From NCBI GenBank assembly GCA_031400935.1, contig JANNQV010000018.1, positions 62,001-126,000 on the forward strand: a stretch of DNA of 64,000 nucleotides. The letters are read 5' to 3'. A program made the translations under genes and the position numbers. The notes beneath the pieces are model-generated. The model was not told the origin of the DNA. It searched no databases and worked only from the letters and a program-made list of their open reading frames with translations. This DNA comes from Armatimonadota bacterium. Lineage in GTDB: Bacteria > Armatimonadota > Fimbriimonadia > Fimbriimonadales > Fimbriimonadaceae. Every line of letters starts with the position of its first letter. The first letter of the stretch is position 1. Below are positions 1 through 64,000 of this stretch, piece after piece.

Positions 1-1611
1 CTGTAGGCGAATTGGAGAAATTTGCGCAACTTTTAGAACGGTTTGCCCAGGGTTTACCAGAACGCCTGGACTAATCAGCCGTTGAGTGATTACTCCATCA
101 ACCTCAGCTTTTAGCTCGGCATATCCCTCCTGAGCAGCAGCGCTTTGATACCCAGCTCTTGCCTGTGCAACTCCAGCCTGTTCCTTGGCAATGTTGCGTT
201 TTGCAGCTTCGGCAGCGCTTTGTTTGCTCTTGATCATGGCTTCTGCCGCGCGGACGTCTGCCTGCGACTGCAATATCCGCTGCTTGGCTGCTGCGATCAT
301 CGCGACGGACTTTCTAACGCTTGCCTTTGCAGCGGAAACCTTCGACTCAGCTAGCCGCACCATTGAATTGGCCTGCTTCAGTTTTGATTGGGCTTCTGCT
401 GCTTCCGATTCGGCTTGCTGTAGTTCCGATCGGCTCACTGCACCTTGAGCAAAAAGTTGTTGCGCCCGCTTGAGTTCATCGGTTCGGAAACGGGAATTCT
501 CCGTTGCCGCTACTACCTCGGACCTGGCGGCTTCCAATTCGTTTTGCGTCGCCAAGACTTCGGATTCCATGACCTCTTTGTCCTGGAGTGCGGCTGCATG
601 CATCGCTAGGGCCTCATCCACGATGCCTCGTTTTGCCGCAGCTTCCGCGCGACCTTGGACAATTTCTTGTAGAGCAGTTTGGTACTCACTCGCGGCGACT
701 CCGACGCCTTGTGCCGCCATGTTGGTCATCGCTGCCTTTTCAGCGAGTTGTGGATTCAATTGAGAAGTATCAAGCCGCGCCAGCACTTGCCCTTTTTTCA
801 CCTTGTCGCCAACATAGTAGGGCATCCAGATGATGACCCCCGTTCCTCGCGGAATCACATCTTGCTCGACGAAACCAACGGCTTGTCCGGTGTAAGTAAC
901 CGTTTCAGAAAGCAGTCCGCGAGTTGCTGTCGCAAGTTCCACTGCGGTGCTTCCCGGAGGCGCAGGGGTGTTCATTTCCATTACTTGCGCTTCAAGAGGC
1001 GTCATCGCACCTTGGCGTCGCCAATTATTGACCGCATAGACTGCAATTGCCAACATCGCCCCTAAAAGGAGAACGCCGCCAAGGGTTCCGCGATTGAAAA
1101 TACTCTTAACATCGAGTTTCTGACCGGACGCCCTCACGCGAACAACGACAAAGATAACTATGGCAAGCAAAACTAGCCACGGAATCAAACTCAAAACCGA
1201 AAAGCCCGCGCCAGATGTTCCACCGGTGTCTTGTCCGGTCTTTAGAGGAATGGAAGCCGTTGCAGCTCCCATATGTCCGCTTATTTTGAGGTCAACCGAG
1301 TAACGGCCTGCCATCGGAAACGCGGCTAGCATCGCGTACACCCCAGGTTCGCCAGGCAAAGAATTGGCTTTAAGCTCTCGCTCGCCCATAAACATGCCCG
1401 GCATTTTGGCAATTGCGCGGACATCTAGCCCCTCCATTCTTTTGCCAGAAGAATCCGAAATTGCAAAGACGAGTTTTGCCTGGCCAACTGGAATTACCTT
1501 AGGCTGAGTTGAGAGCGAAATTCGGTAGGGTCCAGCTTGCGCTTCAACGCTTGCTTGGCAAAGCGCTGATAATAGGGCAAGGAAAATGATGAGTAAGCGG
1601 TGTAGTTTCAT
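1..1611 (-). CDS. RND efflux periplasmic adaptor (membrane fusion protein) with N-terminal YtkA/FixH-like domain; runs off the window
   Basis: Not in ORF track because it has no stop in the window. Hand translation from ATG 1611: MKLHRLLIIFLALLSALCQASVEAQAGPYRISL...MPGMFMGE...PGVY, two TM segments, lipoyl-like VGDKVKKGQVLARLD, long alpha-hairpin, then YAELKAEVDGVITQRLISPGVLVNPGQ. Downstream of tolC. Confidence 0.85.
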   Translation of the reverse strand, partial: MKLHRLLIIFLALLSALCQASVEAQAGPYRISLSTQPKVIPVGQAKLVFAISDSSGKRMEGLDVRAIAKMPGMFMGERELKANSLPGEPGVYAMLAAFPMAGRYSVDLKISGHMGAATASIPLKTGQDTGGTSGAGFSVLSLIPWLVLLAIVIFVVVRVRASGQKLDVKSIFNRGTLGGVLLLGAMLAIAVYAVNNWRRQGAMTPLEAQVMEMNTPAPPGSTAVELATATRGLLSETVTYTGQAVGFVEQDVIPRGTGVIIWMPYYVGDKVKKGQVLARLDTSQLNPQLAEKAAMTNMAAQGVGVAASEYQTALQEIVQGRAEAAAKRGIVDEALAMHAAALQDKEVMESEVLATQNELEAARSEVVAATENSRFRTDELKRAQQLFAQGAVSRSELQQAESEAAEAQSKLKQANSMVRLAESKVSAAKASVRKSVAMIAAAKQRILQSQADVRAAEAMIKSKQSAAEAAKRNIAKEQAGVAQARAGYQSAAAQEGYAELKAEVDGVITQRLISPGVLVNPGQTVLKVAQISPIRLQ

Positions 1612-1614
1612 GAG

Positions 1615-2091
1615 CTATTGCATTACGACGAAGTCATACGTGGCTTCGCCGGGGTGCCCCTCCTGATCCACACTCACCTTCGCCTGCCAATCTCCACCCA
1701 TTGAAAGTTCGGCTTCGCCTTCATACATGCCGTCTTTCGTGAATTTCAAACGCACCTCTGATTCACCCATGTTCATCGAGGGCATCGAAAAGCTCAATTT
1801 CACAGTTGCTCCATCCGTAGGTTCGCCATGATGAAGGAGTTTGACAATGAACTTGGCCTTTCCGACCTTTAAATCGGTTGGCTCGGATGTCAAAGTGACC
1901 GAGAAGTGGTCTCCGACGACTTCGCTGCCCAAGGTGCTGCCTTTTTGAGCTATTGCCGCATCCGAAGTGCCAGAACTTGCTGATGCTTGAGGTGCAGCAG
2001 GAGGAATCTCGTCTGTAACTTTACTGCCACATCCTCCCAGGAAAATAATGGCGCTGACAATGATGAATGTTGAAATTGTTTGGTTTTTCAT
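1615..2091 (-). CDS. YtkA/FixH-like lipoprotein, probable metal (Cu) chaperone
   Basis: Lipobox LGGC; MPSMNMG and GMYEGEAELSMGGDWQ motifs typical of YtkA-like domains. Confidence 0.75.
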   Translation of the reverse strand: MKNQTISTFIIVSAIIFLGGCGSKVTDEIPPAAPQASASSGTSDAAIAQKGSTLGSEVVGDHFSVTLTSEPTDLKVGKAKFIVKLLHHGEPTDGATVKLSFSMPSMNMGESEVRLKFTKDGMYEGEAELSMGGDWQAKVSVDQEGHPGEATYDFVVMQ

Positions 2092-3425
2092 TTCTGATTT
2101 CCTCCAGATTCATTTGAGTCGGCTCTGCCGACGGCTCGATCTAATCTCGCGATGGCGAGCTGTTGTTCATAGTTAGATTTGGCTAGATTCGCCCTAGCCC
2201 TAGTTAAGGTAGCAAGTGCATCAAGCTGCTCTAGCTGGATCGCTTTGCCGCTTTCGACACGGATCGCGACGACGTCGTTTGCTGCCTTTGCTGCCACAAG
2301 TGCCAGTCGTGAAGATTGATAAATTGACTCAGCAGTTTCGATGTCGAGCCAGGCCTGGCGGACTTCTTTCGCGGTTCGAATCTCCATTCGTTCAACATCA
2401 GCCTTGGCTTTTTCCAGCATGGCACGCGACTTAGCAATTTCGGATCGTCGCATCCCTCCGTCAAATACCGGCAAGCTAAGTGCTAATCCGACTGTATAGC
2501 CGGAGTTCCTTCCCTCCATGTCTCGTGGTGAAAACGAATCGCCCATAGCAAATCCATAAATTTGTGGGTGCAGTGCACCCTTTGCAGATGTGAGTTCAGC
2601 TTGTGCGGCGCGTACGCGCTGCCTCATGGCAAGAAGTTCGCCACGATTCTGCTTTGCTGAGCCCAAGTTCGCTTCTAATGTTCCTTCGAATGCTCGAAAT
2701 GCGGGCTCTTCAATCAGGCTTACCCGGGAATCGAGTGCGGCCCCCATTTCGGCAAGAAGATCAAGGATCATCTTTCGGCGATCGTTTTCCGCCATTGTAA
2801 ACTCTTGTTTCGCTTCGGCAAGTTCAGCTTCAGCGCGTCGAACGAATGCCTCAATTCCTTTTCCCGCATCCAATTGGGCTTTGGCAACACCCACCATTGC
2901 TTCGGCGGCTTCCATTCTGGCTCTTTGTGCCTTAACCAATTCCGCTCCATAGAGAGCGCGCAAATACGATTCTCGAACCATCAATGCGACTTCTGCACGC
3001 ATTCCAGAGAGTTCGTCAAAAGCTTCCTTTTCACGCGCTACTGAAGCTGCAACGATGCCAGACAACAACCCGCCGGTGTAGATTGGAGCCATAAGCATGA
3101 GGTTTGCATCAAGGAACTTGCCTTCAGGAGCAAGGATCTGTGCCTGAGGCTCAACCCCCATGGCGGTTTGAAGGATATTTGGCATATTGCTCTTTGTGGC
3201 AAAGCTGTTTAGCGAAAGTTGAGGCCGAGTTTTAGAACGTGCCGCACCAGTTTCTGCTTTTGCAGCATCAAATTCTGCTCTTGCCGCACGGAGCGTGGGA
3301 CTGCTTTTCATAGCAAAAGAAACTGCCTCGGCAAGAGAGAGCTTTTCGGGGACTGCGACTTGCGAGAACCCATTGACCGAGATGACAAAAAAGAGCAACA
3401 TAGAAAACGAGTGTCGAATTCTCAT
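2088..3425 (-). CDS. TolC-family outer membrane efflux protein
   Basis: Signal peptide, LSLAEAV start, repeated OEP helices, LSLPVFDGG; 445 aa. Confidence 0.9.
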   Translation of the reverse strand: MRIRHSFSMLLFFVISVNGFSQVAVPEKLSLAEAVSFAMKSSPTLRAARAEFDAAKAETGAARSKTRPQLSLNSFATKSNMPNILQTAMGVEPQAQILAPEGKFLDANLMLMAPIYTGGLLSGIVAASVAREKEAFDELSGMRAEVALMVRESYLRALYGAELVKAQRARMEAAEAMVGVAKAQLDAGKGIEAFVRRAEAELAEAKQEFTMAENDRRKMILDLLAEMGAALDSRVSLIEEPAFRAFEGTLEANLGSAKQNRGELLAMRQRVRAAQAELTSAKGALHPQIYGFAMGDSFSPRDMEGRNSGYTVGLALSLPVFDGGMRRSEIAKSRAMLEKAKADVERMEIRTAKEVRQAWLDIETAESIYQSSRLALVAAKAANDVVAIRVESGKAIQLEQLDALATLTRARANLAKSNYEQQLAIARLDRAVGRADSNESGGNQK

Positions 3426-3952
3426 CGCTTTGCCTCCTTTTCAGTTTGTATTGTTGATTCTAATAATGCTTGTTGGTCCCTAGTCAAAATGGCTATTGCT
3501 GAGGTCCAAGACTTGTTTCGACTGTCGTTGTAAGTTCTCGAAAGCTCTGAATATCCGCTCAAGTTGACGTTTATTGTTGCCAACGAAATCTTCGTCGGGC
3601 TTCGTTCTCCAACTGCCGAAGCTGCAACAGCCATCTGCGATTCTAGTTTCGCCTTTTCCTTAAGCCAATCATTTGCAATCACTTCAATCACCTCATGCTG
3701 CTTCTTGGTGAGGTTGAGTCTTTTCGATTGAGCAATTAGGAATTGCGGTTCGGGTTTCCACAAAGGCGCCATTGTAGCGACAACAGGCGTCGAACGCTCG
3801 ATCTGCTGTAACTGGCCCGACTTGTCGGGTTCAAAATAGAGCCTGTCAGGTGTTCTTGGTTTGCTGAGAAAGCTATAAGCTGCAATGAATGTGATGCCGA
3901 TTAGCATCACCTTTGTTCCCAAACCTATGGGTTTTGATTTGTTTCTGTTCAA
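3422..3952 (-). CDS. Membrane-anchored Spy/CpxP/ZraP-like periplasmic protein
   Basis: Two LTxxQ motifs (LNLTKKQ, ILTRDQ) and an N-terminal TM. Start moved to TTG 3952, which has a GGAGA RBS (track start 3997). Confidence 0.55.
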   Translation of the reverse strand: MNRNKSKPIGLGTKVMLIGITFIAAYSFLSKPRTPDRLYFEPDKSGQLQQIERSTPVVATMAPLWKPEPQFLIAQSKRLNLTKKQHEVIEVIANDWLKEKAKLESQMAVAASAVGERSPTKISLATINVNLSGYSELSRTYNDSRNKSWTSAIAILTRDQQALLESTIQTEKEAKR

Positions 3953-4048
3953 CTGATGTCTCCAAGTGGATATGCGGGTGGCACGAGCCAGGAGCACTTG
4001 GATTTAGAACAGTTCGATCTGAATCTAGACGCAATGCCCCCTGGCGTT

Positions 4049-4082
4049 AAAAAACGCAATAGGCAAATTTGAGCCTATTGCG
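4049..4082 (-). terminator. Rho-independent terminator immediately after the RAPP leader ORF
   Basis: Minus strand CGCAATAGGC-TCAAATTT-GCCTATTGCG-TTTTTT: perfect 10-bp stem plus U6, starting 2 nt after the stop codon. Confidence 0.75.
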
Positions 4083-4084
4083 AC

Positions 4085-4534
4085 TCAAACTCTTGGAGGA
4101 GCGCGTCCGAAATCCGGATGATAGGAAACAATGGGAGGCGAACTATCTCCCGAAAAGTGAATCTGGAATGCCACAATTGGCATTGGGCTAACAAGTAGTT
4201 CTATGGCTTCGGGCAGATCAAAAACAGTAATAGGCGAGGCCGAAGGCGTAATAGCTTCGGTGCTCAGAGTGCCCTGAGGAGCCGATCTAATCGCGCATTT
4301 GCATTCGCTTGACTGAGCCTTTGTCGAGACTGGCGAACTTTTGCTCTTTGAACCCGCACAACATCCGTGCGAATCTACTTTTGCAGGCTCCTTCTTAGCG
4401 TGCATTGAGCAACTTCCACCGCATCGGCTTGTGGAACATCCTTCAGGTCCAAATGCGCTCGCAAACGTCCCCAACATTACAATGAATGCAAAGACTAACC
4501 GCAACCCTATGGATTCGCGCACGATCTTCCTCAA
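4085..4534 (-). CDS. Exported Cys/His-rich protein with C-terminal RAPP motif (DUF2946/CutF/CruR-like leader)
   Basis: Signal peptide; GCSTSRCGGSCSMH, HGCC and CKC; ends HPDFGRAPPRV; first gene upstream of the efflux cluster. Confidence 0.7.
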   Translation of the reverse strand: MRKIVRESIGLRLVFAFIVMLGTFASAFGPEGCSTSRCGGSCSMHAKKEPAKVDSHGCCAGSKSKSSPVSTKAQSSECKCAIRSAPQGTLSTEAITPSASPITVFDLPEAIELLVSPMPIVAFQIHFSGDSSPPIVSYHPDFGRAPPRV

Positions 4535-4725
4535 TATGTTATATGATAACTCAAATGTGATTCTAAGCGTTCCGCAAAGTCCTTTCGAACATTTTCAAAG
4601 AAATAGAGCCTCTTTAGTTATCCAAAGCCGACAGTCATCTTCCGGCACATCGCATTGCCATCATTGGCATAATTGAGTTCGAACCGGGTCGCTTTCAGAA
4701 GTTGCTCAAAACTCGTGAACGCGCA

Positions 4726-4848
4726 TCAAATGTTTTCAATCGTCTTTGGCGTGCATCCCGCCGCCTCTTGTGAAATGAGATAGGCCTGTCGCAAGTATGC
4801 GATGTCAAATGCGGGTGAAACATCGATAGAAAGAATGTCTAGCTTCAT
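4726..4848 (-). pseudogene. Possible N-terminal remnant of a tyrosine integrase
   Basis: GAGGA RBS plus 40-aa ORF MKLDILSIDVSPAFDIAYLRQAYLISQEAAGCTPKTIENI*, resembling the integrase core-binding helix motif. Lies about 70 bp from the tRNA-Val 3' end. Confidence 0.4.
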
Positions 4849-4920
4849 TTTTCAGTCCTCTTTAGTAAGATTTTGAGGCTGAAATCCCTTGTCGATCTAG
4901 GTTCAATTGAATCTAGGTTC

Positions 4921-4996
4921 TGGTGGGCGATGAGGGGCTCGAACCCCCGACATCCTCGGTGTAAACGAGGCGCTCTACCAACTGAGCTAATCGCCC
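4921..4996 (-). tRNA. tRNA-Val(TAC)
   Basis: GGGCGATTAGCTCAGTTGGTAGAGCG...CCTCG-TTTACAC-CGAGG...GGTTCGAG...ATCGCCCACCA; cloverleaf with encoded CCA. Confidence 0.97.
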
Positions 4997-5095
4997 GGAA
5001 CGATTCAGGAATTATACTCGGTTCGGGATTGGCTGTTGGTTTTTTGTTGTTAGTTGTCGGTTGTCCGCAGGTTGTCAATAGGGGATTATTGATAA

Positions 5096-5198
5096 GTGAT
5101 CCTGCAAGGATCAAAGCCTGATAGCCCGGAGTCGAACTTGAGGCGCTCCGGGTTCACAGATTGACATACCCAGCATCCCCTAGGTGGTGCCAGAATCC
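5096..5198. repeat. Three-hairpin REP-like element, family A copy 1
   Basis: Aligns with 62395-62497 (GTGA..CC..AGG..TCAAAGCCT.ATAGCCCGGAG.CGAA...CTCCGGGTTCA...GGTGC.AGAATCC). Confidence 0.75.
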
Positions 5199-5341
5199 AA
5201 AATTTGAGTTTATCAAAAGTCCCCTAGGTGGTCGGCAGCGACAACAGCGATTTGTAAAGAATTGCACCTATTTCAAACAAAACTCCGAAAAAACTTGCTT
5301 TTCCCGACAATTTTGCTTGTACAATGGCAATTACTCTTCTA

Positions 5342-7039
5342 ATGAAAACCTGGATATTCGCTCTAGCACCATGGATGGTCGTGACGAATGCTCTGGCTCA
5401 GGCGGACGTTCCTCGTCCTGCTGAACTTGCATTTACACACCTTGGTAAGATTTCGACGCCTGCTTGGCAGATCGGGTCAGATTGTTTTGTCCCAGTATCT
5501 TCGCTTCGGAAACTGGGTTGGAAAGCAAAGCAAAACAAATACGATGTTACGATTACATCTGATTCAAGGTCAGTTACGATTCCCTTTCGAACCCAAGGCG
5601 GTCATCCTTCGGTAAACATTGGATTGGCGGCAAAGAAATTTGGTGCTGGCGGAGATTGGATTCCTGGTAGCGGAGTCTTTCAGGTTTATGGGTTTGTCCG
5701 ATCCGCCACAATCCGTGACGGGCTTCTTTCAATCGAGGCAACACTTGCCCTGAAACCGCAGATCAGCTTCTTAACTGAACCTTCAAGAGTTGTTCTCGAT
5801 TTTGAGGGAATGAGACTCGATTCTAAATTGAAATCGAACCTAGTTTCAAATGCTCGTGTCGGACAATTCCTACCTAATGTGGTTCGAATTGCCATAGAAA
5901 CTGACCGCCGTCCTTCAATCCCTGCAAGTCAGGTAAGGGCTTCACGAGTTTTTGAACTGAACTATGAAATCGAACCTGCTCCGCCGAGCGAAGGCAACGA
6001 ACTCAATATTCCAATAACTCCGCCTGTCAGCACTCCGCCTGGCATTGCACAAAACAACGATTTTGGAAGCATTTCGGGAACGGCAACTGGGCAGATTGGT
6101 ACGGATTCACCCGTTACAAATCCTTTGCCAATGGCGCAACTAAGTGCTCCTGAACTGGTATTGGATGACGAAAAGCAAACGGTTATTCGATTCAAACCGA
6201 ATTTGCCGTTAATGTCTTCTCCTCAGATTCGGAGAGTAGCCTCGGATACTTTGGAACTCGTCTTGCCTGGAGTTCAATACATTGGCGAATTGGAGCCAAC
6301 TATCGAGTCTGACTCGATAGTTGCCGTTCGCGTTGCACAAGGCCCAGCAAGCGCGACGTTTACAATTGTTTGCAAACGTCCGATGGGCGCACAGATTTCG
6401 GGAGACAAGACGCAGATAAAGCTCATTCTGATAGCGCCAAGAGTCGGCGATGGAAAGCTTTCATCCAAAACAATTGTAGTGGACGCAGGGCACGGAGGCC
6501 ATGACGGGGGGGCGCAAGCACCCGACAAGAGTGCCCAAGAAAAGAACATGGCATTGGCGATTTCTTTAAGACTTGCAAACGAACTGACTCAGGAAGGAGC
6601 AACGGTGATCCTCACACGTTCTACAGATGTTTTCATTCCGCTAAAAGAGCGTCCTGCAATAGCAAATCGCTCAAGTGCTGATTTTTTTGTAAGCATACAT
6701 ATCAATTCGAGCAAATCTGGCAAGCCAGTGGGTGGCATGACTTTCTATCACATGCAAGACCCTATCAGCCAATTACTGGGGGAGTGTATTCAAAGTGAAA
6801 TTGCAAAAGTAAGCAAGCTCCAGAATCTTGGCGTTTGGAGCGATTCGAGGCTGTATGACACAGGTTTAGCAGTTCTTCGATATGCAGAAATGCCTGCGGT
6901 TTTGGTTGAAATGGGTTTCATCAATCAAACTGGCGATAGACTCCGAATGCTTCAGCCAGAATTTCGAGAATCGGTAGCAAAGGCAATTGTCAGCGGACTT
7001 AAATCGTACTTAGGAGACACTAATGAAAAAGGCAGGTAG
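5342..7039 (+). CDS. N-acetylmuramoyl-L-alanine amidase (Amidase_3) with AMIN-like domains
   Basis: VDAGHGGHD, EK, SIHINS and VLVEMGF zinc motifs; PSRVVLDF AMIN-like motif; signal peptide from MKTW (track start 5324). Confidence 0.9.
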   Translation: MKTWIFALAPWMVVTNALAQADVPRPAELAFTHLGKISTPAWQIGSDCFVPVSSLRKLGWKAKQNKYDVTITSDSRSVTIPFRTQGGHPSVNIGLAAKKFGAGGDWIPGSGVFQVYGFVRSATIRDGLLSIEATLALKPQISFLTEPSRVVLDFEGMRLDSKLKSNLVSNARVGQFLPNVVRIAIETDRRPSIPASQVRASRVFELNYEIEPAPPSEGNELNIPITPPVSTPPGIAQNNDFGSISGTATGQIGTDSPVTNPLPMAQLSAPELVLDDEKQTVIRFKPNLPLMSSPQIRRVASDTLELVLPGVQYIGELEPTIESDSIVAVRVAQGPASATFTIVCKRPMGAQISGDKTQIKLILIAPRVGDGKLSSKTIVVDAGHGGHDGGAQAPDKSAQEKNMALAISLRLANELTQEGATVILTRSTDVFIPLKERPAIANRSSADFFVSIHINSSKSGKPVGGMTFYHMQDPISQLLGECIQSEIAKVSKLQNLGVWSDSRLYDTGLAVLRYAEMPAVLVEMGFINQTGDRLRMLQPEFRESVAKAIVSGLKSYLGDTNEKGR

Positions 7040-7604
7040 CGCGAATCGAATCGGATTGTTAGCTTTGATATTGATCTGTCTTGCAGGAGTTGGCGGACTT
7101 GCTGCATATGTCAAATTTGCTCCTTCTACAATCGCTCCCGAAGAAAGAATTGATGCGGGTCAACATCGAAGAGGGACGGTCAAAGTTCCTGTGCCGATAG
7201 TTGACGAAAGTGCCAATCTAGAGCTTGGAAATCGTGACGAAAATGTTGGCAAAGGCGAATCATCATACTTGACCGCTGTCAATGGATTCTTAGCTACTCA
7301 AGATTCCAAAACATCGCTCAAAGCAGATAGCATCGAACTTGACAACAAGGTTGCAAGAGTCCATTTTCGAAAGGGATTCAGTACAGATTTTGGCTCAAGG
7401 GATGAAGCCACAGTATTGCTTGGACTTCGCGCAGCCTTAGGCCAATTCGCTGAGATTGAATCTGTAGAGATCTTTGTGGAAGGGCAAAAGATTGATGAGC
7501 TAGGCCATATATCTCTAGACATTCCAATGCCTGTCATTCGGCCCGAGAATTGGAAGAACCCGACGAAGAACGGTACAGGGCAAGACCCACAAGTCCAACG
7601 CTAG
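7023..7604 (+). CDS. GerMN domain protein
   Basis: N-terminal TM; GSRDE...LGQFAEIESVEIFVEG GerMN signature; usual amidase partner. Confidence 0.75.
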   Translation: MKKAGSANRIGLLALILICLAGVGGLAAYVKFAPSTIAPEERIDAGQHRRGTVKVPVPIVDESANLELGNRDENVGKGESSYLTAVNGFLATQDSKTSLKADSIELDNKVARVHFRKGFSTDFGSRDEATVLLGLRAALGQFAEIESVEIFVEGQKIDELGHISLDIPMPVIRPENWKNPTKNGTGQDPQVQR

Positions 7605-8229
7605 CCAACGTCCAAAGGGTCGCATAAACTAGTGGCGGGAGCGGAAATTCTCGACTCGCGATCAGTGCGTCGTTTTCAATTCCAGGTACAGCATTGATCT
7701 TCATCAGCACGAACACGGATTGGAGAGAATGAAGGCATTGCTGGAGTCCGAGGAACTGGACTGCAAAAATAAGCCCGTCGCCCTTCAATGATCGGCTTGC
7801 CATAAACAGTGCACCGATCCAAAAAACACTTGCAGACAACCCCACTATGTCTCCGCGAATCCAAACTGCAAGCCCAAACGCTATTACAATTCCCAAGGCA
7901 ATCAGCATTTTTCTGGATGCATTTGCAGATTTCCCAGATAAAATCAGCCCAGCGCCAAAAAACGAAGCACCCAAATAGCCGGCTGACGCAATAATCAAAT
8001 GAATGCCACCGCTCGAAGTTGTAACGCCGTTTCCAGCCGCGAAAACTCCAATTTTGTGCGCCATTCCCCCAGTTAAAAGTGCCGCAAAGGCATGGCAAAG
8101 TTCATGAACAATCGTGTTCAGATACATAAGCGGCAGAGTCAAATAATGCCCGCCTGGAATCATCCATAGCACCACCGTTGCTAGTGAGGCGTACAGTAGC
8201 ATTCTGCTAGACGACTTCTGGATTTTCAT
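7534..8229 (-). CDS. M50B family membrane metallopeptidase
   Basis: HELCH zinc motif, SAGY, ND; multiple TM. Confidence 0.85.
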   Translation of the reverse strand: MKIQKSSSRMLLYASLATVVLWMIPGGHYLTLPLMYLNTIVHELCHAFAALLTGGMAHKIGVFAAGNGVTTSSGGIHLIIASAGYLGASFFGAGLILSGKSANASRKMLIALGIVIAFGLAVWIRGDIVGLSASVFWIGALFMASRSLKGDGLIFAVQFLGLQQCLHSLQSVFVLMKINAVPGIENDALIASREFPLPPLVYATLWTLASVGLVGLALYRSSSGSSNSRAE

Positions 8230-8779
8230 CTGCTAACTCTTTTCGTTTTGGATTGAAACGGTTCTCGATCCATCTGTGTGAGAATACGACCAAGGTGCCG
8301 ACGAGGATGCCAACTGTCCACCCCAGCAGGACTTGTGCCGGATAATGAACACCCACGTAGATTCGGGAAAGGCCTGTAAAAAAAGCAATTCCAGCCCAAA
8401 TGTAGCCATAAGGACGAACAAAGAAGCACATCACGGTTGCAAGTGCCGCCATATTCGCGGCATGGGACGAAGCCGTTCCGAAACTAGTCAATTTGTTCAC
8501 TCGAATGATGACATCGCTGAGTTCAACGCACGGCCTTGGGTCCATGAAAATGGCTTTCAACGAATCGCAAATCTCATTTGCAATTGGAACGGCTAGCAGG
8601 CTCAGGAGGATTGCCTTTCGGCCATTTTGCTTGCCAAATGCAATCATTCCAACGATGATTCCAAGCAGAAGAATTCGAACCAACCACCACTTGTTCCCTT
8701 CGCTCAGAAGCTGGAACAGCGGATTCAGTGTATCCGGCCATTCGTTGATGGCTCGGAATAGGGGTTCGTCAAAGCGCAC
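8207..8779 (-). CDS. PAP2 family phosphatase
   Basis: K..F..PRP, SSHA and SRIYVGVHYP motifs. Confidence 0.9.
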   Translation of the reverse strand: MRFDEPLFRAINEWPDTLNPLFQLLSEGNKWWLVRILLLGIIVGMIAFGKQNGRKAILLSLLAVPIANEICDSLKAIFMDPRPCVELSDVIIRVNKLTSFGTASSHAANMAALATVMCFFVRPYGYIWAGIAFFTGLSRIYVGVHYPAQVLLGWTVGILVGTLVVFSHRWIENRFNPKRKELADENPEVV

Positions 8780-8890
8780 GGTTTATTTTGGCTTGAATGG
8801 GCCGGGTCTGTTCGGACTTGATTCCTGTTATTCAGTCCAATCACGAACCAAAACTGTATAGTTACAACTAAATCCATCGTCAATATCAAC

Positions 8891-9193
8891 ATGCCGTTTG
8901 CCCGCCCGCTTGCACGACTTCTTTGGTTCGCCATGCTTTGGTTTATGAGGCGCCCTTGGGTTAAGGCTGCTCGGCGAAACATTCCAAATTTTGTGCCTCC
9001 AGCCAAACGAGAAAAGGTTTGGAACCGGATCAAAACCCAAGACGCTTGGGCGATGAAGCACGGACTGTTCATTCTTACAATCATAATGAATCTAGTGATA
9101 GGCTATGTCTTCATGGTTGCCACATATCTCGCAATTTTGAAATGGCAAGAGCTTCATCCTGGACCGATTTTTAGCACGAACCAGGTACCTTGA
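8891..9193 (+). CDS. Hypothetical membrane protein
   Basis: 100-aa ORF with a TM segment directly upstream of trmD. Confidence 0.55.
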   Translation: MPFARPLARLLWFAMLWFMRRPWVKAARRNIPNFVPPAKREKVWNRIKTQDAWAMKHGLFILTIIMNLVIGYVFMVATYLAILKWQELHPGPIFSTNQVP

Positions 9194-9197
9194 AACC

Positions 9198-9914
9198 ATG
9201 CGAATTGGCTTTGTGGCGTTGTTTCCAGAGGTGATTCAGGCTGGACTTGGAGTCAGCATGGCGAATCGCGCAATGGAAAAGGCACTCGTAACATATCAGT
9301 TTGCCAATCCGCGTGACTTTGCTACGGACCCGCACAAAACCGTTGACGAAAAACCTTATGGCGGAGGGCCGGGAATGGTGATGATGCCCGACATTGTGGA
9401 CATGGCTCTTCAATCCTTAGCTCCATTTTCAGAGAAATCAGCAGTCGTTGTGCCAGATCCATGCGGAAAGAGGTTCGTGCAAGCTGATGCCATCGAGCTT
9501 TCAAAATTCGAAGATATTGTTTTCGTTTGCGGTCACTACGAAGGCATTGACGAGCGATTTGTATCCAAAAGAGCAACTCATAGGTTCTCTCTAGGCGATT
9601 TCGTGATGACGGGCGGCGAAATCCCTGCATTGGCTATGGCTGATGCCATCATTCGACTCATTCCAGGGGTGCTAGGGGACGCAGAAAGTTTGAATATTGA
9701 TTCTTATTCAGACGGGTTATTGAGCGCACCACAATACACTCGCCCTGGAACCTGGGAAGGCATGGAAGTGCCTGAGGTTTTGAGGTCTGGAGACCATGGC
9801 GCAATTGCAAAGTGGAAGAGGCAGGTGGCTTTAAGTACTACCCGGGAACTAAGGCCCGAACTTTTAGCGTTAGCTATATTGGAAAAAGGGGACGCAGATA
9901 TGCTATCCTCTTAG
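9198..9914 (+). CDS. trmD: tRNA (guanine37-N1)-methyltransferase
   Basis: YGGGPGMV, CGHYEGIDER, SLGDFVMTGGE, PQYTRP. Confidence 0.97.
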   Translation: MRIGFVALFPEVIQAGLGVSMANRAMEKALVTYQFANPRDFATDPHKTVDEKPYGGGPGMVMMPDIVDMALQSLAPFSEKSAVVVPDPCGKRFVQADAIELSKFEDIVFVCGHYEGIDERFVSKRATHRFSLGDFVMTGGEIPALAMADAIIRLIPGVLGDAESLNIDSYSDGLLSAPQYTRPGTWEGMEVPEVLRSGDHGAIAKWKRQVALSTTRELRPELLALAILEKGDADMLSS

Positions 9915-9960
9915 CTCCCGTGTCCGATGTTGAATGATTTAGTACGGGTGGAGACAAACC

Positions 9961-10320
9961 ATGTCACAAGCTACAATTTTGAAAAGCGTTGTTGAGGGCT
10001 GCATGAAGCCAGACTTGCCAGAGTTTCGACCGGGCGATACAGTCCGCGTTTATGTAAAAGTTCGCGAAGCAGGCAAAGAAAGACTTCAGATGTTCGAAGG
10101 CATTTGCATAGCGATCAAGCATGGCGGAATTTCCAAAACGCTGACAATCCGAAAAGTCTCCAATGGTGTTGGCGTCGAACGAACTTTCCCAATTCATTCG
10201 CCCAACGTCGGAAAATTCGAGATCGTACGGCACGGAATCGTTCGACGAGCTAAGCTCTATTACCTTCGTGATAAGGTGGGCAAAGCAGCTAGGATTCGAG
10301 AGAGACGAGTTAAGGCGTAA
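9961..10320 (+). CDS. rplS: 50S ribosomal protein L19
   Basis: [28 protein letters not shown]. Confidence 0.98.
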
Positions 10321-11180
10321 TGTTTCCGTTCCTCGCGCAAGTCGCGGAGCCAAATGCATTCGCAGACAAGTTGGATTCGTTGGCGCGGACTCCGCTAAGT
10401 CAAGTTGTGATCGTCGTGGCGTTCTGCACGATTATTCGTTTGGCTGTTTTTCCAAAATTAATGAAAACGCCTCCGCACATGCGGTCGGGCACCTATTCGG
10501 GCCTTCGGATTCTAAACGAATTCATGGACGCCATCATCTATGCTGGCGTTTTTGTCTTTCTGCTGATTCGGCCATTTGCAGTTCAAACTTTCCGTATTCC
10601 ATCTGGTTCGATGTTCGACACGCTCCTGTTAAACGATTTCATCATCGCAAACAAAGCTGTGTTTCGATATTCCGACCCTCAATTTGGCGACATCGTTGTT
10701 TTCAAGCCACCCGTTTATGGCAAGCCAATGGAGGATGAAGATAAGGATCTGGACTATATTAAGCGGTGCCGTGGGGTGCCAGGCGATGTTATAGAGATCC
10801 GAAATGGACTTTTTTATCGCAACGGGCAAGAGGTTCGCGAGCCGTTTGTAAAGTTTGGCGAAGGAATGGACCGAATGGTTTACGACTTCAAGTTGGTGCA
10901 GTACAAGGGTGAATATTGGCCCTTGCTTTGGAGGCCAGGCAGTCTCCCGAACTTGGAAAATCGGACTGTCAACAAGTATTGGGCGATGGATGACCAAACA
11001 GCACACCTTTTGGCTTCGCTTCCTCCAGCAAGCATTCCTCCTAAGCACTATCTGATGATGGGAGACAACCGCGAAGGCTCGTCTGACGGGCGATCTTGGG
11101 GACTTGTCGAGCGGGAATCCATTGTTGGCAAATCCATGGTTATTTGGTGGCCGCCATCCAGGTGGCAAGTTACTAGATAG
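10320..11180 (+). CDS. lepB: Signal peptidase I
   Basis: IPSGSM (Ser), YIKR (Lys), MGDNREGSSDGRSWG. Confidence 0.95.
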   Translation: MFPFLAQVAEPNAFADKLDSLARTPLSQVVIVVAFCTIIRLAVFPKLMKTPPHMRSGTYSGLRILNEFMDAIIYAGVFVFLLIRPFAVQTFRIPSGSMFDTLLLNDFIIANKAVFRYSDPQFGDIVVFKPPVYGKPMEDEDKDLDYIKRCRGVPGDVIEIRNGLFYRNGQEVREPFVKFGEGMDRMVYDFKLVQYKGEYWPLLWRPGSLPNLENRTVNKYWAMDDQTAHLLASLPPASIPPKHYLMMGDNREGSSDGRSWGLVERESIVGKSMVIWWPPSRWQVTR

Positions 11181-11181
11181 C

Positions 11182-11835
11182 TTAGTTTTTGGAATCTGAA
11201 CCAGGTTCGGAGACGACTTTTCGAATCATGAAGAGGGTCATTTGCTCCCCGCAATGTCGAATCGGAACCAAATCGCCCACGATAACGAATTCCTTTCCGC
11301 TTCTATGCAACGCAGGTACACCCTGATGCGGACCCATCCGGTGCGCAACTGGGGTTTCATGAAATTCGGCAACATGCTCTCGGTGCGCTTGTCGCAGCCT
11401 TTTTGGAACAAGTTGATTTACAGACAACGGCACGATCCGGTTTTCAGCATATCCAAACAATGCAGCTGCAGCTTGGTTCGCAAGGACTATCTCGAGATTG
11501 TCGTTAACAACCAGCACTGCTTCGGGCAGATTCTCAAACACCGAGTGCAGCAGCTCTGCTTCTTCATTTGCTCCGCGAAAACGATCTAGTTCGGCCTTAA
11601 CCTCCGCAAATTCTGATTCGAATTTCGCCTGCGAAAATTCCATTTCTTCGTGCAAATGTATGGCGACCGCTTCAGTACGGCTGGAGGCATTAAGTTTTGC
11701 GCGAATGCGAGCCCAATAGGTTGCAACCGTGGCTTCAGAAATTCCAAGCCTCTGCGCGACGTTGGCATCAATCAAGCCTTCGGCAGCGAGGTCGAGAACT
11801 TCTTTTTCGCGTTTTGAGAGGGTCGGGTCTTGCAT
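11182..11835 (-). CDS. LuxR-type HTH plus C-terminal PAS domain regulator
   Basis: LSKREKEVL...LGISEATV..Y..RI..KL, followed by PAS (LPEAVLVV...NQAAAALFGY...HRSGKEF). Confidence 0.85.
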   Translation of the reverse strand: MQDPTLSKREKEVLDLAAEGLIDANVAQRLGISEATVATYWARIRAKLNASSRTEAVAIHLHEEMEFSQAKFESEFAEVKAELDRFRGANEEAELLHSVFENLPEAVLVVNDNLEIVLANQAAAALFGYAENRIVPLSVNQLVPKRLRQAHREHVAEFHETPVAHRMGPHQGVPALHRSGKEFVIVGDLVPIRHCGEQMTLFMIRKVVSEPGSDSKN

Positions 11836-11998
11836 TTGGACTCTTGCAGATTCATTTTAGCAAATTGTCCTGCAAATCAATGACACGAAACAGCGGACTA
11901 CAACGGAACAGTTTGTTGGCTATGATGAGAATGTAGACGAATCGAACCTAGGGACTCACTTAAGATCGAAGTTTACAAAAAGAGAAAGTTAACGAATA

Positions 11999-12439
11999 AT
12001 GGAGGACAACAAAATGGCAACACTACTACCTAGCAACAGACCGCTCGGAGTTATCGACCGGTTCAATGAGATGATGGAAGATATCTTTGATACTAAGCTC
12101 ATGACAACTCATTGGTTGCCAAGAGTGGATGTCAGAGATACAGAAAAGGAAACAACCTATGTCGTCGAATTGCCAGGAATGACAATGGAAGACATAGACG
12201 TGGAAGTCCTCAACGACATGCTGACGATCAAAGGCAAGAGGGAAATGCGAGATGAAGTTCGGCGAGACGACTATGTTCGCATCGAACGACAATACGGCAA
12301 TTTCTTGAGGCAGTTCCGCTTAGTTGCTCCAACCGAACCCAATTTGGTTAAAGCCACGTACAAGGACGGATTGCTCACTGTAGCCGTGCCAAAAAGGGAC
12401 GTAAAGCCAACTCATCGAGTACCAATATTGCCTAAGTAG
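11999..12439 (+). CDS. Hsp20 small heat-shock protein
   Basis: PRVDV, ELPG, ERQYGNFLRQF, ATYKDGLL.V.VPK; true start may be 12014. Confidence 0.93.
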   Translation: MEDNKMATLLPSNRPLGVIDRFNEMMEDIFDTKLMTTHWLPRVDVRDTEKETTYVVELPGMTMEDIDVEVLNDMLTIKGKREMRDEVRRDDYVRIERQYGNFLRQFRLVAPTEPNLVKATYKDGLLTVAVPKRDVKPTHRVPILPK

Positions 12440-12448
12440 GAGGGCGAA

Positions 12449-12637
12449 ATGTCGCACGAGAGAAAGAAAGACGGAGAGAGAAAGGACAAGAAGAACAAAC
12501 GCATGCATGAATCCGTTGCATTCCGACACGCAATGGCGGAACCGGAGACCCACCGCACCGACGAAAAGGATGTAGTGACGTACAAGCCAGGCAGCGCGAG
12601 GGACAAACTTCGGCACCAGCCGCCGTCGAACATATAG
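12449..12637 (+). CDS. Small charged hypothetical protein
   Basis: GGAGG RBS, 62 aa, follows hsp20; hairpin at 12672-12689 downstream. Confidence 0.55.
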   Translation: MSHERKKDGERKDKKNKRMHESVAFRHAMAEPETHRTDEKDVVTYKPGSARDKLRHQPPSNI

Positions 12638-12716
12638 CTCGGCGCATTGTCCAGAAGGAGAGGAGTCATTGGCCCGGAATCTTCCGGGCTGATGGCTTTA
12701 TGGAGACACGGCGTCT

Positions 12717-14255
12717 CTACCGATTGGCCTGCAATCTAACTCGATTCTCCGCGACTCTCGTGATCGGCGAATTTGCCTTCACATAGTCAACCAGGATGTC
12801 TATGTCCAATAGCCCAGTGTCGTATCGGTAGCCCTTAGCAATTTTGAGAACCGTGTGCGCATCTCCGCCACCCGCTGTGAAATTGTTTAATGCGAGGCGG
12901 TAAGTCTTCCCTAATTGAATTGGACTTCCTCCCACAACGATATTTGCAACTCTCTGACCTGATGGTCTAGACATATCAATAAAGTAAGATGTCCCAGAAG
13001 ACGGGAGCAGCATCCCTCCCGAAATCTCGGTTCCCAGTGCAGGAGTTTCCAAAGCATCTTTCAATTCCTGTCCCGAAAGCTCTAGAATCATGAGAGTGTT
13101 TCGAAAAGGCTGGACTTCGTTCAGCTTGCCCAACGTGATGTCACCGGCATCAATTCCGGAACGCACGCCGCCGGTATTCATGAATGATGCAACTGCTCCA
13201 AATGCCTTTGCTGCTTCCTGCATCGCATCGGGAAGTAGCTCGCGCATGAGGCCGTTGCGATCCAAATTCACTTCTGTCTTGCCAATTTTCTGAAGCATCG
13301 TTGCGATGATCGGCTTTTGGAATGCAGCAATTAGGTTGGCGACTGTTGGATCGTCGGGGATTTTGTCGTCAACTACTATGGGTAAAGCGTCTCTCCATCC
13401 TGAAACTTGACCCCTGGAATCAAACTGAATTTTGATGTTGCCCAATATCTTTCCCCATTCCCAGCCTTGCAAAACTAGCGACCGTGAACCACCAACATGG
13501 TTGACAATGGTCGGATAAGGGCCAAGCGGAGTTGGCCAACCGTCTAGCTTGGGAAACGAAGGATTTGCCAAGAAGGAGTGGCTGTGCCCTCCGACGACCA
13601 CGTCTATTTCGGGGATTTTTGCAACGATTTCCCTTTCGAGTTCATATCCACAATGGCTGACTAAGAAAATCTTTGAAATCTTTGCGACTTTCAATTCAGA
13701 AACCGCTTGACTAATACTTGCGAAAAGCTCCTTCATTTTCACATGCTGGCCAATGTCGCTGATTGTCGGTAAATCGGGCGTCACAGCTCCAATAACTCCA
13801 ACTTTTTCCTTTCCCACATTGAGAATCGTCCAAGCTTTGATTCGATCTTTCAAATCTGGATCGTTGCTCACATCCAGGTTGGCTGCGAGCAATGGAAAGT
13901 TGGCACGTTTCACAAATTCTGAAAATGTCTTTGGGCCACGGTCGAACTCGTGATTTCCAACAGCAGCCGCCTGATATCCGACTTGATTCATAAACGCGAG
14001 GTCGCTCAAACCTTCGTATACATTGAAATATAGAGTTCCTTGGAACGTGTCTCCGCCGTTCAACAGCAAGAGATTCTTGTCTAATTTTCTGGCCTGATTG
14101 ATTAACGTGGCTTGACGCGCGTATCCGCCGTAGCTCTTTCCGCGAATCATGACTGGCTCAGCGTGTGAATGCAGGTCGTTTGTATGAAGCAAGGTGACTT
14201 CAAAATTGCCAACGAAGGCTGTGGCGGCAAGAAGAGAATTCAAAAGCGAGAGCAT
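12717..14255 (-). CDS. 5'-nucleotidase/UDP-sugar hydrolase (metallophosphoesterase plus C-terminal domain)
   Basis: HTNDLHSH, GDTFQG, GNHEFD, GGHSH, NTGGVR, PFRN. Start MLSLL preferred over track start 14282. Confidence 0.92.
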   Translation of the reverse strand: MLSLLNSLLAATAFVGNFEVTLLHTNDLHSHAEPVMIRGKSYGGYARQATLINQARKLDKNLLLLNGGDTFQGTLYFNVYEGLSDLAFMNQVGYQAAAVGNHEFDRGPKTFSEFVKRANFPLLAANLDVSNDPDLKDRIKAWTILNVGKEKVGVIGAVTPDLPTISDIGQHVKMKELFASISQAVSELKVAKISKIFLVSHCGYELEREIVAKIPEIDVVVGGHSHSFLANPSFPKLDGWPTPLGPYPTIVNHVGGSRSLVLQGWEWGKILGNIKIQFDSRGQVSGWRDALPIVVDDKIPDDPTVANLIAAFQKPIIATMLQKIGKTEVNLDRNGLMRELLPDAMQEAAKAFGAVASFMNTGGVRSGIDAGDITLGKLNEVQPFRNTLMILELSGQELKDALETPALGTEISGGMLLPSSGTSYFIDMSRPSGQRVANIVVGGSPIQLGKTYRLALNNFTAGGGDAHTVLKIAKGYRYDTGLLDIDILVDYVKANSPITRVAENRVRLQANR

Positions 14256-14275
14256 GTGGATTGTATACCCAAAAC

Positions 14276-14436
14276 GGGTCATTGGGTCATTGGGTGAGTT
14301 GGGTGAAATGAGTGACTTGGGAGATTTGAATTGAAAACTGAATAGTCAATCCAGATCCAGAAAATCAGTTCTGAAATTGAATCAGCAAATCGCCTGGTGC
14401 CCCCAAGTCATACACTTCACGCCTATCACCCAAGTC
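14276..14436. repeat. Degenerate 8/9-mer tandem repeats (GGGTCATT / GGGTGAxxT) with inverted counterparts
   Basis: gggtcattgggtcattgggtgagttgggtgaaatgagtgacttggg and tcacccaagtca. The same units occur at 14670-14735, 19624-19695, 29841-29880 and 51116-51136. Confidence 0.7.
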
Positions 14437-14444
14437 AAAAATTG

Positions 14445-14517
14445 TGGGCCTGGCGGGACTCGAACCCGCGGCCGAACGGTTATGAGCCGTCCGCTCTAAC
14501 CACTGAGCTACAGGCCC
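14445..14517 (-). tRNA. tRNA with CAT anticodon, most likely tRNA-Ile2 (lysidine); CCA not encoded
   Basis: GGGCCTGTAGCTCAGTGGTTAGAGCG-GACGG-CTCATAA-CCGTT...GGTTCGAGTCCC-GCCAGGCCCA. G1-C72 is paired and there is no GGG/CCC anticodon stem, so it is not initiator tRNA. Confidence 0.92.
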
Positions 14518-14738
14518 TCAATGACTCTTGATGGTACCCGCCGCAGAAAAAATGACGTGGCTGACCAGGGTAACTGGGGTGAGTATTGAGGTGCATGAAT
14601 TTCGTGACACTTGGGGCGGCTGCAAGGTTCGCAATTGTCTTCTCGAAACGGATCACTTGATTCGCCCTATGACCCAACAACCCAATAACCTACTTCACAC
14701 AATGACCCAAGTCAGCCAAGTCACCCAAGTCATCGCCT

Positions 14739-15140
14739 TCACACATCCGGCCCCCGAATCTCAAACCTAGTCTGTCCGATCACGTCGCCGTTGTAAAGCA
14801 AGTCGAATCGAAAGGCCCCAGGCGACGGAATTTCTCTTTCGACACAGACTCTAAACCAAGAATAAACGTTGCTTGGCAGCATATCCGGGCGGCGATGAAC
14901 TTCGAGACTAAGTTCGTTTCGATAATAAACCTGCCCATCAGCATCCACCATTTGCAAAGTCATTTCGTGAATTCGGTCGCCTTCAAAAGGGTCGCATTCG
15001 ATTTCGATTGCCACATAAAACGGGTCTAGACGAGCTGGGAATTCATGTGAGCCAATAACCCGAAATACCCCAGCCAAAACCGGCGCACCAGTGGCCAATT
15101 GGGACGCATATTCGCACAATAATAGAAATCCGACTTGCAC
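14739..15140 (-). CDS. Hypothetical protein (DUF6941-like)
   Basis: FLLLCEYA...GVF...FPA...PGAFRF pattern. Confidence 0.6.
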   Translation of the reverse strand: MQVGFLLLCEYASQLATGAPVLAGVFRVIGSHEFPARLDPFYVAIEIECDPFEGDRIHEMTLQMVDADGQVYYRNELSLEVHRRPDMLPSNVYSWFRVCVEREIPSPGAFRFDLLYNGDVIGQTRFEIRGPDV

Positions 15141-15250
15141 AATTCATTATGCCAGCCAAAAAGCCGTAAAAATGCGGCTAGGAATTTTTGAAAAAATGCG
15201 TTACGATATAGAGTGAACAAGAGGCGGCAAGAAATTTTGGTGAAGCCTCA

Positions 15251-15745
15251 ATGAAAGAAAAGCCATTTCATACGCTTTCTGGACCCTGGTCGGGATGGTC
15301 CATCCAGGACGGCTTTCGGCTGTCTGAACGTTTGATTTTCAAAATTTCACGTTCGAACTCATGCTGCGATGGAGGAAGAAACTTCGCTGCGGCAGACTTT
15401 GAGCGTCACGAAGCCATAGAATTTGCTGCCACACAAATTACGATTATCGCAACCGGCACTGACGTAGACGGCGAATTCGAGATGGCAGGCACATTTGACC
15501 CTCTAACGAATGAGGTCCTGATGATCCGGCGCTATACGAGGGCGCCAAAAAATCCGAGTCAAGTTGGCTTTCCATTCACATATGAGGGACGCTGGAACGG
15601 CTATTGCATCTTTGGCGCATGGAGTTCTCCCAGCGATCCCGATACCTGTGGCCCGTTTGAAATGTGGCCTGAATCGCAAGGGGAAATCGAAGAGTTGAGC
15701 CTAGATGAATTACTCGCATCCGGTCCACTGCCTGCCGGGGTTTGA
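15251..15745 (+). CDS. Hypothetical protein
   Basis: 164 aa; SGPWSGW, GTDVDGEF, YEGRW..GAW, FEMWP. Confidence 0.6.
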   Translation: MKEKPFHTLSGPWSGWSIQDGFRLSERLIFKISRSNSCCDGGRNFAAADFERHEAIEFAATQITIIATGTDVDGEFEMAGTFDPLTNEVLMIRRYTRAPKNPSQVGFPFTYEGRWNGYCIFGAWSSPSDPDTCGPFEMWPESQGEIEELSLDELLASGPLPAGV

Positions 15746-15858
15746 CAAAGTGCGGGCGTGCCCTGGAGCGCGGGCGCCTCGCCCGTATCTGTGCTCCGGA
15801 CGTCTCGTCGGGTGAAGCTTATTTTCAATATTCCAACAACATGGAACATAATTGACAA

Positions 15859-17001
15859 ATGGCATTGATTCACTTCCTAGCACTAAGCGGAATTTTTGGA
15901 CATAACTCCAGCGACATAGATTCCAAAATTGCAGCAGTCTTGCCAACAGCAGAAGAAAACCGCTGGCTTGAAATCCCCTGGCGACTCGACCTTGGAGTGG
16001 CCAGAAAGGAAGCCGCGGAATCAAAAAAACCGCTTTTCATTTGGATGATGAACGGCCATCCAATGGGCTGTACGTGAAACAACGGACTTTGGGACCGGCG
16101 GTTCCTCTTTAGCAATCCAACTATCAGCAAGCGATTGCGCGAGCAATTTATACCTGTCGTGGGAAACACCCACGAGCTACAAAATGGCAGGAGCGATGCC
16201 AGAAATTGGTTTATGGCAGCTTCGGAGACTGTAAAGCCCGATGTAAAGAGCGGTAGTACTGCCCAAGGCTTTTATGTAATGACGGCAAGTGGAAGAGCAC
16301 TTGGATTTAACAACAATCGAAGCGTCGAGCGAGTTTTGCAACTAATGGATCGGGGGTTGGCAGCGTTCAAGCCTGAAACAGAGCCTAAGCCCGAAGATCT
16401 GCCGAAATGGGAATCAAAGCATTACGGACCAGAACCAACAACTTCGATTCTGCGAATTTTCGCTCGGGTTAAACCCAAAGTCGAAGGAGCCGATCCAGCA
16501 AACGATAACGTTGCGCAAGATCATGTCTGGTTTCTCAAATCGGAGATTCAGTCGCTCGTTGAATCTGGCTCATTGCCGGATTCAGCCACAAATCGCCTGT
16601 TCCGGTTTGCGTTTGTTGATAATGTTCGGGGTGAACCTGATCATTGGCAGCCAGGTGAAGTTAAAACAGCAATTCTCGATTTCAAAAGGGTCATCGAATT
16701 GGAAGGCAAAGTCACATTTGCCATAAGTGGACAATTCGCGATGGCTACTGCAAACGGACTGCGTGGGCTAGAAGGAACTCTAGAAGGTCGGGTTGTCGTG
16801 GATCGAAATGAATCAAAAGTTAGTGAGTGCAGAATCTATTCAGCAGCCAAGGCATGGGGACGGAGCACATACACTCCAAACCCGCCCGCCGGAAAATTTC
16901 CAATGGTATTCGCAATTGTTGAAACCAATGACGAAATATCGAAAGTTGTTCCGCCTCAGGCAATTTTTCATGGTTCGGAATATTTCAATCCTAAGCGTTA
17001 G
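15859..17001 (+). CDS. Candidate selenoprotein, thioredoxin-like fold (about 380 aa; in-frame TGA 16075-16077 = U73)
   Basis: Track ORFs 15859-16077 and 16135-17001 are in the same frame with a single TGA between them. The Trx motif continues across it: KPLFIWMMNGHPMGCT-U-NNGLWDRRFLFSNPTISKRLREQFIPV. The paralog at 42731 has the TGA at the same position. Confidence 0.8.
16091..16105 (+). promoter_or_regulatory. Putative bacterial SECIS hairpin
   Basis: GGGACC-GGC-GGTTCC stem-loop starting 13 nt after the TGA, with G in the loop. Confidence 0.5.
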
Positions 17002-17007
17002 CACTAG

Positions 17008-17838
17008 TTACTTTAGCCCACCCAGCGTTACGCCTTTTACAAAGTAACGTTGCGTGGCAAGAAATACGACTACACATGGGATCATAACAATGAGCGCCGC
17101 AGCCATTTGCATCGGCCAGTTCGTACTTCCATAAGAGTTCTTGAACACGCTCAATCCGACTTCAAGTGTTCGCATTTGAACGAAAGATGTCGCCAAAAGC
17201 GGCCAAAAGAAATCTGTCCAAACTGCGAAGAAACTAAATGCAGAAGCCGTTGCCAGTGCAGCCTTGCTCAACGGCATTACAACCGACCAATAGATTCGAA
17301 ATTCACTAGCGCCGTCAATTCGGGCGGCTTCGCTTAGCTCGTTTGGAATCTGGGCAAAGAACTGTCGAAGCAAGAAGATGGAAAACGCGCTGCTGAGTCC
17401 TGGAACGATTAGCGCTACATAGGAGTCGAGCCAACCAAACGATCGAACCATTAGAAAAACCGGAATCTGGGTGACAGTTCCGCCGAACATCATGCTGAGC
17501 AAGAATGCTGTGAAAAGGGCGTCTCGCCCTTTGAATTTGAGTCTTGAGAATCCATAAGCCGCCAAACTGCTGACAAATAACTGGCCCAAAACTACCACGA
17601 TGGCGATAAAAACAGAATTTAGGAAGAATCGAAATACGGGGAGTTCTGGCATGAAAAGCACTGTCGCGAAATTTTCCCAATGTACTGTTTCGGGAACTAG
17701 CTTGTCCAAAGTTGGAATTGCAGTTTTCGTTTCTTGAAGAGAAACTAAGACCATCCAAGCAAAGGGAGCTAACATAAATAGTCCGAGACCGATCAATAGC
17801 GAATAAGTTGCAACTATTTTAAGAACTTTGCGAATCAT
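17008..17838 (-). CDS. Carbohydrate ABC transporter permease (MalG-like)
   Basis: EAARIDGAS EAA loop. Start MIRKV overlaps the upstream stop (track start 17958). Confidence 0.92.
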   Translation of the reverse strand: MIRKVLKIVATYSLLIGLGLFMLAPFAWMVLVSLQETKTAIPTLDKLVPETVHWENFATVLFMPELPVFRFFLNSVFIAIVVVLGQLFVSSLAAYGFSRLKFKGRDALFTAFLLSMMFGGTVTQIPVFLMVRSFGWLDSYVALIVPGLSSAFSIFLLRQFFAQIPNELSEAARIDGASEFRIYWSVVMPLSKAALATASAFSFFAVWTDFFWPLLATSFVQMRTLEVGLSVFKNSYGSTNWPMQMAAALIVMIPCVVVFLATQRYFVKGVTLGGLK

Positions 17839-18719
17839 GCCGCTGCATCCTCCATTCTGGATTTCATCAATCGGTATTGAATGATTGCCACGACCAAAAT
17901 CGCTAGCAATAGCAGAAACGATTGAGCGGAAGCCGAGCCCACATGAAATCGTCGCCAAGCTTCGTTGTAAATGTGATAGCCTACAACATCGGTAGAATCC
18001 ATCGGCCCACCTTTCGTCATCATGTATATTGGTGTGAAAACCTGAAAAGCGCTAATGGTGGACGTAACCAAGACAAACAAAGTTGTGGGAGTTAACATTG
18101 GCAATGTGATCCGCCAAAAACTTCGCCATCGCGAAGTGCCATCCAGCTCAGCGGCTTCATAAAGTGAAGGATCTATTACTACCAAACCCGCTAGAAAAAG
18201 CACCATTCTAGGGCCTAAACCTGTCCATATTGACATGAACACAAGTGCCCACATTGCAAATGGCACTTCGTTCAAGAAGTCCGTTTTGCCTTCGAATCCG
18301 AATACTTTTACAATTGAGTTAATGAGTCCGGATTCGGGCAAAAACACATAAATCCATAGCATCGAAATGGCAACACCAGAACTAATAGCTGGCAAATAGA
18401 AAAGCGTTCGGAAGACTGCCATTCCTCTGATTTTTTGATTTACAAGCAATGCAACTGCAAGGGCGACTATCATTCCTAATGGCACACCGGTTATTGCGTA
18501 ACGTGCAGAATTCCACATCGCATTCCAAAAGTTTGAATCTGCGAGCGTTTCTGAGTAGTTCTGTAATCCTACGAATGGACGAGAATCCTTTAGAAGATTC
18601 CAATCGTGAAAGCTAAGCCAGAGTGCATAGCCAATGGGGACAAGAGCGAATAGTAGTAAGTGCGCCGTCGCCGGGGCGACGAAAAACCAGCCCACTTTTC
18701 CACGCATTTTGACCCTCAC
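17835..18719 (-). CDS. Carbohydrate ABC transporter permease (MalF-like)
   Basis: LYEAAELDG, ITLPMLTP, MTKGGP; start may be 18707. Confidence 0.92.
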   Translation of the reverse strand: MRVKMRGKVGWFFVAPATAHLLLFALVPIGYALWLSFHDWNLLKDSRPFVGLQNYSETLADSNFWNAMWNSARYAITGVPLGMIVALAVALLVNQKIRGMAVFRTLFYLPAISSGVAISMLWIYVFLPESGLINSIVKVFGFEGKTDFLNEVPFAMWALVFMSIWTGLGPRMVLFLAGLVVIDPSLYEAAELDGTSRWRSFWRITLPMLTPTTLFVLVTSTISAFQVFTPIYMMTKGGPMDSTDVVGYHIYNEAWRRFHVGSASAQSFLLLLAILVVAIIQYRLMKSRMEDAAA

Positions 18720-19003
18720 CCCCTGCCCCCAAAATTCCCATTTCTCCCTTTTCCTGAACTTGGAAGTTCCTCGAAAAGGGAGAAAGGGGTCAGGGGATAG
18801 AGGGTTGCTATCATGTTGGCTGAAGCCTTGGTGTTACGCGAAAGCCCGTTTCTGAACGTAGAAGCCAAACCGTTACATTGAAATTCGGAAACCTTCACGC
18901 ACTGCGGAGCGGATTCTTCGACCTGCCACCTCTCCCTCTCCTGGTGCTCTCGCGATCTTCGATGTCCCTGCAGCGGGAACTTCGACTGGGAGAAGGGGTT
19001 CCT
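18712..19003. repeat. CCCTC...GAGGG REP-like palindromes (family B) between the binding-protein and permease genes
   Basis: accctcaccccctgccccc...ttctcccttttc...gaaaagggagaaaggggtcaggggatagagggt. Similar elements at 47226-47287 and 62214-62286. Confidence 0.6.
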
Positions 19004-19017
19004 GAATCCAAAACAAT

Positions 19018-20322
19018 TCACCGCTTCCCCAACTCCACTCGAATTTCTTCTGCCGCCTTTCTCAATGCAACCGATGGCTTAACGCCATTTTTCATAACCG
19101 AATCCATCATTTTCTGCCCAATTTCCTCAACCAAATCGTAGCCGACAATTTTCGCACCCCATGGCCCACGTGCATTGGGAACAATGTCAATAAACGACTT
19201 TTCCAGCGGGTCAATCGCTCGTTCTTGGCTGACATCTTTGCGAGCGCAGATCGCGATTCCCGTGGCGTTGTACCGCTTTTGAACCTCATAAGAAGTCATG
19301 AATTTGATGAATTTCCAGGCAGCTTCTGGGTTCTTGCAGTACTTGCCAATCGCAAATCCGCTTTCGTACATTACGGTTTGAGATCTTCCGTTTTCACTTG
19401 GCATTGGGACAACGCCGAGGCGATCCATCTGAATATTCTTCTGCGCTTTCAATCCAACCATAGCCCAGTGCCCGCTCACTTGCATTGCGGCTGTGCCATT
19501 TGCAAATGGGTCAACCCCTTGTGCTGCTGTCGCGCTGAGAGAGGGCGAAACTTGGTGCTTAGTTATCAAATCCCGGAGCCAGGTTACGGTATCGATATTT
19601 TGGGGAGAATCTAGAACGACGGTGGGTGACGGGGGTGAACTGGGTGAATTTGATGATGGGTCACCCAGTTCACCCCCATCACCCCTATCACCCATGTCAA
19701 AAACGTCTCCTCCCGAATTCCATAGCCACATGATCCAGCCTGGCATCCAAGTTGTGAATACAAACCCATGCTTTCCGTCCTTCGTAAGTGCTCTTGCAGT
19801 TTGCAGAAACTCGGCACGGTTCCAATTCGGGTTCGGATAGGCAACTTCAGCTTCATCAAATAGTTGTTTGTTGTAATAGACAACCATTGGAGTGAAGTCG
19901 CCAGGAATAGCATAAAGCGCCTCCCCGCGTCGGGCAATATCCAGAACATTGGGATAGTAATCGTCGAGCTTGAATTCCCTATCAGACTCAATGTACGGGG
20001 TTAGGTCTCGAAGAACGTTGTTCTCGATGAAGACTGCAGAGGAGCTTGCGTCGAGGGTAATGATGTCTGGCGCAGAATGAGCGACATGGCTCAAAAGCAC
20101 TTTGCTAACGTATTCTTGCGAACCTGGAATCCCCTCCACTTGAATCTTGATTCCGGGGTTTTCCGCTTCAAATTCTTCGTACAGTTTTCGGACAAGGGTA
20201 TAAAATTCTCCGTCGTCCCCCGCCCCTCCCCAGTTGGCGACACGCAATACGACACCCTTTTCCGGCGCAACCGAACCGCATCCGTAAAGGATCAGGCTAG
20301 CCAGGAGTAACGCTTTGCGCAT
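19018..20322 (-). CDS. Sugar ABC transporter substrate-binding lipoprotein
   Basis: Lipobox LYGC, APDII, LYAIP, VYYNKQLF, FANGTAAMQVSGHW; carries a 25-aa repeat-derived insert. Confidence 0.92.
   Translation of the reverse strand: MRKALLLASLILYGCGSVAPEKGVVLRVANWGGAGDDGEFYTLVRKLYEEFEAENPGIKIQVEGIPGSQEYVSKVLLSHVAHSAPDIITLDASSSAVFIENNVLRDLTPYIESDREFKLDDYYPNVLDIARRGEALYAIPGDFTPMVVYYNKQLFDEAEVAYPNPNWNRAEFLQTARALTKDGKHGFVFTTWMPGWIMWLWNSGGDVFDMGDRGDGGELGDPSSNSPSSPPSPTVVLDSPQNIDTVTWLRDLITKHQVSPSLSATAAQGVDPFANGTAAMQVSGHWAMVGLKAQKNIQMDRLGVVPMPSENGRSQTVMYESGFAIGKYCKNPEAAWKFIKFMTSYEVQKRYNATGIAICARKDVSQERAIDPLEKSFIDIVPNARGPWGAKIVGYDLVEEIGQKMMDSVMKNGVKPSVALRKAAEEIRVELGKR
19621..19695. repeat. Palindromic 9-mer repeat inserted in-frame in the binding-protein gene
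   Basis: Arms 19624-19647 and 19661-19684 are 23/24 reverse-complementary; encodes MGDRGDGGELGDPSSNSPSSPPSPT. Confidence 0.8.
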
Positions 20323-20398
20323 GTTCCTAGTTTAGATTGAAACTTTGTCGGTAAACACAGTTGGATCTACAAAACATGCAATTGCCACATAATGAACA

Positions 20399-21076
20399 GT
20401 GGAAGAGCCAATCGCTGAAGGAAGTGTGTTTCGCTTGAATAGCACTTGGACTATCGCTTTCAGATGGGGATTCATTGAGTTGCTCAGTGCAATCATAGGT
20501 ACCGCTATTTATGAATCAGCATCGCTACTTCAAAGCACTGTCGACAGCAGAGATCACGGCTTGTTCCTTTTTCATAGTGAAGCTGGGCTCCTGTTGAGGG
20601 GAGTAGTGACAACAGTTGTTATCGCAATCCTCTCAGGGCGCATCATTCAGTTTCAAATCAATGAGTTTGACAAGAGGCGATGGCTCATTTACATTCTCAT
20701 TGCTGAATTACTAGTTACGAGTACTAGTATTTTGGAAATCGACTTTCAAATCGATATTGTCCTAAGGGCTGTACTTAGTTTCTCAGTCTTTTTTGTTCCA
20801 GTAAGCCAGTGGCTTTGCCTTCGTCAGCACCTCAAAAATTGCTTATCATGGATTTTCGTGCCATTTGTATATGGTTTTGTCTTGGCATCTCCATTTTTCA
20901 TATATGCGAGTTATTCGGGCGCAATGCCATCAAGACCATGGCTGGTTTCTTTTTCAATTCTGATTAGCCCTATACTTGGAATCCTCAGTGGTCTTCTTTT
21001 CATCTACTTGCTGTATCGAAACGGCATCGAAATCAAAAGACCACAAAGTTTCCGGGAATGGATTCGGCCGACCTAG
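20399..21076 (+). CDS. Hypothetical multi-TM membrane protein
   Basis: About 6 hydrophobic segments; QWLCLR motif. Confidence 0.65.
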   Translation: MEEPIAEGSVFRLNSTWTIAFRWGFIELLSAIIGTAIYESASLLQSTVDSRDHGLFLFHSEAGLLLRGVVTTVVIAILSGRIIQFQINEFDKRRWLIYILIAELLVTSTSILEIDFQIDIVLRAVLSFSVFFVPVSQWLCLRQHLKNCLSWIFVPFVYGFVLASPFFIYASYSGAMPSRPWLVSFSILISPILGILSGLLFIYLLYRNGIEIKRPQSFREWIRPT

Positions 21077-22146
21077 CTGCTCGTCCCCGCAGAAATTGGC
21101 TCTGGCACTATCGTCTGAATACTAATCTGCTGTGCCAATGCACCTGCAAGCTGGTGGAATCGTTCAGCTTGAATCCGGTCAGGAAATGCTACCAATGCTG
21201 GTTTGCCCAAATCCCCTGCTTCGCTCACTTTTGGATCTAGCGGAATGCTTCCTAGATACGGAATCTTGTATTGCAACGCAAGCTCTTCTCCAGTCATTCC
21301 AGAAAAAATTTCACTCACCGTCCCGCAAGTTGGACAGGCGAATCCCGCCATATTTTCAATCACGCCAATGATCGGGGCGTTCAATCTACGAAACAGAAGA
21401 ACCGATTTTCCAGCAATGTTTGCGGCGACGTGGTGGGGTGTTGTCACAATCACAACGCCACTCAGAGGAACTAGCTGAGCCAGCGACATTGGAGCATCGC
21501 CTGTACCAGGCGGAAGGTCTACCAATAGATAGTCAAGCTCGCCCCAATCCACATCTGCCAAGAGCTGCTTCACTGTTGCTGCTACCATCGGCCCACGCCA
21601 AAGTACGGCTTGCCCTTCTTCCAAAAGGAACCCAAGAGACATCATTTTGATGCCATACCGCTCGATCGGAACGATTTTCTCACCGTTCGTGAAAGGGCGT
21701 TCGTCGCAACCCATCATTAGCGGGATACTAGGTCCATATACGTCGCCGTCCATGAGGCCGACCTTTGCGCCTTGCTGAGCCAACGCAATTGCCAAATTAA
21801 CCGCCACGGTGCTCTTGCCAACTCCGCCTTTTCCAGACGCGATGGCGATGCAGTGCTTGACGGTTGGAATTAGGTCTTCCTTTTCAGTTGATCTAGCGCG
21901 AACCCGCGAAGTCATTTCAATTTCTACCGATTCGACGCCGTGGATCGCCAGAACACACCCCTCAGCCTGCGCCTTCAAGAGGTCTTTCACTGGGCAAGCT
22001 GGAGTCGTCAGTTCAATAGAGAAAGCAACTTTCCCGCCGTCAATTGCGATGTCCTTGACGAAACCGAGCGTTACAATGTCCCTGTGAAGATCGGGGTCTT
22101 GAACTTGCCTTAGTGCTTCGAGAACTTGCTCGCCAGTTACTGACAT
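21073..22146 (-). CDS. mrp: Mrp/ApbC Fe-S cluster carrier ATPase
   Basis: TTPACP, SGKGGVGKST, DVYGPSIP, WRGPM, DLPPGTGD, CPTC. Confidence 0.95.
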   Translation of the reverse strand: MSVTGEQVLEALRQVQDPDLHRDIVTLGFVKDIAIDGGKVAFSIELTTPACPVKDLLKAQAEGCVLAIHGVESVEIEMTSRVRARSTEKEDLIPTVKHCIAIASGKGGVGKSTVAVNLAIALAQQGAKVGLMDGDVYGPSIPLMMGCDERPFTNGEKIVPIERYGIKMMSLGFLLEEGQAVLWRGPMVAATVKQLLADVDWGELDYLLVDLPPGTGDAPMSLAQLVPLSGVVIVTTPHHVAANIAGKSVLLFRRLNAPIIGVIENMAGFACPTCGTVSEIFSGMTGEELALQYKIPYLGSIPLDPKVSEAGDLGKPALVAFPDRIQAERFHQLAGALAQQISIQTIVPEPISAGTSS

Positions 22147-22208
22147 TTGAACCTGATTCTACCAGTTTTCATTCGGCGCTATACCTTTTTCACAACTTTC
22201 AGATATAA

Positions 22209-23045
22209 TTGAAATATATGAAAACAATAGCCCGTGCTAATTTCCCGGTTTCCAGGGCAGCATCGGTTGGAGGAAGGCCGTTTGAGTTTGCATTCCTCTC
22301 TGTATTGCTTCTCTATGCAAGGCTGGTGCTGTACTTGTGCCAAGCTTCGGGCAACTCGAACTCCAAAATTGGTGAATCGTGGCTCGAATTTGTTGGCTCA
22401 GGATTCCTCCTTTCTGCAAACTGGGAAAGTGGACTCGGGGTCGGAATACTCACCACAATTTTAAGCTGGCTCGGTTTTGGATTAGTCCAAAAGCGAATTG
22501 CAGACTGCAGATGGCATCCACTCTGGGCTTTGTTGTTCTTCGTTCCATACGCGAACGTAGTGTTTTGGGGGTTACTTTGCACGCTTCAAAAACCTGTGAA
22601 CTCGAAAGCTGAATCTACTCAATCAGGACAAAGGTTGCTCTGCGATTTTCCGGTTTGGACAGCATTTATTGCAGCAATTGTTGGAACTGTTGTCGCAATG
22701 GGGCTGACTCCACTCAGTTTCTTTTCCGATCAACCGGAGCATTTCTTCTGGGAAACTTCGGCTTTCGGCCTCTTGGTCTATTCGACAGTTGCGGCTAGCT
22801 TCTTCGTGTCCATCATCTGTTCCGCACGAACAACAATGGGGATAGATGATTGTTTTCAAATTGGAATCCTTGCTACGACCTTCGCTGCGACAGGGCTAGG
22901 AATTGTAGGAATCGGGGAACCTTGGGCATTCTTCCTAGTTCCGGTTTTGGCAGTTCCATCTCTATTTGGAACGTTGTTGGGACAATTGTTTGCTGACATG
23001 ATTCAGCGCGGTGTATTGGCAGTTTTGTTTGAATGGCTGGCGTAA
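22209..23045 (+). CDS. Hypothetical membrane protein (DUF805-like N-terminal part)
   Basis: KRIADCRW...LFFVPYAN resembles the DUF805 RRLHD..P..N pattern; multiple TM. Confidence 0.55.
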   Translation: MKYMKTIARANFPVSRAASVGGRPFEFAFLSVLLLYARLVLYLCQASGNSNSKIGESWLEFVGSGFLLSANWESGLGVGILTTILSWLGFGLVQKRIADCRWHPLWALLFFVPYANVVFWGLLCTLQKPVNSKAESTQSGQRLLCDFPVWTAFIAAIVGTVVAMGLTPLSFFSDQPEHFFWETSAFGLLVYSTVAASFFVSIICSARTTMGIDDCFQIGILATTFAATGLGIVGIGEPWAFFLVPVLAVPSLFGTLLGQLFADMIQRGVLAVLFEWLA

Positions 23046-23241
23046 ATCTCTTGGGGTACTTTGGGACACCTGCGAAAAGTACACACAATTTGGCGCTATT
23101 GACCGATAGATCACACTGGATTACCCAAGGGAAACTACCTTTTTTAAGTCGTCATTTTACGGGGGACTCCACTGGGTATTTAGACCTATACAAAAAAAAA
23201 AATGTTAATGCAATTACTTGAAATCGCTGTAGAATGCAATC

Positions 23242-23622
23242 ATGAAGATGAATAGATTATTCTTAAAAATCATTTGTTCAATGACAATTGGTGGTTGCTT
23301 GGGTCTAGTTACTGCATCCTATGCATCTATCGAGAATCACACTAACGAGGATGTTGGATGTAAATTTACTGGGTGCTACATCTGTGAACCCAATGGGTGC
23401 ACCTTAGGGCCAGGTGAATGGCTTGGGGACATATTGAGCCAAGGTTGGGTCTTGAGGTGCGTCGAGTATGACGGGATTCCTCCCGCACATTGCGCGAACG
23501 TCTATAGAACGGAGTACGACGTCCTGCCTGACCATGGAACCTGCTATATGACGGATTGCGCAAACGGTACTGCAACGTCAACTGTTTGCGATAACCCTTG
23601 GATTCGTGAGACGGGGGGTTAA
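23242..23622 (+). CDS. Small secreted Cys-rich protein
   Basis: Signal peptide, 11 Cys in 126 aa; TAGAAT 6 nt before the ATG. Confidence 0.65.
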   Translation: MKMNRLFLKIICSMTIGGCLGLVTASYASIENHTNEDVGCKFTGCYICEPNGCTLGPGEWLGDILSQGWVLRCVEYDGIPPAHCANVYRTEYDVLPDHGTCYMTDCANGTATSTVCDNPWIRETGG

Positions 23623-23634
23623 TCCTCACAAACA

Positions 23635-24252
23635 TTGGAGATCAAAATGAAATCAAACGCAAAAACAACTATTTTGGCTATCGTATTGCCTTGTGCCGTA
23701 AGTTGGTTCTTGTTCCATTCTGTGCTTACAGGAACTGCTTCAACGTGGCTTGGTAAACATCGGTTCGCTGGGGGAAAGGAAGGCGCAATCGAACAGACTC
23801 AAGCTGCCTTAGCCGCATACCGGAACTCAAATTGGAATTGGGATGCAGTTCCTGCTGACCTGAAGGAACTGACTGATGTTGCAATCGCAAAACAAACGCT
23901 TCCTAAGAACACGCCACTTCGCTCATTTGTCATTGGCGGATTTCCGACTGAGGACGAGATCGCATTTTACAGCGTTTTCTATGTAAAGAGAAAGCTAACT
24001 GTGATTAAGGGCATTGAGGGGAAAACGACAACGAGCGGCTTCTATATTGTCGCATATCGAAATGGCATTGTTACCGCCGTGCCAGCCGATCAAGCAAGAA
24101 TCTTGTGGTTCCGGGGCCCCAAAGAAGTTTTTGGATTGAATGTATTTCCCGGTATGCGCGACTATGGCCGTTCATATCCTCTTGGCACTAACCCTCCTGA
24201 CGATCTGATCCCAGATGCTCCTGCACGCCTAATGCGGCTTGGGGCTGGTTAG
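23635..24252 (+). CDS. Hypothetical membrane-anchored protein
   Basis: N-terminal TM; GGAG RBS suggests start at 23647. Confidence 0.6.
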   Translation: MEIKMKSNAKTTILAIVLPCAVSWFLFHSVLTGTASTWLGKHRFAGGKEGAIEQTQAALAAYRNSNWNWDAVPADLKELTDVAIAKQTLPKNTPLRSFVIGGFPTEDEIAFYSVFYVKRKLTVIKGIEGKTTTSGFYIVAYRNGIVTAVPADQARILWFRGPKEVFGLNVFPGMRDYGRSYPLGTNPPDDLIPDAPARLMRLGAG

Positions 24253-24270
24253 TAACTTTGCTTAGTAAAG

Positions 24271-24310
24271 AAATGCCTCCCAAATGGAATTTGCCAATTG
24301 GGAGGCGTTT
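24271..24310. terminator. Bidirectional terminator hairpin between convergent genes
   Basis: AAATGCCTCCCAA...TTGGGAGGCGTTT. Confidence 0.65.
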
Positions 24311-24312
24311 GT

Positions 24313-24885
24313 CTACCCTAACGCCACCTGCAAATCTTTCTTTAGCAGCGCTCTCGCCCGGAACAGCCAGCTCTTAATCGTGCCTTCTGGCTTGTGCAAT
24401 GCCTCTGCGATCTCGATTACGTCCATGTGCTTGAAGTGCCGCATCATGATGATTTGGCGGTATCGCATTGGCAACTTGTTCACCGCCGAATGCACAACGG
24501 CTGAATCGTAGCTCTCTTCAGCATGAGCTTCGAGGTCTTGCGATTCGTCCTTCAGCGCGTATTCGTGCTGATCGAGCGAACTTACGTCCTTCTTACGATT
24601 TCGAACAGCATCCACGCAGCAATTCGAACAAATTCGGCAAAGCCATGGCCGAAGCGGCCGATCTGGCTGAAAATCCTTGATCGCTCGAAATGCCTTCAAG
24701 AATGTTTCTTGAACGATGTCATTTGCATCTTCTGCATTTCGAAGCATACGCATCGCTTGTGCAAAGAGCGATGAACGGTGCATGTCTGCAAGCAATTCAA
24801 AAGCCACGGTCTCTCCAGAGATCGCTCTTTTTACAAGATGCGATTCCCAGCTAACGATTTTATTGTCCAAATTTTGTGCTGTCAT
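24313..24885 (-). CDS. ECF sigma-70 factor
   Basis: DANDIVQETFLKAF, PWLCRI..N, region 4 EIAEALHKPEGTIKSWLFRAR. Confidence 0.92.
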   Translation of the reverse strand: MTAQNLDNKIVSWESHLVKRAISGETVAFELLADMHRSSLFAQAMRMLRNAEDANDIVQETFLKAFRAIKDFQPDRPLRPWLCRICSNCCVDAVRNRKKDVSSLDQHEYALKDESQDLEAHAEESYDSAVVHSAVNKLPMRYRQIIMMRHFKHMDVIEIAEALHKPEGTIKSWLFRARALLKKDLQVALG

Positions 24886-25085
24886 TGTTTCCCTCGAACA
24901 GCATGATTATAGGACATTGTCGAGGCGGATTTGTTGAAATAGGACTTTTTCCCTAGTTCAAAACTTCAATTTTATTGAAGTTGTGGTTCGTTTTTCGTTC
25001 GTTTTTGCCATTCAGCTTCCGATTAACTGAACCTAACTGCTATTATTTTGGATAAGCAACAGACATTCAAGTTCAAATCGCTTTG

Positions 25086-25595
25086 CTACCGATCCAAGCG
25101 ATACTTCTCAATAATCTCAAACGCCAAGCTCGAATCTTGCCAACCAACAACTTCAACCGACTTCTCTTCGAGCGTTTTGTAAACTTCAAAAAAGTGAATC
25201 AGCTCTTTCAGCGTATGTTCTTGCATGTCGTTCAGCGATTTTCGAAACGAGTACCTCGGATCCTTTGTTGCTACGCAGAGAATTTTCTCGTCCGGTCCTT
25301 TTTCATCGCGCATTTCGAGCACGCCAATCGCCTTTGCTTCGACCACGCAGCCTGGGAAAGTAGGGTGGCTGATGAGAACTAAGACATCAATCGGGTCGCC
25401 ATCTAAGTACTTCGTTTGCGGAATGAACCCATAATCAAAAGGATAGAAGAGGGGAGAATACAAAACCCTATCAAGCATCATGACGCCCGTCGCGGCGTCC
25501 ATTTCGTATTTGTTGGTGCTACCTTTCGGGATTTCGATGATCGTGTTGAACTCGTGAGGCGCACGCTCGCCGATGGGTACGTTGAGAAGGGACAT
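25086..25595 (-). CDS. ppa: Inorganic pyrophosphatase (family I)
   Basis: KYE, YPFDYGFIPQT, DGDPIDVL, DEK, FFEVYK. Confidence 0.96.
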   Translation of the reverse strand: MSLLNVPIGERAPHEFNTIIEIPKGSTNKYEMDAATGVMMLDRVLYSPLFYPFDYGFIPQTKYLDGDPIDVLVLISHPTFPGCVVEAKAIGVLEMRDEKGPDEKILCVATKDPRYSFRKSLNDMQEHTLKELIHFFEVYKTLEEKSVEVVGWQDSSLAFEIIEKYRLDR

Positions 25596-25624
25596 CTAAG
25601 GAATATGGTACCGGGAGACGCGCA

Positions 25625-25770
25625 TTTTGGATTTTGGATTGCGGAATCAGTGTACGGTCAGAAGTGAGAATGCTAGCAAGAATGTGCCATCGGGCCAGCC
25701 TCTCGTTAACCGCAATGTTGCAATCCAAAATTTCAATGTCTCAAATCCACAATCGGCAATCCAAAATTCC
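25625..25770. repeat. Heptamer repeats TTTTGGA / TCCAAAA in inverted arrangement
   Basis: attttggattttggattg ... caatccaaaatttcaatgtctcaaatccacaatcggcaatccaaaat; also at 51241-51258. Confidence 0.6.
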
Positions 25771-25773
25771 CGT

Positions 25774-27747
25774 CTAGTCCTTCTTCTCCTCCAACGCCTT
25801 GATCATCTCTGGAGTCGCTTTCGCAAGCAGAGTCGCGTATTCGGGGGCGATTTTGTCGTATTCGCGCATCAAAGTTTCTTGGTTTCTCTGTAGCTGACGG
25901 CCGAACGCCTCTAGCTCAATATGCCCATTCTCTAATCGGCGGCAAAGCAGATCGCGCCGGGCGTTGATTTCGGCATCTACTTCTGCAGTTTCGCTCGCGG
26001 TCAGCTCAATGGCTCCCGATTCCCAAAACTGCAATTCGAGGCTCCTCACCCATACCATCAGGGATTCGGTTAGCTCCTTATTGCGAACAACCATTCCCCG
26101 CAGTACGGTTTCGTTCACGTCAGCGGCAGTACGGATTCCTCGGTCAATCAGGTTGTCAATTGATTCACGGTAGCCTGGAGGCACATCTGCGATGGCGATG
26201 GAGTAGCGAGAGAGGTAGCTGCGGAGTTCGGGCTCGTGGTGCTTTCTCATGGCCTTCATTCGAAGGTTCTCACGGTTGATTTCCAGTATGGAGATATCTG
26301 TCATAGAGTTCAAGATTTCTTCTCGCTTTTGCGCGAAGAGGGAGAGATCGGCAGTGCGGTTCCATGAGTCCATGAGGGCTTCAAATCCTCCTTTGAGCTT
26401 TGGAAGCTTGGAAGGCATGGACCGAAGCCAACTGAGGAAACTAGGCACGATGAAGAATACTACGGGATGAAAGAAACTGTTCGTTCTTCCAAAATTTACC
26501 GCCAATAAATATATTGTTCCAGAGCCTAGCGTGAAAATGAGAGCTGTGATCACAATGTTTCCCAGCACTGTAAATCGCAACCAATCCCACCAACTCATCG
26601 CTACTGGCTCTTTCAACGAACTCTCCACTGACGGTAACGCTTCCATCAGAACAGGTTCTGGAATTGCCTCCAATGCCTCCTTCACTTTCGCGTAGTCCGG
26701 CAACTCTCTCTGCTCGACAACTACACTCTCCGAAGCAAACAAGGAAACATTCCATCGTTCCTCGAACTTGCACCACGGGCATCCTTCGGTATCCTTATGA
26801 TGTTGGTGCGCTGTTGATTGCGGACAAGTGACTAAATCGGATTCCAAGGAAAGGAGTTGTTGGTGCCAATCTTCTGCCGATGGGCGTTCATTTCCTGGCA
26901 CAAACGCCCGAACAAACATCTGCTGAATCGAATCTGGCAGGTAGGAAATATCCACATGCCTCGGCGGTTCGAGCGGACAGTCTCGATCATCGCCATACGC
27001 ATACCAGCCGTTCGCAATCGCCGTTTCGAGCTCAATATCATTCTCGTCCTTGCGTCTTCCTGCAAACGGATGCCTACCAAAGACCAGCGTTTGAAAGATT
27101 AGTATGCCTAATGAAAAACGGTCTTCAATCTCGGTTCGAATTACCCCTTCTAATGATTTGTTCTGCAGTTCGGGAGCAGTGAGTTCTGCCTTGCCGACAT
27201 TTGGCGGCAAAATGCCTTCATCAGTCGCAATCTGGAAGCTGTCCACATCAATCAGCCGCACTTTTGCGCCCGGAGTTACCAGCACATTGCTCTCGTTCAA
27301 ATCGCCGATCACCAGACCTGCAGAATGGACGTTGTGAACGCATGCCGCCAAGTTCCTCGCAACCCGAACCAAAAAGCCGAAATCCCGACCTTTCAACTGC
27401 TTTTGTCGGCTCTTCAATTGGTATGCGGTGAAAAGAGGCTGAAAGCCTTGCAAATGCTCCATAAGGAAACCGCAGATGTTCCCGTTTTCGTCGAATAGCA
27501 AGTCCATGGGCCAAGCCGAAACTTCGCTTGCAAAGTCCGGCCGCACTTCAATCAGCTTCTTCAGCTTGATGCCTTTGATCCGCTTTTCTTCGGCTGTAGT
27601 GGATGGCTTGTAGAGCTTAGCGACAAGAGTCTGGTCGCCACCAACGTGATAAACCGAGCCTTCCCCTCCCGAAGCCACCCTTGAATGAAGCTCTATGAGC
27701 CTCCCATCGCTCGTTTTGCAGATTCCGTGGGTGGTGTCAATGCTCAT
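25774..27747 (-). CDS. YegI-like Ser/Thr protein kinase (TerY-P triad)
   Basis: GGEGSVY, VAKLY, GDLNESNVLV, IDVDSF, APEL, GRHPF, CPWC, 2 TM, C-terminal coiled region. Confidence 0.88.
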   Translation of the reverse strand: MSIDTTHGICKTSDGRLIELHSRVASGGEGSVYHVGGDQTLVAKLYKPSTTAEEKRIKGIKLKKLIEVRPDFASEVSAWPMDLLFDENGNICGFLMEHLQGFQPLFTAYQLKSRQKQLKGRDFGFLVRVARNLAACVHNVHSAGLVIGDLNESNVLVTPGAKVRLIDVDSFQIATDEGILPPNVGKAELTAPELQNKSLEGVIRTEIEDRFSLGILIFQTLVFGRHPFAGRRKDENDIELETAIANGWYAYGDDRDCPLEPPRHVDISYLPDSIQQMFVRAFVPGNERPSAEDWHQQLLSLESDLVTCPQSTAHQHHKDTEGCPWCKFEERWNVSLFASESVVVEQRELPDYAKVKEALEAIPEPVLMEALPSVESSLKEPVAMSWWDWLRFTVLGNIVITALIFTLGSGTIYLLAVNFGRTNSFFHPVVFFIVPSFLSWLRSMPSKLPKLKGGFEALMDSWNRTADLSLFAQKREEILNSMTDISILEINRENLRMKAMRKHHEPELRSYLSRYSIAIADVPPGYRESIDNLIDRGIRTAADVNETVLRGMVVRNKELTESLMVWVRSLELQFWESGAIELTASETAEVDAEINARRDLLCRRLENGHIELEAFGRQLQRNQETLMREYDKIAPEYATLLAKATPEMIKALEEKKD

Positions 27748-28480
27748 GTCGCCGCGCTACAAGAATCGAAGTATCGTCATCAGTCCGATTTACTACGCCA
27801 GGTGAACGAAGGAGATTACTTAGCCATGCACCCATTTCCTTGTCTTCGCCTGATGAATCAGGATTAAATCGTTCGGAAACCGAATGGAAAAATTGCAAAT
27901 GGGGCTCCTTTGATTTTGCATCGAGTACCAAGTGCTGCAAGCCATCGCTGAACATAACTAGCTCATCGATGGGAGGCAATCCTACTTGAATCTGAACCGA
28001 ATCCAACGCATTTGCCGAAGTCACAAAGTGCGTCGTGTTCACAAATTCTGTCTCGGCAGGCCAAACGGGAATCGTCCAATCCTCGCCTCGGCGGACAACC
28101 GCAGCCCCATCGCCAATTTGCGAAATGTGCGTGGCGTCTGGTTCACAAATGACTCCAACTAGAGTGCTAGCAAGATCAGAATGATTGCAATTCAGGTCAT
28201 TTGAAAGCCGCCGCACATCGTTTACAACTAGCCCGAAAATTTCCAAAAAACAATGGGAATCAATCGCGTGATCTTTGTTTGAATGGGAGGTAGCCAATCG
28301 AACAAACGACATACAAGCCGCTCGCGCACCGATCCCGCCGCCCTTTGTCGAACCAGCACCATCAGCCAAAACGGCGATAAGCACTCCGTTTGACGTCGCG
28401 CATATTGCAAAATCCTGGCACTCTTCATCGGCAGTATGGACCGCACCCTTCGCTGTAGACCATGCATACGCCCAGCCCAT
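27737..28480 (-). CDS. YegK-like PP2C phosphatase (TerY-P triad)
   Basis: G..H...CQD, ADGAGS, IGDG, SDGL, DDTS. Confidence 0.88.
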   Translation of the reverse strand: MGWAYAWSTAKGAVHTADEECQDFAICATSNGVLIAVLADGAGSTKGGGIGARAACMSFVRLATSHSNKDHAIDSHCFLEIFGLVVNDVRRLSNDLNCNHSDLASTLVGVICEPDATHISQIGDGAAVVRRGEDWTIPVWPAETEFVNTTHFVTSANALDSVQIQVGLPPIDELVMFSDGLQHLVLDAKSKEPHLQFFHSVSERFNPDSSGEDKEMGAWLSNLLRSPGVVNRTDDDTSILVARRHEH

Positions 28481-28483
28481 TTT

Positions 28484-29149
28484 CTACTTCCCTGCCTCGC
28501 CCCAGTCAATTTCAGGACGTAACGGAATCGAAGAGGAAGGCACGCCTCGCGAAACCGGTTTGAGCGACTGAGAGAGCCACAGGAACATGTCGCGATATTT
28601 GGCGCCCCGCAAATGGATAGGAGGACGAGGGTACGAAATCGCAGCGAGCACATTAAAGTCTGCGTTGTCGGTGCCGATGGAGAAAAGTTCGAGCCCGCCA
28701 CGAACGATCTCAGACTGCACTAGGTCGCATCCCATTTTCCAATCATCAGTCGGCGCGCCGTCGGTCACCATCCATATCCATGGTCGGTAGTAGGGAATTC
28801 CCGCCTCCCTTTATGCATCCTTGCGAATTCTTAGCTCGCGTAATCCGACTTCAAGGGCCTCTCCCAATGGCGTATTCCCAGAAGCAAACAGCTTTGGCGG
28901 AACCCACTGGTCCACTGTGATGAAATCTTGCGCAAATCGAACTGGTCCGAAAGTCACGACCCCGATTTCAACTCTCTGACAAGCCAAGTGGTCTGCTGCG
29001 AGGTCAGTCTTAAGCGTCTGCAATCCGGCGTTGACATCAGCGATGAACGGTTCCATGGACGTCGAGGTGTCCAGAAGCAGCATGACGGGGCACCTGCGTT
29101 CCGTGTTCAGGAACATGTCATCGCTAAATGATTCGGGACGGATATTCAC
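28484..29149 (-). pseudogene. TerY/YegL-like vWA protein interrupted by in-frame TAA (28811-28813)
   Basis: MIDAS LLLDTSTSM, GNTPLG, then RKDA*REAGIPYYRPWIWMVTDG in one frame. Confidence 0.8.
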
Positions 29150-29198
29150 GCTACTACAATGTTACGTCATTCGAACCAAATATAGATGTAAATCAAGC

Positions 29199-29822
29199 CT
29201 AGCCAAGTGCAAACGTCAAAAGCCGCACCTGTTTAGCGCCTGCCTCAACAAGGGTTTTTGCGCATTCAGTAGCGGTCTGTCCAGACGTAGTTACATCGTC
29301 AACCAGTAGGACAACCTCGTCATTTAGATGGCGACTGGTCGAAAACGCACCGCTGAGATTCTTACGGCGTTCTTCTGGGCTCAGCCCGACTTGGGGGCGG
29401 GTTGCCACTCTTCGGCTTAGCAGATCAAGAGAAACCGGAGCATGGCGAATGCAGTCGCAAAGAAGCTCCGACTGATTGAAACCGCGGATGCACTTTCGGC
29501 TCCAATGAATGGGGACTGGAACGATGATATCTGCTTCGCACATGGAAGTTGATTCTGCGAAATCAGCTAGCAATTCTGCCATTGGATGAGCAAGGGCAGT
29601 CGCCCTTTCATATTTGAGCCGCTTGACCGCTTGGGCCGCTCGGCCTGTATAAACGAATAGCGAGGAAGTAGCATGAATGCCTTCTGGCGGCTGAGTCTCT
29701 TCGTCAGCGGATTCAAAATCAGCAAAGCACGAATCGCAAATTGCCCTTTCGCCAAGTAAATCACAAAGGGCACAACGCTTTGGAAAGACGAAATCGAGCG
29801 CAGTTTCGAAAATGCGATGCAC
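29199..29822 (-). CDS. comF: ComF family phosphoribosyltransferase-like protein
   Basis: CxxC/CxxC, PVPIH, RGFNQS, LVDDVTTSGQT. Confidence 0.9.
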   Translation of the reverse strand: MHRIFETALDFVFPKRCALCDLLGERAICDSCFADFESADEETQPPEGIHATSSLFVYTGRAAQAVKRLKYERATALAHPMAELLADFAESTSMCEADIIVPVPIHWSRKCIRGFNQSELLCDCIRHAPVSLDLLSRRVATRPQVGLSPEERRKNLSGAFSTSRHLNDEVVLLVDDVTTSGQTATECAKTLVEAGAKQVRLLTFALG

Positions 29823-30010
29823 TGGGATATTGTGGAAGGTAATTGGGTCAATAGGTCATTGGGTCATTGGGTCAATAGGCTGTTTGGCCAATCCGTCCCA
29901 TTTGTCTCAAATGTCTCTTAAGTCCCCCTCCAAAGGAAGCCAAAAAACGAAAAAGAGCCCCGAACCGTCCGATTCGAGACCCCTTCTCCATCGATAGATA
30001 CAACCTGCTA

Positions 30011-30301
30011 TCAGGATTCGCCGCGCGTGTGGCCAAACGTCGGCTCGAAAGGAATTAATCCCAATCGAGTCGCGGCGCGAAAGGCCTGTACGCGATTATT
30101 AACCTGCAACTTGTCGTATATGTTAGCCAAGTGGAAATCGACCGTCCGCTTGGAAACGAACAGGACTTCAGCAGCTTCCTTGCTGCTATGACCCTGTGCA
30201 ATTAAGCTCAAGACTTCAATCTCTCGCTTCGTTAGCCTTACGGCTCGCTTCCCTGCATCAGCTCGTGATGTGCTCGGCATTGGCATGAACCCACCCCTCA
30301 C
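30011..30301 (-). CDS. Stand-alone LuxR/GerE-type HTH regulator
   Basis: LTKREIEVL...LFVSKRTVDFHLANIYDKL; start may be 30286. Confidence 0.88.
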   Translation of the reverse strand: MRGGFMPMPSTSRADAGKRAVRLTKREIEVLSLIAQGHSSKEAAEVLFVSKRTVDFHLANIYDKLQVNNRVQAFRAATRLGLIPFEPTFGHTRGES

Positions 30302-30564
30302 TATTTAATCTAACCGCCTACCAATTACATTCCATACCATTCGAGACATCTTGTGAACAAAAACAGATAATTTTTCGTTCCAGTACTCTTTTCAGGTCGC
30401 ATTGATGCTGTGTGCCTCGCATTGGATGGCAACATTAAGCGTTGATTTGTGAAGGCCTCCTTTTTTCGTAGTGATAAAAATACCAGTCTACTGTATGAGG
30501 CTTTGACGCCGAACATGTTCCATAGGTCGTAAATCAGACCGAAAATGTTTGGATCGAACCCAAG

Positions 30565-31710
30565 TTAAGTAGGTCGAAAGGCTCGAACGCCATCTGCTGG
30601 CTTGCAAATCAAAAACGTTGGCTCGATTCCTGTCTTGGCTTGGTACCGATTTGAGACCGATCGGGTGAACAAGTCAACAGAGTCTTTACGAACAAGCGCC
30701 ACGCATGAGCCACCAAATCCTGCCCCAGTCATCCTTGCGCCAATGCAACCTGGAGCTGTCCAGCAGCTTTCTGCCATTGCGTCAAGCTCCTTCGATGTCA
30801 CTTCGAAGTCTTCTTTGAGACTTTCATGACTTGCTCTCATCAACATTCCGATGCGAAGTTCATTGCCATCTGCCAAAGCCCAAAAGAAACTCTGGCAACG
30901 ATTGTTTTCCGTTACAACGTGCATGGCTCGCTTAAATGGAATTGGCTCAAAAGAATCTTGCTTGGCAAGCAGATCATCCAAAGTCGCATCCCGAAGCGTT
31001 GTCATTCCCAGAGTTTGCGCAGCACTTTCGCACTCTTGCCTTCTTTTGTTGTATGCCGAATTCTTGAGCCTTCGAGGAACCATCGTATCGCAGATTACGA
31101 TTCGAAAATGGCTTGGCATGGTTACATATCGAACTTCCAAAGAGCGAATGTCAATGAACATTGCAGAATCGGCTTTGCCGGATGCGCTTGCAAGCTGGTC
31201 CATGATCCCGCAATTCACGCCCACATATTGGTTTTCTGCCATTTGCCCGATTTCCGCAAGGTCTACCGGTTCAAGCTCAACTTTGTACAACTTTGCCCAA
31301 GCTGCCGCAAAGGCGACTTCTAACGCTGCCGAGCTGCTCAGTCCTGAGCCAATTGGAAGATCGCTGCAAACCACACCGTCAATGTTAAAATATTCAACTC
31401 CCCACCTTTTTGCTAAAGTCCATGCGACTCCAGCGGGATAAACTCCCCAATCCAAATGCTTGTACTTGCGGTCAGGCGGCAACTCCATTTCATCGGCTTC
31501 TCCAGCCTGGAGTGAAAAGAGGTTCGTCTTTTTATCTGCTAGCCTGATGGCGACCGCAACACCGCGATCAATGGCTACTGGAAAAACGTAGCCGTCATTG
31601 TAATCGGTGTGCTCGCCGATTAGATTTGCGCGTCCTGGAGCAACTGCAATCACTTCCGGCTTGCCGCCAAATCGGCGCTCGAATTCTTCAGCGGCCAGGC
31701 TTTCGATCAT
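30565..31710 (-). CDS. galK: Galactokinase
   Basis: APGRANLIGEHTDYN, GSGLSSSAA, CGIMDQ, GARMTGAGFGG. Confidence 0.96.
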   Translation of the reverse strand: MIESLAAEEFERRFGGKPEVIAVAPGRANLIGEHTDYNDGYVFPVAIDRGVAVAIRLADKKTNLFSLQAGEADEMELPPDRKYKHLDWGVYPAGVAWTLAKRWGVEYFNIDGVVCSDLPIGSGLSSSAALEVAFAAAWAKLYKVELEPVDLAEIGQMAENQYVGVNCGIMDQLASASGKADSAMFIDIRSLEVRYVTMPSHFRIVICDTMVPRRLKNSAYNKRRQECESAAQTLGMTTLRDATLDDLLAKQDSFEPIPFKRAMHVVTENNRCQSFFWALADGNELRIGMLMRASHESLKEDFEVTSKELDAMAESCWTAPGCIGARMTGAGFGGSCVALVRKDSVDLFTRSVSNRYQAKTGIEPTFLICKPADGVRAFRPT

Positions 31711-31775
31711 GGTTCACATTGTTACCAGATTGCGCTTCAGTTCGGCATGAATGAGATTCCCAGTAACATTACCAG

Positions 31776-31864
31776 CCCTCCAAGTTCACTTGAATGGAAC
31801 AACCAACTTGGCGTCGTGTCGAGTCCCAACCAGCCGCCCGGGCTCGTTCGGCGCCACTTTTTTT
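31776..31864 (+). ncRNA. Candidate small RNA with intrinsic terminator
   Basis: Hairpin CCAAGTT..AACTTGG, then GGCGTCG-TGT-CGAGTCC...GGGCTCG-TT-CGGCGCC plus T7, between divergent genes; TAACAT at 31764. Confidence 0.35.
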
Positions 31865-31896
31865 GTTATTCAGTTTAGACTGGTACTATTCGGCGG

Positions 31897-33300
31897 ATGA
31901 ATTCCGACCTTGAACGACTTTCTCAATGGCTTACGGCGCATGAAGCTGACCTGCTTGCAGACACTCAGGCTATGCTTCAAATTCCTTCCGTAAAGGAGGT
32001 CGCTATTATAGACGCGCCCTTCGGAAAACCTTGTGCCGAGGCTCTAGATTTTGCCCTCGCACTGTCAGAAAGATACGGCTTTTCAACTAAGAATTTAGAT
32101 TGTAAGATTGGATTCGGGGAATTTGGAAGCGGCGATCCGTTGATTGTCTCGCTTGGCCATATTGACGTTGTTCCCGTCGGCCCAGGCTGGAAGTTTGAAC
32201 CCTTTTCGGCCACAATTTCCGACGGATACATCTACTCCCGTGGCGCAGTTGATGACAAAGGACCAACGATGGCTTCGTTCTACGCGGCGCGAGCGATCAA
32301 AGAGTGCTGTCCTAATTTGGCAGCAAGAATTCGCGTTGTTTTTGGATGCGATGAAGAGTCAGGAATGACTTGTGTCGAAAGATACAATGAGACAGAGGAA
32401 GTTCCAACTTTTGGCGTCGCTCCTGATTCCATGTGGCCATTGGTACACGCCGAAAAGGGAATTTGCGACCTATTTATCGAAGTCCCCGTCCACGAAGGCT
32501 CTATCCAGCTTGTAGCCCTTTCGGGGGGAGACCGGCTAAATATCGTCATAGATCGAACGCATGCAACGCTTCGAGTTGATTCATCGGCACGAGATTGGGT
32601 AAGAGAGAAAGTAAAGGATTCTTGGGACAACAATGTTACGGCTACATGGGCTTCTGATGATACATTAGAAATAGAGTGTATTGGAAAAGCTGCTCATGGT
32701 TCAACACCATTCTCTGGCGATAGTGCCGCAACCAGGATTTTTCGTTTTCTAGCCGAGATTAGCCCAATCGAATCTCAACCGTTCTTTGCTTATTTATTGA
32801 AAATGACACATCCTTCAGGAGTTGGTTTAGGAATTCACGGGCAAGACGAAACGAGTTACGACCTCACAAGCAATACGGGCGTAATTAGCTTAACTAAAGG
32901 CTGTGTATGGTTGTCAGTTAATATTCGGTATCCGGTTACATGGAAAGGCGACCTTGTTCGAACAATGTGCGAGGCGTTTCTAGCTAAAGAGACCTTTGGT
33001 GCCAGAGTCACGGACTTTCATGATAGCCCTTCACTTTATTTTCCACTCGAACACCCGCTTGTTTCAATCATCGCCAACGAATATCGAGAGATGATGGGCG
33101 ATTCGACTCCGCCAGGAGTCATGGGAGGCGGTACGTACGCCAGAAAAATTGCAAATACTGTAAGTATCGGAACAGGCTGGCCTGGGGATGGAGAAGCTCA
33201 CCAAACCAATGAGAGGCTAAAAGTTGACCACCTATTTAAGATGAGCCAGATCTATGCCAGAATCTTGCTGAAGTTGGCACAGGCAGCCGCAAATTCATAA
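31897..33300 (+). CDS. M20 family dipeptidase (PepV/Sapep-like)
   Basis: GHIDVVP, RGAVDDKGP, DEESG, GKAAHGS, GGGTYAR, AHQTNE. Confidence 0.92.
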   Translation: MNSDLERLSQWLTAHEADLLADTQAMLQIPSVKEVAIIDAPFGKPCAEALDFALALSERYGFSTKNLDCKIGFGEFGSGDPLIVSLGHIDVVPVGPGWKFEPFSATISDGYIYSRGAVDDKGPTMASFYAARAIKECCPNLAARIRVVFGCDEESGMTCVERYNETEEVPTFGVAPDSMWPLVHAEKGICDLFIEVPVHEGSIQLVALSGGDRLNIVIDRTHATLRVDSSARDWVREKVKDSWDNNVTATWASDDTLEIECIGKAAHGSTPFSGDSAATRIFRFLAEISPIESQPFFAYLLKMTHPSGVGLGIHGQDETSYDLTSNTGVISLTKGCVWLSVNIRYPVTWKGDLVRTMCEAFLAKETFGARVTDFHDSPSLYFPLEHPLVSIIANEYREMMGDSTPPGVMGGGTYARKIANTVSIGTGWPGDGEAHQTNERLKVDHLFKMSQIYARILLKLAQAAANS

Positions 33301-33309
33301 GGAAAACAA

Positions 33310-33885
33310 ATGATTTTTACTTTTCTTGCAAATTTCCTGACTCACGTTCAAACGCCATCTACTCCTGCAGTTTCGGCAGAAGTTGTTTCAAAAATGCTTG
33401 TTAAGTCGCTATATGATTTTGAAGTAAATACAATTGACGGAAAATCCATCAGCATGAATCAGTATAAAGGCAATGCGATCTTAATTGTTAATGTTGCAAG
33501 TAAATGTGGCTATACTCCGCAATATGAAGGATTGCAGAAACTGTACGCTCACTACAAAGATAAAGGATTAATTGTCCTTGGGTTTCCGGCTAACAACTTT
33601 CGGAGCCAAGAGCCTGGTACCGATGATGAGATTCAAGAGTTTTGCAAAGCAACCTACGGCGTTACATTCCCATTATTCTCCAAAGTTTCGGTAAAGGGAA
33701 CTGATATGCATCCGATTTATCAGTGGCTACTTTCCAACTCTGATCCAGCCCAAAACATTGAATGGAATTTTAACAAGTTCGTAATTACTCGTTCAGGCAA
33801 GATACAAAACCGATTTAGTCAGAAAGTTAAACCAGATTCACCCGAAATGGTTGCAGCTATTGAATCTGCAATTGTAAACAAATGA
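33310..33885 (+). CDS. Glutathione peroxidase family protein (Cys form)
   Basis: NVASKCGYTPQY, GFPANNF..QEPG, WNFNKF. Confidence 0.93.
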   Translation: MIFTFLANFLTHVQTPSTPAVSAEVVSKMLVKSLYDFEVNTIDGKSISMNQYKGNAILIVNVASKCGYTPQYEGLQKLYAHYKDKGLIVLGFPANNFRSQEPGTDDEIQEFCKATYGVTFPLFSKVSVKGTDMHPIYQWLLSNSDPAQNIEWNFNKFVITRSGKIQNRFSQKVKPDSPEMVAAIESAIVNK

Positions 33886-33888
33886 CTC

Positions 33889-36087
33889 TTAGGAAATAAC
33901 AGCATCGGCTTGCTGGCTTCGCCGATTCTTAACTCGTTCAGACAGAATTCTGTGTTCTGGCTTTGACAAATATGGATCGCTTTCCAAAAGCTTCTGGGCG
34001 GCGTGACGACTAATCTCCAACAGTTTTGCATCTTGAACCAAATCTGCAATCTTAAAGTCGAGATTGCCGCTTTGCTTGGTTCCCAACATTTCACCCGGTC
34101 CGCGGAGTCGAAGGTCTTCTTCTGCAAGCTTGAAGCCGTCGTTTGTATCCACCAAAACTTGCATTCGAGCTTCCGCATCCTCATTAGTTGAGTCAGCGAG
34201 CAAAATGCAATAGCTTTGAGTTGTGCCTCGGCCGACTCTGCCGCGCAACTGGTGAAGTTGAGCAAGGCCAAATCTGTTCGCATCTTCGATAATCATGACG
34301 GATGCGTTAGGGACGTCAACGCCTACTTCAATTACAGTGGTGCTGACCAATATATCCAATTTTGCTGATCGAAACTGATCCATAACGGTATCTTTATCCT
34401 TCGGCTTCATCTGGCCGTGAAGTAGACCAACTCTCAATTCTGGATACACCGATTCACTCAGTCGGTAGTGCAGTTCTTCTGCCGCTTGAGCCATCATTTT
34501 CTCGCTTTCAGCAACTAACGGGCAGACAACATAGGCCTGCCTTCCTTGCTTGATTAACTCTCTTGCCTGCTCATAAACTTTGTCCCTAGAATCCAGCTTT
34601 TTCCAATGAGTCTTTATGGCCACTCTTCCTGGCGGTAATTCATCTAGTATAGATACATCCAAGTCTCCATAAAGCGTCATCGTAAGTGTTCTAGGTATTG
34701 GAGTTGCCGTCATGACTAATACGTCTGGATTTATTCCTTTTTGGCGAAGTGCCGCCCTTTGCATTACTCCAAATCTGTGTTGTTCGTCAATAACTACTAG
34801 TCCCAGCCGGTCGAACGAGACTGACTCTTGAATGAGCGCATGGGTCCCGACCAAAATGTGCGCCTTTGCTTCTTTGGCAAGTCCAACGACTTCTTTCTTT
34901 TTGCCTGCCGATTGCTTGCCTACCAATAGCGCTACGACTATTCCCACAGGTTCAAAAATTGCCTTCAAATTTCGAAAATGCTGTTCCGCAAGAATCTCAG
35001 TTGGTGCCATAATCGCCGCTTGATATCCGCAACGAACAGCCGCCAGCATTGCGCAAGCCGCAACTGCAGTTTTCCCAGAACCAACATCTCCCTGGATCAG
35101 CCGGTTCATCGGATATGGACGTTCCATGTCTGCCCAAACTTCCTTTATTACGCGATCTTGGGCGTGGGTCAAATCAAACGGAAATAGCGATTTCGCTTCG
35201 TCCAAAAGTGTCGAACCATATCGCAATCCAGTGGCTTCCTTTACAAATAAATGTGGATCGCTTTTTTCAGTTCTTGAAGTTCGCCGAATTTCTCCAACTA
35301 CTACTGAAGACTTCAACTGGGAAATAGGAAAAGAAATGCCCACTTCGCTGTGTGTTTCTAACCGCTTTTGCTCAAGGGCTAACTGCAATAAAAAGAATTC
35401 GTCAAAAATCAGTCGTTTCTTTGCTTCAAGCCGATTCTCTTCACTTTCTGGCATATGGATTTGGCGTAGGCTCCAAGCTAGTGGTTTTAGACGCTGTTCT
35501 TGCCGCAAGTTAGCTGGCAAGGGATCAATCACATCGCCAAGGTAGCGGTCAATTGCACTGACCGCGGCCCTTCGAACCAGAGATTGTCGTACACCCTCAG
35601 TCAACGGATAGACCGGGACAATTCTCGCAAATTCCCCTTCGTCAGAATCATCTTCGATCAGCTCATATTCCGGAGAACTAATTTCGTAGGCGAAGCCAGA
35701 TTCTTTGACCTGCCCATACGCCAAAATCTCGCCCTTGTAGCCTTGGAGCTTGCGAGACACCCATGGTTGATTGAACCAAACCAAAGAGACCGTGCCTGTT
35801 TTGTCGCTTATCGAAGCCCGAATCACAACCTTTCCGCCACGAGTCGGCCTGCCATCGAATCCGATCAAACGGCCACGAACCGTCACCCATTGCCCAACTC
35901 GAATTTGGCCGATTGGAGGAAGATTTCGCCGATCTTCGTACCGGCGCGGAAGGCAGAACAGAACATCCTGAACTGTCTCCAGTCCGAGTTTTTGAAGCTG
36001 TTCAGCTAACTTCGGACCTACACCTTTCAGAAACTGAACTGGCGTCGCCAACTTGTCCGTGCGTGTGTCCGGCAAAATAGTGGACAT
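33889..36087 (-). CDS. recG: ATP-dependent DNA helicase RecG
   Basis: GDVGSGKT, DEQHRFG, TATPIPRT, QLRGRVGR, DLRLRGPG. Confidence 0.97.
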   Translation of the reverse strand: MSTILPDTRTDKLATPVQFLKGVGPKLAEQLQKLGLETVQDVLFCLPRRYEDRRNLPPIGQIRVGQWVTVRGRLIGFDGRPTRGGKVVIRASISDKTGTVSLVWFNQPWVSRKLQGYKGEILAYGQVKESGFAYEISSPEYELIEDDSDEGEFARIVPVYPLTEGVRQSLVRRAAVSAIDRYLGDVIDPLPANLRQEQRLKPLAWSLRQIHMPESEENRLEAKKRLIFDEFFLLQLALEQKRLETHSEVGISFPISQLKSSVVVGEIRRTSRTEKSDPHLFVKEATGLRYGSTLLDEAKSLFPFDLTHAQDRVIKEVWADMERPYPMNRLIQGDVGSGKTAVAACAMLAAVRCGYQAAIMAPTEILAEQHFRNLKAIFEPVGIVVALLVGKQSAGKKKEVVGLAKEAKAHILVGTHALIQESVSFDRLGLVVIDEQHRFGVMQRAALRQKGINPDVLVMTATPIPRTLTMTLYGDLDVSILDELPPGRVAIKTHWKKLDSRDKVYEQARELIKQGRQAYVVCPLVAESEKMMAQAAEELHYRLSESVYPELRVGLLHGQMKPKDKDTVMDQFRSAKLDILVSTTVIEVGVDVPNASVMIIEDANRFGLAQLHQLRGRVGRGTTQSYCILLADSTNEDAEARMQVLVDTNDGFKLAEEDLRLRGPGEMLGTKQSGNLDFKIADLVQDAKLLEISRHAAQKLLESDPYLSKPEHRILSERVKNRRSQQADAVIS

Positions 36088-36133
36088 ATTGTTACTAGAC
36101 GATACTCGAAGTTGAAATTTTTCTGCAAACGGA

Positions 36134-36208
36134 TTGGGAGTGCACGGGCTTGACCGCGCTTTTGCCGCTCTCTAAGTTCAAAGCGCGGGCAAGCCCGTGC
36201 ACTCCCAA
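36134..36208. repeat. REP-like inverted repeat, family C copy 1
   Basis: TTGGGAGTGCACGGGCTTGACCGCGCTTT and its 28/29 reverse complement; second copy at 63257-63371. Confidence 0.8.
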
Positions 36209-36260
36209 AACAGACTCTGCCAAGACGAAGCATTTTTTGATCCCGTCCGTCTTAACCACC

Positions 36261-36752
36261 ATGAAACGAATTTGCCTATTTGTTACGACACTCTTTTGCC
36301 TTGTTGCTGGAGCCCAGCTACTTTCAATGACAGCGTTCGCTGGCGGCCAAATCGGCCAAGAAAAGCTAGATGGCACTTCCTTAAAGTCAATGATTGATGG
36401 GCTAGGTTACACCGTCAAAGTTCTAAATTCAGATGCTGACAAAGAAAAGTATCAAATTGATCTTACTAAAAGCGAATTAAATATACCTGTCGCCCTTGAA
36501 ATCAGTGCAAGCAAGAACTATTGTTGGCTAACCGTAAATCTTGGAACTGCACCGAAAGCGCCTAGCGACAAATTCGAATCGCTATTAAAGGAAAATGGCA
36601 ATACGCAACCCAGCATGTTTTATATAACAAACAAAGGAAATTTGATGATGGGAATTGCGATGGAAAATCGTTATATTTCCCCCGCAAATATGAGAAGGAA
36701 TATTGAAAAGCTCTCGGATGACGTGGGGAAAACCAAAGGTGTTTGGCAGTAA
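36261..36752 (+). CDS. Secreted protein, possibly YbjN/T3SS-chaperone-like fold
   Basis: Signal peptide from MKRICL. The track start 36150 lies inside a repeat. Confidence 0.6.
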   Translation: MKRICLFVTTLFCLVAGAQLLSMTAFAGGQIGQEKLDGTSLKSMIDGLGYTVKVLNSDADKEKYQIDLTKSELNIPVALEISASKNYCWLTVNLGTAPKAPSDKFESLLKENGNTQPSMFYITNKGNLMMGIAMENRYISPANMRRNIEKLSDDVGKTKGVWQ

Positions 36753-36794
36753 GCACTTCCATGGGCGGGGTAAAGGGTCACTCGGAACGAAATG

Positions 36795-36846
36795 CTTGAA
36801 CCCTTGAACCCTTGACTCCAGACCCCATACCCTAAACCCTATACCC
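36795..36846. repeat. Heptamer repeats (CCCTTGA/CCCTAAA); 17-bp reverse match to 41716-41732
   Basis: ccctaaaccctataccc versus gggtatagggtttaggg between atpA and atpG. Confidence 0.65.
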
Positions 36847-36892
36847 ATTCTTCCAAACTCAAACACTCCCTTGAAGCGACTATACTTTCCTT

Positions 36893-37465
36893 ATGCCCGA
36901 CCCAAATGACGATTTCGACGAAATCGAGCAGGCGCTTCGGCAAGCCGCAAAAGACCATCGGATTGAATCGGAAGATGGCGACGACCCTGAAGAAATCAGG
37001 CTTGAACTTGGCAACTACGCCGACCCTTCGATGTCGAATGAAGAGCTTGCAAAAAAACAAGCCGTTCTGGAAGCCAAGCTGGCACAGATTTCTGGGGAGT
37101 CGGGCTTGCCCGACGTTGACGAGAATGCAGACCAATCCGAACTGAACGAGGTCGAAGTCGAACTTGATGAGCGACTAAAGAAACTAGAAACTTCGGCAAA
37201 AGCGGCGAGGGCAAACGAACACCTTCGAATCGGAGATCAGGCTCAACAGAGAAAAGCTGATAGAAGCGCAGCCCTTGGACTGGGAGTTGGAATGTCAATC
37301 GCATATGCGATTATTGGAATGCCCATCCTCGGGTTTTTCGTTGGAATGCTCCTTGAAAACTCATCAATCTTGGCAAATGGAAAGATGATTGGCGCGTTGG
37401 TCGGAATCGTCCTCGGGTTTGGCTTTATGATCATTCAATTGAGAAGATATTCCGACCGCCAATGA
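36893..37465 (+). CDS. AtpZ/AtpI (ATPase gene 1) family protein with long acidic N-terminus
   Basis: C-terminal two TM LGVGMSIA...GFFVGMLLE...GALVG; first gene of the atp operon. Confidence 0.7.
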   Translation: MPDPNDDFDEIEQALRQAAKDHRIESEDGDDPEEIRLELGNYADPSMSNEELAKKQAVLEAKLAQISGESGLPDVDENADQSELNEVEVELDERLKKLETSAKAARANEHLRIGDQAQQRKADRSAALGLGVGMSIAYAIIGMPILGFFVGMLLENSSILANGKMIGALVGIVLGFGFMIIQLRRYSDRQ

Positions 37466-37860
37466 AACTCAGCCGATTTCAATGGTTTTGGGTTGCCTTC
37501 GCCGTCGCCACATTGGTTGGAATACTCTTCTTTCTATTGATTGGCGGAATAAATGGAGGGACTGCATTTCTACTAGGCGTGCTTTTCACATCCGCTCATT
37601 TCATCTCGCTCAAATGGCTTCTCCATTTGTGGGCGAAAATGTTTGTCAGTCCAGAATCTAGCCTAAAACCGACGGTCGGAATCATTGCCGCGGTTGTTTT
37701 CGGACTCTTATCCCTACCAATCTTGGTGGTTTCGGGGCTCTACATTCAACAGATTTGGCCGGAGCAAATGACCTGTTTTCTTTGGGGATTGTGTCTGGTA
37801 TACTTTGCTCTGGTCGGGTGGGCGGTTTTGGACGCTAACCCGCCGATTTCACCAAAATGA
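37462..37860 (+). CDS. AtpI-like 4-TM protein
   Basis: 4 TM; immediately before atpB. Confidence 0.6.
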   Translation: MKLSRFQWFWVAFAVATLVGILFFLLIGGINGGTAFLLGVLFTSAHFISLKWLLHLWAKMFVSPESSLKPTVGIIAAVVFGLLSLPILVVSGLYIQQIWPEQMTCFLWGLCLVYFALVGWAVLDANPPISPK

Positions 37861-38636
37861 CGGACATTTTTTCGTTTGGAACATCCCTTCTCGCCTTTTC
37901 AGATGAGGCAGGCACCGCTGTCGCAGGCGCACCCGAGCACCACGCCACCTCGTGGATGGGTTGGTTTCTTTACACGCTTCTTGTCCTTGGAATCATTTTC
38001 TTCTTATTAGGAAGAGCAAAAAAGGGAATCAACAATCGCGTGTTCACGAATTGGTACACGCAACGGTTCGAACAGCTTTACCTATACATCGAAAATCTTT
38101 GCGTAGGCATCATAGGCCCTCACGGTCGAAAATATATGCCGATGATGATGACGATCTGGCTGGTCATCTTTTTTAGCAACTTGGTTTCGCTCTTTATGCC
38201 GTACGCTCCGACTGCGGACTTCGGATTTAACCTGGGCATGGCACTAATGGCTGTTGGCTATGTGCAATACGAAGGTATTCGGACAAACGGTTTTATCGGT
38301 CACTTTATGCACTTTGCCGGTCCGAAAATGGGAATCTACGGCTTAGTTCTAAACCTTCTCATCTTTGCAATTGAGATCGTTTCTGAATTAATGAAGAATG
38401 TTTCCCTAAGTCTGCGACTGTTTGGAAATATCCACGGTGGTCACGAAGCAGTAACCGCACTAAACACACTTGGTTCAGATATATTCTTGCCAATTGGCTT
38501 CTTTCTCGTCCCGCTCAAATTCTTGACCTGCGTAGTTCAGGCACTCGTTTTCACTCTGTTGACTTGCGTTTATCTCTCGCTAGTCACTCATCATGAAGAG
38601 CATGGCCCATCCACGGAGGCGGCACCTGCTCACTGA
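37857..38636 (+). CDS. atpB: F0 ATP synthase subunit a
   Basis: SLSLRLFGNI, VQALVFTLLTCVYL. Confidence 0.96.
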   Translation: MTDIFSFGTSLLAFSDEAGTAVAGAPEHHATSWMGWFLYTLLVLGIIFFLLGRAKKGINNRVFTNWYTQRFEQLYLYIENLCVGIIGPHGRKYMPMMMTIWLVIFFSNLVSLFMPYAPTADFGFNLGMALMAVGYVQYEGIRTNGFIGHFMHFAGPKMGIYGLVLNLLIFAIEIVSELMKNVSLSLRLFGNIHGGHEAVTALNTLGSDIFLPIGFFLVPLKFLTCVVQALVFTLLTCVYLSLVTHHEEHGPSTEAAPAH

Positions 38637-38686
38637 CAATTTCGAACACAACATTAGGAACTCATCTCAGGAGGATATTTAGAAAA

Positions 38687-38923
38687 ATGCTAGGAATCGG
38701 ACTCGGACTATCAGCGCTTGGCGTTGGCATTGGACTCGGACTTATTGGATACGGCGCACTTACGGGCATGGCCCGTCAGCCAGAAGCAATCGGCAAACTG
38801 CAAACAGTTATGCTTATCGCTTTTGCGTTTGTTGAGCTTGTATTCTTGCTTACGGTTTTTGTTGCGCCAGCTTCGTTCAAGGGCGACTACAACCCTGCAC
38901 CTGCAGTAAGCGCACAACCATAA
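38687..38923 (+). CDS. atpE: F0 ATP synthase subunit c
   Basis: GxGxGxG, ARQPE, catalytic Glu in FVEL; GGAGG RBS. Confidence 0.96.
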   Translation: MLGIGLGLSALGVGIGLGLIGYGALTGMARQPEAIGKLQTVMLIAFAFVELVFLLTVFVAPASFKGDYNPAPAVSAQP

Positions 38924-38937
38924 GCTGAACACGTTTT

Positions 38938-38960
38938 GGTACCGAGTTTGCCTCGGTACC
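38938..38960 (+). terminator. Stem-loop after atpE (mRNA stabiliser or partial terminator)
   Basis: GGTACCGAG-TTTGC-CTCGGTACC followed shortly by T6. Confidence 0.55.
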
Positions 38961-38982
38961 CCTGACTTTTTTGAACCGACTT

Positions 38983-39618
38983 ATGAGCGAAACAACAGCA
39001 CAAACAAAACGCAGCGGAGCGAGCATTCTGTTCATCTTCATCGGCCTTGCGCTGATGGCAGGTGGATGGTGGCTCGCGATGAATCCGCCCGAGGGCCTAA
39101 AGGGATTCTATGAATCCTTGGAGCATCAGGGTATTGCGCTTGACTTTGGAAAAACCGTCTCCGCCATTGGCGTATTCATGGTTCTATTCCAAGTCATCAA
39201 AGGCTTCTTTTTCAACCCGCTTGACGAGGCAATCCACAATCGTACAAGCGAACTGGAATCCACTTTTAGCGAGGCAGAAACTCTTCGCTCAGAAATCAAA
39301 ACGATGCGAAGCGAATACGAAGCTCGGATCGCGAAAACTGAATTGGACGCTCGCGAGCAAATTCAAGCCCAGCTAAAGGAAGCGCAAGCTTTGGCTCAAC
39401 AATTGAAAACCGAAGCTGCCGCTCAAGCTGAAGCAATGAAGCGTGCTGCATCTGAAGACATAGCGAACGAACGCGACAAGGTGATGCGAGAACTTCAGAT
39501 CAACGTCGTTAACCTTACGCTTCAAGCAACTGAAAAACTGCTTGGAGAGAGCGTGGATTCAGAGAAGAACCGAAAGCTCGTTGAAGAATTCATCACGAAA
39601 GTGGAGGCTCCGATCTAA
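38983..39618 (+). CDS. atpF: F0 ATP synthase subunit b
   Basis: TM, FFFNPL...R, coiled coil, ATEKLLG; extra N-terminal TM. Confidence 0.92.
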   Translation: MSETTAQTKRSGASILFIFIGLALMAGGWWLAMNPPEGLKGFYESLEHQGIALDFGKTVSAIGVFMVLFQVIKGFFFNPLDEAIHNRTSELESTFSEAETLRSEIKTMRSEYEARIAKTELDAREQIQAQLKEAQALAQQLKTEAAAQAEAMKRAASEDIANERDKVMRELQINVVNLTLQATEKLLGESVDSEKNRKLVEEFITKVEAPI

Positions 39619-40170
39619 ATGGAGCTTCGAGTTGCCCGCCGATATGCAAAAGCTCTCTACCGCGTCGCGGTGGAGAACAAAATGGTGGCGGCAGTCGAAG
39701 ACGACCTGAACGGCGTGAACTCGCTTTTGGAAAACGACGAGAAGTTTCGAGACCTGCTTCTGGCCCCAACCTACGGAAGGGACACAAAGGAAAAAGTACT
39801 CGAAAAGGCATTTTCAGATCGAATTACGGGCGTGACGATGCAGCTTCTTCGCATTTTGCTCGTGAAGAGACGAGAGGAAGAATTCCCTGCCATTCGTGAA
39901 GAATTCATCCGAATTCGAAGATTTGAAGGGCAAGTACTCTATGCTGAGATTGGTTCATCCGAACCATTGTCCCCAGACCACAAAACATCTCTTCTCGACA
40001 AGCTTACAAAGATAACCGGAAAAACCGTGGAACCAAATTTCGTGGTCAATCCGAACTTGATTGGCGGCGTGAAAGTGAGCTATGACAACTACGTCTTAGA
40101 TGGCTCGATTCGAGGCGGATTGAACCGGCTCCGCGATGCCCTCCGCTACGATTTATTGAAACAGAACTAA
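39619..40170 (+). CDS. atpH: F1 ATP synthase subunit delta
   Basis: VARRYAKAL, LIGG, DGSIR. Confidence 0.95.
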   Translation: MELRVARRYAKALYRVAVENKMVAAVEDDLNGVNSLLENDEKFRDLLLAPTYGRDTKEKVLEKAFSDRITGVTMQLLRILLVKRREEEFPAIREEFIRIRRFEGQVLYAEIGSSEPLSPDHKTSLLDKLTKITGKTVEPNFVVNPNLIGGVKVSYDNYVLDGSIRGGLNRLRDALRYDLLKQN

Positions 40171-40188
40171 TACGGAACTAGAAAAACT

Positions 40189-41715
40189 ATGGCGATTCGA
40201 CCCGAAGAAATTACCTCGATCATCGAGGCCGAACTACAAAAATTTGAGCGCAAACCAGGTGTTGAGCACGTCGGTACCGTGCTTCAAGTTGGCGATGGAG
40301 TAGCTCGTGTTTATGGCCTGCCAGACTGTCAAATGGGAGAACTTCTTGAGTTCCCAGGCGGAGTTATGGGCCTTGCTTTGAACCTAGAAGAAGACTCAAT
40401 CGGTGCAGTTCTATTAGGTTCGGACGTTGAGATTCAAGAGGGGAACCCGGTTAAGGAAACGGGTCGAATCATTGAAATTCCCGTCGGCGAAGGCATCCTT
40501 GGGAGAGTCGTAAACACTCTCGGCCAGCCACTTGACGGCAAGGGCCCGATCGCAGCAACGGAATTCCGAAGACTTGAAGTTATCGCTCCAGGCGTTGTAG
40601 AAAGGCAGCCAGTTACAGAGCCGCTTCAAACAGGTATCAAGGCGGTTGACGCGATGATTCCAATCGGACGCGGCCAAAGAGAACTCGTAATCGGTGACCG
40701 CCAAACCGGAAAGACAACAGTGTGCATTGACACAATTCTCAACCAGAAATACACTCACGAACCTGGTCAATCGGCGGTTTATTGCATCTATGTCGTCATC
40801 GGACAAAAGATGTCGAACGTAGCTCGAATCGTAAACACGCTTACGCAATATGGCGCGATGGAATACACAACAGTTGTTGTTGCAACAGCTTCAGATTCAA
40901 ATGCAATGCAATATCTGGCTCCGTTTGCTGGCGCTGCAATTGGCGAGTACTTCCGCGATAACGGAAAGCATGCCTTGGCAGTCTACGATGATCTTACCAA
41001 GCATGCGCAAGCCTACCGAGCGGTTTCGCTATTGCTTCGACGCCCGCCAGGACGAGAAGCTTATCCTGGAGACGTTTTCTATCTTCACAGCCGCTTGTTA
41101 GAAAGAGCCGCGAAGATGTCAGACGCTTTAGGCGGCGGTTCTTTGACCGCTCTTCCAATCATCGAAACCCAACAGGGAGACGTTTCGGCATATATTCCGA
41201 CCAACGTTATTTCGATCACGGACGGCCAAATCTACCTTGAGCCAGATTTGTTCTTTGCTGGAATTCGACCTGCAATTAACGTGGGTATCTCGGTCAGCCG
41301 TGTAGGTGGAAACGCCCAGATCAAGGCGATGAAGAAAGTTGCCGGAAAACTCAAACTCGAAATGGCGCAATACCGCGACGTGGCGGCGTTTGCACAGTTT
41401 GCAAGCGACCTCGACCGAGCTACGCAAATGCAGCTACTTCGTGGACAAAGATTGACCGAACTATTGAAACAAGATTTGGCGACTCCATACGACGTTGTGG
41501 ATCAAGTAATCGCGATCTTTGGCGGTACTGGCGGATTTCTCGATGAAGTTCCGAACGACAAAGTTGCCGAGTTTGAAAAAGCTGCAATCGCTTATGTTCA
41601 TGAGAACTATCCAGACGTTGTTGAGACGATTCGAACGACGAAGGACCTTCCTGCCGACGCGGAGCAGACATTGCAAAAAGCGTATAAAGAATTTAGCGAG
41701 AAATTTGGGAAGTAA
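40189..41715 (+). CDS. atpA: F1 ATP synthase subunit alpha
   Basis: [31 protein letters not shown]. Confidence 0.98.
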
Positions 41716-41798
41716 GGGTATAGGGTTTAGGGTGTCAGACAAGTAGACACGCCCAACACTCTGCACCCTACGCCCAAAACACCATATCCTAAGAAACC

Positions 41799-42668
41799 AT
41801 GGCCACCCTCAAGCAACTTAGACAACGCATAAAGACAGCGAAGAACATCCAGCAGATTACGCGGGCGATGAAGCTGGTTGCCGCTGCCAGGTTCAAAAAG
41901 GCAACCGATAGGGTGCTGGAAGCACGACCATATTCTGACAAGCTCAAAGAATTTATGATGTCCTTGAGCGGTTCAGGCGATCTGCCAACTCACCCAATGA
42001 TGCAAAATCGCAGCGGCGACAACTATGCGCTGATCCTTATTAGTGCAGAACGCGGACTAGCTGGTTCGTTCAACACCAACCTGATTAGAAGGGCTGGAGA
42101 TTTTATGAAGGAGCAGTCTGGCGATGGCCAACTGATCACCGTCGGGAAGAAAGGCTACGGCTTCTTCAGCAAACGCGGCTATAAGATGACGCATCACGTT
42201 ACAGTTGCAAGCGCTGGAGCAACACTCGCCGACGCCCAAGACGTTGCTGGAGTCGCTCGTCAGCTTTTTGAATCTGGCGAGATAGACAAGCTTTACGTTT
42301 GCTATAGCAAATTCTTTTCAGCGATTCGCCAAGTTCCGACGATTGTGCAAATTCTGCCAATCGAACCACCCAAAGCTGACGAAACCAAACCTTCTGGTGA
42401 AGGTAAGTCCGACTACATTTTTGAACCCGACGCCGAAGGCGTTTTGAACCAGCTTCTGCCACGCTATTTCTTCACTCTAATCTGGCAAGCGCTCTTGGAA
42501 TCTACGGCGAGCGAATTCGGCTCCCGAATGACCGCAATGACAAGCGCGACCGACAACGCGGGCAAGATGATCCAAGAGCTTTCGCTTAAAGCGAACCGCA
42601 CACGCCAAGCTGGAATTACGACGGAGATTCTCGAAGTCGTCGGTGGCGCTGAAGCTCTGAATGGCTAA
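41799..42668 (+). CDS. atpG: F1 ATP synthase subunit gamma
   Basis: ITRAMKLVAAA, RGLAGSFN, RMTAM, RQAGITTEILE. Confidence 0.97.
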   Translation: MATLKQLRQRIKTAKNIQQITRAMKLVAAARFKKATDRVLEARPYSDKLKEFMMSLSGSGDLPTHPMMQNRSGDNYALILISAERGLAGSFNTNLIRRAGDFMKEQSGDGQLITVGKKGYGFFSKRGYKMTHHVTVASAGATLADAQDVAGVARQLFESGEIDKLYVCYSKFFSAIRQVPTIVQILPIEPPKADETKPSGEGKSDYIFEPDAEGVLNQLLPRYFFTLIWQALLESTASEFGSRMTAMTSATDNAGKMIQELSLKANRTRQAGITTEILEVVGGAEALNG

Positions 42669-42730
42669 GACTTAGCCCCCTTGCATCAGTTCTATTTCAA
42701 ACTAATAGCCTATGGTGCTACTATAGTCTT

Positions 42731-43915
42731 ATGCTGCCAATCGCAATTCTTGTGGCATCGTTAGTTCAGACTCAAGGGCTCGACCCGACAGCGGCGAACT
42801 TCGAATCGCTCCTCAAATTCATCCAGCCTGATGCAAAAGAACAAGCCTATAAAGAAATCTCGTGGAGAAACGAGTTTTGGCCCGCTGTATTAGAAGCAAA
42901 GCGATTGGGCCGCCCAATCTTCTTTTGGACGATGAACGGGCATCCGCTCGGCTGCACGTGAAACAACGGCGTCCGAGGACGCCAATTGGTCTGGTCAGAC
43001 CCTGAAATCAAGAAACTTAGCCGCGAATTTGTAACAGCTGCTGACGAAGTCTACATGCTATATCCTGAAGATCCGGGCAATCTAAATCGTGTCAAAGACC
43101 GCCCGGAACATCAGTTTTTCAAGAAATATGGTGAGGCGATGCCGCCTGGAGCCTGGCACCATCCCGGAACCAAGCAAGGCATCTACATGATCGGCCCAAA
43201 TGCGGAGTACTTAGAAGGGCGATTCGCTGCTTCGGGGGATGCTAGCGACATCCGTTCCCGAATGCAAACGGCTTTGCGAAAATGGGAAACACTTCGCAAG
43301 GAACAAGGCTACGCCAATCAGCCCGTTCCCGCAGTTACGTGGTCGCCTCCTCCAGGAATTTCTGGTGAACTGATTCTTCGTGTCAATATTCGTGATCTGC
43401 CTCGAGGGCCAGGCGATAAGAGCGGAGCGAGATTCGATGAGGTAGCAGGAAATCGTGAGGTCTTTCCCGACTATGTGAAATGGGCGTGGAACGAGAACTG
43501 GTTCGGGGCAGACCAAGCCCGCGCATTCGTCCCATCTGGAACAACTCGCGAGGAAGTCCCAACTGCCGTAGTTAGCCGCATGTGCCAAATTGTAATTGTG
43601 GACAATGTTCGGGGCCAAGCCGACAGATGGAGACCCGATGAAGTCAAAGAAGCTACGATCACTAAGCGATCTTTGGGCACTTCCGGTGGAGTTATGCAAA
43701 TTGAATATGGCGGTCGAATATCACTTGCCAGCGGTTCGCGTTCCATTGAAGGCAAACTCTTTGGTAAAGGCGAATGGGACGAGAAAAGGGGCGAGTTCAG
43801 AAGCCTGGACCTTTTGGTTGCTGCAATGAGGCGCGGAGCATCACGGTTTAACCGGCGGGAGAGCGATCCGGGTCCAGCACCGATAGGATTTTCGTTGGCA
43901 CTTCATAAACGGTAG
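42731..43915 (+). CDS. Candidate selenoprotein paralog 2, thioredoxin-like fold (about 394 aa; in-frame TGA 42959-42961 = U77)
   Basis: Track ORFs 42731-42961 and 42986-43915 are in one frame: RPIFFWTMNGHPLGCT-U-NNGVRGRQLVWSDPEIKKLSREFV. Shares QGxY and VDNVRG..D.W.P.EVK with paralog 1. Confidence 0.8.
42968..42983 (+). promoter_or_regulatory. Putative bacterial SECIS hairpin
   Basis: GGCGTC-CGAG-GACGCC perfect stem starting 6 nt after the TGA. Confidence 0.45.
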
Positions 43916-43925
43916 CATTGCTGGC

Positions 43926-44396
43926 ATGAAGTTCTTGCATTTTTGTTTTGCAGCACTTGCACTACTTCTAATCAGCTTTGGCTGCGGCGGAAATTGCAGT
44001 GACGTGCACGCTCGAGCAGTCTGTATTGAAAAACAAAGAGCACTTTATTACGGTATCGCAATTTATGCTGGAGATCATGACGGTGCCTATCCATTAACGG
44101 GTACTTGGCAAGACAGAATTCAGCTTTATGCTGGGCTACCTGACAGTGCCTTTGTGTGCCCGCAAATTGAATCAATAGGACCCAATTTTTACGGAATTGC
44201 ATTTAACACTCATTTGGCTAGAATCTATGCTTCGACCATCACTGATCCTGCGTCGTATTCTTGCTTCTTTGATACTGCAATTCTCACGAGGAACGCAGAA
44301 TCTACAGCCTCAACTTTGCCAATCCCAGTGCGGCATGGTGGAAACGTGATCTTTCGACTAGATGGAGCGGCAGTTCTGATTCCGCCACCAAATTAG
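43926..44396 (+). CDS. Lipoprotein with DUF1559/H-X9-DG-like core, tandem copy 1
   Basis: Lipobox SFGC, IYAGDHDGAYP, FVCP, RHGGNVIFRLDG. Confidence 0.7.
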   Translation: MKFLHFCFAALALLLISFGCGGNCSDVHARAVCIEKQRALYYGIAIYAGDHDGAYPLTGTWQDRIQLYAGLPDSAFVCPQIESIGPNFYGIAFNTHLARIYASTITDPASYSCFFDTAILTRNAESTASTLPIPVRHGGNVIFRLDGAAVLIPPPN

Positions 44397-44432
44397 ACTT
44401 TTGAAACCTGAAGGGAGAAATGTAATTCAGAC

Positions 44433-44909
44433 GTGAACAAAACGATTATCAACCTGTCTCTCGTAGCCATTGTTGTCTGTATTTCTATCATTGGCTGCGG
44501 AGGGAACTGCCTTCTGCCAGTTTCACGTTCCCTATGCGTTGACCGGCAACGGTCGGTTAACTCGGCAATATTGATTTACGCGGCGGATCATGATGACTTT
44601 CTTCCCTTATCAGGAAAGTGGCACGAAGGGGTCATGTGGTATGCAGGACTCTATCAAATTGCATTCGTTTGTCCCCAAATAGAGCCGATGGGTCCGAATA
44701 ATTTTGGGATCGCATTTAACACAAATCTAGCTGGACTCAGAACTGTTGACATAGCAGAGCCAGCTACATATTCTTGCAACTTCGACTCAACAATTCTCAC
44801 AAGGAACGCAGAATCAACTTCTTCGACGGTTCCATCGCCCTCGCGGCACGGCGGAAATGTGATTTTTCGGCTCGATGGTGCGGCGGTTTCGTCGCCTCCA
44901 CCGAATTAA
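44433..44909 (+). CDS. Lipoprotein with DUF1559/H-X9-DG-like core, tandem copy 2
   Basis: Lipobox IIGC, IYAADHDDFLP, FVCPQIE, RHGGNVIFRLDG; close paralog of copy 1. Confidence 0.7.
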   Translation: MNKTIINLSLVAIVVCISIIGCGGNCLLPVSRSLCVDRQRSVNSAILIYAADHDDFLPLSGKWHEGVMWYAGLYQIAFVCPQIEPMGPNNFGIAFNTNLAGLRTVDIAEPATYSCNFDSTILTRNAESTSSTVPSPSRHGGNVIFRLDGAAVSSPPPN

Positions 44910-44938
44910 CCTTTTACGAAACCCGTAGATCGGTTAGC

Positions 44939-45985
44939 TTAGTCACTAACCAAATACTCAGCAATCAGAAGCGCAGTATCATTAAGTGCATCTTTATGAG
45001 TTCTTTCATACCCGTGGCTCGTATCTACCCCCGGACCAATAAGCGCAACATTTGCGGCACCTCCAGCCTGCCAATAAACTGATCCATCAGATGAGTAGAA
45101 CGGATACACGTCGGGAATCAAATCAATTCCAGAGCGTTCTGCTATGCCTCGAAGCTTCTCTGTAAGTTCCCTACTATAGGGTCCTCCAGAGTCCTTTACG
45201 CAAATCGAACAATGATACTCATCGCCTTGCAACCCAGTCCCAAGTGCAGCCATATCGAGAACGACATACTCCGTAATATCATCGGGAATTCCGTCATGCC
45301 CGCCGTGTCCAACCTCTTCAAAGTTCGAAAATAGAAAGGTTGTTCGTTGAGCAAGTTTCACGTCGCTTTCTCGAATTGCCTTAAGCCCAGCTAACAGGCA
45401 TGCTACCGCAGCCTTATCATCTAAGAATCTGGAGCGGATAAAGCCAGATTCACTAACTTCTACGCGCGGGTCAAACATTACATAGTCGCCAACCTCAATT
45501 CCTAAAAGTTTCGTGGCTTCAGCGCTCGATGTCCGCTCATCAACCCGGACTTCCATCGTGTCTTCATCCCGCGGAGCCGATTTAGCATCCTTGTTTACAT
45601 GGGCGGCACCGTTTGCTAGAACCATGGATCCTCGAATCTGCCGCCCAGATCGTGTCTGAATCCAAACGCCCTCGCTCTCGACGGTCGGCCACATGAGCCC
45701 GTTCAAACGAGATAGTTTCAGCCTGCCGCTGGGCTTGATCTCCTTCACCATCGCGCCAAGGGTATCTACGTGCGCGGTGAGCGCTCTTGGGCGGTCATCG
45801 CGCATTCCCTCCAGCGAGCCTATCAAAGCGCCCTTGTTTGTACGAAAACAGGGGATATTCAGCCCGTCGAGCTCTTGCTCCACAAAGCTAATCGCCCACT
45901 CGGTGTACCCGGTGGGGCTAGGCGTATTGAGCAAATCCACCAATACGCGAGTGAGATAATTCAGGTCAATTTCGAATCTTGCCAC
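44939..45985 (-). CDS. M42 family metallopeptidase
   Basis: PSPTG, AHVDTLG, RFLDDK, EEVG, SHGYER. Confidence 0.92.
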   Translation of the reverse strand: MARFEIDLNYLTRVLVDLLNTPSPTGYTEWAISFVEQELDGLNIPCFRTNKGALIGSLEGMRDDRPRALTAHVDTLGAMVKEIKPSGRLKLSRLNGLMWPTVESEGVWIQTRSGRQIRGSMVLANGAAHVNKDAKSAPRDEDTMEVRVDERTSSAEATKLLGIEVGDYVMFDPRVEVSESGFIRSRFLDDKAAVACLLAGLKAIRESDVKLAQRTTFLFSNFEEVGHGGHDGIPDDITEYVVLDMAALGTGLQGDEYHCSICVKDSGGPYSRELTEKLRGIAERSGIDLIPDVYPFYSSDGSVYWQAGGAANVALIGPGVDTSHGYERTHKDALNDTALLIAEYLVSD

Positions 45986-46097
45986 AGCCTGGTAGGTTTA
46001 CCCAAGAGAAGCCAATTGTCGCATTAGTATCCATGTATTTCGTTCAAAAGCTGCTAAAAGGAAGGTGACTCGGCGTACAATAGGTCGAGGAGAAAAT

Positions 46098-47114
46098 ATG
46101 GGCCGCTTATTAGTGATATTTGTTTGTTTTGTTTGTTGTTGTCTTGGCGCTGCGTACTCCGTCATTCAAAGAAAATGGACTGTTCAAGGCCATATCGGCG
46201 ATGCCCAAGTCGTAAAATACTCGCCAAACGGACGCTATCTCGTTTCTGGAGGAACGGACAACGCCATTAGAATTTGGAACGCTGACAATGGCCGATTCAT
46301 TAGCCAAATCACCAATTTGAGCGACGTGGTGGGCGATCTTGCGTTTTCCCCTGATGGAACAATACTGGCAAGTATTTCCCATATCCCTGAAAACGGAGCA
46401 CTCGAACACCAAATTTTCATCTGGAATTTCCCGGCGCTCACACCGATCACGCAGCTTTCAGGGCACGATATGAACCCGCAGGGAATCGCCTTTTCTCCAA
46501 ACGGGCAATTCTTGGCGTCGGCGGGATCCGACAATCGACTGCTGGTTTGGAGCACGGCAACTTGGTCCCAAATAGCATGGATCGTTCCTGGTGCGACCAA
46601 TCAAAATCGGCCATTTTTCAGTTCAGACAGCACAAAAGTGGGCTCTGTTGATTTCTCGGGCGACGTTTCGCTTTACAACATCTTTTCGCAGACTTTGGTT
46701 TACAACGCCGCGCCTCCCATTAGTTCATTTCTAGGTGGAAGCGTCGTTTCGCGAAACACCGACATTGGATTCTTCCACTCGTTTCATGTTCTGGCTCGCA
46801 TGAACCTAGCTACAGGTTCGTTAATGGGGCAAGCTGCTTCTGAAATCATGCAGAGCTATGCTGGAAGTTACGCGAAGGATGGTCGGTCGTTTCTCATTGT
46901 TGGGTTGCCCTTTACATCTGACAAGCCAGAAATCGAGATTTGGAACACAAGCATGTCAAGGCTTAGTGCATACGATACGCAAGCCGGAGGCGCGATTCGT
47001 TTTCCTTTTTATGTTGATTGCCGTCCAGGAAGGTCAAACCAATATGCCGTCGCAATGAGAAATGGCGAGGTGTTTGTGGCGGAAAATCCGCATGTGAAGT
47101 TGATGGTGAGGTAG
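46098..47114 (+). CDS. Secreted WD40-repeat protein
   Basis: GH..AQVVKYSPNG...DNAIRIWN and FSPDG/FSPNG repeats; GAGGAG RBS before MGRLL. Confidence 0.82.
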   Translation: MGRLLVIFVCFVCCCLGAAYSVIQRKWTVQGHIGDAQVVKYSPNGRYLVSGGTDNAIRIWNADNGRFISQITNLSDVVGDLAFSPDGTILASISHIPENGALEHQIFIWNFPALTPITQLSGHDMNPQGIAFSPNGQFLASAGSDNRLLVWSTATWSQIAWIVPGATNQNRPFFSSDSTKVGSVDFSGDVSLYNIFSQTLVYNAAPPISSFLGGSVVSRNTDIGFFHSFHVLARMNLATGSLMGQAASEIMQSYAGSYAKDGRSFLIVGLPFTSDKPEIEIWNTSMSRLSAYDTQAGGAIRFPFYVDCRPGRSNQYAVAMRNGEVFVAENPHVKLMVR

Positions 47115-47181
47115 AGATGCGCAGGTTGTTGGTTGCCAGTTATTGGTTTAAACAAACACAATACCCTTACACCCTTCTCTG

Positions 47182-47228
47182 TTAGCTCTTATTCCGAATA
47201 TGCAACAAATCTCCATCCGAATGATTCC
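47182..47228 (-). repeat. Degenerate duplicate of the ychF 3' end
   Basis: Encodes DGDLLHIRNKS*, as does 47319-47354, with synonymous differences. Confidence 0.85.
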
Positions 47229-47318
47229 CTCCCCCCTTTTCCGCGACGAAGGAGCTTGGAAAGGGGGAGAGGGCTAGGGTGAGGGAGCCCAATCGAAGAA
47301 AAAGTCCTTTCGGAATAC

Positions 47319-48374
47319 CTAGCTCTTATTCCGAATATGAAGCAAATCCCCATCCTGAATCACGTATTCCTTACCTTCCAGAGTCATTTTCCCAGCCGAA
47401 TACGCAGCATCAAGCGAGCCGAACTGCTCGTAAACCGAATAATGCACGACTTCAGCGCGGATGAAGCCTTTGGCGATGTCATTATGGATCGTTCCAGCGG
47501 CTTTGAGCGCACTCGACCCATTTCGCAACGGCCAAGCGCGAGTTTCGTTTTCGCCCGCAGTAAAGAACGTGATGAGTCCCATCGAATCGTAAACCGACTG
47601 AATCACTTTGTTGCTGGCTGGCTCGAAAAGCCCCATGGCTTCAAGAAATTCCGGTTGATCTTCCAAAGGCAATTGTGCAACTTCTTCTTCCAAAGTTGCA
47701 CATACTGAAAACCCAGGAGTGCCTCTTTTGTTCAATGCTTCCATTCGAGTTTTAAGAACATCGCTTGGATTTGCCGCCTCATCTTCGCCCACATTGAAGC
47801 AGGTGACAACCGGCTTTGTGGTTAGGAACTGATAATTCCTGACGAACGTCTCCTCAATTTCATTAAACTCTTGCAGCCGAAGTGCTTCCCCATTTTCCAG
47901 CGACGGCTTTACTCTTTCGCAAAACATCCGCTCGTTGTATTCCGGCGATCCAGATTGCCTTGCTTGCTGTGTCTTCAAAAGCCGTTCTAGGCGCGATTCA
48001 ACGATCTGTAGATCAGTCAGCACCATTTCGATCTCGATGGCTTCCTGATCCCTTAACGGGTCAATGGAGGCATGAAACGGTGCCATCGGCGTTTCAAAGC
48101 ACCTGACGACATGGAGAAAGACTTCCATTCGCCGGGCTGAATCCAGAAATTTGGTCGAAAATGCTCTTCCCGCAGTACCCGTTGGCTCCAAATCGTCATG
48201 GAGCATGACCGTCGCCGGAGTGATCTTCTTAGGATGAACTTGGGCGACTATTGCATCGAACCTGGGGTCAGGAACCGGAACGGCAGTTATGTCGCCCTTT
48301 GCCTGCGCCCGAGACGCCGCCCTGTAGAGTGAGCTTTTGCCCGTTTGTGGGTATCCGATAAGTCCGACTTTCAT
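47319..48374 (-). CDS. ychF: YchF/OLA1-family ATPase (divergent G motifs)
   Basis: VPDPR, HVVRCF, LTTKP, ITFFTAG, AAGTIH.D..KGFIRAEV, EGKEYVIQDGD. Confidence 0.88.
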   Translation of the reverse strand: MKVGLIGYPQTGKSSLYRAASRAQAKGDITAVPVPDPRFDAIVAQVHPKKITPATVMLHDDLEPTGTAGRAFSTKFLDSARRMEVFLHVVRCFETPMAPFHASIDPLRDQEAIEIEMVLTDLQIVESRLERLLKTQQARQSGSPEYNERMFCERVKPSLENGEALRLQEFNEIEETFVRNYQFLTTKPVVTCFNVGEDEAANPSDVLKTRMEALNKRGTPGFSVCATLEEEVAQLPLEDQPEFLEAMGLFEPASNKVIQSVYDSMGLITFFTAGENETRAWPLRNGSSALKAAGTIHNDIAKGFIRAEVVHYSVYEQFGSLDAAYSAGKMTLEGKEYVIQDGDLLHIRNKS

Positions 48375-48411
48375 GGTAATTCAGGGGAATTCCTATTGTA
48401 CCGGGATGGGT

Positions 48412-48528
48412 ATGTGGCTTGGCCGTCCCGGCCAAGCGTGGCATTGGCGTCCCGCCGATGGACAGCCGACACCTTGGGACATGTGCGGGACGCACATGAT
48501 ACAGTTGGCCGGGACGGCCAAGACACAT
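48412..48528. repeat. BIME-like array of four GTCCC/GGGAC-loop REP hairpins
   Basis: Outer arms 23/24 complementary; inner units CATTGGC-GTCCC-GCCGATG and CATGTGC-GGGAC-GCACATG. Confidence 0.8.
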
Positions 48529-48539
48529 TAAAAGACACA

Positions 48540-49532
48540 TTACGCAAACTGCTCAAGAAACCGAATATCGTTTTCCAAAAAGTGCCGAAGATCATCAACT
48601 CCATGTGCCATCATAGGAATTCTTTCAACTCCTAGCCCGAATGCAAACCCCGAAAACTCTTCTGTGTCAATCCCATACGCTTCCAAGATGTTTGGATGCA
48701 CAAGCCCAGCCCCGCCTAACTCAACCCATCGCCCATTAAACAATTTCGGCGATGAGATTGCATAGTCAACGCCAGGTTCAACAAACGGAAAAAAATCAGG
48801 GCGAAAGCGAATTTGAACTTCATCGCCGAACATTGCCCTAGCGAATAACTCTAGCGTTCCTTTGAGGTGCGCCATGGAAACCCCGCGATCAATCATGAAG
48901 CAGTCCACCTGATGAAATGTATGCGAATGCGTACGGTCTACGGCTTCGTTTCGAAACGTTCTGCCAACTGTAAAGTACCGAAGCGGAGGCTTCACAGTTT
49001 CCAAAATTCGCCCCTGAAACGCGGTGCATTGCGTCCGCAGAACCTTGTCCCCAACATAAAATGTGTCTTGTTCGTCCATCGCCGGATGGTCGGCGGGATA
49101 GTTCAGGGCGTCGAAATTGTATTTGAATTCCTCAAGCTCAGGCCCTTCGTGATACACAAATCCCATGCCGCCCAAAACTTCGATAATCCTGTTTGTAGCT
49201 TGTTGAAGGACATGCTCAATGCCAATTGGGGCTTTTCGGGAAGGAAGCGTGATATCAATAGCTTCCGCTACGAACTGGGCCTCAAGTTCGCCGCCTTTGA
49301 GTTTATTCTGGCGAGATTCAATTGCAGATTCCACCCGGGCGCGAGCTTCATTTACCGCCTTTCCGAAGTGAGGCTTCACATCGTTTGATAGAGTAGGAAT
49401 CAGCTTCATGAGCCCCAAGATGCTCCCATTCTTGCCAAGATAGCTAAGTTCAATCTCGCGCAAAGCGGTTGTATTCTCTGCCGAAGCTATAGCAGAAAGG
49501 GCCAGCGATTCCAATTCGGCAATCTGTTCCAT
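48540..49532 (-). CDS. pheS: Phenylalanine-tRNA ligase alpha subunit
   Basis: NFDALN...HPA, FRN..D.TH..TFHQ, FPFVEP, GFAFGLGVER. Confidence 0.96.
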   Translation of the reverse strand: MEQIAELESLALSAIASAENTTALREIELSYLGKNGSILGLMKLIPTLSNDVKPHFGKAVNEARARVESAIESRQNKLKGGELEAQFVAEAIDITLPSRKAPIGIEHVLQQATNRIIEVLGGMGFVYHEGPELEEFKYNFDALNYPADHPAMDEQDTFYVGDKVLRTQCTAFQGRILETVKPPLRYFTVGRTFRNEAVDRTHSHTFHQVDCFMIDRGVSMAHLKGTLELFARAMFGDEVQIRFRPDFFPFVEPGVDYAISSPKLFNGRWVELGGAGLVHPNILEAYGIDTEEFSGFAFGLGVERIPMMAHGVDDLRHFLENDIRFLEQFA

Positions 49533-49735
49533 TTGAACTTACGTTGTGACTCATTTTGGGCAAGTGATGCAAGGGGCAGGGGAGATTTTGGGTTTTGCAT
49601 TAGTTCGGAGTGCGGAAAGAGGATTGCTGCCAACCAACAACCGAAGACCGATAGCCAACAACCAAAAATCCCATCTCAAATCCCAGCCAAAATACGGAAT
49701 AAACCCCTTGGCGAATCAGGCTTGGGAGGATCAGA

Positions 49736-50338
49736 GTGTTTAAGAAAAAACCAAAAGTACCGACGGAAGTGGTTGAAGGCGGCAAGAAGAAGAAAGGCAA
49801 GCTACCCGTGATTATTGCGCTTGTTGTCGTTTTAGGCGGCGGCGGCTTCTTCATGATGAAGGGCAAAGGCGGTAAAGAGAAACCGAAGGTCAAAATCGGT
49901 GCAGAAGTCGCGGAACTCGGCGAAGTCCTGGTCAATCTGAAGGGTAGTTCAACCTATGCTCGAATGAACATCGGCGTCCAATTCGTCGAGGGTTTTGATG
50001 TTGCTCATTTAGAAAAGCAAAAGGCGATCATTCGTGACGCAATCATCATGGTGGTTAGCGCTAGAACTGTTGGAGAAGTTAGCACACCTTTTGGCAAAGA
50101 ACTTCTAAAAGAACAAATCGCGGCATCCATTAATCACAGTTTGCACCTGCTTCATCCACCGGAAGCGGGCGAAAAGGCTCCAGGCGAAGCTCCGAAAAAA
50201 GATGCTCACGGCGCAAACAATGGTCAGGAAGATGGCGAGAGCCATGGAATTCCTAGGGCCAAAAGAGTGCATCCAGAATGGGATTCTGATGAAGGTCCTG
50301 TACTCAAGGTTTACTTCTCAGATTTTGTAACTCAATAG
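49736..50338 (+). CDS. fliL: Flagellar basal body-associated FliL family protein
   Basis: Lys-rich N-terminus plus TM GGGGFF, LVNL, IRDAII, GKELLKEQI, VYFSDFVTQ. Confidence 0.85.
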   Translation: MFKKKPKVPTEVVEGGKKKKGKLPVIIALVVVLGGGGFFMMKGKGGKEKPKVKIGAEVAELGEVLVNLKGSSTYARMNIGVQFVEGFDVAHLEKQKAIIRDAIIMVVSARTVGEVSTPFGKELLKEQIAASINHSLHLLHPPEAGEKAPGEAPKKDAHGANNGQEDGESHGIPRAKRVHPEWDSDEGPVLKVYFSDFVTQ

Positions 50339-50537
50339 CGATTTCGAAGTAGCGCGGAGTTACAGTTACGGCGATTTAGCAATTGTTGCAGACTTGACTC
50401 CGCATTTTGGTCCCCGTCCCGACCTTCGATTTCCTCCCGACTTCGTTGCCCTCTCTTCGTTCGGCGGGACTTGCAGCTTTGGCGGGATATTCGAGACATC
50501 CTGTCCGGCCAGACTTTGAAAACTCGAAGAAACCGAG

Positions 50538-51095
50538 CTAAATCCCTAACGCTTTCGCAACACTGGGACAAGCAATCAAATCGTCCAATTTACTCTCATC
50601 CATTGCCTCAAAAACTGCATCTAGCACCTTAATTTCGGAAAGATATTTCGACCGAATCTCTTTGCGAAGCTTGCCCTCTACATACCGAATCTTATCTTCT
50701 CGCGATTCGCAAATGAGCTTGGGAACAGGGACAGGCTTCCCATCTTCAACTGCCACCATGGTTACCCTAGCCGTATTCGTATGTTGACGATTGCCTTCTT
50801 TCAAATTGGTCGAGTACACATCAATGACGACCTCCATCGAAGTTCGTCCTGCAAACCCTACATAGCCTTCCATTTCGACAAGAGAGCCGACAGCAATCGG
50901 TTCATGAAAATCAACTCGATCAAAGCTCGCTGTGACGCAAGGATGGCTACTGAATTTCTGTGCTGTCGCGCTGGCAGTAAGGTCAATCATGGAAAGAATT
51001 GATCCGCCAAAAACATAGCCCAATATATTCGCGTCTAATGGCGTCATGATCTGAGAAAGGACGGTTCGGGTTTGGGAGACGGGGAGCTGTTTCAT
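50538..51095 (-). CDS. Acyl-CoA thioesterase (hotdog, YciA-like)
   Basis: DANILGYVFGG..LS.ID, GRTSMEV, TMVAV. Confidence 0.9.
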   Translation of the reverse strand: MKQLPVSQTRTVLSQIMTPLDANILGYVFGGSILSMIDLTASATAQKFSSHPCVTASFDRVDFHEPIAVGSLVEMEGYVGFAGRTSMEVVIDVYSTNLKEGNRQHTNTARVTMVAVEDGKPVPVPKLICESREDKIRYVEGKLRKEIRSKYLSEIKVLDAVFEAMDESKLDDLIACPSVAKALGI

Positions 51096-51268
51096 GATAA
51101 ATTGAACTGGATGATTTGGGTGAAATGGGTGAGTTTGTCGGCTTTCAGTTGTTAGTTATTGGTTGTTGGTTGTTTGGTGGCGCAGGCAATTGGTTGGCAA
51201 TCTGCTGGCAAACACCTAGCGACAACAATGACCCCGGCGACAATCCACAATCCAAAATTTCCTTCCCC

Positions 51269-52060
51269 TTACGCCGACTTCACAATCGCCGCGAACTCAC
51301 TTGCATCCAAACTCGCTCCGCCGACCAATCCGCCGTCTATTTCAGGCTGGCTAAACAGTTCTTTTGCATTGCTTGCCTTTACAGACCCGCCATATAGAAC
51401 GAGGATTTCATCCGCCAAATCCTGCCCATAATGCTCTGAAATCGTTGAACGAATCATGCCGCAAACTCTGTTCGCTTCAGCCGATTCGCACGTTTGTCCT
51501 GTACCGATAGCCCAAACAGGTTCATAAGCGATAGAAAGAGTATAAAGCTCCGAGACATCCAGGCCTTGAAGTGCTCCAAACAGCTGGTTTTGAATTACTG
51601 CATCAGTTTTTCCCGATTCTCGTTCTGAAAGTGTCTCGCCAACACAAAGAATCGGATTTATTGAATGAAAGAGAAGTGTCTTGATTTTGAGATTTACGGT
51701 CTCATCGGTCTCAGCAAAATAGCCTATGGTAGATTCAGGAATCTCCAATTTGCCAAACTTGCCACGGGTTTCGCTATGCCCTACAATGCAATAGTCGGTG
51801 CAGAATTCGTAGAGCATCGCGGCAGAAACTTTGCCAGTAAATGCGCCCTTCATCTCCCAAAAAACGTCTTGCGCCCCAACCTTTACATGAGTATTTTTGA
51901 GGTTCTCTTTCACTTTTGGCAATAGCATAAAGGGAGGGCAAACTGCGACATCAACATCAGTTCTAGATTCGATTAGTTTCAAAAATGCATCAACGAGAGC
52001 AATCGCTGAAGCGGTGGAAAGGTTCATCTTCCAGTTGCCGACCACAAGTTTGGTACGCAT
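51269..52060 (-). CDS. tpiA: Triosephosphate isomerase
   Basis: GNWKMN, GHSE, AYEPVWAIGTG, YGGSVK, LVGGASL. Confidence 0.97.
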   Translation of the reverse strand: MRTKLVVGNWKMNLSTASAIALVDAFLKLIESRTDVDVAVCPPFMLLPKVKENLKNTHVKVGAQDVFWEMKGAFTGKVSAAMLYEFCTDYCIVGHSETRGKFGKLEIPESTIGYFAETDETVNLKIKTLLFHSINPILCVGETLSERESGKTDAVIQNQLFGALQGLDVSELYTLSIAYEPVWAIGTGQTCESAEANRVCGMIRSTISEHYGQDLADEILVLYGGSVKASNAKELFSQPEIDGGLVGGASLDASEFAAIVKSA

Positions 52061-52215
52061 ACTTCATTGTAGATGGAAAGTGGCTGTGGGTGCCAAGAAA
52101 ACTGCATATTCCGAATTCGATTTGCTAGGACCGAGTGTTCGCGTATCTTATGCGTCCCGGTTTTCGATTTCCATTCGGCGGGATTTTTGAAACCGAGCTT
52201 TCGCGCTCCAAAAGT

Positions 52216-53544
52216 CTATTTTGCTACGGTCAGCAATTCCCCGGGCCACATGAACTTCGCCGCTTCGCTTTGCTCAACGCTTCTACCATGCTCGATGAAG
52301 TAGTCAAACTCTTCACGGAACACTCGAATCGCCCCCTGAACCGGCCACGCCGCTGCATCGCCAAGCCCACAGAAAGACCGCCCATCAATCTGGCTACAAA
52401 TGTCCAGCATCAATTCGACATCCCCTGCCTTTCCGCCTCCTCCAACGATTCGATCCAGCGTGTTCAACAACCATTTCGTGCCCTCTCGACAGGGCGTGCA
52501 CTTGCCGCACGATTCATTGGCATAGAACTTCGCCGTGCGCCAAATAAAGGTCACAATGCAGGTGTGCTCATTTAGAAACATACAGCCGCCGGAGCCAACC
52601 ATAGACTTCACATCGCCCATTTCTTCATAGCCGAGAATCGCCTTCATTGTGTCTTCGGCATTAATCATCGGAACTGATGAGCCTCCGGGAACGCAAGCTT
52701 TGAGCGCCCCGCCCTTCATGCCTCCTGCCAATTCCAAAAGTTCGGCAAGCGAAGTCCCAAATTCAATCTCGTAGTTCGCAGGCTTGTTCACATGGCCAGA
52801 AACAGAGAATATCTTGGTTCCTCTCGAATTCTTTGTGGATGCGCCGAGCTTTGCATAAGCTTCGCCACCTTTATCCAGAATGTACGGCGCGCAAGCATAG
52901 GTTTCTACGTTATTGATGATCGTCGGCCGATCCCAAACTCCCTTCACAGTCGGCAGTGGAACATGGGGAAACTTGAGCCTCGGCATCCCTCTTTCGCCCA
53001 TCAAACTGCTCATCAGGGCAGATTCTTCGCCGCATTCATACGACCCTGCACCCATGTGAACATAGAGGTCAAAATTCGTGCCTTTTCCTAGACAATCCTT
53101 CCCCAGAAGTCCGGCATCGTATGCCTCGTCAATTGCATTTCGAATCGCAATTGCAGAATCAATAAATTCACCCCGTATGTAAATATATCCGGCATCTGCC
53201 TGAACGGCATGAGCAGCAATTGTCATTCCCTCGATTAGCAGGAATGGCGTGTTCTCCATTAGTTCCTTGTCTTTGAACGTGCCAGGCTCACCTTCGTCGG
53301 CGTTGCAGATCAAGTAGTGTGGCCCGATTTTGTCCTTGACAATTCCGTTCCATTTGATCCAGGTCGGAAATCCAGCCCCGCCACGACCTCGAAGGCCAGA
53401 GGCCTTGACTTCGTCAATGACAGCCTGGCGCTCCATTTTCAGAGCCTTTTCAAGCCCTTTGTAACCGCCTTTGGACTTGTATCCTGCTAGGGTTCGGAAC
53501 TTTGGGTCGTTGGTGTGTTCGAGAAGGAGTTTGTATTCAGCCAT
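52216..53544 (-). CDS. nuoF: NADH-quinone oxidoreductase subunit F
   Basis: SGLRGRGGAGFPT, NADEGEPGT, GEESAL, ESCGKCTPCREG. Confidence 0.96.
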   Translation of the reverse strand: MAEYKLLLEHTNDPKFRTLAGYKSKGGYKGLEKALKMERQAVIDEVKASGLRGRGGAGFPTWIKWNGIVKDKIGPHYLICNADEGEPGTFKDKELMENTPFLLIEGMTIAAHAVQADAGYIYIRGEFIDSAIAIRNAIDEAYDAGLLGKDCLGKGTNFDLYVHMGAGSYECGEESALMSSLMGERGMPRLKFPHVPLPTVKGVWDRPTIINNVETYACAPYILDKGGEAYAKLGASTKNSRGTKIFSVSGHVNKPANYEIEFGTSLAELLELAGGMKGGALKACVPGGSSVPMINAEDTMKAILGYEEMGDVKSMVGSGGCMFLNEHTCIVTFIWRTAKFYANESCGKCTPCREGTKWLLNTLDRIVGGGGKAGDVELMLDICSQIDGRSFCGLGDAAAWPVQGAIRVFREEFDYFIEHGRSVEQSEAAKFMWPGELLTVAK

Positions 53545-53547
53545 AGC

Positions 53548-54162
53548 CTATCTCCCACCCTTCTTCAAATGCACTTTCACAATTACATCTGCCATTTGCA
53601 CCGCTGTTGATTCCTTTGTGGCACGCAATTTCTCAAGCAAACTATCAATGTCTTTTTCCGTGACAGGCCCAATATATTGATCGCCAACTTGAAGTACTGG
53701 TGCACGATCGCAAGCATCCAGGCATTCGACCTCTTCGAGCGTAAACATTCCGTCTGCAGTCGTTTCTCCATGTCCGACCCCGAGCTTGGATTTTAAATAG
53801 TCCCAAATTCGATAAGCACCTTCCACATGACAGGTAAGGCATGTGCAAACTTCGATCTTATGTTTTCCCACTGCATGATGAGTGTTGTACATCGAATAGA
53901 AAGTAGCAACCCCCTCAATCTCAGCATAGCTTCGATTGAGTCGGAGGGCCACTTCGGCAATCGCATTGCCGCTCAATGTTCCGTCATATTCTCGCTGGGC
54001 AATCCAAAGTGCTGGCAAAATGCAAGCTTTGATTTCTGGGTATTGGCCCTTTAGCGTTTCAAGTTCAGAAACGCCGACTGCCGAGAATCTCATCTCGACT
54101 TCATCTGGTTTCGGCGGATTCGGGCGTTGGTTGTGTGAGCCAATTTGAAGCAGTTCGCTCAT
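53548..54162 (-). CDS. nuoE: NADH-quinone oxidoreductase subunit E
   Basis: ATFYSMY, CTCLTC, ECLDAC 2Fe-2S motifs. Confidence 0.93.
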   Translation of the reverse strand: MSELLQIGSHNQRPNPPKPDEVEMRFSAVGVSELETLKGQYPEIKACILPALWIAQREYDGTLSGNAIAEVALRLNRSYAEIEGVATFYSMYNTHHAVGKHKIEVCTCLTCHVEGAYRIWDYLKSKLGVGHGETTADGMFTLEEVECLDACDRAPVLQVGDQYIGPVTEKDIDSLLEKLRATKESTAVQMADVIVKVHLKKGGR

Positions 54163-54435
54163 GTAGGAATATCATGGCTCAAAATTGGTAATGATTTCAT
54201 GAGCGCGAACCAACCAGGTGGCAAAGCACTCTTGGTTTTCTAAGGGCGAAGTGGCAAACAAGTCCGTTTTCAGATTCGGTGCATCCGAATGACCTCTCAA
54301 AAAGCGTCACTTGCAATTAGAAACGGATTGACAGATCAATTGTTAAATTCGAAAGTCCAGCCCGCATTAAATGGTTCGTTGAACGCGGCCGATCAAAACG
54401 ATCTAGAATTTTTTGAGAGCCTGTGATCTAATCTA

Positions 54436-54481
54436 AAAAGATGCAGCCCCTCTAACAATTGTTAGAGGGGCTACAGTTTTT
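54436..54481. terminator. Intrinsic terminator after the pilin-like pair
   Basis: AGCCCCTCTAAC-AATT-GTTAGAGGGGCT flanked by A and T runs. Confidence 0.7.
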
Positions 54482-54501
54482 CGTTAGACCGTCCAGTAGG
54501 T

Positions 54502-54702
54502 CTAGCCGCCTGGCGGCTTTGTAGGCTCTGGAGCAGTTCCGACCTCGCCAACGGCTGCTTTCGATTCGCCAGATGCTGGCTCTCTTGGAGCGGTTACATT
54601 ACCTGCCTCCGCAGTCGAAGACGTAGGGCCGCTACTATCACCGCAACCAACTGCAGCAAATGCAATCGTCGCTAACGATAAAAGTATAACGATCTTTTTC
54701 AA
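54502..54702 (-). CDS. Small lipoprotein
   Basis: MKKIV...AVGC lipobox; abuts the upstream stop. Confidence 0.7.
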   Translation of the reverse strand: MKKIVILLSLATIAFAAVGCGDSSGPTSSTAEAGNVTAPREPASGESKAAVGEVGTAPEPTKPPGG

Positions 54703-55632
54703 CTAGTCCACTCCGTAGTAGTGCTCTCGTCGAATGTCTGTGATTGTGATCGCACCTTCGAGCTGAACTGGGATTCCGTTAGCTGCTTTAGCGCCGCTAT
54801 ATGCGGTGCCTTCAGCCATTGCTGCAGGAGACTTGGAAGCCACGTGACCGTCAACAAACGAAACAACCATGAGCTGGCGACCACGGAGTGAACCTCCGCC
54901 TGTCCAAGCACCTGCTGCTTCTACGTTGTTGAGAATTCTAACACCAGCCGTTCCACCATAAAAGGTGTTGTTATTCCAGCCAGCCGCACAATAGTAAATG
55001 TTACCAGGTGCATAGCAGTCAGGAGTATCTGCTGATAGAGTGATGAAGTAAGTTCCAATACCAAAGTACCATGAGCCATAGAAGTTGTTATATGGAGCAA
55101 TCTGTTCCGAGTTCGAATACTTCTGCGTCAAAAACGCAGTATCCGCTGGTCGAGAAACAGCCGTTCCGCTTCGTGGCGAATGGACTGGAGGAGTTGCTGT
55201 CAAATAAGGATATGCAACAGAACTTGTAAGGTATGGGTTCATACCGTACATAGGTCCGCCCAGTTTGTAAATTGCTGGATTGAATCCAACTGGAATGGAA
55301 GGAAAGTCAGGAGCCTGAGGATCACGATAAAGATCGTTGTTCTTCATATATGGCTGAACCGACTGTGTCCAAGGAATATATCCATTAACACCAAAGCAAA
55401 CATATGCAGGTGACGCGCATGGGTTATTCCAAGTCGCCATCGTCATAATCATGTCGTCATAATCGGACATATACATGATCGCACCAAGTGTGATCTGCTT
55501 GTTGTTCGAAATAGAGGCGGTTTTCTTAGCCGCTTGCTTCGCTTGAGCGAAGACTGGGAAAAGGATGGCTGCGAGGATTGCGATGATCGCAATAACAACC
55601 AAAAGTTCAATTAATGTAAATGCACGTTTCAT
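54703..55632 (-). CDS. Prepilin-type N-terminal cleavage/methylation (DUF1559-like) protein
   Basis: AFTLIELLVVIAIIAILAAILFPVFAQAK, MYMSDYDD, C-terminal FVDGH; GGAGG RBS. Confidence 0.92.
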   Translation of the reverse strand: MKRAFTLIELLVVIAIIAILAAILFPVFAQAKQAAKKTASISNNKQITLGAIMYMSDYDDMIMTMATWNNPCASPAYVCFGVNGYIPWTQSVQPYMKNNDLYRDPQAPDFPSIPVGFNPAIYKLGGPMYGMNPYLTSSVAYPYLTATPPVHSPRSGTAVSRPADTAFLTQKYSNSEQIAPYNNFYGSWYFGIGTYFITLSADTPDCYAPGNIYYCAAGWNNNTFYGGTAGVRILNNVEAAGAWTGGGSLRGRQLMVVSFVDGHVASKSPAAMAEGTAYSGAKAANGIPVQLEGAITITDIRREHYYGVD

Positions 55633-55880
55633 AATTTAATTACCTCCCAATAGGAGCACTCCCATTGTACGACACTTTTTGCGTTTCGTCAATACTTTTT
55701 TTGACTTTTTTCAAAAACTGCGACTTTGGTAATGCATTCGACGAGATTGCTGGCCAAAATGTTTCCACTTTCGAAGCTAAAATCGTCAATCTCGAATGGG
55801 TACTCACAATCGTAACTTTCATGCAAGAAACATGCCGGAAAAACAATTGAGACTGACAAATGTGCCAGAAAACGATTTCG

Positions 55881-57095
55881 TTACCTGTCTATCTCGCCCA
55901 AAACGATGTCAATCGAACCAATTATTGCGATTACATCGGCGATCAAGCGGCCAATTGCAAGCACTTCAAGGGCCTTCAAGTTCATAAAACTCGACGGACG
56001 GACATGCCAGCGGTACGGGCGGTTCGTTCCATCGCTTACTATATAGAATCCCAGTTCGCCTTTCGATCCCTCGACAGCAGCGTAGGATTCGCCTACCGGT
56101 GTGTGATATCCCTCGGTATAAAGCTTGAAGTGGTGAATCAACGATTCCATTGAAGTGTCAAGCTCTTCATAGGGGGGAGGGGAAATTTTTCGGTCGTCCG
56201 TTCGCCAAGCTCCATTTGGCAACCCGTCAAGTGCCTGCCTCAGAATCTTGCAACTTTCTTTCATTTCGGCGATACGAACCAAAAATCGGTCATAAACATC
56301 GCCGGTGCTTCCCACCGGAATATCAAAATCAAAATCTTCATACGACGAATAAGGATTGCTCTTTCTCAAATCCCATGCAAGTCCAGAGCCTCTGGCGATG
56401 GGACCAGAACAGCCAAGCTCCAACGCTTCCTTTATAGTAAGGATGCCCACTCCCATCGTGCGCTCCTTCCAAATCGGATTATCAACAAGGAGGTTTTCGC
56501 AAACTTGCAGCTCTGTTGGAAATTCTTTCAGGAAGGCATTTAATTTGATTTCAAATCCTTCAGGCATATCTCCGCGAATCCCACCTGGAACGATCCAGCT
56601 TGGCATCATGCGAACACCGCTGAACATTTCGAACATATCCAGAATATTTTCTCGCTGCTGCATGATATAGAAGAAAGGAGTCATGGCTCCCAAATCAAGT
56701 CCCGCGGTTCCGAGCCAAACGCAATGGCTAGCAATTCGGCTCAATTCAGCCAAGATGACTCGCAAATACTGGCATCGCTTTGGAATCTCGCAACCGAGCA
56801 ACTTTTCAACCGCTAAAGCATGTGCCAAATTCGTTCCGTTTGCGTTCAGATAATCCATCCGGTCGGTCATCACGACGCATTTGTAGTACTGCTGATATTC
56901 GGCTTCCTTTTCCATTCCCGTGTGCAGATATCCGATGACAGATTTGCAACTGACAATGACCTCGCCTTCGAGTTCGCAGATCACACGCAAAACGCCGTGG
57001 GTGCTGGGGTGCTGCGGCCCCATGTTGACGACCATCGTGTTATCGCCGATCCGCTCGAAAACAGTCTCGGTTGAGGGCATGAAAGTATTGCTCAT
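55881..57095 (-). CDS. nuoD: NADH-quinone oxidoreductase subunit D
   Basis: NMGPQHPSTHGVLR, GYLHTGMEK, IDIVLGEIDR. Confidence 0.96.
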   Translation of the reverse strand: MSNTFMPSTETVFERIGDNTMVVNMGPQHPSTHGVLRVICELEGEVIVSCKSVIGYLHTGMEKEAEYQQYYKCVVMTDRMDYLNANGTNLAHALAVEKLLGCEIPKRCQYLRVILAELSRIASHCVWLGTAGLDLGAMTPFFYIMQQRENILDMFEMFSGVRMMPSWIVPGGIRGDMPEGFEIKLNAFLKEFPTELQVCENLLVDNPIWKERTMGVGILTIKEALELGCSGPIARGSGLAWDLRKSNPYSSYEDFDFDIPVGSTGDVYDRFLVRIAEMKESCKILRQALDGLPNGAWRTDDRKISPPPYEELDTSMESLIHHFKLYTEGYHTPVGESYAAVEGSKGELGFYIVSDGTNRPYRWHVRPSSFMNLKALEVLAIGRLIADVIAIIGSIDIVLGEIDR

Positions 57096-57119
57096 GGCTG
57101 GCTTGGAGGATACCGGAAA

Positions 57120-57350
57120 TCGGTTGGATGTTGGCAGTTGGCGGTAAGCAGTTGGCAGACGGATTCAATCGAGATGTTCGTCTGAAGCATGTAATTTCCT
57201 TCTCCCGTCTTTCGATTCAGTCTTAGTCGCTCCGGTTACCGCTAACCGCCAACAGCTAACTGCAAACCAAAAAGTCCCGTACCACTTGCCAACAACTTGC
57301 CATCAACCTGCCGACCACGTGCAAACCACTTGCCGACTACCTACCGACTA
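57120..57350. repeat. Heptamer repeats (GTTGGCA / GCTAACT / CCAACAA types)
   Basis: gttggcagttggcggtaagcagttggcag with inverted gctaaccgccaacagctaactgc. Similar tracts at 5028-5075, 49630-49665 and 51146-51210. Confidence 0.6.
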
Positions 57351-58199
57351 CCCGCCAACAACCTGAATGGACTTCGCCATAGCCAGAATCGTCTCCGACG
57401 ACTGGATTTCATAGCCTGGCCTGCAAAAAGTCATTGCACACCAAACGTTTTCAACGGAGTAAGCATAGAACAGGTTGGCTATAGAGACAACATGGCCCGG
57501 ATCATTCTCCTCGCCAATGCTTAAAACGACTCTCAAAACGGGACACTCTTCGCCTTCGATTTTTTCATGGGCTTCGATCCGCACTCGTCCGTTGCTATCC
57601 ATAAAGCCGTTTTTGGGGCCGTTTCTAATATCTTCCAATTCGCTCAACATTGCTTCAATTGAGCCGTTTTCCGATTTTGGCAGGAGGAAAAGCTGCGTGG
57701 CGAGTCCAGCTTCATCGTCTGGAGTACCGACTTTCGGCATAAGGAATTGAATGTCTATGGGAGCGTTCGTTCCGGATAGAAGTTGATCGAAGTTGTTTCC
57801 AGTCATTCTCATCGAACTTTCAAACGTAGTCCTGTCTGCGACTGTCCAATTTGGAGGCACGATCATTGAAAAATGAGAGCCAACCATTGTCCGTTCCACT
57901 TGCTGCAATTCGCCTGAAACCCAGCCGTTCGAGCTATCTGAACCGATATTCGTATCCTGCTTTTTTTCGCGGGTGACGTAATCGTATAGCTGAACAGAAG
58001 CAGCGAGTCCACCAATCAGCGTCGCCAAAGTCACGAGAACCAAAATGACTTTGTTTCCAAAACTACGAGCCGGCCTTGATTCGCGAGCAATTTTCGCTTG
58101 AGTAAAGTTCATTACAGGCTCGGCATTCGGCGGGGAGACCGGCTTATTCTCGCTGACTTCCACTGTTTCCGGAACTCGATCTTCGTTGTCCACAACCAT
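57348..58199 (-). CDS. Hypothetical single-TM protein
   Basis: 283-aa ORF with one TM. Confidence 0.6.
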   Translation of the reverse strand: MVVDNEDRVPETVEVSENKPVSPPNAEPVMNFTQAKIARESRPARSFGNKVILVLVTLATLIGGLAASVQLYDYVTREKKQDTNIGSDSSNGWVSGELQQVERTMVGSHFSMIVPPNWTVADRTTFESSMRMTGNNFDQLLSGTNAPIDIQFLMPKVGTPDDEAGLATQLFLLPKSENGSIEAMLSELEDIRNGPKNGFMDSNGRVRIEAHEKIEGEECPVLRVVLSIGEENDPGHVVSIANLFYAYSVENVWCAMTFCRPGYEIQSSETILAMAKSIQVVGG

Positions 58200-58279
58200 A
58201 GTTTACAAAAGTTATGGGAATTAAGCAATGCAAAATGATGGATAAGGTAACGACGTTGGTTCTCCTTCGTCTGAAAACT

Positions 58280-58576
58280 ATGGTCAGAATTCTGTTCGCA
58301 ATCGTTGCAATGGCATCCACAACAATCGTTTTTGCCCAAAGTTCGACGGTGCTCCCGGTGAAGCGTACGCCGTTTCGCCTCAAAATCCGAAGCGCAGACC
58401 CATGGTTTGTAAAAGCCATGCTCGAAGGACTTCCGATGACTCAAAGCGAAATCAGTACAATTCCCGGGTTCGGCGGTCTTGGCTCGGCAGTTTCCCAAGG
58501 AATGTCCAAGATGTTTGAAGGCGGTCACTTGATCGTGAATCCAACAGATAACAGCCTTTGGTTCATTCCTGATTAG
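58280..58576 (+). CDS. Small secreted hypothetical protein
   Basis: Signal peptide MVRILFAIVAMASTTIVFAQ; NPTDNSL is reminiscent of a secretin N (NolW-like) repeat. Confidence 0.55.
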   Translation: MVRILFAIVAMASTTIVFAQSSTVLPVKRTPFRLKIRSADPWFVKAMLEGLPMTQSEISTIPGFGGLGSAVSQGMSKMFEGGHLIVNPTDNSLWFIPD

Positions 58577-58579
58577 ATC

Positions 58580-61051
58580 TTACTCATCCCCGTCTACGCC
58601 TTCCGCCAAGTCAACATCCCCGTCATCTTCACCCTGAATGATCCTTGCAATGTTTCGAACTTGATCACCAGCAGCCAAGTCAATCAGCTTCACGCCTTGC
58701 GCGATTCTTCCAACCAGGCGAATGCCGTTCACCTTCATTCGGATGCCCTTGCCTTGTGTGGTCATGAGAAGCAGGCGATCATCGTCGCTGACAACTTCTG
58801 CGCCAATGATCACCCCGGTTTTCGCGGTGACATTCATCGTAAGGATGCCAGAACCGCCACGACCTTGAACGCGATATTCGTCAAGATTCGTTCGCTTGCC
58901 GTAGCCGTTTGCGCCTACTACGAGAAGGGTCATATCGGGCTGAATGATGTCCGCCGAAACCAGCGCATCGTCGCCGCGCATCCTCATTGCCCTCACTCCG
59001 CCAGCTTGGCGTCCTCGTGAACGCGCTTGTGTTTCGTTGAAGCGGATAGATTGGCCTTCGCGAGTAACGCAAATCACGTCGTCGGTTCCACGAGTTCGCA
59101 AAACCCAGCCAAGTTCGTCGCCTTCCTCGATGTCAAATGCATTGATTCCGTTTGATCGAATGTTGCCAAACTTGTTCAGCTCCGTTCGTTTGATCTCCGC
59201 CTTGCGAGTAATCATCGTCAGGAAGCCTTCCGCATTGATATCCTTAACGCTGACAGTTGCCGTCACTCGGTCATCACTTTCAATGGCAATGTAATTGATA
59301 ACCGGCATTCCCTTGGCATAGCGGCCATTTTCAGGAATGTCATAGGCGCGAAGCTTATGAACCCGTCCTCGATTTGTAAAGAACAAAATATAGTGGTGCG
59401 TATTCACCTGGAAGAGGTGCGCTGGCTCGTCGTCTGCCTTTTGGGTGTTGTTCACTCCCTTTCCACCGCGCTTTTGCTGCCGCCAGGCGTCTATGCTGAC
59501 CCGCTTAATATAGCCGTCTCGGGAGATGGAAATGATACATTCTTCTTCTGGAATCAGGTCTTCTTCGCTGAAATCTCCCGCTTCGCGGGCGATGATTCGA
59601 GTTCGCCGTTCGTCGCCGTGCTTGTCTCGCATTGCGATGACTTCATCGGTCAAAACCCGTGTCGAACGAACTTTGTCATTCAAAATATCCAATAGGTTTT
59701 GAACCCGAAGCAGAGCATCCTTGTACTTGTTTTCAAGTTCTTGCTGCGAAAGACGGGTCAATTGCCTCAACGCCATCGCAAGCACTGCATTGGCTTGGTA
59801 GGGCGACATACCAAACTTTCGAACCAAATTCACACGGGCTGTCGGAACGTCGTCTGAATCGCGAATTGTCTGAATGACCTCATCGAGGAACCTTCGTGCG
59901 ATTTGGTAACCCTCGTTCAGGTGGACTTCGTCAAATGCCCTAGCCAATTCGTAACGAGTTCTTCTTTCGATGACCGATCTGCGGTGAGCGATGTATTCAT
60001 CGAGCAAAATCGGGAGCGGCGAAGTTCGCGGGGCGCCATCAACAAGCGAAAGCATGATGCAGCCGAAACTGGTTCGCAATGGCGTGTGTTTGAGAAGATA
60101 GTTCAGGGCCTTGTTCGGGTTCACGTCGCGGCGAAGGCTGACCTCAACCCTCATTCCGCGCTTGTCAGAATAGTCCTGAACGTCAGTGATCCCGTCAAAC
60201 TTCTTGTTCTTGCCAATGTCTGCGATGTACTTGACCAAGCTTTCTTTTTTGACTTGATATGGAATTTCGGTAATGACGATGGACGATTTGCCCATTTCGC
60301 CAGGCTCGATCATCGTTTTGGCTTGCATGACAACAGAACCGCGGCCCGTTGTATAGGCGCTCTTGATTCCGTTGGTGCCCATAATCGTTCCGTAAGTTGG
60401 AAAATCTGGGCCGGGCATGACTTCCATTATCTCTTCGAGCGAGCAATCCGGATTGTCCACACGCATTAATATCGCATTGGAAACTTCGGTGAGGTTGTGC
60501 GGAGGCATATTCGTCGCCATGCCAACTGCGATTCCTTGCGAACCGTTGCAAAGCAGATTCGGGAATTTGCCTGTCAGAACCATAGGCTCATTTAGTGTTT
60601 GGCTATAGTTCAGAACCCAATCAACCGTTTCTTTGTCAAGGTCTTCCAGCATTTCCATCGCGAGTGGCGAAAGGCGGCATTCGGTATATCGCATAGCGGC
60701 GGCCCCGTCGCCATCAATCGAGCCGAAATTCCCTTGACCTTCAATCAGCGGATATCGCAACGACCAGGGCTGCGCCATTCGAACGAGGGTTGGATAAATA
60801 ACAGCTTCGCCGTGCGGGTGGAAGTTGCCCATGGTTTCACCGCAAACCTTGGCGCATTTGGCATAGCCTGAATCCGAAGTGAGATTTAGCTCGCGCATCG
60901 CGTACAGAATTCGGCGTTGAACGGGTTTTAATCCATCGCGAACATCTGGAAGTGCGCGGGCAATAATGACGCTGAGAGCGTAGTTAACGTAGCAACGACT
61001 GAGTTCGTCGTCAACGTTGACCATTTGTATTTTAAGATCGTGTTCGGCCAC
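58580..61051 (-). CDS. gyrA: DNA gyrase subunit A
   Basis: RALPDVRDGLKPVQRR, HPHG, AAMRYTE, GyrA-box QKRGGKG, beta-pinwheel repeats. Confidence 0.97.
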   Translation of the reverse strand: MAEHDLKIQMVNVDDELSRCYVNYALSVIIARALPDVRDGLKPVQRRILYAMRELNLTSDSGYAKCAKVCGETMGNFHPHGEAVIYPTLVRMAQPWSLRYPLIEGQGNFGSIDGDGAAAMRYTECRLSPLAMEMLEDLDKETVDWVLNYSQTLNEPMVLTGKFPNLLCNGSQGIAVGMATNMPPHNLTEVSNAILMRVDNPDCSLEEIMEVMPGPDFPTYGTIMGTNGIKSAYTTGRGSVVMQAKTMIEPGEMGKSSIVITEIPYQVKKESLVKYIADIGKNKKFDGITDVQDYSDKRGMRVEVSLRRDVNPNKALNYLLKHTPLRTSFGCIMLSLVDGAPRTSPLPILLDEYIAHRRSVIERRTRYELARAFDEVHLNEGYQIARRFLDEVIQTIRDSDDVPTARVNLVRKFGMSPYQANAVLAMALRQLTRLSQQELENKYKDALLRVQNLLDILNDKVRSTRVLTDEVIAMRDKHGDERRTRIIAREAGDFSEEDLIPEEECIISISRDGYIKRVSIDAWRQQKRGGKGVNNTQKADDEPAHLFQVNTHHYILFFTNRGRVHKLRAYDIPENGRYAKGMPVINYIAIESDDRVTATVSVKDINAEGFLTMITRKAEIKRTELNKFGNIRSNGINAFDIEEGDELGWVLRTRGTDDVICVTREGQSIRFNETQARSRGRQAGGVRAMRMRGDDALVSADIIQPDMTLLVVGANGYGKRTNLDEYRVQGRGGSGILTMNVTAKTGVIIGAEVVSDDDRLLLMTTQGKGIRMKVNGIRLVGRIAQGVKLIDLAAGDQVRNIARIIQGEDDGDVDLAEGVDGDE

Positions 61052-61184
61052 AGGTGAAAGTCCTCAAAAGGTGCATCGGCTCGGTTTCGCGATGCGGCTG
61101 GGAATGATCGTTAATTTTACCCAGAAATGCACATTTTCAACTTAGAGACGTGTTGTAACCAATACGTGCGTCACAATCTGAGAC

Positions 61185-62195
61185 ATGAAAGTTTTGGTAA
61201 TTGGCGGAACCCGATTTGTGGGGCGACATTTGGTCGAGGCGTTGCTGGCTGGGAATCACGAAGTCACCCTCTTTCACCGCGGGCAAACCGGGGCAGATTT
61301 GTTCGAAGGAAGTGTTCAGCGAGTCATTGGAGACCGAAATTCCGAACTTTCAAACCTGGGAGATGCTGACTTAGATGCAGTGATTGACACATGCGCTTAC
61401 CGGCCATCTCAGGTTCGCTCTGCGATACAGGCTCTTTCGGGCAAGGTGAAGTTTTATCTCCTGATCTCAACCGTAAGTGTTTATGATCCTGATTCTGCCC
61501 CGGTCTTAGAGGATTCGAAAAAATACGAACCGAATTGGAATAATGCCGCTGAGATCACTGGCGAAACCTACGGCCCACTCAAAGTTGCGTGCGAAATGGC
61601 ACTACTTAAAGGCAAAGGCTCGTTTAAGAATGGAGTTTGCATTCTCCGTCCTGGGCTTATCGTCGGGCCGCACGACCATACGGATCGGTTTACCTATTGG
61701 CTCGCGAGAATTCACGCTGGCGGAGATGTTTTGATTCCTGATGACGATGAGGCAACGACGCAGTTCATTGATGCTCGTGATTTGGCAGCTTTTATGGTTC
61801 GGTGCGTCGAGAATTCGACGACTGGGACAATGAACGCCGTCGGCCCTGCCTCACAAATTCGATTCAAACAATTACTTGAGTTGGCTCAGGGGCTGATCAA
61901 TCCAATGGCACAGCTTTGCCCGATTCCAGTTTCTGCACTACAAGAATCCGGAATCAAACCCTGGTCAGACCTTCCACACTATTCGAGTTTTGATCCAAAT
62001 GATCGAGCCATAGACCACGTTTCTTGCGACCTGGCAAAGCATGTTGGCTTGGTTCATCGTTCAGTTGAAGAGACAATTGTTGATACGATTGGCTGGTGGA
62101 CTTCCGAGCGGGCAAGTGAGCCGCAAAGGGCTGGAATGAGTCGGGAACGCGAGGCAGAAGTGATTGCTGGTTGGCGGTCATCAGTTAGCAGTTAG
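61185..62195 (+). CDS. NAD-dependent epimerase/dehydratase family protein
   Basis: GGTRFVG, ISTVSVY, YGPLK, RPGLIVGP. Confidence 0.9.
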   Translation: MKVLVIGGTRFVGRHLVEALLAGNHEVTLFHRGQTGADLFEGSVQRVIGDRNSELSNLGDADLDAVIDTCAYRPSQVRSAIQALSGKVKFYLLISTVSVYDPDSAPVLEDSKKYEPNWNNAAEITGETYGPLKVACEMALLKGKGSFKNGVCILRPGLIVGPHDHTDRFTYWLARIHAGGDVLIPDDDEATTQFIDARDLAAFMVRCVENSTTGTMNAVGPASQIRFKQLLELAQGLINPMAQLCPIPVSALQESGIKPWSDLPHYSSFDPNDRAIDHVSCDLAKHVGLVHRSVEETIVDTIGWWTSERASEPQRAGMSREREAEVIAGWRSSVSS

Positions 62196-62394
62196 CGGTC
62201 TGCGGCGAGCGGCTCCTTCCCCCGTCAAGCCACTAATTTCCAGGGATTTCGGTCTTTCATTGACGGGGGAAGGTTGGGATGGGGGCACAGTTCCGCCTTC
62301 TGCATTCATCCTCCTGCTCTCCCCGAGCCTGAAGAGCCTGAAATTTTGCGATTTGCAGGGGACGGAATCAATCTCCAAAGCGGACTGAAGTTTA

Positions 62395-62497
62395 GTGACT
62401 CCGAAGGAGTCAAAGCCTAATAGCCCGGAGACGAATCTGGGAGACTCCGGGTTCAACGGCCGTCCAAATGCCGCACCCTGGAGGGGTGCAAGAATCC
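62395..62497. repeat. Three-hairpin REP-like element, family A copy 2
   Basis: Homologous to 5096-5198. Confidence 0.75.
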
Positions 62498-62659
62498 GAA
62501 CCATGCTTTTCTCAATGTTCACATGGTGGCTGGCGGATTGCAGTTTGTGGTCGGCGAGACGCCAGACCGACCCAGATGCGGGCGAGACGCCACGCGCTCC
62601 TTGGGCTGCGCAACATCCCCATACCCCGCACCCTTCCCAACACTGTTACAATGAACCTA

Positions 62660-63277
62660 ATGTCTACGGGCAAAATAGTTGTGGGGGTTACGGGTGCAAG
62701 TGGAGCGATTTACGCTCAGCGATTCCTCAAATTTGCCGCCAAAAAGTTTGACGAAGTCTTCCTCATTCTCTCTGCCCAAGCAGAGCAGGTAGCTTCCGTA
62801 GAGCTTGGAATTACCATTTCGCGAGACAACCTCGACATCGAAAAATGGCTCGGCGAGCCTTTTGAAAACATCCGAATACTCGACGAAAAGAACTACTTCA
62901 CACCTCCTGCTAGCGGCTCGTTTCGGCATGATGGAATGGTGATTATTCCTTGCAGCATGGGAACGGCGGGGCGAATTGCGAATGGAATCTCAAACGATCT
63001 TTTGACCCGTTCGGCCGATGTTTGCCTGAAAGAAAAACGCAAACTGATTCTTGTTCCTAGAGAGATGCCCTGGAATATAATTCACCTTCGAAACATGACC
63101 CAACTCGCAGAGGCAGGCGCAACCATTCTTCCGGCTTCGCCTGCATGGTATTCGAAACCGAAATCTTTAGAAGATTTGGCAGATACGGTCGTTGCGCGGG
63201 TGTTTCAGTCCTTAGGGGTTGAGCAAGATTTGCAGAAAGAGTGGATGGGGGAAGACTTTGGGAGTGCGCGGGCTTGA
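62660..63277 (+). CDS. ubiX: Flavin prenyltransferase UbiX
   Basis: GVTGASG, ASGS, PCSMGT, RSADVCLKEKRKLILVPRE. The track start 62468 lies in repeats. Confidence 0.93.
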   Translation: MSTGKIVVGVTGASGAIYAQRFLKFAAKKFDEVFLILSAQAEQVASVELGITISRDNLDIEKWLGEPFENIRILDEKNYFTPPASGSFRHDGMVIIPCSMGTAGRIANGISNDLLTRSADVCLKEKRKLILVPREMPWNIIHLRNMTQLAEAGATILPASPAWYSKPKSLEDLADTVVARVFQSLGVEQDLQKEWMGEDFGSARA

Positions 63278-63371
63278 TCGCGCTTTTTTTCGGAATTTGC
63301 ACCGAACACTGGGTTCAATAGTCGTTAAGAAAGAGACAGCAAGAACGCGGTCAAGCCCGCGCACTCCCAAA
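63257..63371. repeat. REP-like inverted repeat, family C copy 2
   Basis: TTTGGGAGTGCGCGGGCTTGATCGCG ... CGCGGTCAAGCCCGCGCACTCCCAAA. Confidence 0.8.
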
Positions 63372-63380
63372 AGCCCAAAC

Positions 63381-64000
63381 ATGAACCACCTCCAACATCG
63401 AATCGTACTTGCCGGAGGATCGGGCGATCTAGGAAGAGCCTTGATCGCCCACTTTCGTGCGATTGGAATTTCATCGGTCGTCCTTAGCCGAAGCGGCAAT
63501 CCTGTAAATGGCTCAGTCAAATCGGTGAAGTGGCTAGACGGCAACGACGAATGGAACCAAGAGCTAGAAGGCGTGTTGGCAGTAGTCAACCTCTGCGGCG
63601 AGCCGATCGCTCAAAGATGGACGCAAGAAACTTTGAAGACCATTCGATCTTCAAGAGTCTGGCCGACCCATGAGATTGGAAGTGCTCTCCAATCCGCAAA
63701 GAATCCGCCTCGAATGTGGATCAACATGAGCGGCATCGGCTACTACGGAAATCGCGGCGACGAAGAACTGAATGAAAACTCAATGGTTGGCGACGGCCCA
63801 ATATCCGAGATTTGCAAAGAATGGGAAGGGACTGCCATTTCGTCTTGCCCTAACACTATGAAACTCACAATACTGAGAGCTGGAGTCATCTTTCAACCAG
63901 GTCTCGGATTTTTGAACGAAATGGTCAAAGCCACCAAGCGTGGCGTGGGTGGCAGAATCGGGACTGGAAGGCAGTGGATCTCTTGGATTAGTATCCAAGA
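63381..64000 (+). CDS. TIGR01777/YfcH-family NAD(P)-binding epimerase; runs off the window
   Basis: Hand translation: MNHLQHRIVLAGGSGDLG...VVNLCGEPIAQRWT...SRV...SGIGYYG..GDE...ICKEWE. Confidence 0.88.
   Translation, partial: MNHLQHRIVLAGGSGDLGRALIAHFRAIGISSVVLSRSGNPVNGSVKSVKWLDGNDEWNQELEGVLAVVNLCGEPIAQRWTQETLKTIRSSRVWPTHEIGSALQSAKNPPRMWINMSGIGYYGNRGDEELNENSMVGDGPISEICKEWEGTAISSCPNTMKLTILRAGVIFQPGLGFLNEMVKATKRGVGGRIGTGRQWISWISIQ

Follow-up and report, generated by a model that had tools for sequence, protein, structure and literature searches.

A probable selenoprotein with a Cys-x-Sec-Asn-Asn-Gly thioredoxin-fold site, split by an in-frame TGA in an Armatimonadota genome

Selenoproteins built on the thioredoxin fold are already known. 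Among the described systems is the Trx7/PDZ (seleno)protein NF041199, in which a Thioredoxin_7-like part with a CxxU motif (Sec in the second position) is followed by a C-terminal PDZ domain. The DsbD-gamma, Thioredoxin_7 and DsbH-like proteins (3f9u, 1vrs, 2ju5 and 3ira, together with AGR3, 3ph9), which belong to the envelope or the secretory pathway, carry a C-x-x-C motif instead. The iodothyronine deiodinases are likewise selenoproteins of thioredoxin fold in which Sec stands at the start of helix alpha1; the animal enzymes have a Cys two residues ahead of it (S-C-T-U). For a deiodinase-like family, a 2026 review gives UxxC as the Sec-related motif, and the same review lists the VPGUxxT family (NCBIfam NF041383 for type 2, NF041382 for type 1) in its table as 'hypothetical protein OS_HP5'. 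The gene described here lies in a stretch of 64,000 nucleotides from an Armatimonadota bacterium, analysed as a whole and called the window below; it belongs to a large family that seems to have gone unnoticed so far. Its features are collected in Table 1.

Table 1. Features of the candidate selenoprotein gene, in positions of the window
Feature	Positions	Strand	Basis or remark
Whole selenoprotein gene	15859..17001	+	380 codons plus TAG stop, one TGA inside; frame, alignment, single AlphaFold model
Short hydrophobic N-terminus MALIHFLALSGIFG, putative signal peptide without charged n-region	15859..15900	+	Reading of the sequence; suggested by homologues
Thioredoxin-fold domain (about residues 28-175), DsbD-gamma/Thioredoxin_7-like	15940..16383	+	Secondary structure, fold comparison, profile match
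Active-site motif N-G-H-P-M-G-C-T-U-N-N-G (residues 65-76)	16051..16086	+	Between strand beta1 and helix alpha1
Cys71 codon TGT	16069..16071	+	Two residues ahead of Sec; proposed resolving partner
In-frame TGA, probably read as selenocysteine (U73)	16075..16077	+	Conservation, SelA co-occurrence, Cys pairing, profile alignment
SECIS-like stem-loop	16084..16118	+	Within the four bSECIS constraints; synonymous-recoding test
C-terminal beta-rich domain (about residues 190-380)	16426..16998	+	Model folded alone; conserved R203, D221, W224, D254-x-x-R-G258

The original prediction, made from the DNA letters, described two open reading frames in one frame that are separated only by a TGA, and the ORF reading of the window bears this out. 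The upstream ORF starts with ATG and ends at the TGA after 72 amino acids (15859-16077), and this is the single TGA that interrupts a frame otherwise open until the TAG at 16999-17001. A mechanical ORF search places the start of the downstream part at a TTG (16135, 288 aa), and the public gene call on the window DNA (P0002) is a piece of 262 aa, shorter even than that. When the TGA is read through, AlphaFold returns a single confident model (pLDDT 92.3, pTM 0.89), in which one thioredoxin fold spans the TGA without interruption at pLDDT > 90. The prediction also took TGA to be an ordinary stop in the rest of the window, and a partial check of this shows it terminating 5 of the 30 mechanical ORFs of at least 250 aa there. 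TGA also serves as the terminal stop of the same gene in several homologues. A scan for promoters and terminators found nothing exceeding shuffles.

The TGA is kept with little exception. In the 301 genomes of the phylum, 46 matches span residue 73; exactly one TGA is present in 44 of these and absent from two, and neither TAA nor TAG was seen in any of them. The homologues show no change of frame at this place either. All 28 phylum homologues that were extracted have the TGA in the same column, and so do all 23 rows of an alignment (A1) of the window sequence with 22 homologues, where residues are conserved both ahead of the TGA (P29, W41, P58) and beyond it (P191, R203). Since A1 keeps the TGA in one invariant column between two conserved flanks, the arrangement, as judged from the alignment, is not due to chance. 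The pairing of TGA with Cys among homologues, a mark of selenoproteins that had been proposed as a check, was also found. The Sec column is occupied by Cys in 12 of 27 full-length database relatives, and a TGA-free homologue from another genome of the phylum (G019) has Cys there as well (E-Y-S-C-A-N-S). None of the remaining 15 relatives has Cys or Sec there; the residue is D, A, S, G, R, N, E or Y, and the scaffold therefore also works without redox chemistry. The genome of the window itself contains three clear family members and two distant TGA-bearing relatives.

The machinery for selenocysteine, which the original prediction had named as the first thing to look for, is present in this same genome: profile matches over the curated cut-offs were obtained for SelA (385 bits), SelB (360 bits), SelD (354 bits, itself with 1 in-frame TGA) and tRNA-Sec (66 bits). 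Across the phylum, every genome with the TGA form of the family has a SelA match (31 of 31), compared with 164 of 301 genomes overall. In G019 and G152, whose family match is without TGA, no SelA match was found in either. On the evidence of these sequences, the TGA at 16075-16077 very probably encodes selenocysteine, and there is little doubt that the gene is a real selenoprotein gene.

A further mark of bacterial selenoproteins is a SECIS stem-loop closely downstream of the UGA, for which the published bSECIS model asks for a stem of 4-16 bp, a loop of 3-9 nt with G in its first two positions, a spacing of 16-37 nt and an MFE of at most -7.5. Such a hairpin follows the UGA in the window, with GGGACC (16091-16096) paired with GGUUCC (16100-16105) in the upper stem and GGC (16097-16099) as the apical loop, 19 nt from the UGA (-8.4 kcal/mol). 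The constraints are satisfied at all 28 homologue sites versus 1911 of 3257 in-gene control positions (59%), and under a stricter definition of the hairpin, chosen post hoc, at 26 of 28 versus 617 of 3257; P values for these comparisons overstate the case, because the stricter criteria were chosen post hoc and the homologues are kin. Compared with synonymous recodings, the stem-loop of the window is more stable (-6.2 versus -1.7+/-2.0 kcal/mol, p 0.047), and so are those of the 28 homologues (mean z -2.4, with p<=0.05 in 19). The hairpin of the window is nevertheless a weak one, the 60-nt fold being no better than shuffles (z +1.13). Stem sequences vary among the homologues while the location of the stem is constant. 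The register of the hairpin shifts by a few nt among homologues, and for this reason RNAalifold, applied to 21 codon-aligned stretches from beyond the TGA, found no consensus pairing; no alignment-wide covariation was obtained.

In the AlphaFold model a strand (residues 59-64) precedes the motif and a helix starts at residue 74. As in Thioredoxin_7 and DsbD-gamma proteins, the domain is a thioredoxin fold whose reactive residue, here the putative Sec, stands where helix alpha1 begins. Comparison of structures gave 3f9u as a match (Z 13.6, rmsd 3.0, 126 aligned), besides AGR3 3ph9 (Z 12.4), 2lst (11.2), 3ira (11.1) and DsbH 2ju5 (11.1), and Foldseek likewise matched 3f9u (E 2.8e-4). That the TGA takes the place of the nucleophilic Cys, the first of a CxxC motif, had been predicted and is supported by a profile alignment to 3f9u (C-V-N-C, E 4.5e-4); a second alignment, to 2lst (C-P-Y-C, E 0.93), lends weak support. 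In both, Sec lies on the first Cys and Gly76 on the second. The motif (C-T-U-N-N-G) thus has Gly76 in place of the second Cys of a C-x-x-C dithiol. No Pfam thioredoxin-family model was matched, either at threshold or at E<=1, and the sole Pfam row for the read-through protein at E<=1 (ESPR, 14.4 bits) is spurious. Within the motif, G66, P68, G70, C71, U73, N74 and N75 occur in 77 of 77 sequences, 59 of which came from a pattern search in which these very residues are prescribed. A Cys is found at -2 or -1 of Sec in all 28 phylum homologues; the -1 position is variable (T, V, G), and C and U are directly adjacent in distant members. The two distant TGA-bearing paralogues in this genome are without a neighbouring Cys (D-T-U and H-T-U).

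From these observations a mechanism can be proposed. SelB and Sec-tRNA(Sec) would decode the UGA, guided by the small hairpin downstream, and the 380-residue product would probably be exported. Sec73, standing at the start of helix alpha1 where CxxC proteins have their nucleophilic first Cys, would attack a substrate in the cell envelope that is oxidised or electrophilic; Cys71 may then resolve the adduct to form a Cys-x-Sec selenenylsulfide, to be re-reduced by another reductant, while the C-terminal beta-rich domain may hold the substrate or a partner. An exported selenoprotein of this kind, with Sec73/Cys71 redox chemistry at a thioredoxin fold, is on balance the likely overall explanation, and for the more specific proposition that the protein is an envelope redox enzyme working with a Cys-Sec pair the scales tip slightly in favour.

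The same site could also belong to a peroxidase of the GPx/Prx type, with Sec73 as the peroxidatic residue, Cys71 as the resolving one, and conserved polar residues as helpers; its envelope substrates would be hydroperoxides or further small oxidants, which it would reduce. Sec does occupy the position of the peroxidatic or nucleophilic residue in thioredoxin-fold enzymes, position +3 holds no second Cys (U-N-N-G), and the 77 sequences show no or almost no variation at Q136-G137, W41 and W62 (the last kept in 76 of 77), nor at N74 and N75, which the pattern fixes in 59 of them. The conserved Gln, Trp and Asn are reminiscent of the Sec/Gln/Trp/Asn tetrad of glutathione peroxidases. Yet the Pfam models for GPx, AhpC-TSA and Redoxin are all without a match at E<=1, the closest folds are DsbD-gamma, AGR and DsbH-like rather than Prx or GPx, and a small oxidant needs no extra domain of 200 residues, so that a peroxidase of this type seems unlikely.

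Export was put forward as a possibility in the original prediction, and it agrees with the signal-peptide-like N-termini of homologues, 59 of 75 of which have a hydrophobic run of at least 10 residues (an RR motif is present in 9). For the copy in the window, export is suggested by these relatives and stays uncertain, because its own N-terminus is a short hydrophobic one with no charged n-region. Some Ser/Thr kinases and anti-sigma factors of the FecR type end in a related module that follows a hydrophobic segment: the two-domain module is carried by the kinases P0126, P0127, P0129, P0134 and P0232 and by the anti-sigma factors P0163, P0172 and P0238, and P0210 joins it to an ECF sigma factor. 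In the kinases and anti-sigma factors the module is probably extracytoplasmic and mostly without Cys or Sec.

Such relatives lend some weight to the idea of an envelope selenoprotein for binding or sensing, whose Cys-x-Sec pair would hold a soft metal, a metalloid or another ligand without turnover. Selenocysteine is costly and usually reserved for catalysis, which speaks against this idea, as does the position of Sec in the thioredoxin fold, which is the classic catalytic one. The gene neighbourhood offers no metal-resistance or transport gene among conserved neighbours either; in a clustering of the 822 ORFs that flank 80 loci, the most widely shared neighbour occurred at 5 of the 80, without any operon clue. 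According to the 2026 review, the Sec residues of some families may be metal-binding ligands. With these points taken together, a binding protein is considered somewhat more doubtful than a peroxidase.

The large C-terminal domain that had been predicted is real and has no solved look-alike by Foldseek or VIA-align. Folded alone, it gives a model with seven long strands and helices at pLDDT 91.9. Foldseek against the PDB found no match at E<=1e-3, an absence that does not by itself make the fold new, and its top row is LolA (8cgm, E 0.012, probability 0.38); with VIA-align, the best Z was 6.2 (small outer-membrane barrels, rmsd > 3.8), which is within the noise band. The weak likeness to binders of hydrophobic ligands (LolA), the Sec at the start of helix alpha1 and the resemblance of G-C-T-U to S-C-T-U would fit a deiodinase-like enzyme whose C-terminal domain holds an aromatic compound while Sec73 takes a halogen off it. 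The resemblance to deiodinases noted in the original prediction stands as a local likeness of motifs and does not extend to the profile, since the deiodinase family of Pfam (PF00837) has no row for the read-through protein at E<=1. Moreover, the residue at -1 of Sec differs between members, some of which have C and U adjacent, and the likenesses of the C-terminal domain are within noise, making a deiodinase-like activity improbable.

The split of the gene has consequences far beyond the window. A superfamily profile collects 4,530 cluster representatives at E<=1e-3, and the DNA pattern [ND]-G-x-P-x-G-C-x-TGA-N-N is found at 120 loci or more, in at least 120 species genomes; the family profile matches all 120 of the pattern loci listed (E<=5e-28). 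Among the matches listed, homologues are commonest in Planctomycetota and Verrucomicrobiota; the pattern loci also include a complete genome titled 'Armatimonadetes bacterium Uphvl-Ar1' as well as Gemmata and Rhodopirellula relatives. In public annotation these genes are broken off at the TGA, and the proteomes concerned therefore hold a headless fragment labelled 'hypothetical'. Of the best 150 representatives, 123 begin at profile position 79-132, directly beyond the Sec column, and query coverage is at most 80% for all 120 near-length homologues listed. When the post-TGA part was used as query, the ESM Atlas returned unnamed Planctomycetota clusters without a Pfam family. That the TGA is instead a true stop in a split or decaying gene, or is read through by other means, is the least probable alternative of all, as the gene calls that treat it as a stop, the weak window hairpin and the other window ORFs ending in TGA are outweighed by the presence of just one TGA, and of neither TAA nor TAG, at this column in nearly all spanning matches and in at least 120 further species genomes from several phyla, by the inability of either piece alone to form the thioredoxin fold in the AlphaFold model, by strict co-occurrence with SelA, by Cys in the column where TGA is absent (in genomes and proteins alike) and by a hairpin stronger than synonymous recoding predicts.

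The family was predicted to be unannotated, and this holds for Pfam, NCBIfam release 20, the table of the 2026 review and further selenoprotein papers. In NCBIfam the read-through protein has no row at E<=0.01, and a limit of E<=10 adds a single faint one. The 119 selenoprotein families of the 2026 catalogue include nothing comparable. A Planctomycetes genome paper mentions one 'hypothetical' split selenoprotein candidate, not identified further there. The 'Sec.1' family of Secmarker (CxU) is a small Brachyspira PF13192 protein and is different from the family of the window. A family model would mend annotation in many genomes of Planctomycetota, Verrucomicrobiota and Armatimonadota and enlarge the known selenoproteomes, and the forms with Sec, the forms with Cys and the kinase- or anti-sigma-wired forms with neither make a natural series on the benefit of Sec in an envelope redox site. 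The odds are about even that the gene is the first example of a whole family of exported selenoproteins, large and so far missing from the catalogues, that combines a Cys-x-Sec-Asn-Asn-Gly thioredoxin fold and a beta-rich domain with an undescribed selenium reaction in the envelope and with redox-dead sensor relatives. If so, (i) the family would be spread across Planctomycetota, Verrucomicrobiota, Armatimonadota and other phyla, (ii) the selenium-dependent reaction in the envelope would be new, possibly deiodinase-like or peroxidase-like on a bound substrate, and (iii) Ser/Thr kinases and anti-sigma factors would have recruited the redox-dead relatives for use as sensor domains.

Set beside the described systems, the window protein resembles each in part. 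From the deiodinases it differs in domain architecture. With NF041199 it shares the plan of a Thioredoxin_7-like selenoprotein plus a C-terminal domain, and a distant relative (L044) faintly matches the first 25 positions of that profile (E 7.7e-4); the order of the motif and the nature of the extra domain differ, and the window protein itself has no row for this model and no PDZ match in Pfam. The likeness to VPGUxxT proteins (thioredoxin-like, about 290-350 residues, Sec at the redox site) is faint at the level of the profile, with residues 39-101 of the window protein (P0001) aligned to positions 5-63 (E 0.036, 13.7 bits), and clearer for the same distant relative (E 2.2e-6). What is shared is the first ~60 profile positions, i.e. 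the W..A..A....KP lead-in and the active site, whereas the score lies far under the cut-off of NF041383 (275 bits), NF041382 (cut-off 350) gives no row, the motif is G-C-T-U-N-N-G instead of V-P-G-U-x-x-T, and the C-terminal 280 residues align to neither model; no true VPGUxxT member was found in this genome. The DsbD-gamma, Thioredoxin_7 and DsbH-like proteins share the fold, the location of the reactive residue and an envelope or secretory setting with the window family, which departs from them in reading C-x-U-x-x-G for C-x-x-C, with Sec for the first Cys and Gly for the second, and in having a new Cys at -2 and an extra domain of 190 residues.

The gene consists of two ORFs in one frame with a TGA alone between them, as the original prediction had it, and reading through gives a protein of 380 residues with N-G-H-P-M-G-C-T-U-N-N-G around the TGA. 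A mechanical ORF downstream of the TGA starts at TTG 16135, and the public gene call for the same DNA (P0002, 262 residues, 100% identity over 69% of the query) starts later still. Just 5′ of the ATG, the TGA of a five-codon frame closes reading, which makes this ATG the first possible start. The gene stands by itself in the window. None of the neighbours there (5′-nucleotidase, tRNA-Met, DUF6941, permeases) recurs beside homologues elsewhere, and the neighbourhoods of homologues (80 loci) have no conserved neighbour, the most widely shared one being found in 5/80.

Coordinates of the gene, its neighbours and related loci (window positions, unless a contig of the source genome is named)
Feature	Position	Strand	Remarks
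Five-codon frame	15842-15856	+	M-E-H-N-TGA, in frame
ATG ORF	15859-16077	+	72 codons, closed by TGA 16075-16077
End of read-through frame	16999-17001	+	TAG
SECIS-like hairpin	16091-16105	+	stem GGGACC 16091-16096, loop GGC, GGUUCC 16100-16105; 19 nt past UGA; -8.4 kcal/mol including lower stem
5′-nucleotidase/metallophosphatase	12717-14282	-	PF02872, PF00149
tRNA-Met (CAU)	14444-14517	-	
DUF6941 protein	14739-15140	-	
164-residue ORF			upstream of the gene; no Pfam match
Two ABC-transporter permeases	17008-18719	-	PF00528; downstream, convergent
ORF adjoined on its 3′ side by second family member	41799-42668		
Second family member	42731-43915	+	394 residues; TGA about 42959-42961; N-G-H-P-L-G-C-T-U-N-N-G
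Third clear family member	C17, about 122579-123562	+	G-G-C-U-Q-N-G; 231 bits
selD (L009)	C15, 155711-156616	-	one in-frame TGA
Short frame (L052)	C58, 6046-6225	+	one TGA

Searching 301 genomes of the phylum with stops read through gave matches in 33, and residue 73 is spanned by 46 matches, of which 44 have exactly one TGA and two lack any stop, TAA and TAG being absent from all; in all 28 homologous frames extracted, TGA lies within the same motif. The TGA column is invariant in a 23-row alignment of the window protein and 22 homologues, with conserved residues both upstream (P29, W41, P58) and downstream (P191, R203). TGA also serves as the terminal stop of this gene in several homologues, so that recoding is confined to one position and does not reflect an altered genetic code; TGA likewise closes 5 of the 30 mechanical ORFs of at least 250 aa in the window, partly bearing out the earlier reading of it as an ordinary stop elsewhere. 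When the alignment profile was compared with 1.84 billion cluster representatives, 4,530 matched at E<=1e-3 (688 at E<=1e-30), and among the best 150 of these, 123 start at profile position 79-132, just after the Sec column, the mark left by gene calls truncated at TGA. The TGA/Cys pairing anticipated for this column is found in the 27 full-length sequences among the best 150, which have Cys there in 12 cases (otherwise D 5, A 2, S 2, G 2, R 1, N 1, E 1, Y 1), with a second Cys kept at -2 or -3 in 8 of the 12. On all lines of evidence, those below included, we are highly confident that the gene encodes a real selenoprotein.

The source genome (2.97 Mb, 67 contigs, 95.6% complete) contains the Sec machinery for which the original prediction proposed to look, with SelA (385 bits), SelB (360 bits), SelD (354 bits) and tRNA-Sec (66 bits) all above curated cut-offs; the in-frame TGA of selD marks its product as a Sec-form selenophosphate synthetase. 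A SelA match is present in 31/31 genomes with a TGA-bearing match (weak in one of them, G268, E 5.6e-8) versus 164/301 overall; as the genomes are kin, we treat this as a pattern rather than a statistic. G019 and G152, where the only match is one without the TGA, both lack a SelA match, and G019 has Cys in the Sec column.

The bacterial SECIS model in section 5 of a 2026 review specifies an apical loop of 3-9 nt with G within the first two positions, a stem of 4-16 bp, a UGA-to-loop distance of 16-37 nt and an MFE <= -7.5 kcal/mol. A hairpin of this kind, another of the proposed checks, follows the UGA (see table), and the model is satisfied by 28/28 homologues, though also by 1,911/3,257 in-gene control positions (59%); tighter, post hoc criteria (spacing 16-25 nt, stem of at least 5 bp) retain 26/28 homologues versus 617/3,257 controls (19%). 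Under a fairer control, with the protein sequence fixed and synonymous codons redrawn, the natural stem-loops are more stable than the recodings (mean z -2.4; p<=0.05 in 19/28), the window's own reaching -6.2 versus -1.7+/-2.0 kcal/mol (p 0.047). By contrast, the fold of 60 nt in the window does not beat shuffled sequence (z +1.13), and RNAalifold gives no consensus pairs for the homologues because the hairpin register shifts among them; the stem sequences vary while their place is kept (GGGACC/GGUUCC, UUGGAC/GUCCAA, GGGGGCG/CGCCCUC, CCAGACG/CGUCUGG).

AlphaFold2 on the alignment yields a single confident model across the TGA (pLDDT 92.3, pTM 0.89), in which residues 28-175 are a thioredoxin fold. 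Their best structural match is 3f9u (Z 13.6, rmsd 3.0, 126 residues), the C-terminal domain of a DsbD-like exported protein, followed by AGR3 (Z 12.4), Thermus thioredoxin 2lst (11.2), 3ira (11.1) and DsbH 2ju5 (11.1). By sequence, the profile matches 3f9u (E 4.5e-4), with 2lst a weak second (E 0.93), and in both the Sec column aligns to the first Cys of C-x-x-C, the nucleophilic position originally proposed, and Gly76 to the second (C-V-N-C in 3f9u; C-P-Y-C in the weak match). The reactive site is thus C71-T-U73-N-N-G76, with Sec73 immediately before helix 74-83 and after strand 59-64 in the model; compared with C-x-x-C, Sec takes the nucleophilic position, the canonical resolving Cys is absent and there is a new Cys at -2. 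All 28 phylum homologues have a Cys at -2 (G-C-[TVG]-U-N-N) or -1 (H-C-U-Q-N-G, R-C-U-G, P-C-U-[VA]-G-G). Two distant TGA-bearing paralogues in the genome, on contigs C61 and C17 (-), have D-T-U and H-T-U with no neighbouring Cys (G-D-T-U-S-A-G, E 3e-9; G-H-T-U-A-N-M, E 2e-7), and contig C50 holds one relative lacking the TGA. Across 77 members of the G-C-x-U-N-N clade, with pattern-forced positions set aside, W41, P58, M64, Q136-G137, D254 and G258 are present in 77/77, and W62 and W224 in 76/77 each. The large C-terminal domain foreseen from the sequence is borne out, as residues 190-380 modelled alone (pLDDT 91.9) show seven long strands plus helices; against solved structures Foldseek gives no match at E<=1e-3 and the best VIA match reaches Z 6.2. 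The domain thus lacks a convincing solved counterpart, which does not in itself prove a new fold.

The product is very probably a real thioredoxin-fold selenoprotein, and it is probably exported. By a crude measure (not a predictor), 59/75 homologues with a usable N-terminus have an N-terminal hydrophobic run of at least 10 residues and 9/75 an RR motif, perhaps a Tat signal, suggesting that most begin with an ordinary signal peptide. The homologues thereby support the suggestion of possible export. The Armatimonadota copies, including the window's, have only a short, hydrophobic, uncharged N-terminus, so that export of the window copy is inferred.

The protein combines a thioredoxin fold, Sec in the nucleophile's place and an adjacent Cys. 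In the mechanism that we favour as a whole, with moderate confidence, Sec73 would attack an envelope substrate that is oxidised or electrophilic, Cys71 would resolve the adduct to a Cys-x-Sec selenenylsulfide, a further reductant would re-reduce this, and the C-terminal domain would hold substrate or partner. That the same Sec serves a GPx/Prx-type peroxidase is unlikely, and slightly more doubtful is a binding or sensing protein in which Cys-x-Sec would be a soft-ligand site. A deiodinase-like dehalogenase is improbable, and a split gene or other kind of read-through, at a codon that is never TAA or TAG, hardly credible.

A DNA search with a degenerate form of the motif finds at least 120 loci in the species-genome collection, and the family profile matches 120/120 loci among the matches listed (weakest E 4.5e-28). 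By record title (binning errors may affect some MAG labels), the 80 titled records among the matches listed comprise Planctomycetota (50), Verrucomicrobiota or Kiritimatiellia (16), Armatimonadota (4), Latescibacterota (2), one each of Gemmatimonas, Neomarinimicrobiota, Omnitrophota, Actinomycetota and Paracoccaceae, and three with no phylum in the title. The same pair of domains, in most cases with neither Cys nor Sec at the reactive column, also forms the C-terminal part of Ser/Thr kinases (P0126, P0127, P0129, P0134, P0232), of FecR-type anti-sigma factors (P0163, P0172, P0238) and of an ECF-sigma fusion (P0210); this fits a module facing the envelope, and resembles a redox-dead version put to new use as a sensor domain. 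Three loci in other genomes (L044, L046 and L047, in G110, G077 and G164) differ in architecture: a membrane-like N-terminal region of ~240 residues precedes a thioredoxin-like domain with P-C-U-[VA]-G-G-T, and the beta-rich C-terminal domain is missing.

Against known families, Pfam yields nothing for the read-through protein at E<=1 except one spurious row, and NCBIfam release 20 nothing at E<=0.01. At E<=10 NCBIfam gives one faint row, NF041383 (VPGUxxT thioredoxin-like (seleno)protein type 2), limited to the first ~60 profile positions; at 13.7 bits against a cut-off of 275, we take it for distant relatedness inside the Thioredoxin_7-like clade and not for membership. Distant kin do slightly better (E 2.2e-6) and also touch the Trx7/PDZ selenoprotein model, L044, L046 and L047 being the top scorers against NF041383 among the sequences tested (E 2e-6 to 5e-5). 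The source genome has no true VPGUxxT member; its short frame L052, with a faint VPGUxxT type 1 match (E 0.0015), may be another small thioredoxin-like selenoprotein.

Table 1 of the 2026 review, with 119 prokaryotic selenoprotein families and subfamilies, contains no C-x-U-N-N-G thioredoxin-fold family; nearly all its families have a Pfam or NCBIfam identifier, and the read-through protein matches none of those models. BSepDB describes 111 families and subfamilies drawn from previously reported ones; the passages of the GOS paper that were compared contain no thioredoxin-like C-x-U family, and the Secmarker 'Sec.1' family is a small Brachyspira protein. A full-text search for selenoproteins of Armatimonadetes, or of Planctomycetes/Verrucomicrobia with SECIS, returned only a Planctomycetes genome paper, whose Table S9 lists one unidentified 'hypothetical' split candidate. 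The family is uncatalogued in Pfam, NCBIfam and Table 1, and may stand under a different name in InterPro, CDD or PANTHER, in the supplements of the review or BSepDB, or in the groundwater-MAG study cited by the review. Both the original observation and its interpretation as an unannotated Sec-containing family are upheld, and the family is large, systematically mis-annotated and, within the resources compared, uncatalogued: the kind of protein is known, while its motif, architecture and family appear new.

Follow-up and report, generated by a model that had tools for sequence, protein, structure and literature searches.

A gene with an in-frame TGA in Armatimonadota very probably encodes an exported thioredoxin-fold selenoprotein

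The gene, its paralogs and the codon at the site

The locus described here raises the question of whether a TGA codon ends a short open reading frame (ORF) or is decoded as selenocysteine (Sec) within one longer gene. In the window, which is the whole 64,000-nucleotide stretch of DNA that was analyzed, an ORF at 42731..42961 on the forward strand terminates as ...FFWTMNGHPLGCT-TGA, and past this codon the same frame continues as NNGVRGRQLVWSDPE... up to a TAG at 43913-43915. We conclude that 42731..43915 forms a single gene whose product, of about 394 residues, is an exported protein with two domains and a probable redox role, and that its TGA, at codon 77 (U77), encodes selenocysteine with high probability. 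The features of this gene and of the paralog found in the window are as follows.

42731..43915, forward strand: complete gene of the proposed selenoprotein, 394 codons followed by a TAG stop, with a single in-frame TGA taken as read through
42731..42778, forward strand: probable signal peptide, residues 1-16 (MLPIAILVASLVQTQG), a short hydrophobic N-terminus of low pLDDT, judged by eye
42953..42961, forward strand: proposed redox motif Cys75-Thr76-Sec77 (TGC ACG TGA), with the TGA at 42959-42961
15859..17001, forward strand: paralog of 380 codons, with TGA 16075-16077 (U73) at the same motif

The initial annotation had claimed a second gene with TGA in the same motif column, and the paralog at 15859..17001 is that gene; it reads WMMNGHPMGCT-TGA-NNGLWDRRFLFSNPT at the site, and the motif of the target is G-C-T-U-N-N-G. 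The two proteins had also been described as strongly diverged while keeping the frame, the TGA and the NNG after it, which agrees with a BLASTP alignment of the read-through products that passes through the TGA at 26% identity over 375 columns (E 5e-33). The target product could be aligned at full length to this paralog and to 41 relatives. A third paralog was found in the genome, and all three retain the TGA; in one subfamily, which includes this third copy, the two redox residues are adjacent (C-U, in the motif G-C-U-Q-N-G). The glutathione peroxidase (GPx) of the window is the Cys form, as had been noted earlier (NVASKCG, 33409-33729, with no internal stop), and a genome-wide scan with PF00255 returned matches at other loci only and not at the target. 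Export signals are clearer in relatives, such as MKKFAAILLLGMTTFASAQ in L040 and the twin-arginine-like SRRAVF in L038. The stretch itself was found in no RNA run and in three DNA runs of one study, two of which are perhaps the source sample.

We then tabulated the codon at the site in homologs. An unbiased sample of 401 genomes of the phylum yielded 54 match rows, corresponding to 53 homologous genes, and an in-frame TGA was present in 53 of 53. There was no stop-free homolog among these genes; all were Sec forms, and the Cys form did not occur. One TGA was recorded in 52 of the rows and three TGAs in another (G290:C100, at a contig end); the sole row without TGA is the C-terminal piece of that same three-TGA gene. 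Two independent nonsense mutations at one codon had been considered very unlikely in the initial annotation, and the alignment of the two read-through products across the TGA is far beyond chance. Among 30 loci inspected individually, all carried TGA at the motif, with [GA]-C-x-U-N-N-[GA] in 29 and H-C-U-Q-N-G in the remaining one. A wider scan of Armatimonadota, Planctomycetota, Verrucomicrobiales and Acidobacteriota found TGA in 79 of 80 loci, a count that is biased toward Sec forms because the scan was seeded with Sec-type subfamily motifs. The NNG that directly follows the TGA ranks with the best-conserved residues in the family.

Homologs without TGA were also encountered. Cys occupies the aligned column in 8 of 25 such full-length proteins (P0143, P0147, P0160, P0172, P0178, P0183, P0231 and P0208), and Cys, together with Ser, is the commonest real residue at the site in homologs. 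Ser, Asp, Arg, Ala or Asn stands there in many relatives, and a redox residue is therefore not essential for the scaffold to work. Some of the Sec-less relatives lie behind a kinase and a hydrophobic segment; fusions to Ser/Thr kinases occur among them, as do fusions to extended N-terminal regions that look anti-sigma-like as judged by eye. In these relatives the shared scaffold probably serves as a domain for extracytoplasmic binding or sensing.

Fold and relation to known families

The whole chain, with Cys modelled in place of Sec, was predicted by AF2 with a pLDDT of 90.7 and a pTM of 0.89. This U-to-C model, which the initial annotation had suggested as a check, contains one confident thioredoxin fold that runs across the TGA, followed by a second domain.

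42845..43303, forward strand: predicted thioredoxin-fold domain, residues 39-191, spanning the TGA
43364..43912, forward strand: predicted meander beta-barrel domain at the C-terminus, residues about 212-394, carrying a conserved VDNVRGQ (D291, R294, G295) and R221

Using VIA-align, the best match of the first domain was 3f9u_B (Z 12.8; 106 residues in the model range 39..189 superposed at an rmsd of 1.9 A), and DsbH, DsbD-gamma and AGR3 followed at Z 9.5-11 (DsbH Z 10.1, DsbD-gamma Z 9.5). There were 22 chains with Z >= 8, and all of those listed are thioredoxin-like; Foldseek assigned a probability of 1.00 to the 3f9u, DsbH, DsbD-gamma and AGR3 set. In the model, U77 comes after the strand 63-68 and directly ahead of the helix 78-87. 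The C-terminal domain was predicted with a pLDDT of 91.3, and its barrel had no Foldseek match at E <= 0.001. Its VIA-align matches were outer-membrane and designed barrels, the best reaching Z 7.7 (PagL), a score that the tool still counts as a 'common arrangement'. The modelled domain is a beta-barrel without a clear relative. A profile search of PDB sequences with the broad family alignment returned 0 matches at E <= 1.

The family is matched by no Pfam or NCBIfam model at its cut-off. The nearest known proteins are of the DsbD-gamma, Thioredoxin_7 (PF13899) and DsbH (PF03190) type, for example PDB 3f9u, 1vrs and 2ju5, with which the target shares the fold of residues 39-191, export and the position of the redox residues at the start of the first helix. 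However, the target has C-x-U instead of CxxC and an extra beta-barrel of 190 residues, and its sequence identity to the 3f9u-type structures is 12-17%. The target had no PF13899 or PF03190 match at E <= 1; PF13899 matched 7 of 42 scanned relatives weakly (best E 0.0023) and PF03190 one of them (E 0.088).

Glutathione peroxidase is a thioredoxin-fold enzyme whose Sec or Cys lies where the first helix begins, following the first strand. GPx structures stood low in the Foldseek list (probability 0.77-0.89), PF00255 had no match in the target or the 42 relatives, and the GPx of the genome itself is a separate Cys-type gene. Mammalian thioredoxin reductase possesses a C-terminal Gly-Cys-Sec-Gly redox center. 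By analogy, a Cys next to Sec or one residue away from it may form a small-ring selenenylsulfide; however, the reductase is an unrelated protein whose Sec lies in a C-terminal tail and not at the start of a thioredoxin-fold helix as here.

Of the explanations that compete with a new Sec family, the one that survives best, while still unlikely, is that these genes are divergent members of a described family, either the VPGUxxT family (NF041382/NF041383) or another published thioredoxin-like entry. The VPGUxxT family is also a thioredoxin-like selenoprotein of unknown function, appearing as 'hypothetical protein OS_HP5' in Table 1 of PMC13188914. NF041383 matched 6 of 42 relatives weakly, the best at E 6e-4, and also the 15859..17001 paralog (E 0.036, 13.7 bits, and 13 bits in a scan of the genome), over the first ~60 profile positions. 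NF041382 matched 2 of 42, so that this faint similarity extends to 8 of 42 relatives. These scores of 13-24 bits stand against a cut-off of 275 for NF041383, the target has no match, and the proteins are about 390 aa long compared to a profile of 287 positions. The motif also differs, being G-C-T-U-N-N-G and not V-P-G-U-x-x-T.

Among the 119 families of Table 1 of PMC13188914 (2026), as given in its rows, no domain id was reached by the family. A thioredoxin-like protein in that table shares the CxU motif, as judged from its table row, but PF13192 had no match at E <= 0.1 in the 42 relatives. The CDD-defined entries cd02966, cd02970, cd10141 and cd01144 are set apart by their listed motifs alone (UxxC, UGC, UxxS, GxUC, CU and CxxU). 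The motif and the family are not described in the text passages of PMC13188914, PMC12013277, PMC13326102, PMC4807772 and PMC2398784, and the family was found in none of the curated selenoprotein lists consulted. 'Hypothetical protein GOS_A' of PMC2398784, for which the text passages give no sequence, may coincide with the family.

Selenocysteine machinery and decoding of the UGA

We assessed whether the genome and its relatives possess the machinery for Sec insertion. The genome encodes selB (360 bits), selA (452 bits), a tRNA-Sec with anticodon UCA (66 bits) and a Sec-type selD (354 bits) that itself contains an in-frame TGA. In the phylum sample, selA was found in 30 of 31 carrier genomes compared to 218 of 401 overall, and the carrier without a detected selA has selB at 373 bits. 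Within the taxonomic family to which the window belongs, the gene was present in 17 of 23 selA-positive genomes and in 0 of 24 selA-negative genomes. We further determined that selB is present in 49 of 50 searched carrier genomes drawn from the 79 TGA loci, the one miss being a 1.7 Mb assembly. The co-occurrence with sel genes that the initial annotation had singled out for checking is therefore seen in both sets of carriers, and its proposal that the UGA is decoded is supported by the conserved codon, the Cys homologs, the Sec machinery and the single fold that spans the TGA.

The RNA following the codon was examined for candidate SECIS elements, and three hairpins are considered below.

42968..42983, forward strand: first hairpin after the UGA, GGCGUC-CGAG-GACGCC, positions +10 to +25
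42988..43001, forward strand: second hairpin and better SECIS candidate, GGUCU-GGUC-AGACC, positions +30 to +43, with a G-rich apical loop
16091-16105, forward strand: hairpin of the paralog, GGGACC-GGC-GGUUCC

The 62 nt downstream of the target's UGA fold with a minimum free energy of -17.2 kcal/mol (z -1.98), a stability reached by 9 of 200 shuffles, and only 0.6% of the other in-frame windows of the gene are more stable than its +6..+50 window (rank 0.006). The second hairpin is the only one of the target gene that follows the bSECIS-type rule applied, which called for G in the first two loop positions and a loop start at +17..+40. A hairpin conforming to this rule was found in 28 of 31 genes, compared to a rate of 0.26 at control positions, while 3 of 31 lacked one; a hairpin with a stem of at least 6 bp was found in 20 of 31, compared to 0.12 at controls. 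Eight different stem sequences occur across the subfamilies. The stability is modest across the family: the post-UGA window has a median rank of 0.21 among in-frame windows, with a rank <= 0.1 in only 7 of 31 genes and 0.39 in the 15859..17001 paralog. In 63 close orthologs the first helix is paired in 90.5% of cells with no two-sided change, and the second in 93.3%. The helices are conserved and not covarying (91.8% of cells paired versus 91.1% in shuffled data, with a two-sided change at only one pair), a result that speaks neither way on structure. RNA structure is not proven by this conservation, because the amino acids encoded by the helices are also conserved. An Rfam search at E <= 10 over 42700-43950 gave three chance-level rows only, none of them SECIS-like.

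It is very unlikely that the UGA is read through without Sec, by near-cognate insertion of Trp, Cys or Arg or by a local reassignment. Two database fragments do carry Trp (P0206) and Arg (P0189) at the site, with GCT-x-NNG flanks that are otherwise identical. However, the genome has the full Sec system described above, and TGA is a common stop in it, ending 433 of 1358 long open frames; TGA is also the terminal stop in 6 of 30 family genes, one of these being a broken copy at a contig end with extra TGAs. The TGA form was confined to genomes with selA or selB (31 of 31 and 49 of 50 carrier genomes), a pattern that Sec-independent read-through would not be expected to give. The prevalence of Cys, the chemical analogue of Sec, and of Ser among the real residues of homologs, as well as the SECIS-like hairpins, likewise argues for Sec at this codon.

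Slightly less credible still is the reading as two separate genes, in which the TGA is a true stop that yields a 76-residue secreted peptide, followed by a 309-codon ORF (42986-43915) from a TTG located 8 codons past the TGA. Gene callers do divide the family in this manner. Public calls are split at the site, with N-terminal pieces of 76-90 aa that end ...GCT (P0194, P0199) and C-terminal pieces of about 280-330 aa that begin a few residues past it, and the best 120 protein matches cover only 65-80% of the query. Public records hold the halves only, named "hypothetical protein", and the table-11 C-terminal ORF leads only to unnamed clusters. However, the predicted thioredoxin fold of residues 39-191 crosses the TGA with high confidence, and neither half would therefore form a complete domain. 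The initial annotation had allowed for separate halves with variable spacing; the spacing is always zero, and it is kept with the frame in the 30 inspected loci and in 79 of the 80 scanned. Distant homologs are uninterrupted single proteins in which Cys or a different residue fills the site, the strongly conserved NNG lies upstream of the supposed TTG start, and the TGA form was seen only alongside Sec machinery.

The least credible reading, in which the TGAs are nonsense mutations in decayed genes, draws on the in-frame stop as the usual mark of a pseudogene and on the three-TGA relative at a contig end, but it is refuted by conservation: the same codon stands in the same column in 53 genes within a single phylum and, across several phyla, in 79 of 80 loci, the TGA is kept in all three paralogs of the genome, and there are no further stops or frameshifts in a protein that is conserved on both sides of it.

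Proposed mechanism and significance

Given a Sec at codon 77, we propose that SelB with Sec-tRNA(Sec) would be recruited by a stem-loop in the first 45 nt past the UGA, with GGUCU-GGUC-AGACC at +30..+43 as the best candidate, so that Sec would be inserted at the UGA. Sec77 would then lie at the N-terminal end of the first thioredoxin-fold helix, the place of the redox-active residues in such folds, and could form a reversible selenenylsulfide with Cys75 two residues upstream. The protein may act in the periplasm or cell envelope as a thiol/selenol oxidoreductase, whether as a reductase, an isomerase or a peroxidase, with the beta-barrel, through VDNVRGQ and R221, binding a substrate or partner. 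We infer this redox function in the cell envelope from the predicted fold and the motif only. Pfam scans of 118 of the 147 flanking ORFs of related loci, and of the window's own neighbors, revealed no recurring gene partner beyond close relatives; the counts were sodium:solute symporter 5, ParA-like 3, peptidase S9 3 and ApbE 2. There are thus no conserved neighbors, and gene context gives no functional hint.

The family was located at no fewer than 342 places in species-representative genomes and comprises 1041 protein clusters at 50% identity. These places and clusters are likely misannotated or unnamed, because gene finders split the family and the pieces are called "hypothetical protein". 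The annotation would be mended by a curated HMM that includes a Sec-aware rule. A new selenoprotein family would be added to Armatimonadota and Planctomycetota, phyla that are unmentioned in the searched portion of the 2026 review text (PMC13188914). Of specialist interest are the export of the protein, the fact that all homologs of the phylum sample are Sec forms, and the C-x-U arrangement in place of CxxU or UxxC. Saltatorellus ferox Poly30 (locus L102), which carries the gene and is in culture, makes the prediction testable.

A broader reading, which we put forward tentatively as a possibility on the doubtful side, is that these genes form an unnamed and essentially obligate-Sec family of exported two-domain enzymes. 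Such a family would have a new C-x-U (or C-U) selenenylsulfide center on a thioredoxin fold, joined to a beta-barrel of no known family. A single genome of Armatimonadota keeps as many as four copies, and there are members in Planctomycetota as well. Where the Sec machinery is lost, the gene would be lost as well and not converted to Cys, and the Sec-less cousins would be extracytoplasmic sensor domains of Ser/Thr kinases and anti-sigma-like proteins. If the obligate-Sec reading is true, it would point to a still unknown redox substrate or signal in the envelope for which selenium is indispensable.

A single gene across the TGA

The target gene was found to be continuous apart from one TGA, and two further copies were identified in the same genome.

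42731 (ATG) to 43913-43915 (TAG), + strand: target gene, its frame interrupted once, by a TGA
42959-42961, + strand: TGA of the target gene, codon 77
15859-17001, + strand: second-copy paralog, 380 codons, with its TGA at 16075-16077 (codon 73)
G000:C17:122453-123682, contig C17 of the same genome, outside the window: third paralog, 409 codons, of the adjacent Cys-Sec (C-U) type

In translation, the site reads ...FFWTMNGHPLG-C-T-[TGA]-N-N-G-VRGRQLVWSDPE... in the target and ...WMMNGHPMG-C-T-[TGA]-N-N-G-LWDRRF... in the second copy, which confirms the second TGA-bearing sequence quoted in the initial annotation. The two read-through proteins share 26% identity over 375 columns (E 5e-33), and their alignment crosses the TGA. 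The third paralog (...FGDPRGGCUQNGVKTRQFVW...) shares its C-U subtype with locus L048. It was noted that two other TGA forms, L117 and L126, place the partner Cys four residues ahead of Sec (...GHPCAVVU... and ...GHPCGETU...), so that Cys/Sec spacing varies across the family among C-U, C-x-U and C-x-x-x-U.

Under table 11 the target region is split into a 76-codon ORF and a 309-codon ORF, the latter with a TTG start eight codons past the TGA. This reading of two genes separated by a true stop is excluded, since the predicted thioredoxin fold runs across the TGA. The AlphaFold2 model, built from a 42-sequence alignment with Cys in place of Sec (whole-protein pLDDT 90.7, pTM 0.89), and structure comparison identified residues 39-191 as this fold, resembling 3f9u_B (Z 12.8, rmsd 1.9 A, 106 residues), which is the C-terminal domain of an exported protein related to cytochrome c biogenesis, as well as AGR3 (Z 11.0), DsbH (Z 10.1) and DsbD-gamma (Z 9.5), all with a Foldseek probability of 1.00. 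Sec77 lies at a helix start, between strand 63-68 and helix 78-87; the thioredoxin fold carries its redox residues at the start of that helix.

Residues from about 212 to 394, modelled alone (pLDDT 91.3), form a meander beta-barrel that holds the other conserved family residues, R221 and VDNVRGQ. No convincing relative of this barrel was found (best Z 7.7; no Foldseek match at E <= 0.001). By eye, the target N-terminus is short and hydrophobic and relatives carry more evident signal peptides or an SRRxF stretch that is twin-arginine-like, from which we infer that the protein is probably exported.

Pfam searches of flanking ORFs revealed no conserved neighbours around the target or related loci. 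The adjacent genes are:

40189-42668, + strand: ATP synthase genes (alpha by eye; gamma PF00231, E 2.8e-95), ending just upstream of the target
43926-44396 and 44433-44909, + strand: tandem paralogous ORFs of 156 and 158 aa, directly downstream of the target

In the usual operon order the ATP synthase beta subunit gene comes after gamma, and the target was observed to occupy that place. Each tandem ORF begins with a hydrophobic stretch and then reads ...GCGGNC..., which looks lipoprotein-like by eye. The two share a C-terminus, ...RHGGNVIFRLDGAAV..., and neither matched Pfam at E <= 0.001.

The residue at the Sec column

The read-through target gave 329 matches among 5.8 billion proteins. The best 120 of these were all C-terminal pieces (251-332 aa, 65-80% query coverage), called "hypothetical protein" where named, from Fimbriimonadaceae, Chthonomonas and Planctomycetes MAGs. 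We then examined 401 genomes of the phylum in six frames, with stops read through and counted. Family matches occurred in 31 genomes (54 rows). A single TGA interrupts 52 of the rows, one at a contig end has three, and the remaining one, which lacks TGA, is the C-terminal part of that three-TGA gene. None of the 54 rows was a stop-free homolog. The motif [G/A]-C-x-U-N-N-[G/A] surrounded the TGA in 29 of 30 phylum loci retrieved, the other reading H-C-U-Q-N-G.

A wider scan of one genome per bacterial and archaeal species yielded 342 relatives, and the codon was TGA in 79 of the best 80, a count biased to Sec forms by seeding with Sec-type subfamily motifs; the 401-genome search is free of this bias. 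The 80 loci came from Armatimonadota, Planctomycetota (including cultured Saltatorellus ferox Poly30), one Verrucomicrobiales MAG and one Acidobacteriota MAG. The single exception, L124 (2501-3598), has GCC (Ala) in ...MNGHPMACT-A-GNG..., and its MAG also has a TGA copy, L119; protein P0134 is of the same Ala type. Judged from these sequences, the TGA is a character of the family.

HMMER, run exhaustively on 1.84 billion cluster representatives, gave 1041 matches at E <= 0.001. Sorted by best-scoring stretch, the best 150 comprised 24 across the site, 6 N-terminal pieces with 76 as last residue (P0194 and P0199 ending ...MNGHPLGCT) and 120 whose start lies at residue 81 or beyond; P0208, from this last group, also spans the site on inspection. 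Among these 25 spanning proteins the Sec column holds Cys in 8, Ser in 7, Asp, Arg and Gly in 2 each, and Ala, Trp, Tyr and Asn in 1 each. Cys aligned to UGA is a classic selenoprotein signature, and the other residues show a presumed redox residue given up in part of the family. In Sec-less P0167, P0173 and P0178 (Ser, Asp, Cys at the site) the two-domain module lies C-terminal to what looks like a Ser/Thr kinase and then a hydrophobic stretch; in P0219 and P0239 (Gly, Tyr) it follows long N-terminal regions, anti-sigma-like by eye only. Two short fragments, P0189 and P0206, keep the exact flanks GCT-x-NNG around Arg or Trp. Each codon could differ from TGA by one base (CGA/AGA, TGG), and the Trp might instead reflect gene calling with TGA read as Trp.

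Sec machinery and candidate SECIS

The assembly of the target's genome (2.97 Mb, 67 contigs, 95.6% complete) was found to encode selA (452 bits), selB (360 bits, cut-off 242), tRNA-Sec (Rfam 66 bits, cut-off 47; ARAGORN tRNA-SeC, anticodon TCA) and selD (354 bits).

G000:C15:154211-158116 (locus L016): selD

One in-frame TGA within selD marks a Sec-type selenophosphate synthetase. By this predicted gene content the genome can make selenoproteins. Elsewhere in it TGA is a normal stop: among 1358 open frames with 300 or more codons, 526 end in TAG, 433 in TGA and 399 in TAA. The window's GPx is the Cys form, as initially annotated (NVASKCG, 33409-33729). Another locus, L052 (G000:C58:4546-7716, frame open about 1300-2358, + strand), has an in-frame TGA in ...LLLSAAPQCSEVPGDWUPGKQDID... 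and faintly matches the VPGUxxT thioredoxin-like model NF041383 (11.7 bits, over profile positions 5-54); it is possibly one more selenoprotein missing from the annotation.

It was noted that selA occurs in 218 of the 401 phylum genomes and in 30 of the 31 carriers, the exception, G268 (92% complete), having selB at 373 bits. Among genomes of the window's own family, 17 of 23 with selA carried the gene, versus 0 of 24 without it. Among 50 carriers searched from the 79 TGA loci of the wider scan, 49 had selB at E <= 1e-60 (48 above the curated cut-off), the sole miss being a 1.7 Mb assembly. Fewer events lie behind these counts than they suggest, since related genomes are not independent. Even so, apart from that one assembly, no TGA form without the Sec machinery, which the initial annotation held to speak against decoding, emerged among the carriers searched for selA or selB.

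Folding the 62 nt after the target UGA gave two hairpins:

+10 to +25 after the UGA: hairpin 1, GGCGUC-CGAG-GACGCC
+30 to +43 after the UGA: hairpin 2, GGUCU-GGUC-AGACC

The fold reaches -17.2 kcal/mol (z -1.98; 9 of 200 shuffles equally stable), and only 0.6% of the gene's other in-frame windows are more stable. Hairpins with a stem of at least 5 bp, a 3-7 nt loop starting at +17 to +40 and G in its first two positions followed the UGA in 28 of 31 family genes, compared with an average of 26% elsewhere in frame in these genes; requiring stems of at least 6 bp gave 20 of 31 and 12%. The subfamilies differ in their stems, of which eight distinct sequences were seen, and this is the best evidence for a kept structure rather than a kept sequence; the third paralog forms an 8-bp hairpin, GACCAGGC-AGUUC-GUCUGGUC. 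Stability across the family was unremarkable (median rank 0.21), covariation was found in neither helix among 63 close orthologs, the helices being conserved instead, and no Rfam SECIS-type match was found around the target. For these reasons a SECIS after the target UGA is rated likely, with either hairpin as a candidate SelB site.

Known families and proposed role

Pfam gave no family for the target at E <= 1, and NCBIfam a sole chance-level match of 12 bits. Recurrent matches appeared only among the 42 relatives: Thioredoxin_7 in 7 (best E 0.0023), and the VPGUxxT models NF041383 and NF041382 in 6 and 2 (best E 6e-4; cut-off 275 bits). Table 1 of PMC13188914 (2026) lists 119 selenoprotein families, nearly all with domain identifiers; among its Pfam- and NCBIfam-defined entries, the family reached none, including the four C-x-U entries NF041203, NF041198, NF041072 and PF13192. 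No description was found in passages of PMC12013277, PMC13326102, PMC2398784 and PMC4807772, nor in literature searches. In the ESM Atlas the target's C-terminal piece falls in unnamed clusters. The family appears absent from curated selenoprotein sets.

The target is one gene. Its UGA is conserved and tied to the Sec system, and its protein has Cys homologs and a thioredoxin fold. We consider it very probable that Sec is inserted at the UGA; insertion would be SelB-dependent and steered by one or both post-UGA hairpins. That the protein is an oxidoreductase is favoured with less assurance: C75 and U77 would pair as a selenenylsulfide redox centre, with the beta-barrel holding the envelope substrate on which it acts. 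The absence of Cys forms from the 401-genome phylum sample is unusual, as are the probable export, the C-x-U motif and a second domain without a clear structural relative, in what is a real, widespread selenoprotein family of the thioredoxin-fold kind.
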